Shown: positions 1 through 32,273 of the stretch, piece after piece
How positions within the stretch are numbered: the stretch's first letter is position 1
How the letters are laid out: every line of letters begins with the position of its first letter
Assembly (NCBI GenBank): GCA_000934665.2
Contig: JYFJ02004414.1
Span: 1-32,273, forward strand
Direction: 5' to 3'
DNA from: Catajapyx aquilonaris
Taxonomy: Eukaryota
Length of the DNA: 32,273 nucleotides
The notes under the pieces: generated by a model
Told to the model about the DNA's origin: nothing
Databases searched by the model: none
What the model saw: the letters and a program-made list of their open reading frames with translations, nothing else
Position numbers and translations under genes: made by a program

Positions 1-878
1 GGGGAAAACTGGTTATAGCAACAAAAAAAAAAAAAAACGAGGAGAAAAAATATGATGGGAGGGGTTTTGCAGTGTAGCGGAGCTGTGATAAAGAAGCTGC
101 CGGTCCCCCGGATCCATAATATTATTATCGAGCGCGCGTCTGGCTCATTTATTTTCATGTCCAGGCAGCGCTAATCGATCCTCTCGGCCTCTATTCGCTA
201 ATTGACCAATAAAAATTGCAAGCTGGGAGGGAATTCCGCTGACATCTGGCGGGATCCGGCTCCGATTTCAACACGCCAATAAGGGATTTTGCACATGACT
301 GACTCTCGTTTATGTACTGACCATTACATATGGCAAGCAGTATCATCAGGTAGTAGAAGGGGTGGAAGGAAAATCACAAATAAGTTCAACTCATGGTTCA
401 GTATTTCTGACAATAAGACACCCTGTTATTTTTACAAACTATCATTAATTCAGTGACAATAATGCTGATCCATTGATATTAAGTACAGTACATTTAAACA
501 TATTCAGCACCTGTGGTTATATTTGTACCATTTCAAGTCCGTGAAAAAATACTGGTCGTCAGAAATTGGCCCACTCGAGTTAATTTACGGTAAGGTTAAA
601 ACTTATTTGTTAAGCGAAGTTTACTAGATTCATTTGAGCAGGTCTGCGTGACCCGACAATAATTAGCTATAAAGTTCGTGTAAAAATTTAGTGGTGTCAA
701 GCACCTGAACTGTTCGGTCGGAAAACTTTTTGCTCTATCACAGAATTGCCTAAAAGGACGCCATACTCCCAAGAAACTGCAATCACCATCTTTTAAAAAT
801 ACTCTGGCACAACCTCCGAGCACTCTGACTTTGCGGGAAATGGCGGAAAATATTATATCATATTGGCGTGGACAATCT

Positions 879-3800
879 TCACATAGCAGTGTTCTGATCA
901 AATCCAAGATTGTCAACACCTGCGCCTTTATCAGAATTGTCTTCTTTGGTATCGTCTTCTGTGTGTTCCACGTATTTGTAGCGCGTGCACAATAAAAGGA
1001 AAATGATCATGTCCAGTCCCATGAGGCCAGCAAACAAGAAAAATTCCATGGACTGCCTCTTGAAGAATTTGGCCTCGGCTACGATGACCACGATCAGATT
1101 TCCGAAAGCCACTGTCAGCAGCCAGGCAGCTTGCAGCACAGACTTCATGCTTACAGGTGACTAGAAGAGAGATTACCTTATTAGTTTCGGAAAAGCGAGT
1201 CTATAATAAAGTTAACCAACCTGTGTGAATGAAAACTCCAGTCCTGTTATGGAGAACATAATCTCTCCTACAGTTATGATGAAATACTGAGGTATCAGCC
1301 ACAGCATGTGTATGGAATTTGGTTCTGTCAGGGTAAACAACTTGACTACAGGTTTCGAATTGTTTGATGAGTCTACCAGAATAGAGTAAACACCGCCTAG
1401 CCGGAGCTGAACACCACCAAGATCTGCCATGCCGCTTCTGCTATTGTCACTCATCCACACCTCGTAAATTCCGCTGTCTGTTTCCTTATAGTCACTGGCA
1501 CCCATGTCTTCACCAGTGCCATTTAGCGGAAAAATTAGTGGTTTGTCTGATGAACTGCTCCTAAGTTCTATCCGATCGCTGCTATTCTCTGCGAACACAT
1601 TATAGAGAAGTCTCACTTTTGGTTTTCCGCTCCTCGACTTGTCCAGGTCGTCTGGTATCTCCACATCGTACACTGAGAGCTCACCATCTCTCTGTCCAAT
1701 CAGTATGGTGTGGGCCTGCAAAGAAAGTCAATTAACACCAAGCGAGCTACACAAGATAGTACCATTTACCTCTTTCTCAACCGCTGTAACACTGGTCGTA
1801 AGTGTATCATTTGTGCCCAGCACACAATTTTGAAGGATATGAAATTCCACCGGAAAAGTCAAGTTTCCTTGTACATGCAAATGCCGTTGCAACTGTGAGC
1901 TTTCAGAAGCCACTGTCATTTGGAACTCCGGTGACGTGGATCTAACTTCAACGGGGCATGGAAGTGAATTGATGAAGACCAGGTGTGCCGATCCTGCAAC
2001 AGGAAGGTCAGGGTACGTCTTCTCCAGCTTGAGTTCCACTATTCCGGACACCACAAAGGCGAGTCCTGCAAGAATCCCTCCGACGATCATCCTCTGCAAC
2101 GGCTTCACCAGAAGGCCACATTTGGCGAAGACAGGATACACACATCCTTCGAATATGGGTATAAAGGCCAGGATCAAGAATGGGTTGATCACTTGCATTT
2201 GATCAGGCTTGATGGTGTAGCTGCCAATCTCGCCGTCCATCCTGGTGGCTTGGAATGTCCATCGGGAGCCTTGCTGGTCAAAGAGAGCCCAGAAGATCGG
2301 TAGGGGTACATAGAGCAACAGGACTCGAAGGACGGCCTTGATGTCTTCGATCAAGGTGCGATCGAATTTGTTGTCAGCCCAGTCCAACCAGTGAGTTCTC
2401 TTTTCGTTGCGGGATGTGTCAGTGACGCGACGACGTTGTCTCCACTTTTGCTTCACAGCGTGCTGAAAAAACGGGCCATTCAAAAATCGAGTACATGAAC
2501 CGTGTGATGATTAGTTCCCCACGTACCGTCATGCAATTCCACACAGTGACAATGATGGCACCCTCAGGAGCAAGCATTTTATAAAGGGGTTTCCCAGCCA
2601 CAAAGATAACTGCAGCGAAAGATTAGTTAGTGTTAGGTTATGGCAAGAAGAAGCGCAACTGAAGTAAGAAAAGACAGAGATCCTTGTCCGACATGCATTG
2701 TAATACTAGGTGTCACATTGACACTTTATGCACTATCTAGGTTCTTTTTTTGAAGCACATGTTCAAAAATCATGCAACAGCAGATACATGCATATAGTGA
2801 TATGGCACGGCATGCGTGTGAGTTGGTTGGGTTAATTATAAACGAGTTTCTAATATGCCGTTATAGGTAAGACTCACAGTCATACACCTCGTCACTTGCA
2901 ACACCACGTTGCCAGTAGGCTGTTTGATTATGTACATACTTTTTCCGGCCAGAAAAAGAACTGCAAGATATTTGAAATGACCACCTGATAATCACACAAC
3001 ACTTCAAATATCTACGACACTTACGCAAAGAAACGATCATTAGGATGGCAGGTACTCCAAAAGCAAGGGAGTAACACGTATCGTTTCCGTAGCACTTGAC
3101 ATCCTGCCTCAATATCGGCGTCAGAAACGTCGAGATGAGCGACCCTGCATTGATCGAAAAGTAAAAGACGGAGAAGAAGCTCTGCAGTTGCCTCTGCTGA
3201 TCCGGAAGCTTAAACTGGTCTCCTCCAAAGGCCGACACGCAGGGCTTGATTCCTCCTGTCCCAAGAGCTATCAAGGCAAGTCCCAGCATGGAGAAGGCAG
3301 TGGATGGTAGCTTAAGAGGAGGAAGAGCCGCGAAGCTGAGGACCACGTTGCCCAGAGCGTAGATTATGGAGACGTAGAAGATGGTCCTGAACTTGCCCAG
3401 GAGGGAATCGGCCAGTATGGCTCCCAAAAGAGGGGTGAAATAGCACAGCATGTTGAACGAGTGGTATATCACAGTGGAGTCGTCCTCGGAGAACTTCAAC
3501 ATCCCGTTCAGGTACAGGGCCAAGATCGCTGTGGAGGGATCAAATGGATGAATCTTTCTCTCATGGGTGGATACCATCACAGAGGTATATGATGTGCCAG
3601 TTAGTTACAGGAAAAAATAGGAAAAAAATAACCTGGCTGGTATGAGGTGCAGGATTATAATGGTGAATATAGCGTAGGCTACTCATAGTAAAACTGTACT
3701 GCAAAACAAGCTCGTTGCATTACAGGCCGGTTGGACGCAACGACCGCAACAATTACGGTGCCTACGCAGGATTTATGAGAACAAATCATATAAATAGTCC

Positions 3801-6614
3801 CGTGGACTTTGTGTCAGACATTTTGACGCCCTTAATTTGAAAATGGAAACGCGTTATGTTGATATAATAACACCAAATATGGGCACTTTGATCATAGAAA
3901 ATTGTGTACGTTATACAGCATAATTTAGTCAAGCTTTGCTTATCCACCTTCTAAAATATGTATTTGTCCAAATGGTGCGTTTTAACATGAAACGAAAGTT
4001 AAACTGGGAATTAATGCACAAAGAATGGCTATTATGGCTGTAAATAATTACGGGATAAATTATCCTAATATAACGAAAATTAGATTTCATATGCGCTGAT
4101 TTCACAACACATTAAATTTCATGAAGAGTGAACCTTTCAGTGTTTTTCGTCCTAGTGAATATGTAAAGGATTTGCTTCTGCACTGTTTCACAGCTATATG
4201 TGAAGCATTATTACACCACACTCACTATAGGCGTGTGTAAGACTGTACAGTGCCAGGCACCAACTAGACGATTATTCCGATATTTTTCGTGCAGCCTGTC
4301 ACCCACCGCAGGTCATATGAGGGGGAAAAAATCTAACCACCGCGGGCAATGGGCTGTTCGCGATTCAATTTGCATTAGCGCAGTCCGAAAAAAAATGCTT
4401 AACAGTAATAAAATCGCATGCGCCTATTAGTATTAAAGCAAATATGCAGCCGACTCGAGAAATAAACACAATTATAAAATGCAATCTGCCAGGCCACGTT
4501 AGGCAGCCAATAATCACTTGGACACACATTACAACTATTTGATTACGTACTGCATTCGCAACACGCATAATATTGATCAGAGTTAGTTGCTTAATTCGGT
4601 GCAGCAGCAGAAGGCTATAATGAGTGAATTTGTTACAAGTACAGTGTCATCATGGATTTGACGGACTCGCATGCAGCAGGCAGGACATTATGGGAACATG
4701 GGAGAGGAATCAAGGCCGTTCCCTGCCAGCAATTCAGGCAGATGTGAGGCGGAACCAATCAGTAATTACAGCCAGGCTTGCAGGTGTGCAAGACTCACTT
4801 TTCATCCCATAGAACGAAAACCTCTCGCAGAACTCGTTTCCGACGATGAAAAACACCGACTTCGGATATTTCGGCTTCTGTAAAGAAAATAAGAACATTG
4901 ACGTATATTAATGAGGAGCGTAATCTACTTATGTTGTAATGAGTTTAACATCTGCAGTAATAGGGACATGGGGTAACCTTGAGATGATCACAATGACAAT
5001 CCCTTGATGTCACAGGTTGATGCATAGGTCATGTCCTTCCATTGTTCTGGTTCCGTCGCAAAATCTTTGCAATACCGTGTTGACACGCTGGCCTTTAATT
5101 CAATAAGCATATGACTAGTCGGTACATTCAACATAGAGTCGTTAAGATTAAATGTCTCCTGGAGTTTTGTACCATACTTTACACTATTTCAATATTAGAT
5201 GAGGTCAATTAGCGCCGATCCAAAGGGTATACATAAGCCTAAATAGCAATTGGATTTAAGTGCATTTAAATTCGAATTCGATCAAGTAACTAACAATCAA
5301 TCGCCATTGATTAGTAAAACACAAAAATTAGTCAAGATGTACCATAAAGGCCATCAGTCGGTGCCATTCAGCAGGATGAAAAACTGGTGCTTTAGGGATA
5401 TATTCTGAAAGGGGCGTTTTGTTATTACACTGTTTACTGCCGCGGCTTCGTATATTGCAACTGATGGAGAAAACAATACCATGACAATAATCCCATGATA
5501 CAGAAAGAAACATCCGTAATATTATTTTGTGTCTAAATGCAACAAATACCACTGGAGCAATAAAATTCAACACACGCCGGAATGTGAAAGAGACAAATGA
5601 TTGCCTTTTTATTGCTGTCTCATACGTAGGTAAAACTCGCAGATAAAAACTATTTTTAATATAACCGGTATCGGCAGCGCAAAACATTCAAGGCCAAAAT
5701 CTGACATTATAAGGCACCTTTTCTTCACATCCAATAATCAACATTTTCTGGCCCCTGAACAATGTTACGCAACAACAGATTACGTGATTTTCAACGTGGG
5801 ACATTAGCGCCCATCTGCCAGATGACGACACGCATAATAAGGAATATTCCCATACCGGAAGGACAACAACAATGAATATAACACTGTCAAAAAAAAAGGA
5901 CATAAAAAACTACTTTACGCCCGAGTGACAGTCGATTGAACGAAATGTAGGTGAGAGTATAGATATAGAGTCGCGTAGGAAGCAAGGGGCGAAATGAAGT
6001 GGGGCAAAAGCAACAGGTTTCACCCCCTGGTCTCTGTTACACCCACTTGGCTGCGCATGTTCGACTTGATCCGGGATCATTCTCCGTTCTCTTTTTCTCA
6101 AACGAACCTCTAGGCCTTCCATCATTATGCCCCGCCACAGCCTTTCGTGCATAATCAAGTCACTTAAACGTCGCTCCAAAATCGCCTTTAGGCTATATCC
6201 TCTTTTCCTCAATCCGTAGAATCAATACGCGCTCCCCATTTGATTATGGTTTTTCTATTGTTATCAGGAGCACAGCGTGGACCTGAATTCCCGCCATTTT
6301 TCAATCCCCTTTGTTTGGAAGCTGGGATCGCCTGCGTCATAATATCAGGTCGAACCGGTTTCAATGTCCAGTTTTGGTATGCAAAAACGGGGTTTCATTT
6401 TTCGCATTTTTGGAGCGTAATTTGCACTAGTGGCTATATTTCAACTACTGTCAGTACGTTGTCCACTGGCTGCAAATTGGATATATCTTACACGTGATTT
6501 GCATAGGGGGTGACATGTGTGTCCATGGTTCAATGGTTGTCGTTCTATAACGAGATGTCTCACCTTCTTCTGGTCTGGATAGGCCGCATCCTCCATGTCT
6601 TGTAAGCGCCCCAT
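879..6614 (-). CDS. yin: SLC15/POT family proton-coupled oligopeptide transporter (PepT1/yin-like), spliced, about 728 aa with the proximal first exon
   Basis: Exons 6614-6564, 4877-4799, 3528-3025, [2960-2878 or 2609-2527], 2462-1770, 1715-1221, 1160-879 join in frame at GT-AG sites. Motifs: EFCERFSFYG (ExxER), GAILADSLLGKFRTI, GTGGIKPCVSAFGGDQF, FYFSINAGS, WALFDQQGSRWTFQA, IPQYFIITVGEIMFSITGLEFSFTQSP. Orthology to yin is inferred from motifs only. Confidence 0.93.
2527..2609 (-). CDS. Mutually exclusive exon A of the PepT1-like gene (83 nt, LIFVAGKPLYKMLAPEGAIIVTVWNCMT)
   Basis: Acceptor tttcgctgcag, donor gtacgt, phase 1 to 0; homologous to the end of TM6 and the following loop of PepT1. 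Confidence 0.85.
2878..2960 (-). CDS. Mutually exclusive exon B of the PepT1-like gene (83 nt, LLFLAGKSMYIIKQPTGNVVLQVTRCMT)
   Basis: Acceptor tatcttgcag, donor gtgagt; same length and phase as exon A; conserved G..Y....P.GN pattern. Confidence 0.88.
4799..4877 (-). CDS. PepT1-like exon with the ExxER motif (KPKYPKSVFFIVGNEFCERFSFYGMK), absent from the ORF track
   Basis: Acceptor ttctttacag, donor gtgagt; 79 nt, the same length as the paralogous exon 20366-20288. Confidence 0.95.
6063..6212 (-). mobile_element. Degraded RTE-type non-LTR retrotransposon 3' fragment
   Basis: Translation SLKAILERRLSDLIMHERLWRGIMMEGLEVRLRKRERRMIPDQV resembles the RTE ORF C-terminus (RR..GHI.RH..LL..I.EG..EG.R.RGRPR....DQI); recognised by eye only. 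Confidence 0.45.
6564..6614 (-). CDS. Candidate proximal first coding exon of the PepT1-like gene (MGRLQDMEDAAYPDQKK)
   Basis: Start context caaccATGg; donor AAG|gtgaga; phase 0 matches exon 4877. Confidence 0.65.
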
Positions 6615-7530
6615 GGTTGTGTCCCCCAACCACTAAACCACGCTCATATAAACGTGTGCACCTCGAGGATCCCACCAGTTGACTGTCGTAAAAACGAGCC
6701 TCCGAGGCCATTTGCCCGCACACTAACCACAGCCGATCACTCTGCCCTCTTTTCTAGCTCCTACTAACTAATGCTACACTAGACTCAACTCTTTCCTTGC
6801 TCCACTGGTCCAGAATTGTATTAGTCCTTTCTCTTTTTTGCCTCGTTTCATTGGAATTGAAATGGAGTAGACATATGCAACCTTCAACTTGACCGCTTCA
6901 TCAGGCGAAGCATATGCGAATCATAACGTGCTATGCAAATTTTGGAAAGTGGCCAGAAGCATTATCTGCGTATTAGAATCATTGCCAACCTGCTGGGGGT
7001 TAGGAGATGAAAAGCTCGTGTCAATATCTTGTGGTGATAGTAGTACTAATTTGAATCAAACTGACTACAGTGCGTGCTGCCGACTATTCGCATCAAGAGC
7101 ACCTGCTCATGTCTACACTTACATTCATTGTTTTACACTTTTCATATAGTCAATTGAATAATCGCAAGTGTATGATGAAGGTATTTGAAGTGTAAATCAA
7201 ACACGTACCTGGGTATCCACCTCGCTTTATCTTGGTAAAGTATTTCAAAAATGATATCATCGAGGTTAACTATAGCCTTAGCAAATATGGGCTCAGCGGT
7301 TAAGGGTTGAGGTGCAGGTGCAGCCTTTTCATAGGCGCACATAGTTGTGTTCACTTCCTGGTGTGGTGTAGAATTAAGCAAAGCAGCCAAACGATGGAAG
7401 TTTGGATGGACGGGATAAAGGAAACTGCATGGGAGGAGCTACTTCCTCCGCTAAATGAGCTCTCATCACGAGCATATGCAGAGGGGAAACGGCTAGAAAA
7501 TACAATTGTAATGGTGGAATATACTCTGAC

Positions 7531-7604
7531 CTTTTCCGCCGACGACTCCGAATCGGTGCCATCGTAGCTGTCCCTCTTGACCTCGGCATCCAAAAGGGCA
7601 GTAG
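7531..7604 (-). CDS. Candidate internal N-terminal exon of the PepT1-like gene (xTALLDAEVKRDSYDGTDSESSAEK)
   Basis: Acceptor ttttcgttcatttcag, donor AAG|gtcaga; phase 1 in, phase 0 out (fits exon 4877); GC-rich and coding-like within an AT-rich intron. Confidence 0.7.
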
Positions 7605-9667
7605 CTGAAATGAACGAAAATTTTGTCGAAAATCTTTTCTACTTTGCTGTAAAATAGATCCTACATTTATTAGTGGCATCAACCATTAATAAAAAGAGAC
7701 CTACTCTATTGTCAAAATAGCGAAGAAATGTAGTGTGACAGAAGTTACGTGGTATTTTACTTCAAACAAGACCTTTCACTTGCTGGATAGTGGAATGCCT
7801 ATATCTGTTATGATTGGCAGATAGCAGTACACCGCAAACATAATTATAATGTCCATAGTACATAATGACATACACGAATATAACATACTGCAGGTGGCCA
7901 TAGCGTATACAGTACATGCCCAGTTTTTCTATACTGTGGGAATAAGTTACACAGCACTATAAAAGTGATATGTAATTTTAATTACTGCAGGCATGCAGTT
8001 TCACTGAAGTTGATGGGTGTACCTTTCGAGAAACTAAAGTAATGCGGCCCTGTAAAAAAATCGATACACCTTATAGGGCGTTCAAATGTTCGTAGTGTTT
8101 AGACATTTTCTGGCCGTATCAGTTGCTTTTGCTTAGCCTTAGTCGCTATTAGTGGTTATCGTAAGTATTAGTAGAAAATATTAGACCGAATTGAATCATT
8201 TATTCCAGTTCTGATTTGTAATATTTCCTGTTGGTTATGGCCCATTGGAAACAATAGGAACAGGACGTCAATGATAAACCCATTTTTGAAGGCCAGAGGA
8301 AGAATAAAGATTATTATAATAACTACTGTACAACATACTGTAGGACGACCTATGTATATAGAATAATTCCGCGTATTTCTTATCAGGTAACCGATAGGCA
8401 CATTGGCCAATTTTGTGGCATACCAAGTACTGTACATGTAGAAATGGAGCATAAACATTGGCCAAATTGTGCTACATTAAAAACCACAGTAATTTCTCAG
8501 GGCTGTTGATACCATATCCATCAAAAATTTAGCGGAGACTGACATTCAGTATTACAGTACGTCCATAAAGTACGTCACACCGGCTTTTCTAAACGATTTA
8601 GCATAATATATTACCATTAGTCTGCGCCAAGGACTTTCGATATCTTACATTTCTAGTCTTATCAAGTGATTCTATTGAGTAATGCAAATAAACTTACTGC
8701 CAATTACGCCATAAAAATGAGATGTAGACATATGAGACTAAGCCATTGACGAGTGCAAGACACTCTTTTATCATATCGGTTATGTACACCTTAAATTATG
8801 TGCACAACAAAGCTCGTGACAACAAGGAAAAGGCGCAGTTGTTTTATCAAAAGAATCGATAATAGACTATAATGCCTTCCAACCCAAAATAATCTGGCGG
8901 TATCGGAGCTGGCGGTGTAACGAGGAAGTCGACTATCTTCGTTTTGACGCAAGTTTATAGTTAGGGGTAAAAATCGTTTGTATGTCAAGCGTTTGTGCCA
9001 TAACAATAGAGCGCGTGGTTCGAACATAACACTGCCATTAGTTAGGTACTGGAAGAATGGTCTTTTCGCAAAGTAGGCTCCCTGCGGCCTGCTTCCTTCT
9101 CTCCAAATAAGTAGTACTCAATTTGCACCACCAACTTTAATTTATGTAGACATAAGGCACGGTAACGGAAGGTACGCATTTTGTAACTATTCTAATTGTA
9201 ATTCTAATACCTTGGGTAGGTACTGTTGGTTGTTGTCTACTTTTGACTGCATGTTCCCATGTCAAGTACTGGATCTACCGACAGCACTCACAACTGTGAC
9301 ATTACCGATAATACATGGATGTAAATTTAAAGCCAAACAACCATAGCTAATGTCTTGTAACCTAGGTGATCACGTCACACACATTGAAACAGAAAATAAT
9401 TATGCAAATTTTAATGACATGCTGAAATGAAAAACAACAAAAATCCATGCAAAATATTGCGGTTAAAATCACACAATCAATTTTATATGCGGTGTTTACC
9501 CCAAGCAATTCAGGTCACCAAACCCACGCGTGAAAGCTAGATTATCTGATAGACGGTGCAGTGTTGTTATGTCGACATGCATTATTCCAAGGTGGACTTA
9601 ATCTCTGTGAGATAGTCCCCACATGCTGAAAATCTTGGTGCATAGAATGACTGCGACAGAACCATAC

Positions 9668-9725
9668 CTTCCCAATCAAATCCGTCGCCTTCCTCCTCCT
9701 CCTCCTCTTCTTCACTTATCTCCAT
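9668..9725 (-). CDS. Candidate alternative first coding exon (MEISEEEEEEEGDGFDWE)
   Basis: ATG to AAG|gtatgg is 58 nt, phase 1, matching exon 7604; Inr-like TTCAGTG near 9800 with ATTAAA about 30 nt upstream. Confidence 0.5.
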
Positions 9726-10100
9726 TACACCCTCACAATTGGCACTCAGTTACTGTACATAGTCAAATGATTCCCACCTCTCACAAACTTGCACAACACT
9801 GAATATGCACCTTGAGATATGAATGTTTAATCCAGACATGACGTAAGAGCTTGCCTACAAATGCATGCGATCAGTTAGTATACATTTCCCGTGGTCACAG
9901 GTGTCTGGTTATTTAATATTAATCACTAAATTAAGCATAAGCATTCGAGATGCCCCATGGTTTGGTCCGTCAGCCAACATGTACTTCTCAATTTTTACGC
10001 TCACACTACTATTATAGAACAAAACTCGCGACACATGGCGCACACACGATAGAACTATAGTAACTGTCTATCAACACTTGCAAATTGTTGCATATCTCAC

Positions 10101-10119
10101 CTGGAGTGGCGGTCCTCAT
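10101..10119 (-). CDS. Candidate alternative start exon (MRTATP)
   Basis: Start context caaaaaATG; donor CAG|gtgaga; 19 nt, phase 1, matching exon 7604; short, so a chance match is possible. Confidence 0.4.
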
Positions 10120-12654
10120 TTTTTGGTGGGTTCCTACGAAATGTGTCCTTCAAATTCACACCCTGTCATGGTACCCGTTCACGTATGACACACTACTGCT
10201 CATGTGATATGGCTCGAAATCAACGGGAAGTGTCGATACTGCCAATATGAAGTGGGGAAAAAAATTGTCTCGGCAACCCAACAATGTTGCCAGATTTCCT
10301 ATATTTATTGAGCTGCATAAACTTATATCTTTGAGTCAAATGCTAAAAACCGAGATGTCATAAATTTCAAATATTATTGTGGTTGACCTTCTATTCGACT
10401 GCTTGTACCATTGAACTAAAAGGAAGTGGTGTGTTCCAGAGGTTGCCAGCATTGTGTGATAATTTCACTTCCTCAATTACCGCTCCTATAAGCGCACTTT
10501 TTAAAGACCGCTTGTGACATTTTATTATGAGGCGTTTTGCAAACTTGTGGTACTGTATATAACGAGAGGTAAATCCTGCTGCAGGGTGATCCAAAATTAT
10601 TGACACAAAGGTACTGTACGCACCTGACGTGGAAGGAGCAGCAATGAGAAAGCCTAGCACGAAGACAGCTATACAGTATTTCTGCAGTTCAAATGAGTTA
10701 AAATTTTCAGGACACTCTCTATGTTAATGAATTAGTTTTGAACAATTTGGTTAAATTGTATTAGATTGTTGTGTTGCCAGGTTGCCAGTTGTCAACCAAC
10801 AATACAATATGTATCCAGACTTTTGGTTCACCCTGTGTTTTGTGCAACGTCAGGTTGTTTTTGAACCTCGGTGATGTCGCTATTGGTTTCGCCTACGTCG
10901 TACTGTAGTGTACCGTTCAGGATGCAATATTGCTCTGAATAAATAAGTTAACTCGTAAAAGTACAGTATAAAACGGTACTGGGCCTGCAGGTTAAGTGGC
11001 TAAGTGCGTGGGTGACATCAGGTCGTTTTGATCAATCTGATTATCAGTGGCGTGCCGTGCAGACATCCAGCACTAGACTAACGAAGAACAATGAATCAGA
11101 TGGACTTCTTGGACAAGCTGTTGCTGATTACTCAACAAATCCACGTCGTTATAAATACTCTATTAAAGGTGTTTGAAAACTATTCAAGTTCTTAATTTTA
11201 CATTGATTGTACTACACAGGCCTGACACAGGCATGCAGCAGTACAAAAACATATTAATCGCATTTATTGCCACAACTGTCCGCCTCTGTGTGTTTGATAC
11301 TGTCATGTAAGTAGGCCTACAGTTTATTTGGAAATTCCACTTCTAAAAATTCAATATTATTGATGCAATTTTAGATCAAGCAGTTTTATAGTTGAGTACA
11401 CGGCAACATTTTGAATTATTGTGTGCGTCATGTTCCTGTCTTATGACCCTGCCCTGCACTATTATGACAAGCCGGGTCTGGGCGGATTCCGTAATCATTA
11501 CGTACCGTATCCATGCAAAGTCTAAGAACCGGACATTAGTTCAATGACCATGTTAGCACACAGCAATCGATTCTGCTCCATATAAATTCACATCACAAAT
11601 GCACGCAATGGTATTGCATATGTCTTAAAACCAAAATGCTGTATCAAAATACTGCACGTAGGATATAATTATGTACATCACGGCTTGTATAACATGTTAA
11701 TCTCAATTTAGCCTAATTAATTTTCTTAAACTGCACTAAGCACTTTTTTCAAACCATAGGCTATACACCCCATCTCATAAAATAATGCGAGTCTAATTGC
11801 ATGCATTGAAGAAAGGTTGACATATCTATTAACCATGCAAAAACTATTGAAATACCAATGCTGACTATGAGGTACGCCATACTTTTGGCGAAGCAAAAAT
11901 ATTGGAGTAGTTTTAGTTTTGAGACTACATGAATTTAAAATGCAAACTCTAACTTTGCCATGAAGTTAGTACGGTACGGTAATTTTGTTGCTTAGATTAC
12001 ACCTGCTTCAGGCATGTGCGACAGTGAAAAAATCTAAATGATATGATGAGCAATACCGGAAGTGTGGGACAAACCCGCACAGATAACCGCTAACTCATGA
12101 CACAAATAATAATAAAAAACAGGCAGGTGTCTTTTCTTGTGACGATGAATTGCTGCAGTGGTGTGGTACCATTACTTAGAACTATCCCCCGTAAGTTTTC
12201 TTATGGGTTTCTGTAGTTCTTTGCTGCTGACAGCTACTGACAACGACATGGGACATGTGTATCGACAGTGGATCTGGTACTGTTATTAATTGTTGGCAAC
12301 AATGAGCTAACAATTATTAACAACAAGGATAGACCCATGCCTGCACCTGAATCTTTCGCTGGTGCAAGAGGCCATAAGAACCCACCAAATATTTTTCGCC
12401 GTAACGCCTAACGTGACATTACGATTAATCTACAACATGTCAATATTTTAAAATTTTATGGCGAAAAATTATTTGAAAAGTAATCGGTCATATTTAGACA
12501 TATTTAGTCCCTGCTATAACATATCTCTCAATCAATAGGTTTACAAATGTACCTATGGTATAGACTGGAGAGTATATACAGCAGGTGGGTGTAGAGAATA
12601 TTTTACGTAAATAACTTAAATAAATAAACAACCTAATAGATATGTAAAACTTAC

Positions 12655-12700
12655 GCCTTCGTTGGCCTGCCTCATCTATAAGTCCTACAAGTGCTGGCAT
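12655..12700 (-). CDS. Candidate alternative first coding exon (MPALVGLIDEAGQRR)
   Basis: cacaATG start; donor gtaagt; 46 nt, phase 1, matching exon 7604; TATAAA upstream. Confidence 0.5.
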
Positions 12701-12749
12701 TGTGACAAGTCGCGATCTTGAAACCTGTTGTCGTTGTGCTCTCAGTATT

Positions 12750-12785
12750 CGAATTGCCTCTGTACAGCACAGGCGACAATTTATA
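12750..12785 (-). promoter_or_regulatory. Putative TATA box plus Inr-like element for the distal first exon
   Basis: TATAAA at 12785-12780 with GCAATTC about 30 nt downstream. Confidence 0.35.
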
Positions 12786-14581
12786 TTTATGTTCTCCCTC
12801 CTCCCCTCCCCCCTTCCCTACCATTCTAGTCTCACCCTTGGATCAGAACCGTCAGTTCATAGGCTACTTCCATATGTGTACTCAAATGATAAGGGGAGGA
12901 AAAATGGGTTCATGATAATGTTGTACATGCAACAAAAGCCCCCTTGCAAAATAAGTTGAAGGCATTTTCGTTTACGCCAATAGGAAGGCACATTCCAACA
13001 CAGGTATCAGGTCGTATAATGTGAATACATGACATGTAGAACTACCAGCGTCATATTGGAATGATATTGAAAACGATTTGAATTTTGATTGCATTATCCC
13101 GCATGGAAGAGATTTTTTTCAAACATTTCTACCAGCTGCTGTAATACTCTATCAGAAAACTGACTTGAGAAACAAAAAAGACCCCTGGAATATTATTGTC
13201 TTACTAATGTAAGTCATTTGCGACCAATATTTGACTCCCATCGTTCTGCATTTCAGGTCTCCACATCGTATTTCTGAAACTAAGCTAATAACAATTTTGC
13301 CAATCCTTTTTCCGCCACCATTATGTGTTAAAATCCAATAAATTATGTGCTTATGTATTACTGACTACCATAGCTTATCAAGATAGCCAACAATAGCTCA
13401 TAAGTTTATAAAGACAATAAACAAGACACATTCTGATAATGACTGAAGGTGGACTATCAATACGTTAGACTTCTTTTGGCGCGTAGATATAACCTGAACT
13501 TAGCATCTAGTGCGATTGAGATACTGCGATGCATAACGGTCACTGACTTGTGAGTGGCAGTCTACCTACAGGCAAAAATAACGGAGCACTGCCAAATTCA
13601 TCCTTTTAGGCAGGGTGTTAAGAACAACTTTAGAATATGGTGCAAGAATATGGAAGATTACGGTACGTTTTCTGAGTTTATCAACAAACGAAGTGAACTT
13701 GGAGTTTACCCAGGTACATTACGTCCACATATTATCTCATCCAGCCATTAGGTCTATTATTGTTGTGCAATGACACATTACAAATATTAGGGACTAGTCA
13801 GTGTTGAATGACTGGAGATGGATGTACTCTATGCGCGAGGGTTGCACAATAGCCATACTTGAAAGTAAGCAATTTAGAAGACTAGAAAATTCAATGGAAT
13901 AAATTTTAACGATTGTTCAAAGTTTCCCTCTTTAAAATGTCGATACACCTAAATTTCCATAATATAAAATATGCGACTTGGAAAATTGAACCTGACGCCA
14001 GAACAAATGCCATACAGTGAATATATGACGAAATTGAGAACAAAATAAAAATTCCTTCCCTTGACACCATCCCAATTCCACTTTCCCTCTTCTACCTACA
14101 TGGTGCAGGGAAGCAAGAGAAATCCAGGCTGTTCAAGTGGGTCCAGGGGAATTCCCTTATGTGTACCATATATATGTTGGGGCATACTTTCGGATAGCAC
14201 AGACGGAGAGTGGCAACAATTTATTGATCATCTCTAATACTTTAAAGTTGCATATTTTGCATTAATGTGGCTTATTCGGTGCTATCATTCTATCAGTGTT
14301 GATATTATCAAAGGCACATAGAGTAGGACGTAGGTTAACTTCGTGCTTGCTCGTTTATATGATACATAAATCTTACTTTCATTTGTATGCCATAGCACTT
14401 ACAAATGAGTCGCAATAGTTACAGTAAGTCTGAAGTGCACAATGCATCCATCACAGAAATATTACACATAAAAATCAGAGCAATAACGCAGAATTAGTAC
14501 AGTACAGTACGAGAATGTCATTGACATGCCTATAATCGGGCCTATAAATTGAGTTTAAGCATAAGCAATTTGGGTGTCACG

Positions 14582-14829
14582 TGTCAGAGACTCCGCCGAC
14601 GCCATTTCGAGGACATTGTTGAACAGGAAGCAGTTGTCCGGGAGTGGGTTCACCGCGCCTCCAGAAAGTGGTTCCTGGAGGACCTGGAGAGGTTGACATC
14701 CCTATGATCCTAGTGCATTTGGCTCCAGGATGGTTCTATCGATAATGTGTGCCTACCTGCCTACCTGCATGGGCCATGTATATTTCTGGCAAAAAATAAA
14801 GTGTAAAGATTTTCCTAACGCCCCTCGTA
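14582..14829 (+). mobile_element. Mariner-type DNA transposon 3' remnant (decayed transposase C-terminus, terminal repeat and TA)
   Basis: Frame from 14582 reads LRRRHFEDIVEQEAVVREWVHRASRKWFLEDLERLTSL*S*CIWLQDGSID, like the mariner C-terminus. It is followed by AATAAA and ...cctaacgcccctcg|TA, whose reverse complement TA|CGAGGGGCGTT is a typical mariner terminus. Confidence 0.7.
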
Positions 14830-16868
14830 CAAGCGCAGGGGAACTCAAAAACACGTTGCAGTAAGTTCTAATGTAATTAATTGTCGATATTAGCTCCTCC
14901 TGAAACGGTACCCGAGTTTCCTCTTTTTACTACTCTCCCACTTCTGGTATCGATGCTAATGGACACACACTCTCTACCTGTGAGCTCAGTATGGAGTGCT
15001 AAAGAAGGTAGACAAAAATGTATTGCATATAAAAAAGTTCAGGCCATTGCATGGGTCCCCTGCACAACCATCAGCACTCTAGCAAGGTTAATTGTTGTTG
15101 GCGGTTCGTTGACCACCACCTGGCGAGGTTCACCTCGGTACAGAACTGATGGATAGGCATTTAAAAAAATAAAGCTTACCGTATATTAGCATAATTAATT
15201 ATTGTACAATATGTAACTCCATTAGCTTTATTGTTGGCAAAATCTTTACCTTTATTCTGGCCCATTTATTAAATTATTATTACTATTTTGCTAATAAGCT
15301 TGCATCAGTTGCATGTGTGAATAAATGAACAGATAGCACCCAAACTGCATTGGCTCCTTCAAAAAGTTCGCCATTCCAACTAAACAACCTGTCAACACAC
15401 GAACCAATGAACATCAATTTCCTTGAAACTGTCCCTCCACCGTGTGTACATTTTTTTCCGCAATAATCTGATGCAAACAAAAACGGTGGAAATCCCACGC
15501 ACTTCAATTTGAAGTGCTACCAGGAAAAGACACTCTTCAATGACATCAATCACATTCCGAGAGCCGATATCTAAGCCTAATCCAGATATACCAGTGTACA
15601 ATACGCAGCAACATACATGAACCCGACAGGACCTTGACATCTGCACCTCGCATATACCCTACACCTGATTATAGTCCAACGTCCTTTACACACAGTACAA
15701 TATTCACAACACTTATCATATCGCCATCCCCATGACGAGTGCAGAATCAGGTATTTGTTCCACGTGTCCACACAGCTGTTTCACAACTGACGTGTGTAGT
15801 TGGCATCATACGAGGAGAAATCTAGCTGGCGCCAGCAACCAGGGCCAATAGAGTCAGGATGTAACGCCTGCTGCCTCTGTACGTGCTGCTGAATACTATT
15901 TGGACTACTCTTTAATGAAAATATGCAAATCGTAAAACTATTGACGGCACTGCAGTGCTATTGTTTATTTAACATTTATCGTGACATTAAGCTAATTGTC
16001 TTCTGCGGGCTTGCTCCAAAACTGAAGGCCTTTTCAGGACTCCAATGGGCATGTCAGCTTGATTGGGAGGTGTAAAAATATTGCAGATTAATTGTAGTGA
16101 AGTACAGGGTTTCCCAACAGTAACCGCAGCATTCAAATTTAAAAAAAAATTAAGCCAAAGCTAACGCCTATATGACTGTGTATATAGGTTTGCTTCCATG
16201 AAAGGGTTATAATAAAATAAGTGCAGAGAGAAACTGCTGCTTGTTACATTCTCATATAGGGTGGGCTCTCTACTCGAAGGAAATGCGCATAACAGAAGGG
16301 TCGTTAAAAATATGGCTCCTGGTTCCTGCCTTTCGAGCAAGTAAACGAGTTGCGTTAAACATTTTACGTAGCTGTTAGTACACTTTTACAGGCCACCGCC
16401 AAATGACCTAGAACGATGTTCCTCTACTGCGGTGCACGGAACAGTGTATTGCTACACAAAGTTCAAAAAATAATGGCGCAATAATTTTGGTACGGAAACA
16501 CTAATTATTGCTTGTGAATTATGGATAAGATCGCAAAGTTTGTGAATAACAATCTTCATGCATACAGATATGGTATTACAGTACCTCTTGTAAACTAAGC
16601 AAATGATCTAATTTATATCTTTGCAGCCTATTGCGTTGCATTAACTAATCCCAATCAGCGGATGCTCATATAATACAGGTTGAAACAAGTGACAGTTATT
16701 AATGAATCCTGTATTAGAGCAAAGCTTATGCTATCCAAATGTCAAAGTAAGCAGAAATAACAGGAGGACTGTATATTTTGGAGTATTGAACTGTACACGG
16801 TTCTTGTATAAAAATACCGCTCTTGTTAATTAGCTCACCAAAGAGTAACAGCTCATGTTACAACCAAT

Positions 16869-19800
16869 TTAGCTTCCTGCTATCATCTTCAGCTGACGCT
16901 TGTACCTTCTGACCAGTAGGTACAAGATGACTACGTTCAGTGCCAGCAAGGCAGCAAACATAAAAAATTCAGCGTACAGGTACTGCTTGCCGAATAGTTC
17001 TGTCTCGGCAATAGAAATCACCAGCACATGAGCTATTGCCATTCCCATCAGATACATAGTTGTCACAAGAGACTTCATTCCTACCGGTGACTGAAAAGAA
17101 AGCTCTGAGTGTATTGGCCACATATGTATAGTATATACAACTGCGGAGCAATCACCTCTGTGTAGGCCAACTCCAGTCCTGTGACGGAGAACATGATTTC
17201 TCCAAAAGTGAGAATAATGTACTGGGGCACCAGCCACATCATGTTCATCGAATTAGGCTTCGTCACGGGGTACACAAATATTCCATCTTGTGTCACCAGT
17301 ATGGAATAAACTCCGCCGGATCCGACGGGAAAGTCAATATATTTACCACTCTCCTTACTGACCAAGTACTTCCCTGGGGGAATCTCGTGGTAGTACGATG
17401 TGCTTTCAAAGACATTGCCTTCGCAAGATAGAGTGTAATTTTTTTCCTTCCCCATATATTTTTCGTCATATACCCATTCTATGGGTACTGGCAATGGGTA
17501 CCAAGGGGTTTCTTCTGCAAATTGTTACATGGCATTTACAATGATGCGGTCTATAAAATGAAATCATACAAAGATAATGTGGTCAACAATTAAGGACTAA
17601 CCAGGATTCTTGCCAAGCAGCTCAGATTCTGAAGGCTCGTTTGGATAAGGCCCTGGAAATGAAAATGTCTTATTGGTCATTTTCGAGCAATGTTTGTGAT
17701 TCAAGGCAATATACAGTATTTGAGCTGCTACAGAATCATGCACAATAATTTATTGTGCATCAATTATTGATTGTTTTGTTGCCTCATGCAGGATCCTAGA
17801 TTCCTAGTAGGCCTACAGAGAAAACAATTTTGAAACTATTTTCAGGTGAGGATATGCAAAATCGAGTTACCCTACGGCGATTCATTCTCATGCTATTAGT
17901 GAAAAGTTCTGTATATTCAATCGAAATCACCTGAAGAATAGGCACGACTGATAAACATTTTACAAGGCCTATTCATATCTGGCCCAAAATACAGTAAATA
18001 CTATAGCGATCGCACCTGTATATTCCTTTATCACCACAGTAGTGCCACAGGCGCTCCTATCATACAGAAATCTACAAAGAAAAAAACATAAAAAGAAACA
18101 TTACATGCATGTCAACATATTGACTTGAACATGACAGGTTTAGCCTACCTGAAAGAGGGAAGGCCATCGGCGAGCTTTTGTAATTCGTCCTCTTTAATAA
18201 TTTTGTGCCCCTCGGTACTTCCGTTTTCTGATGTAAGAATGTAAGTATATGCCTGAAAACAAGGGTGGTGGAGTAATGAAAACGGCTGAACGATTCTGCA
18301 ATGTCAAATCAAATAAAGTTGTCGAAACTTGAGTTAATACGGGTATTATACAAGTTATTTCCGATGCTGATAGGAATTGAGTGAAATGCACTTGACCTGA
18401 CTAGATTCTTACCTTGTTTTTTTCGACCACCACGTTTATAGTTGTATTTATTTTACACTCCGCAGATAATAATTTCGCCGTATTTTCGCCAGCAGTCAAA
18501 TGCTTGAACATGAACATTTGCTTCTTCTCTAGGTCCTTCGGATCAGAAGTCCCTACCTGCAGGTTGATTGGCTCGCATCCGAGCGCATTGATGAAGATCA
18601 AGTGCCCTTTGTCATTTCGAGGTAAATCCGCGTAGGTAGTTTTGAGCTCCAGCTCCAGTATTCCAGAGGCCACAAAGCCCAAGGTGGCAAAGACCCCGCC
18701 GACCACCATCCGGTCCAAAGGCTGCACCAAGAAGCCGATTTTGGCTCCGACTGGATACAGAACGTACTCGAATAAGGGTATCAGCAGCACCACCAGAATG
18801 GCATTGGTGACCTTCATCATCTTTGGGGGTATGCTGAACGAGCCCATGTTGCCGTTCATCATGGCAGCCTGGTTGGTCCAGCGGACTCCTTGCTGTTCGA
18901 ATTGTGCCCAGAGGAAAGGCATGGGACAAAATATGATCAGGACGCGCAGGGCAGTCTTGATGTCGTTGATCAACTGCTGGTCGAACTTGTTGTCGGCCCA
19001 GTCCAGCCAGTGATCCCTTGTTGCAGCCTGTGGTTCCGACGTTTCACTTTCTCCCTTACGACCCCGTGACATCCTACGGCTTATGGCATACTGTAACAAG
19101 AGGTGCTTTTTAATGAAGGAAATTGAGTGTACCTTGTTCTGTACAAGTGCAACCTATAGCTTTATTTGCACGACGCTATTAACATGCCATGTGATGGAGA
19201 CAATATCTATCCACTGTCATTCATTTATCACATGAACATTTCTTTAAATACATTAAAAGGTAAGTAAATGCTTACTTACACTCATGCACCGGAATATCTC
19301 CTTAACCATGTTGCACGATGGCTTGTGGATCACGTAATAATACCTTCCGACGAGAATCACACCTAAGGAATGTATTTGGTAATGTGAGATATTTTGTGCA
19401 GGCCTATCTTAACACACCTTGCTACATAGGCAACTTTACAATTAGATCGATTTTTGTTGATAACTTCCTGTATTGATGCCTTTGTCGATATACTGTATAG
19501 AACAATGGAACGACTCTCTTTGATATTCGATACAAGCATTCTTATACTGCAATAATTAAGTGCCTATGGTTGTTGGGTTATGCACAGCGACATACGTACC
19601 AAGTGAGATGACCATAAAAATGGCCAGAATTCCAAAAGCTGCAGCATCGCAATAGATTTTCCCAAAGCACTGTATTTCCCTTCGGATAATAGGAGTGAGA
19701 GGATAGGAGATGAGAACCCCTGCGTTGATGGTCAAGTAGAAGATGGCAAAGTAGGTCTGGAGCTCCTTAAATTGCTGTGGTACCACGTACTGATCGCCTC

Positions 19801-20380
19801 CAAAGCATATCACGCATGGCTTGAGTCCTCCTACTGCAATCCCGATTACAAACACCCCTATCATGGCAACCGCAATCTGAGCTGCACCTTCCATAAACCC
19901 TAGGGCAGAGATCACCACGACTAGTGAGCCTCCCACATACACGATCGTGAGGTACAGCATGGTGTGGTACTGCCCCAAAAAGGCGTCGGCCAGGCAGCCT
20001 CCGAGGAGGGAAGCGAAGTTGCAGAGGCATACAAAAGTGTGAAAGACAGTCATGTTTTGTCCTCTAGTGAACTTCAGTTCGTCGCGGAAGAATTGACTTA
20101 AGACGGCTGTAAAATGGGCAGAAAATTATTTGTTTCCAGAAAAAATTCTTCGTAGCAAGTTTGCACCCATCTCAGTTTCATGCTGCTGAATGAAACATTA
20201 CTCGCCAGAATCAGTGCAAATTTCTACAGCAAGGTTATGACTGTATGCCATATTACATACAGTATAAAGTTACATAAAATAACTTACATATCAATCCGTA
20301 GAAATATAATCGTTCACAAAACTCGCTGCCCAAGATGAAATATATACCATGCGGATACTTGAGTGTCTGGAAAAGTTCAC

Positions 20381-20479
<99 letters not shown>

Positions 20480-20591
20480 CCACCACCACCACCACCACCT
20501 GGTTTTGGTTTAAAGAAGCAGGGCTTACTTTCTCTTTTCCTCCCGCAGCTTCACCTTTTGCAGAGATGTTGCCGCCTCCTTCTTCCGCCAT
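16869..20591 (-). CDS. Second, divergent SLC15/POT oligopeptide transporter (tandem paralog), about 733 aa, 10 coding exons
   Basis: Exons 20591-20529, 20366-20288, 20106-19600, 19362-19280, 19090-18413, 18252-18149, 18071-18016, 17652-17602, 17514-17156, 17090-16869 join in frame with no stops. Motifs: EFCERLYFYG, GGLKPCVICFGGDQY, HWLDWADNKFD, VPQYIILTFGEIMFSVTGLE. Confidence 0.92.
20385..20498. repeat. Compound microsatellite (AAT)21(CAT)10(CAC)7
   Basis: Read directly; lies in intron 20367-20528. Confidence 0.97.
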
Positions 20592-21485
20592 GGTGATTCT
20601 TTGTTTCAGACCATGCTGTCAAAATATTAAAAATGACTATACGATAATGACTTCTTGTTTAAATACAGTAATATTTACCCTATGTTGCAGGAGGAGAACG
20701 AACTTTCCCGAAAGGGTGCCGAGCTCCAGGAAGGAACAATGAACTTGGCGAAGCTATTTCATATCTTTTAAAAATATGAGAACGTGGTATTGTGCGGCAA
20801 AATGAATCATATACAGAATACTTATAGTGCCGCAAGGTACATGTTCAAAGTAAGAATTGGTAAGCTTTATATTATAACCTATAGTAACGCCGTTCGAAGA
20901 AAATTTTACTTGCCTGTGACCATACTTTCGGGTTGATTGCACCGCTTAGCTGTTATAAAGTATTTTTTTGGCTGGAGAAGTGACAGTTAAATAAGAGGGG
21001 CTAGGAATTCTTTGTTTTACATGTTTGACAATGGAAATAAAATTTCAGTATATACATTTTCAGCCGAAAATGTTTGCCAGTATAGAGCTGCAACTGTCAC
21101 TTAAAAACCAGTCGACGTCAGGCTAGTATAATCAGGTACCGGTACAGGAGTTATTCCTCTGATGGCTCACATATTCGACGTAATACAGAATAGAATTCCC
21201 ACACTGCATTAAAACCTAGGCTTATTTTTTCTAGTTAATGTTCGCTAAATGGCACAAGACATGACGTTTTACTGTATGACTTTAGTAATGTGTTCAGCTT
21301 GAATAATTATTGTAGTACCTGAATTAACTTACCGCCAAGATGTTCTGGCTACATCACAGTGTCATTTTCCTGCAAATATTCCGTCCTGCTCCAGATATTA
21401 CTGTTTACTAGGCAACGCCCATTTCATTATTGGAACATATATAAATGCAGTCGGTGAACGCGAAGCTTACCAGTTATCCCTTTCA

Positions 21486-21567
21486 GGGCAAGTTGCACCG
21501 GCCTCAGTATCTCGGCCTCAGTTATACCCGAGGTTCTAAGTTATACTGAGGCCGGTGCAACTGGCCC
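21486..21567. mobile_element. 82-bp MITE, PIF/Harbinger-like
   Basis: 25-bp terminal inverted repeats (24/25 match; GGGCAAGTTGCACCGGCCTCAGTAT) flanked by TCA on both sides (21483-21485, 21568-21570). Confidence 0.7.
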
Positions 21568-22376
21568 TCATTCAGTAAAATCAATAACTATACGGTACTT
21601 TTAAAAGTTTTACTGAAAAAATTAACTTGTAGTCGAACCTTTTCCAACAGGATATGGCATAGTCCATATGCTGAACTGCAAGGCACTGAAATTATAAATA
21701 CAAAACAAAGCAATCGACATATATATGATTGCTGGTTCTTTACTGATATTCATTTACAACTATAGATCATAAATAAGACATCACAAGAATGTGACGCCTG
21801 AGACAGCAGATATGACAGCGAGAGCGACAGGAAAGGAGAGACGACAAGAGGACTCGTGATTTCAGGTATACCTTATAAAAATACTTGACATCGTCGGATT
21901 GTCAGATATTGATCCTCACCCTTTGTAAAAGGCAAAGAGAAGTGAGAGTGGAAGATGTAAGTCGACATGAAAATAGAGTCTGTACAGCAGTCTTGGGGAG
22001 AGATAATTAAGTCGGAAGTGACACTTGTGAGACGACAAAGAAGAAAATTAATTATTGCCCTGTCGAAGCCTTGCATTTTCTTAGCTTTGCTACTTGCACA
22101 AAAATACGTATACCATTTTTTGTATATTGATATGTGTTACTGCTACACCAAGCGAATTGCCATGCACGCCACTCTTTCCATAACAATGGAAAATAAATCA
22201 AAGCTTGGTAGCGCCAGCACCACATTTGATGAAAATTGCGCCAGCGCAAATCAGCAAAGCGACGTAAAAATGTGGCAGGATTGCGGATTGAATATTTTGG
22301 AATAGTAGCATATTTTAAAGCCCAACTGCATTATTTTTTCCCTCAAAAATCGCCAGTTATGAGGGTTAACCAAAAT

Positions 22377-29845
<7,469 letters not shown>

Positions 29846-30957
29846 TTACATGCTGCTCCAAGAAAGTATTTTGCAAGTTACACAGCATAATTTAGTATTG
29901 ATCATAATTAAATGACTTATGATTTATAATAAATTATCAGCAATTGATAATTTATCTGTAATCAGTTAACCACATCGTTTTCGGATGAGATTCTAGTGGG
30001 TGTTACGTGTTGGAAACGATATAAAATAAATATAACTTAGATATATAAATGTAATAACAGCCGATTATGAGCTAACTTCTGGCTCATAGCATTTGAAAAT
30101 AATAGACATGCTTCATAGTTTAAAAAACGTTATATGAATAACGTATGAACTTCGAACACCGACGAGTGAATTTAGTACCTCCAGGACTAGTGCGTGACCT
30201 TCGTCACCTGGTGGCGCAACAGTGTGCCATATGAAATGTTGCACAATGCATTACAACAGTTGGTCCCCAGCTGTCAGCAAACTACTGTATCAGATAATCT
30301 GCTCTTCGCTTGAGATATATACAGTGTGTAGCTGGCGACAGGTGTGAAAAAGTTGGCTACCTTCTGGGGTCGGGCAAGTACGATACGACACTTGTAAGTT
30401 GACGACTTCACTCTGCATATCGCTGCACATTTATATGCCTACTTTTGGTGAGCTTGTCGCATAATTTGATGAGCTACAGTAAGTCGTCACGTATAATAGG
30501 ACATATTAGCCTTTAAAAATTGTGACTAGATCATGTAACATTTACAGCCAGGCCAAATAAATTCATGTTACATTATTCCACATAGTGTAACATAATGTAA
30601 CTTAATGACAACCTTCGCGCAGACAAGTCAGCTTCATCATTCCACAAGGTCATGTTACATAGAGACTGACTACTTGTGAGTAGAAAGAACCTTGACAAAT
30701 CTGCACATGTAGAGATGCGTCCCTGCAGGCTACACTGTATATGGGAAGACTTATTTCGAGGCTTTTGACAGGCCACTCTGTTCTTTCAAAACTAGCTAGC
30801 AGAGGGGCCATTATATTCCTGACTATGCATGTGATATCATTATATCAGAAGATAAGACCGTTTTTTCCTACTGTCTAGTTGGAAGGTTTTTCCATTTTTT
30901 TGTGTCATAATCGTCCTGTACTTTTTTGCTGTGGTGGTGGGCGTGGTAAGAATGACT

Positions 30958-30958
<1 letters not shown>

Positions 30959-31006
<48 letters not shown>
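30959..31006. repeat. (TAA)16 microsatellite
   Basis: Read directly; inside a putative 5'UTR intron 30946-31017 (gtaaga...tttcacag) of the P450. Confidence 0.95.
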
Positions 31007-31011
<5 letters not shown>

Positions 31012-31042
31012 TCACAGATCTGAAGGCAAACACCTCATTGCC

Positions 31043-32071
31043 ATGGCCTTTTTGACTGGGAGCTACCTGATGGACGCACTTTTATTCGTCATCGGCATCG
31101 TATATGCTTTTTATCTTTATATGACCGCTGGCTTGAATTATTGGTCTAGTCGCGGTGTGAAATGGGTTCCCTTAGGATTTTGGACATCATTTATAGACAG
31201 GTTTGTGACTGTGAAGTATCTCGGTGACTTGGATCACAATATCTACAAGAAACTGTCCCGCATGAATGTCCAGTTTGGCGGGTTTTTTGAACTGCGGAGG
31301 CCATGCATGATGATTTTAGACCCAGAACTTTTGCGCAGCATTTACGTCAAAGATTTTGATCACTTTATCGACCGTCGTAATTTTGAGACAAGGGGGACTT
31401 CAATGTTCTCAAAGTTTCTATTCTCTCTGGACGGAATGGAATGGAAAAATTTGAGGGCCAAAATGACACCTACGTTCTCCTCTGGAAAGATGAAACGCAC
31501 TTTCGAAACTATGAGGTCATGTACCGGAAACATGGAACGTTACCTAACCGATCTTGCAAACAAAGGGGAACCAGTAGAAATGAACAATTGCTTCTCTCGG
31601 TACACTATGGATACCATAGGCAGCAGTGTTTTCGGAATTGAGTGCGACTCCTTCCACGACCAAGACTCGCAGTTTTTAAAGACAGTCAGCACTTTTCAAA
31701 CTCTGGATTTTGAAAGAATGATGCGGTTCTTTTTTACTCTTATGTTTCCAAAATTAGCTGAAAAGTTGAAGGTAAGCTATACATCCGACGATTGATTTAG
31801 TTGGTTGGGCTTCAGGACAATTATTAATATATAGACTATATTGTTGTACAGTTTCCAGTATTTCCGGATTCAGGCACCAAGTTTTTTATTGACGTTTTGG
31901 AAGCGACCATAAAGCACCGACGAGACACAGGGGATACAAGAAATGACTTCCTGCAGTTGATGTTGGAACTTCAGGCGGGACAGCTGAAAGACGATAACCC
32001 AGCTGACCATGAAGAGAACTTGCTTGAAATTGAAGCGAAAATGGCCAGCCCTGGACAGGCAGACAAATTCG
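31043..32071 (+). CDS. Cytochrome P450, CYP3 clan (CYP6-like), first two coding exons; 3' part outside the window
   Basis: Exons 31043-31771 (donor gtaagc) and 31852-32071 (weaker donor gtacct). N-terminal TM anchor, YW..RGV, DPELLRSIYVKDFDHFIDR, WKNLRAKMTPTFSSGKMK, DTIGSSVFGI, RNDFLQLMLEL. Confidence 0.93.
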
Positions 32072-32239
32072 GTACCTATACCTAGTCTACTGTAGTTGGT
32101 GGTATTGGTATTGGTATTAGTCCTAGCGGTTCACGACATATTTGCAAAGAAAACTGCATTTTATGATAGAAGCAAGCCGCTTGGCACAGCGATACTTTAG
32201 ACAATTTATAAAATATTTGCCCGTAGCAGTCACATTTAC

Positions 32240-32273
32240 ATCCCTTAGGGGGGGGCAGGGGGGGGGCAATTCC
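32240..32273. repeat. G-run repeat (two poly-G tracts separated by CA), possibly the start of a hAT-like MITE
   Basis: Two adjacent G tracts followed by caattcc at the window edge; truncated, so no partner terminal repeat is visible. Confidence 0.3.

What the first reader, a model, noticed from the sequence alone, without database searches (positions are those of the whole stretch)
2527..2960. Tandem-duplicated, mutually exclusive 83-nt exons in a PepT1-type transporter
Seen: two homologous exons (B 2960-2878, A 2609-2527), both 83 nt with the same phases and canonical splice sites, encoding LFLAGKSMYIIKQPTGNVVLQVTRCMT and IFVAGKPLYKMLAPEGAIIVTVWNCMT. Including both or skipping both shifts the frame, so exactly one must be used. 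Known: this segment is the end of TM6 and the start of the cytosolic linker between the two MFS bundles of SLC15. Inference: tissue-specific isoforms that differ in this linker. I do not recall such an exon pair described for SLC15, but cannot search.
Basis: partly seen in the sequence, partly recalled or inferred. Interest (0 to 1): 0.85.

Follow-up and report, generated by a model that had tools for sequence, protein, structure and literature searches.

The report
Alternative exon pair in peptide transporter
An arthropod gene for a PepT1/PepT2-type peptide transporter carries two side-by-side copies of one small exon, of which exactly one must be spliced in; shrimps, lobsters and crayfish are annotated with the same arrangement, so it is a real but fairly ordinary splice switch.

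Summary
On the minus strand lies an SLC15 (POT/PTR2) gene with two homologous 83-nt exons, B at 2960-2878 and A at 2609-2527. They share the same phase and have AG/GT splice sites. With either exon alone, the open frame of the model (5' end unresolved) runs 711 codons to the natural stop. With both exons it stops after 248 codons, and with neither after 208.

The only public run that holds the locus contains a spliced transcript contig that uses B and skips A. It also contains a low-depth contig that covers A and ends exactly at A's donor site. So use of B is shown, and use of A is inferred.

In 5 of 5 decapod species checked, isoforms of one SLC15 gene have identical flanks and differ only in this segment. 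No barnacle or insect isoform set did. Whether the window's pair and the decapod pair share one origin is open.

The segment is the cytoplasmic end of TM6, a loop, and the start of the first "bundle bridge" helix.

Four paper searches found no description of this pair. This scan had no earlier SLC15 note, though it holds notes on other exon pairs in the same genome. Tissue specificity is untested.

Verdict: a new member of a known kind, of moderate interest.

The parts
7531..7606 (-). Upstream coding exon (partial). The transcript contig ends here and the start codon was not found.
   Evidence: joint 4877>7531 in contig 1; the frame is open, with no ATG in this stretch.
4799..4877 (-). Exon encoding the start of TM1, with the POT ExxERF-type motif.
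3025..3528 (-). Constitutive exon covering TM1-TM6 (most of TM6). It ends with one base of a split codon.
   Evidence: PTR2 profile positions 1-115; joints; ends at human PepT1 residue 213 and PepT2 residue 232.
2961..3024 (-). 64-nt intron before exon B. It folds into a stable hairpin (arms 3013-3000 and 2979-2966) that spans nearly from donor to acceptor.
   Evidence: inverted repeat I1: 14 nt, 93% complementary. (-18.7 kcal/mol, z = -3.33, 1 of 200 shuffles folds as well).
2878..2960 (-). Exon B, 83 nt. This is the variant used in the observed transcript, and it resembles the single exon of insects and the decapod B-type.
2610..2877 (-). 268-nt intron between B and A.
   Evidence: It is too long for steric exclusion.
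2527..2609 (-). Exon A, 83 nt. This is the alternative variant, with an intact frame and AG/GT sites. It is covered by a low-depth RNA contig that ends at 2527.
2463..2526 (-). 64-nt intron after exon A, with no stable structure.
   Evidence: z = +1.94.
1769..2462 (-). Constitutive exon covering the rest of the cytoplasmic linker and TM7-TM9.
   Evidence: (PTR2 from profile position 152).
1221..1714 (-). Exon covering the extracellular domain region and TM10.
361..1160 (-). Last exon. The stop codon is at 881-879, followed by the 3' UTR.
19280..19362 (-). The equivalent exon of a second, divergent SLC15 gene in the window. It is also 83 nt with the same phase, and is present once only.

Best explanation
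This is a genuine cluster of two tandem-duplicated, mutually exclusive exons in a PepT1/PepT2-like proton-coupled peptide transporter gene. Each mRNA takes B or A.

The two proteins are identical except for 27 residues. Those residues form the last turn of TM6 at the cytoplasmic face, the following loop, and the first half of the first amphipathic helix of the linker ('bundle bridge') that joins the N and C bundles. B is the main, ancestral-looking form. A is a diverged form that is less basic and more hydrophobic, and that lacks the Asn of the otherwise conserved Gly-Asn.

Mutual exclusion is enforced at least by the reading frame. Because 83 is not divisible by 3, double inclusion or double skipping gives an early stop and, presumably, nonsense-mediated decay.

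Inferred: the switch tunes something that depends on the cytoplasmic face, such as transport kinetics, membrane or lipid contact, sorting or partner binding. It does not change the substrate pocket.

Shown: the anatomy, the frame logic, the use of B, the position in the fold, and the same kind of pair in decapods. Inferred: productive use of A and any functional difference.
For: - **Anatomy and homology:**
- **Frame logic:**
- **B in RNA:**, contig 1 (2730 nt) joins 2462|2878 and 2960|3025, and every skipped stretch has CT..AC ends on the + strand, which is GT..AG on the gene's strand.
- **A in RNA:**, contig 2 (212 nt, depth 3.5) covers 2527-2738 and ends exactly at A's last base. That is where an assembly graph would branch if both spliced and unspliced reads were present.
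- **A has been kept by selection:**
  - Synonymous sites between A and B are saturated (dS 1.59, dN 0.68; 41 of 81 nt identical).
  - Even so, A still scores 79 against the whitefly exon and 75 against the ostracod and sawfly exons (BLOSUM62 local scores).
  - A keeps its frame, an AG acceptor preceded by branch-site-like CTAAC/CTAAT, and a GT donor.
- **Precedent in decapods:**
  - Homarus, Panulirus, Penaeus japonicus, P. chinensis and Cherax (5 of 5) have isoforms of one gene that differ only here. The two forms are 29 and 27 residues long, so both exon lengths are 2 mod 3.
  - Logan-assembled proteins (P0079 and P0100 against P0103, on contigs of about 3 kb) carry both types.
  - The P. 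vannamei/P. monodon cluster holds 14 members of one type and 1 of the other.
- **Position in the fold:**
Against: - No read or contig shows the junction 3025>2609 or 2527>2462.
- The one contig over A runs on into the intron upstream of A, so it may be pre-mRNA or DNA carry-over.
- Only one run was available, of unknown library type and tissue.
- A gave no Pfam PTR2 match even at E <= 10, whereas B gave E = 0.049.
- A has lost the Asn of the conserved Gly-Asn.
- A is no more like the decapod A-type (scores 43-66) than the decapod B-type (54-72). Long conservation of A as such is therefore not demonstrated.
- dN/dS of about 0.42 over 27 codons at saturation is a weak measure.
Confidence: 0.7

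Rival explanations
1. Exon A is an unused relic of an old exon duplication (a pseudo-exon). The gene makes only the B form.
For: - The only full transcript contig uses B.
- A has no Pfam match, and the conserved Asn is replaced.
- An open frame of 27 codons is not rare by chance; by my own arithmetic from 61 of 64 sense codons, the chance is about 0.27.
- The neighbouring paralogue manages with a single exon.
Against: - Synonymous sites between A and B are saturated, yet A keeps family-typical residues and scores 75-79 against exons of distant arthropods. A neutral copy of that age should be unrecognisable.
- Both splice sites and a branch-site-like motif are intact.
- The RNA contig ends exactly at A's donor.
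- Decapods use such a pair.
Confidence: 0.2
2. Exon A is used mainly as a 'poison' exon. It is spliced in together with B, which shifts the frame and sends the mRNA to decay, so that it lowers transporter output and makes no second protein.
For: - B plus A stops after 248 codons.
- A's donor seems to be used while the sequence upstream of A is still unspliced in contig 2.
- Passages of PMC5740500 report exon-joining reads in 83 of 377 human clusters whose exon lengths are not divisible by three.
Against: - A poison exon does not need a conserved, family-like peptide in the correct frame.
- In decapods the A-type segment sits in full-length models, including Logan-assembled ones.
- No B-A junction was seen.
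Confidence: 0.07

Closest known systems
NCBI isoform sets of decapod SLC15 genes: Homarus americanus (isoforms X1-X8), Panulirus ornatus (X1-X8), Penaeus japonicus, P. chinensis, P. vannamei/P. monodon, and Cherax quadricarinatus
   Same: - One gene gives two forms with identical flanks that differ only in the segment between the end of the TM1-TM6 exon and the start of the linker exon.
- One form closely resembles the window's exon B (scores 75-86).
- The exon lengths implied are 2 mod 3, so the frame logic is the same.
   Different: - The decapod A-type is two residues longer (29 against 27) and ends differently.
- The window's A is not clearly its orthologue (scores 43-66, against 54-72 with the decapod B-type).
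- The window's A and B share an unusual last three residues, which hints at a separate duplication or at concerted change.
- The decapod evidence is automatic gene models plus assembled transcripts. I found no paper about it.
Tandem-duplicated, mutually exclusive exons of arthropod and vertebrate membrane-transport genes (ion channels, ABCC9/MRP, PMCA), as reviewed in PMC9741552 and PMC5740500
   Same: - Homologous neighbouring exons of equal phase replace one another and modulate a structured part of the protein without rebuilding it.
- Length not divisible by three acts as a safeguard (passages read).
   Different: - SLC15 does not occur in the main text of either paper (0 occurrences each; supplements not read).
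- The usual other mechanisms were checked here. Steric hindrance is not met (268-nt intron), and there is no U12-type donor.
Human PepT1 and PepT2 (PDB 7PMW/7PMX/7PN1 and 7PMY) and their 'bundle bridge'
   Same: - The window's protein aligns along the transporter core.
- The alternative segment corresponds to about residues 214-241 of human PepT1 and to about 233-260 of PepT2.
   Different: - No alternative exon at this place in vertebrates came up in my searches.
- The paper calls the role of the bundle bridge 'currently unclear' (passage).

Membership tests
SLC15 / POT (Pfam PF00854 PTR2), PepT1/PepT2 branch | Match to the PTR2 profile above Pfam's cut-off | tested here: met
   upstream exon 155.1 bits and downstream exon 157.3 bits, against a cut-off of 27.
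SLC15 / POT (Pfam PF00854 PTR2), PepT1/PepT2 branch | Closest solved structures are PepT1/PepT2, not SLC15A3/A4 | tested here: met
   PepT2 E = 1.9e-60 and PepT1 E = 3.3e-49 for the window's upstream exon. (lobster orthologue): PepT1/2 about 1e-158, against SLC15A4 about 1e-31.
SLC15 / POT (Pfam PF00854 PTR2), PepT1/PepT2 branch | Signature motifs on TM1 (ExxERF type) and TM5 region. That these are the family's signatures is recalled, not taken from a call. | tested here: met
   Both are present in the translation of the spliced model.
SLC15 / POT (Pfam PF00854 PTR2), PepT1/PepT2 branch | Proton-coupled di/tripeptide transport | not testable with these tools
   Needs an uptake assay.
Mutually exclusive exons from tandem exon duplication | Neighbouring exons are homologous, with the same length class and phase and with their own splice sites | tested here: met
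Mutually exclusive exons from tandem exon duplication | Each exon alone keeps the frame; both or neither break it | tested here: met
   711 codons with either exon alone, 248 with both, 208 with neither.
Mutually exclusive exons from tandem exon duplication | Splice-junction reads from each exon to both constitutive neighbours, and none joining the two productively (the criteria of PMC5740500, passages) | tested here: inconclusive
   both junctions are seen for B and none for A. Only one run was available, and only as contigs.
Mutually exclusive exons from tandem exon duplication | Both variants kept in other species | tested here: inconclusive
   A pair at the same place occurs in 5 of 5 decapods, but orthology of the window's A to the decapod A-type is not shown. 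No close relative of the window's organism was available (best identity 75%).
MXE control by steric hindrance | The donor of the first exon lies less than about 50 nt from the branch point of the second | tested here: not met
   The intron between B and A is 268 nt.
MXE control by U2/U12 splice-site incompatibility | One intron has U12-type sites | tested here: not met
   All three donors are GTAAGT, GTGAGT or GTACGT, and all acceptors are AG. Judged by eye against the recalled U12 consensus.
MXE control by docking-site/selector RNA pairing | One intronic site is complementary to a selector beside each variant exon, and this is conserved in relatives | tested here: inconclusive
   Only a local hairpin in the intron before B and weak 11-13-nt long-range complements were found. 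There were no relatives in which to test conservation.

The most novel reading that the evidence does not exclude
The window's pair and the decapod pair descend from one duplication. That duplication would be older than the split between this lineage and Decapoda, which are about as far apart as decapods and insects by this protein. It would have been lost, or left unannotated, in insects and barnacles. If so, this is an ancient pancrustacean switch that changes only the TM6 end and the first bundle-bridge helix. It would then be a natural experiment on a part of SLC15 transporters whose role is called unclear in the structural paper. The stable hairpin in the intron before exon B could take part in the choice between B and A.
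Probability: 0.3. Interest if true: 0.55.

Novelty: new member of a known kind. Interest (0 to 1): 0.4.

Why it matters
Mutually exclusive exons are common in arthropods, so the device itself is not new. The same switch is already present, without comment, in automatic decapod annotations.

What it offers is a clean pair of natural isoforms of a PepT1/2-type transporter that differ only at the cytoplasmic end of TM6 and the first helix of the 'bundle bridge'. The structural paper on human PepT1/PepT2 says the function of that element is unclear (passage). Comparing the two isoforms in transport assays and in localisation would test directly whether this element affects kinetics, membrane association or sorting.

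It also matters for annotation. Gene models that take only one exon, or both, misdescribe the gene.

Tried and rejected
- **RNA evidence.** The look-up of sequencing runs listed one holder and none on record as RNA ('no RNA holder listed'). That run behaved as spliced cDNA when laid. Parts of the gene without cover are not evidence.
- **Whole genome.** None is held for this window, so no search for further copies or relatives' genomes was possible.
- **Protein searches aimed at the A variant.**
  - The 67-residue frame around exon A, residues 1-40, gave 6 candidates and none scored E <= 10.
  - The lobster A-type region gave 24 candidates and 9 hits, which were lobster itself plus distant single-form proteins.
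  - Neither search widened the taxon sample.
- **Segment tree.** I wanted a tree of the 27-29-residue segments to test A-to-A orthology. I dropped the tree and rely on the pairwise scores, so orthology stays open.
- **Pfam on the bare exons.** B was weak (E = 0.049) and A gave nothing. The exons are too short to be informative.
- **A second copy in the neighbouring paralogue.** No second copy of the exon, or relic of one, was found there.
- **Long-range RNA pairings.** The 11-13-nt complements with mismatches cannot be told from chance without relatives.
- **Start codon.** Not found. The frame is still open at the end of the transcript contig.
- **First spliced model.** One search had an off-by-one exon end and wrongly made 'neither exon' look in frame. 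It was corrected.
- **Taxon.** Not settled. Notes of other agents on the same genome guess crustacean or springtail-like hexapod (unchecked). My data say only that it is equidistant, at about 54%, from lobster and from termite and cockroach.

Full report
**What is there.** The first 7.6 kb of the window hold, on the minus strand, a gene of the SLC15/POT family.
- Pfam PTR2 matches the large upstream exon (155 bits, profile positions 1-115) and the large downstream exon (157 bits, from position 152).
- The nearest solved structures are human and rat PepT2 and human and horse-type PepT1 entries (E = 1.9e-60 to 3.3e-49 for one exon alone).
- Two 83-nt exons lie between these two exons: B at 2960-2878 and A at 2609-2527.
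- Each is preceded by AG and followed by GT (GTGAGT and GTACGT). Each begins with two bases that finish a codon started at 3025, and each ends on a codon boundary before the exon that starts at 2462.

**Is it more than chance?** Yes.
- Each peptide finds the other over all 27 residues in a six-frame search of the whole window (11 of 27 identical, E = 1.9e-5). The next best hits have E = 0.27 or worse.
- The first 20 or so bases of the exons and their acceptors form a direct repeat (25 nt, 80%, spacing 351 nt).
- The gap in the PTR2 profile (positions 116-151) fits one such exon, and B alone aligns to profile positions 118-142 (E = 0.049).

**Frame logic.** I built spliced models in a script, using the exon borders seen in RNA.
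- With A alone or B alone the frame stays open for 711 codons to the natural stop at 881-879.
- With both it stops after 248 codons, and with neither after 208.
- My first try had the upstream exon end one base off and was wrong; one search corrects it.

**RNA.** Only one public run holds the locus. Its library type is not on record.
- Laid on the window, its contig 1 (2730 nt, depth 44) joins 361-1160, 1221-1714, 1769-2462, 2878-2960, 3025-3528, 4799-4877 and 7531 onward. Every skipped stretch has CT..AC ends on the plus strand, which is GT..AG on the gene's strand.
- This is a spliced mRNA that uses B and skips A.
- A second contig (212 nt, depth 3.5) covers 2527-2738. That is exon A plus 129 nt of the intron upstream of it, and it ends exactly at A's last base.
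- A contig end on that very base is what a de Bruijn graph gives when reads diverge there into spliced and unspliced continuations. This is my inference, not a reading of junction reads, and pre-mRNA or DNA carry-over remains possible.
- The junctions 3025>2609 and 2527>2462 themselves were not seen.

**Is A alive?**
- A and B are old copies: 41 of 81 bases are identical, differences by codon position are 13/9/18, dN is 0.68 and dS is 1.59, which is saturated.
- A neutral copy of that age should have lost all likeness. Yet A scores 79 against the whitefly exon and 75 against the ostracod and sawfly exons.
- A keeps its frame, an acceptor preceded by CTAAC/CTAAT branch-site-like motifs, and a GT donor.
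- Against this, A has no Pfam match of its own, it replaces the Asn of the widely conserved Gly-Asn, and dN/dS of about 0.42 on 27 codons is weak.

**Relatives.**
- No close relative is in the protein collection. The best identity to the upstream exon is 75% (an ostracod), with barnacles, decapods and insects at 66-74%. This comes from 6802 hits among 8000 scored candidates, of which 120 were listed.
- The full model is about 54% identical to lobster and to termite and cockroach proteins alike, and about 52.5% to barnacles.
- Decapods have the same device.
  - Two lobster records of one gene are identical in the flanks and differ only in this segment.
  - Counts by type: 7 A-type and 2 B-type of 9 Homarus proteins; 5 and 5 of 10 Panulirus; 3 and 1 of 4 Penaeus japonicus; 5 and 1 of 6 P. 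chinensis.
  - Cherax has both types: 4 B-type, 2 A-type and 2 fragments lacking the segment, out of 8.
  - The P. vannamei/P. monodon cluster has 14 and 1 of 15.
- In an all-against-all screen of the 169 of 171 proteins in which the segment could be located, every pair with at least 93% identical flanks but a different segment was a decapod pair. These include Logan-assembled proteins from contigs of about 3 kb.
- No two-form set appeared elsewhere. I checked:
  - two barnacles;
  - Zootermopsis, Cryptotermes, Periplaneta, Bacillus, Neodiprion/Diprion, Nilaparvata, Bemisia and Onthophagus;
  - 26 Drosophila proteins in three clusters;
  - eight unnamed plankton-like or insect-like clusters.
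- This rests on annotation and on clusters at 90% identity. It does not show that a second exon is absent from those genomes.

**One origin or two?**
- The window's B is plainly of the decapod B-type and insect type: scores are 75-86 to decapod B, up to 94 to insect-like proteins, and 23-40 to decapod A.
- The window's A is ambiguous: 43-66 to decapod A and 54-72 to decapod B.
- For a shared origin: in both lineages the A form starts with the Ile-Phe-Val pattern and the B form with Leu-Phe-Leu, and in both the A form has lost the Asn after the conserved Gly.
- Against a shared origin: decapod A is two residues longer, and the window's A and B share an unusual final tripeptide.
- The tree I intended for this could not be run (see Tried and rejected). 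I put a shared origin at about 0.3.

**Where it sits in the protein.**
- The upstream exon ends at residue 213 of human PepT1 and 232 of PepT2. The fourth residue of the downstream exon aligns with PepT1 residue 245. The segment therefore corresponds to about residues 214-241 of PepT1.
- An AlphaFold model of the lobster B isoform was built from an alignment of 34 sequences (mean pLDDT 76.3, pTM 0.74; blocks over the segment 71-85).
  - It has the TM6 helix at 248-268, a loop at 273-281 and a helix at 282-299.
  - The segment (265-291) is thus the last turn of TM6, the loop, and the first ten residues of the next helix.
- Passages of PMC8565842 describe this linker as two interacting amphipathic helices on the inner leaflet, the 'bundle bridge'. 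They say its role is 'currently unclear' and may lie in lipid sensing or partner binding.
- From the peptides, B has three basic residues and no acidic one. A has two basic and one acidic residue and a more hydrophobic second half.

**How exclusion works.**
- Steric hindrance is excluded because the intron between B and A is 268 nt.
- No U12-type donor is present.
- The frame rule applies. Passages of PMC5740500 list this, with decay of the shifted mRNA, as one of the accepted safeguards.
- The 64-nt intron before B folds into a hairpin that is unusually stable for its composition: -18.7 kcal/mol, z = -3.33, and 1 of 200 shuffles folds as well. It pairs bases just after the donor with bases just before the acceptor.
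- The intron after A and the region before A's acceptor are unstructured (z = +1.94 and +1.41).
- The hairpin could speed up or hinder use of B's acceptor and so bias the choice. Without relatives this stays a lead.

**Context in the window.**
- A second, much diverged SLC15 gene lies at about 16.9-20.6 kb on the same strand. Its equivalent exon (19362-19280) is also 83 nt in the same phase but occurs once.
- So the exon borders are old, and the duplication is specific to the first gene.

**Literature.**
- Four full-text searches returned no paper describing alternative exons at this place in SLC15. I saw listings and the starts of abstracts only. The search terms were:
  - 'mutually exclusive' + SLC15 + exon;
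  - 'mutually exclusive exons' + 'peptide transporter';
  - PepT1 + crustacean + isoform;
  - 'mutually exclusive' / 'oligopeptide transporter' / Drosophila / 'tandem exon duplication', at least 3 of 4.
- 'SLC15' does not occur in the main text of PMC9741552 or PMC5740500. Their supplements, which hold the gene lists, were not read and could bear on this.
- This scan's own notes hold no SLC15 finding. They do hold several other exon pairs in the same genome that are said to be shared with decapods (unchecked).

**Verdict.** The exon pair is real and correctly described. It is most likely a working mutually exclusive switch (0.7), with B as the main form. It is a new instance of a known kind, already present without comment in decapod annotations. 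It is of moderate interest, because it isolates the TM6 end and bundle-bridge region of a peptide transporter.

Noticed in passing
window 2961-3024 (minus strand): The 64-nt intron just before exon B forms a 14-bp hairpin (arms 3013-3000 and 2979-2966). It is far more stable than shuffles (z = -3.33), while the intron after exon A is unstructured. It may bear on exon choice.
   Followed up: partly
window about 16869-20618 (minus strand): A second, strongly diverged SLC15/PepT-like gene lies in tandem orientation. Its equivalent 83-nt exon (19362-19280) is present once only.
   Followed up: partly
window about 20380-20560: A long trinucleotide-type microsatellite reads as runs of Val, Met and Ile in one frame. 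It lies just upstream of the first recognisable coding exon of the second SLC15 gene.
   Followed up: no
window about 22983-28399 (minus strand): A series of open frames with the look of C2-domain, ferlin-like exons (otoferlin/misfire type, judged by eye from the translations). Not searched.
   Followed up: no
window 31007-31795 (plus strand): A 262-residue open frame that looks like the N-terminal half of a cytochrome P450 (judged by eye). Not searched.
   Followed up: no
window 7781-8000: A separate low-depth contig of the same run (282 nt, depth 3.6) lies upstream of the last transcript-supported exon. It may be a further 5' exon or intron RNA of the SLC15 gene. The start codon of the gene was not found.
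   Followed up: no
window 3260 and 3286: The transcript contig differs from the window at two bases inside the large upstream exon (C>T and G>A on the plus strand). These are probably allelic differences.
   Followed up: no

What the first reader, a model, noticed from the sequence alone, without database searches (positions are those of the whole stretch)
2961..3024. 14-bp RNA stem in the 64-nt intron before exon B masks its 3' splice region
Seen: on the pre-mRNA, AGAUAUUUGAAGUG (3013-3000) pairs with CAUUUCAAAUAUCU (2979-2966): 11 perfect pairs, one G-U and two more, with a 20-nt loop, ending 5 nt before the exon. It covers the pyrimidine tract of exon B. I see no such stem in the 64-nt intron after exon A. 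Inference: a structural switch that weakens B and lets A be chosen. A tailed mirtron is an alternative.
Basis: partly seen in the sequence, partly recalled or inferred. Interest (0 to 1): 0.7.

Follow-up and report, generated by a model that had tools for sequence, protein, structure and literature searches.

The report
Hairpin intron before an alternative exon
A short intron in a crustacean-type peptide-transporter gene folds into a stable hairpin that hides the acceptor region of the first of two interchangeable exons; it may tune which exon is used, but that is untested and the hidden exon is the one seen in the assembled mRNA.

Summary
The stem is real. The intron at 3024-2961 (minus strand) folds at -17.4 kcal/mol (z -3.68, 0 of 200 shuffles), and 0.85% of GC-matched 64-nt windows do as well. 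It lies in an SLC15/PTR2 peptide-transporter gene, just before the first of two homologous 83-nt exons: B (2960-2878) and A (2609-2527). Including both or neither shifts the reading frame.

A transcript-like contig from a second study removes exactly this intron and joins upstream exon-B-downstream exon, skipping A. The hairpin therefore does not block B.

Predicted accessibility of B's acceptor region is the lowest of seven introns (0.18, against 0.70 before A). B also has a weak branch-site match and a second hairpin at its start. My best reading (about 0.4) is a local damper of the proximal exon's acceptor that leaves room for A.

Rivals:
- A neutral hairpin (0.3). One predicted constitutive intron folds nearly as well, and a decayed second copy has lost the fold.
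- A docking/selector layout (0.15). The arm core recurs in all three introns, but the alternative duplexes are no stronger than background.
- A 5'-tailed mirtron (0.07).

Orthologous introns could not be obtained, so conservation is untested. If functional, it is a new member of a known kind, of moderate interest.

The parts
3025..3528 (-). Constitutive upstream exon of the SLC15/PTR2 transporter gene (ends ..LMIVSL; holds GGIKPCVSAFGGDQF)
   Evidence: The X5 contig piece covers 3025-3528. Translation. 60-76% identity to pancrustacean peptide transporters carrying PF00854.
2961..3024 (-). 64-nt intron that forms the hairpin (GUAAGU..UUGCAG)
   Evidence: Joint 3025|2960 skips exactly 64 nt in the X5 contig. 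MFE -17.4, z -3.68.
3000..3013 (-). 5' arm (S1), AGAUAUUUGAAGUG; starts 11 nt after the 5' splice site
2980..2999 (-). 20-nt loop. It holds the intron's only branch-site-like match that I found by eye (GUGAU, A 31 nt before the acceptor).
   Evidence: Sequence. The branch-site consensus YURAY is recalled from memory and was not tested by any tool.
2966..2979 (-). 3' arm (C1), CAUUUCAAAUAUCU; covers positions -19 to -6 of exon B's acceptor
   Evidence: Mean P(unpaired) over -20..-4 is 0.18.
2878..2960 (-). Exon B, 83 nt (LFLAGKSMYIIKQPTGNVVLQVTRCMT). This is the canonical-like variant and is present in the assembled transcript.
2939..2958 (-). Second small hairpin at the start of exon B (CUUUUUCUGG/CCGGAAAAAG). 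Together with the intron hairpin it brackets the AG.
   Evidence: Inverted repeat I7. The 35-nt piece folds at -8.6, z -1.78 (10 of 200 shuffles). Intron plus 30 nt of exon: -25.0, z -3.83.
2610..2877 (-). 268-nt intron between exons B and A. Its 3' end carries CUAAC, CUAAC and CUAAU and is predicted open.
   Evidence: P(unpaired) 0.70. The 94-nt acceptor context has z -0.70.
2762..2771 (-). S2, same-sense copy of the arm core (GAUUUUUGAA)
   Evidence: direct-repeat family D2
2743..2758 (-). C2, complement-type copy (GUGCUUCAAAAAAAGA). It is the best partner of S1 in the middle intron.
   Evidence: S1:C2 duplex -8.3 kcal/mol; 24.5% of background segments do as well.
2527..2609 (-). Exon A, 83 nt (IFVAGKPLYKMLAPEGAIIVTVWNCMT), the divergent variant. 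It is skipped in the assembled transcript.
   Evidence: Joint 2878|2462 skips it. A 212-nt low-depth contig covers 2527-2738 and ends exactly at 2527.
2463..2526 (-). 64-nt intron after exon A (GUACGU..UUUCAG); no significant fold
   Evidence: -9.2 kcal/mol, z +0.75
2479..2488 (-). S3, third same-sense copy of the arm core (GAUUUUUGAA)
   Evidence: C1 (14 nt) against this intron: -7.2, background fraction 0.039. 18-nt elements S3:C1: -10.7.
1770..2462 (-). Constitutive downstream exon (HAVKQKW..HWLDWA..)
   Evidence: The X5 contig piece covers 1769-2462. Translation. The GT begins at 1769.

Best explanation
The hairpin is a local cis-acting structure on the pre-mRNA of an SLC15 peptide-transporter gene. 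The 64-nt intron is transcribed as one short unit, so the 14-bp stem can close before exon B is made.

The stem leaves three things free: the 5' splice site (11 nt upstream of the stem), the loop with the only branch-site-like match, and the terminal AG. It buries positions -19 to -6, where U2AF would bind. A second small hairpin at the start of exon B closes the other side of the AG.

This makes the acceptor of the proximal, canonical exon B slow or weak without abolishing it. In the fraction of transcripts where it is not used in time, the upstream donor pairs with the open, branch-site-rich acceptor of exon A. The 83-nt exon length then removes 'both' and 'neither' products by frameshift.

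Shown: the stem, its stability, the exon pair, precise removal of the intron, B in the assembled mRNA, and the accessibility contrast. Inferred: that the stem forms in vivo, that it lowers B use, and that it was selected for this.
For: - Stem stability: z -3.68, 0 of 200 shuffles; top 0.85% of GC-matched windows; kept in the 701-nt fold.
- Mean P(unpaired) of the acceptor region is 0.18. That is the lowest of 7 introns, which range from 0.33 to 0.70, and it is 0.70 before exon A.
- Intron plus exon-B start folds at -25.0, z -3.83. The same stretch at exon A gives z -0.70.
- Exon pair: both exons are 83 nt, and read after B, exon A carries a stop in the shifted frame (frame 0).
- The intron between B and A is 268 nt, so steric exclusion does not apply.
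- A decayed second copy in the DNA runs differs at 3 arm positions, 2 of which break pairs. Its intron folds no better than shuffles (-9.4, z +1.0). The working copy keeps a perfect stem. This points weakly toward constraint.
- Precedent: stabilising a conserved hairpin upstream of U2AF1 exon Ab, one of a duplicated exon pair, lowered that exon's inclusion (PMC5224494, passages read).
Against: - The only transcript-like contig contains B, not A, and removes this intron cleanly. Any damping is partial and its size is unknown.
- No mature A-containing transcript was seen. There is only a 212-nt low-depth piece that still carries intron sequence.
- Hairpins of this strength occur at 14 loci in 32 kb. 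One of 5 other short introns, predicted to be constitutive, reaches -16.9, z -2.82. A neutral origin is therefore realistic.
- No orthologous intron was available. There is no test of conservation or compensatory change.
- The second copy gives no outgroup, so which lineage changed is unknown.
- Branch-site and tract strengths were judged by eye against a recalled consensus.
Confidence: 0.4

Rival explanations
1. Neutral hairpin. A fortuitous AT-rich inverted repeat in a short intron that splicing tolerates, with no measurable effect on exon choice.
For: - 40 of 4713 GC-matched windows (14 loci) fold as well.
- A predicted constitutive intron of the paralogue folds at -16.9, z -2.82.
- The intron is spliced precisely and B is used.
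- The second copy shows that three arm changes take the fold to background, so the stem could equally be recent.
- There is no conservation data.
Against: - The stem sits in one of only three introns of an alternative-exon cluster.
- It covers the acceptor region specifically.
- It is reinforced by a second hairpin at the exon start.
- Its arm core recurs three more times in the cluster introns, against 0.17 expected (post hoc).
Confidence: 0.3
2. Docking/selector layout left by duplication of a stem-loop together with the exon (the Ivanov and Pervouchine model). S1 is a left docking site just after the constitutive donor. C1 (before B) and C2 (before A) compete for it. In this reading the hairpin S1:C1 is the 'B-on' state, and S1:C2 loops B out and selects A. 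That gives the stem the opposite sign to the first reader's idea.
For: - Element order on the pre-mRNA is S1-C1-[B]-S2-C2-[A]-S3.
- There are three extra copies of the 8-nt core or its complement in 368 nt, against 0.17 expected (post hoc P about 7e-4). For the 10-mer: 5 in the window against 0.42 expected, 4 of them in the cluster. It is also found unprompted as repeat family D2.
- C2 is the best partner of S1 in the middle intron.
- The strong S1:C1 (-15.9) against the weak S1:C2 (-8.3) predicts B as the default, which matches the contig.
- The model is set out in PMC6071210 (Discussion and Introduction read).
Against: - The alternative duplexes are no better than background: S1 against the middle intron 0.245, C1 against the middle intron 0.185, S1 against intron 3 0.263. 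Only C1 against intron 3 reaches 0.039.
- Pairwise intron alignments are not significant beyond the 10-mer (24, 330 and 94 of 500 shuffles reach the observed score).
- The S2-C2 local hairpin is not predicted (z +0.36).
- C2 lies about 135 nt from exon A.
- The motif was defined after seeing it.
- In a 64-nt intron, B needs no approximation to the donor.
Confidence: 0.15
3. 5'-tailed mirtron. After splicing and debranching, the intron hairpin is trimmed at its 9-nt 5' tail and diced into ~22-nt RNAs, with the 3p species ending at the acceptor AG.
For: - In the MFE structure, pairing runs from nt 10 to nt 62 of 64. That is about 20 pairs with two 1-nt bulges and a small apical stem, leaving AG as a 2-nt 3' overhang.
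- Intron length is in the usual mirtron range (recalled).
- The intron is spliced.
Against: - No Rfam family matches the hairpin at E<=10.
- The basal three pairs are absent from the centroid.
- At -17.4 kcal/mol it is modest for a pre-miRNA (recalled).
- 5'-tailed mirtrons had been noted in vertebrates and 3'-tailed ones in Drosophila (PMC3431481, passages).
- No small-RNA data were available.
- The decayed copy shows the fold is easily lost.
Confidence: 0.07

Closest known systems
Conserved intronic stem-loop (ESL) upstream of U2AF1 exon Ab, one of two duplicated mutually exclusive exons (PMC5224494, passages read)
   Same: A local hairpin in the intron just upstream of one member of a duplicated exon pair. 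That exon has weak branch sites, and hairpin stability changes its inclusion (stabilising lowered it).
   Different: The ESL lies upstream of the branch-point cluster, not over the tract. It is ultraconserved and binds FUBP1/2. Here the stem covers -19 to -6, and neither conservation nor protein binding is known.
Docking-site/selector competing RNA pairings in mutually exclusive exon clusters (Dscam exon 6, 14-3-3, Mhc, srp), and their proposed origin by duplication of a stem-loop arm (PMC6071210; PMC4691838, abstract)
   Same: A stem-loop in the intron before the first variable exon. Arm-like copies lie further down the cluster. One arm sits just after the constitutive donor, like a left docker.
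   Different: The alternative pairings here are 8-9 AU-rich pairs, no stronger than background. Known systems rest on conservation and mutational tests, neither of which is available here. In that model the local stem would turn B on, not off.
Balancer RNA structures that counteract 'first come, first served' in Dscam1 exon 6 (PMC8791459, abstract)
   Same: RNA pairing that represses proximal variants so that distal ones get a share.
   Different: Balancers are long-range pairings that act against docking-selector pairs in a 48-exon cluster. This is a single local hairpin in a two-exon cluster.
Structure-mediated repression of chicken beta-tropomyosin exon 6B
   Same: One exon of a mutually exclusive pair is held down by pre-mRNA secondary structure around it.
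   Different: This is recalled from memory. The search listed only papers that cite the system, and I read none on it. That structure is larger, involves exon and intron, and works together with PTB.
Mirtrons, including tailed forms (PMC3431481, passages)
   Same: A short spliced intron dominated by one hairpin whose 3' end abuts the acceptor.
   Different: There are no small-RNA reads and no family match. 5'-tailed forms were described mainly from vertebrates.

Membership tests
Tandem-duplicated mutually exclusive exon pair | Adjacent exons of equal length and homologous sequence that fill the same slot of the protein | tested here: met
   Both exons are 83 nt. By my count on the translations, the peptides align without gaps over 27 residues with 12 identities. 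Repeat D1 (25 nt, 80%) spans both acceptors and exon starts.
Tandem-duplicated mutually exclusive exon pair | Transcripts carry one exon or the other, not both | tested here: inconclusive
   One contig joins upstream exon-B-downstream exon and skips A. No mature A-only transcript was seen. A is covered only by a 212-nt low-depth contig that ends exactly at A's donor. Including both exons would shift the frame and meet a stop in A.
Tandem-duplicated mutually exclusive exon pair | The same alternative segment occurs in related species | tested here: met
   Annotated isoforms of 3 of 3 decapods (Panulirus, Penaeus japonicus, Homarus) fall into two variants of exactly this segment with identical flanks. 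Isoforms of 2 of 2 barnacles and 4 of 4 insects scored share one variant. The sawfly cluster did not match the anchor motif and was not scored.
Splice-site-masking hairpin | The stem includes the tract or acceptor region and lowers its predicted accessibility relative to other introns | tested here: met
   The 3' arm covers -19 to -6. P(unpaired) is 0.18 against 0.33-0.70 in 6 other introns.
Splice-site-masking hairpin | Disrupting the stem raises use of the masked site, and compensatory changes restore the original level | not testable with these tools
   This needs a minigene or genome editing.
Splice-site-masking hairpin | The stem is conserved, or co-varies, in orthologous introns | not testable with these tools
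   No genome is held for this window. The metagenome scan gave no relative above 67% identity, and none of the loci showed a duplicated exon. The only other copy is a decayed duplicate whose stem is broken.
Docking site / selector system | One site is complementary to two or more selectors, each placed beside a different variable exon | tested here: inconclusive
   Elements run S1-C1-[B]-S2-C2-[A]-S3 and are enriched. Duplex energies of -7 to -8 kcal/mol sit at background level (fractions 0.19-0.26); only C1 against intron 3 reaches 0.039.
Docking site / selector system | Docker and selectors are conserved across species and validated by mutation | not testable with these tools
   No orthologous DNA was available.
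Mirtron (5'-tailed) | The hairpin has one end set by a splice site and a 2-nt 3' overhang | tested here: met
   The MFE pairs nt 10-62 of 64 and leaves AG unpaired. The centroid lacks the basal three pairs.
Mirtron (5'-tailed) | Specific ~22-nt miRNA/star duplex reads, ideally loaded in Argonaute | not testable with these tools
   No small-RNA run was offered.
Mirtron (5'-tailed) | Match to a described miRNA family | tested here: not met
   Two weak, unrelated matches lie elsewhere in 2300-3200 at E<=10. None falls on the hairpin. Most mirtrons are lineage-specific, so this weighs little.

The most novel reading that the evidence does not exclude
The five related elements form a chain of alternating sense and complement sites: S1-C1-[exon B]-S2-C2-[exon A]-S3. 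Each complement site can pair either with the sense site before it or with the one after it.

In one register (S1:C1 and S2:C2) there are two local hairpins and both exons stay in play. In the shifted register (C1:S2 and C2:S3) each exon is closed in its own loop. Mixed states would single out one exon.

Such a register-shift switch could be built by duplicating a whole stem-loop together with its exon. It would be a compact two-exon version of bidirectional pairing control, in a nutrient transporter rather than a neuronal or muscle gene.
Probability: 0.12. Interest if true: 0.6.

Novelty: new member of a known kind. Interest (0 to 1): 0.35.

Why it matters
Mutually exclusive exons in this transporter swap the intracellular end of a transmembrane segment and the start of the following loop. 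The same swap is annotated in three decapods, so the choice is probably physiologically meaningful.

How two-exon clusters keep the proximal exon from always winning is known for only a few genes. Here the whole cluster, 562 nt of introns and alternative exons, fits a small minigene. It has one strong local stem and a few short candidate partners, so stem-disrupting and stem-restoring mutations could cleanly separate three ideas: acceptor masking, docking/selector choice, and a neutral hairpin.

If the stem proves neutral, it is a useful warning that z about -3.7 hairpins occur in ordinary short introns of this genome.

Tried and rejected
- **Own genome:** none is held for this window.
- **Sequencing runs:** no RNA holder is listed. 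Only five runs from two studies hold the stretch. Four are one sample that may be the source of the window.
- **Orthologous introns:** None showed a duplicated small exon, so they cannot test the stem. The protein search found no protein closer than 76% over the upstream exon, so the species itself is not in that collection.
- **Rfam at E<=10:** nothing falls on the hairpin.
- **Competing pairings by energy:** not above background.
- **Extended homology between the three introns:** not significant beyond a shared 10-mer.
- **S2-C2 local hairpin:** not predicted.
- **14-mer arm with up to 3 mismatches:** 8 matches in the window against 4.64 expected, and 9 of 100 shuffles reach 8. The arm is therefore not a dispersed repeat here.
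- **Other inverted repeats in the cluster**: the loop at 2997-2985 against intron 3 at 2514-2502, and 2961-2950 against 2752-2741. I left them as unassessed chance-level candidates. Seven pairs of at least 10 nt were listed in 601 nt.
- **Literature:** a search for mutually exclusive exons together with peptide transporter found 6 papers, none on this gene family's exon pair.
- **Steric hindrance** as the exclusion mechanism: rejected, because the middle intron is 268 nt.
- **U2/U12 incompatibility:** not examined beyond noting that all three introns are GT..AG.
- **A thermosensor reading:** considered and dropped without calculation. A roughly -15 kcal/mol stem should stay closed at any physiological temperature.
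- searches failed and were corrected in the next call.
Full report
**What is there.** The finding lies on the minus strand of a gene for an SLC15/PTR2 proton-coupled peptide transporter. The upstream exon (3528-3025) carries the GGIKPCVSAFGGDQF motif. It is 60-76% identical to peptide transporters of barnacles, ostracods, decapods and insects that carry PF00854. No protein closer than 76% was found, so I can only call the organism a pancrustacean-like animal.

Downstream come these features in order:
- a 64-nt intron (3024-2961);
- an 83-nt exon, B (2960-2878);
- a 268-nt intron (2877-2610);
- a second 83-nt exon, A (2609-2527);
- another 64-nt intron (2526-2463);
- the next constitutive exon (from 2462).

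The two small exons encode alignable 27-residue peptides. They share a 25-nt repeat across acceptor and exon start (80%). Because 83 is not a multiple of three, using both or neither shifts the frame. Read after B, exon A ends in a stop.

**Check of the observation.** The stem is as described:
- 3013-3000 pairs with 2979-2966, with 13 Watson-Crick pairs and one G-U;
- the loop is 20 nt;
- the 3' arm ends 5 nt before the exon.

The intron folds at -17.4 kcal/mol against -8.97 +/- 2.29 for 200 dinucleotide shuffles (z -3.68, none as stable). The hairpin survives in the MFE and the centroid of a 701-nt context. As an empirical background I folded every fourth 64-nt window of the 32-kb window on both strands. 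Of 4713 GC-matched windows, 40 (0.85%) reach -17.4, at 14 separate loci.

Among five other short introns that I could delimit, four are unremarkable (z +0.76, +0.75, -0.03, -1.18). One, a predicted constitutive intron of a paralogous transporter gene at 17155-17091, folds at -16.9 (z -2.82, 2 of 200). The stem is therefore real and unusual, but hairpins of this class do occur in ordinary introns here.

**Transcript evidence.** Five public runs hold the stretch. Four are one DNA sample that may be the source of the window. The fifth, X5, is from another study and of unrecorded kind. It holds a 2730-nt contig that lies on 3528-3025, 2960-2878 and 2462-1769, with joints 3025|2960 (skipping exactly the 64-nt intron) and 2878|2462 (skipping 415 nt: the middle intron, exon A and the last intron). 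Both skipped stretches end in CT..AC on the plus strand, which is GT..AG on the gene's strand. The DNA runs show neither joint. I read this contig as a spliced transcript.

It shows three things:
- the intron is genuine and is removed at the predicted ends;
- exon B is used despite the hairpin;
- exon A can be skipped whole.

Exon A is covered in X5 only by a 212-nt contig (2527-2738) that still carries 129 nt of upstream intron and stops exactly at A's last base. That is what a branch between spliced and unspliced continuations would give, but it is only a hint. Contig depths (44.1 and 3.5) cannot be used as a ratio.

**Is exon choice real elsewhere?** Annotated isoforms of 3 of 3 decapods examined (Panulirus ornatus, Penaeus japonicus, Homarus americanus) fall into two classes. 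They differ only in this segment, between identical flanks. Isoforms of 2 of 2 barnacles and 4 of 4 insects scored share a single version. One sawfly cluster did not match my anchor motif and was left out.

Exon B resembles the single exon of insects much more than A does. BLOSUM scores are 91 against 59 for a termite protein and 92 against 57 for P0114. B is therefore the canonical variant and A the divergent one. A paralogous gene in the same window (about 20363-16893, minus strand) has one 83-nt exon at this place and no duplicate.

**What the stem does to the acceptor.** I ran a partition-function calculation with 40 nt of exon on each side. The mean probability of being unpaired over positions -20 to -4 is 0.18 for the intron before B. 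That is the lowest of seven introns. It is 0.70 for the acceptor of A and 0.33-0.67 for the other five.

Just inside exon B a second small hairpin (2958-2939, -8.6 kcal/mol, z -1.78) closes the other side of the AG. Intron plus 30 nt of exon folds at -25.0 (z -3.83, 0 of 200). The same stretch at exon A gives z -0.70.

By eye, against a recalled YURAY consensus:
- the intron before B has one imperfect branch-site match (GUGAU), which sits in the loop, and a tract interrupted by purines;
- the intron before A ends with CUAAC, CUAAC and CUAAU and a cleaner tract.

The proximal, canonical exon thus has the poorer and more buried acceptor, and the distal exon the better and more open one.

**Best reading.** I take the hairpin as a local damper of B's acceptor. 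It offsets the advantage that a 64-nt upstream intron and first transcription give to B, so that the donor of the upstream exon sometimes reaches A. The frame rule removes mixed products.

It fits precedent. In U2AF1, stabilising a conserved hairpin upstream of one of two duplicated exons lowered that exon's inclusion (PMC5224494, passages). In Dscam1, pairings repress proximal variants to counter 'first come, first served' (PMC8791459, abstract).

A weak point in its favour comes from the DNA runs. They hold a second copy about 92% alike over 2932-3544, at equal depth. It has a 2-nt insertion in the coding exon and a GT-to-GG change at this intron's donor, so it is probably a decayed duplicate. 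It differs at three arm positions, two of which break pairs, and has three extra bases in the loop. Its intron folds no better than shuffles (-9.4, z +1.0). The working copy keeps all 14 pairs. Without an outgroup this shows only that the fold is easily lost when nothing maintains it, or that it is recent. I give this reading 0.4.

**Rival: neutral hairpin (0.3).** The background figures above, the near-equal fold of a predicted constitutive intron, the clean use of B, and the lack of any conservation test keep this close behind.

**Rival: docking/selector layout (0.15).** The 10-nt arm core GAUWUUUGAA occurs 5 times in the window against 0.42 expected. Four of the five are in this cluster, and the repeat finder reports the three same-sense copies unprompted. 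With the 8-nt core and its complement, the introns carry five elements in the order S1, C1, [B], S2, C2, [A], S3. That is three more than the two arms, against 0.17 expected (P about 7e-4, but defined after the fact).

This is the picture that Ivanov and Pervouchine derive from duplicating a stem-loop arm together with an exon. In their model the local pairing a-a' means the first exon is included, and a-a'' loops it out (PMC6071210). It would also fit B as the default, since S1:C1 is -15.9 and S1:C2 is -8.3 kcal/mol.

Against it:
- The alternative duplexes are no better than those the same arms form with random segments of the window. Background fractions are 0.245, 0.185 and 0.263; only C1 against the last intron reaches 0.039.
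- The introns share nothing significant beyond the 10-mer.
- The S2-C2 hairpin is not predicted.

**Rival: mirtron (0.07).** In the MFE the hairpin runs from nt 10 to nt 62 of 64 and leaves AG as a 2-nt overhang. That is the geometry of a 5'-tailed mirtron. No Rfam family matches. The basal pairs are missing from the centroid. 5'-tailed forms were described from vertebrates and 3'-tailed ones from Drosophila (PMC3431481, passages). Small-RNA reads, which define the class, were not available.

**What could not be done.** No genome is held for the window. The single metagenome scan gave only distant relatives without the exon pair. The run search offered no run on record as RNA and no small-RNA run. 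Conservation, compensatory change, the true B:A ratio and dicing all remain open. A literature search for this exon pair in peptide transporters found nothing relevant (6 papers listed, none on the subject). The supplements of the papers cited were not consulted.

**Verdict.** If functional, this is a new member of a known kind, a local splice-site-masking hairpin in a duplicated-exon cluster. Interest is moderate (0.35), mainly because the whole cluster is small enough for a clean mutational test.

Noticed in passing
window 16893-20363, minus strand: A second SLC15/PTR2 transporter gene, about 41% identical in the large exons. It has a single 83-nt exon at the homologous place (about 19362-19280) and no duplicated partner, so the two paralogues lie in tandem within 17 kb.
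   Followed up: partly
window 2932-3544, as seen in runs X1, X3 and X4: The DNA runs hold a second copy about 92% alike at equal depth. It has a 2-nt insertion behind 3364 in the coding exon, a GT-to-GG change at the donor of the hairpin intron, and loss of similarity inside exon B. It is probably a decayed duplicate, or else a very divergent haplotype. It is not present in this window.
   Followed up: partly
window 2939-2958, minus strand: The start of exon B is itself a near-perfect palindrome (CUUUUUCUGG/CCGGAAAAAG) built from the codons for F-L-A-G-K. Exon A encodes F-V-A-G-K without forming it.
   Followed up: partly
window 17091-17155, minus strand: A predicted constitutive 65-nt intron of the paralogue folds at -16.9 kcal/mol (z -2.82). 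This stem covers the donor end rather than the acceptor end.
   Followed up: partly
window 2985-2997 with 2502-2514, and 2950-2961 with 2741-2752: Two further long-range complementarities. The loop of the hairpin pairs with the CUAAU region of the last intron (13 nt, 85%). The acceptor and start of exon B pair with the A-rich run next to C2 (12 nt, 92%). I did not assess either against chance.
   Followed up: no
window 11194-11257 (-), 20430-20493 (-), 26826-26889 (-), 31397-31460 (+), 12269-12332 (+): Stronger 64-nt hairpins than the one studied (-19.7 to -22.8 kcal/mol), of unknown nature. The one at 20430-20493 has a stem of about 17 contiguous pairs (dot-bracket) and lies just upstream of an exon of the paralogue.
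   Followed up: no
window 2548: A G>T difference on the plus strand inside exon A, seen in X5 and X4. By my reading it is a third-position change that keeps valine.
   Followed up: no
proteins P0111/P0112, P0068/P0131, P0083/P0138: In three decapods the second variant of this segment is two residues longer than the first. Their alternative exons would therefore be 83 and 89 nt if the boundaries are the same. Whether their duplication is the same event as the one here is open.
   Followed up: partly
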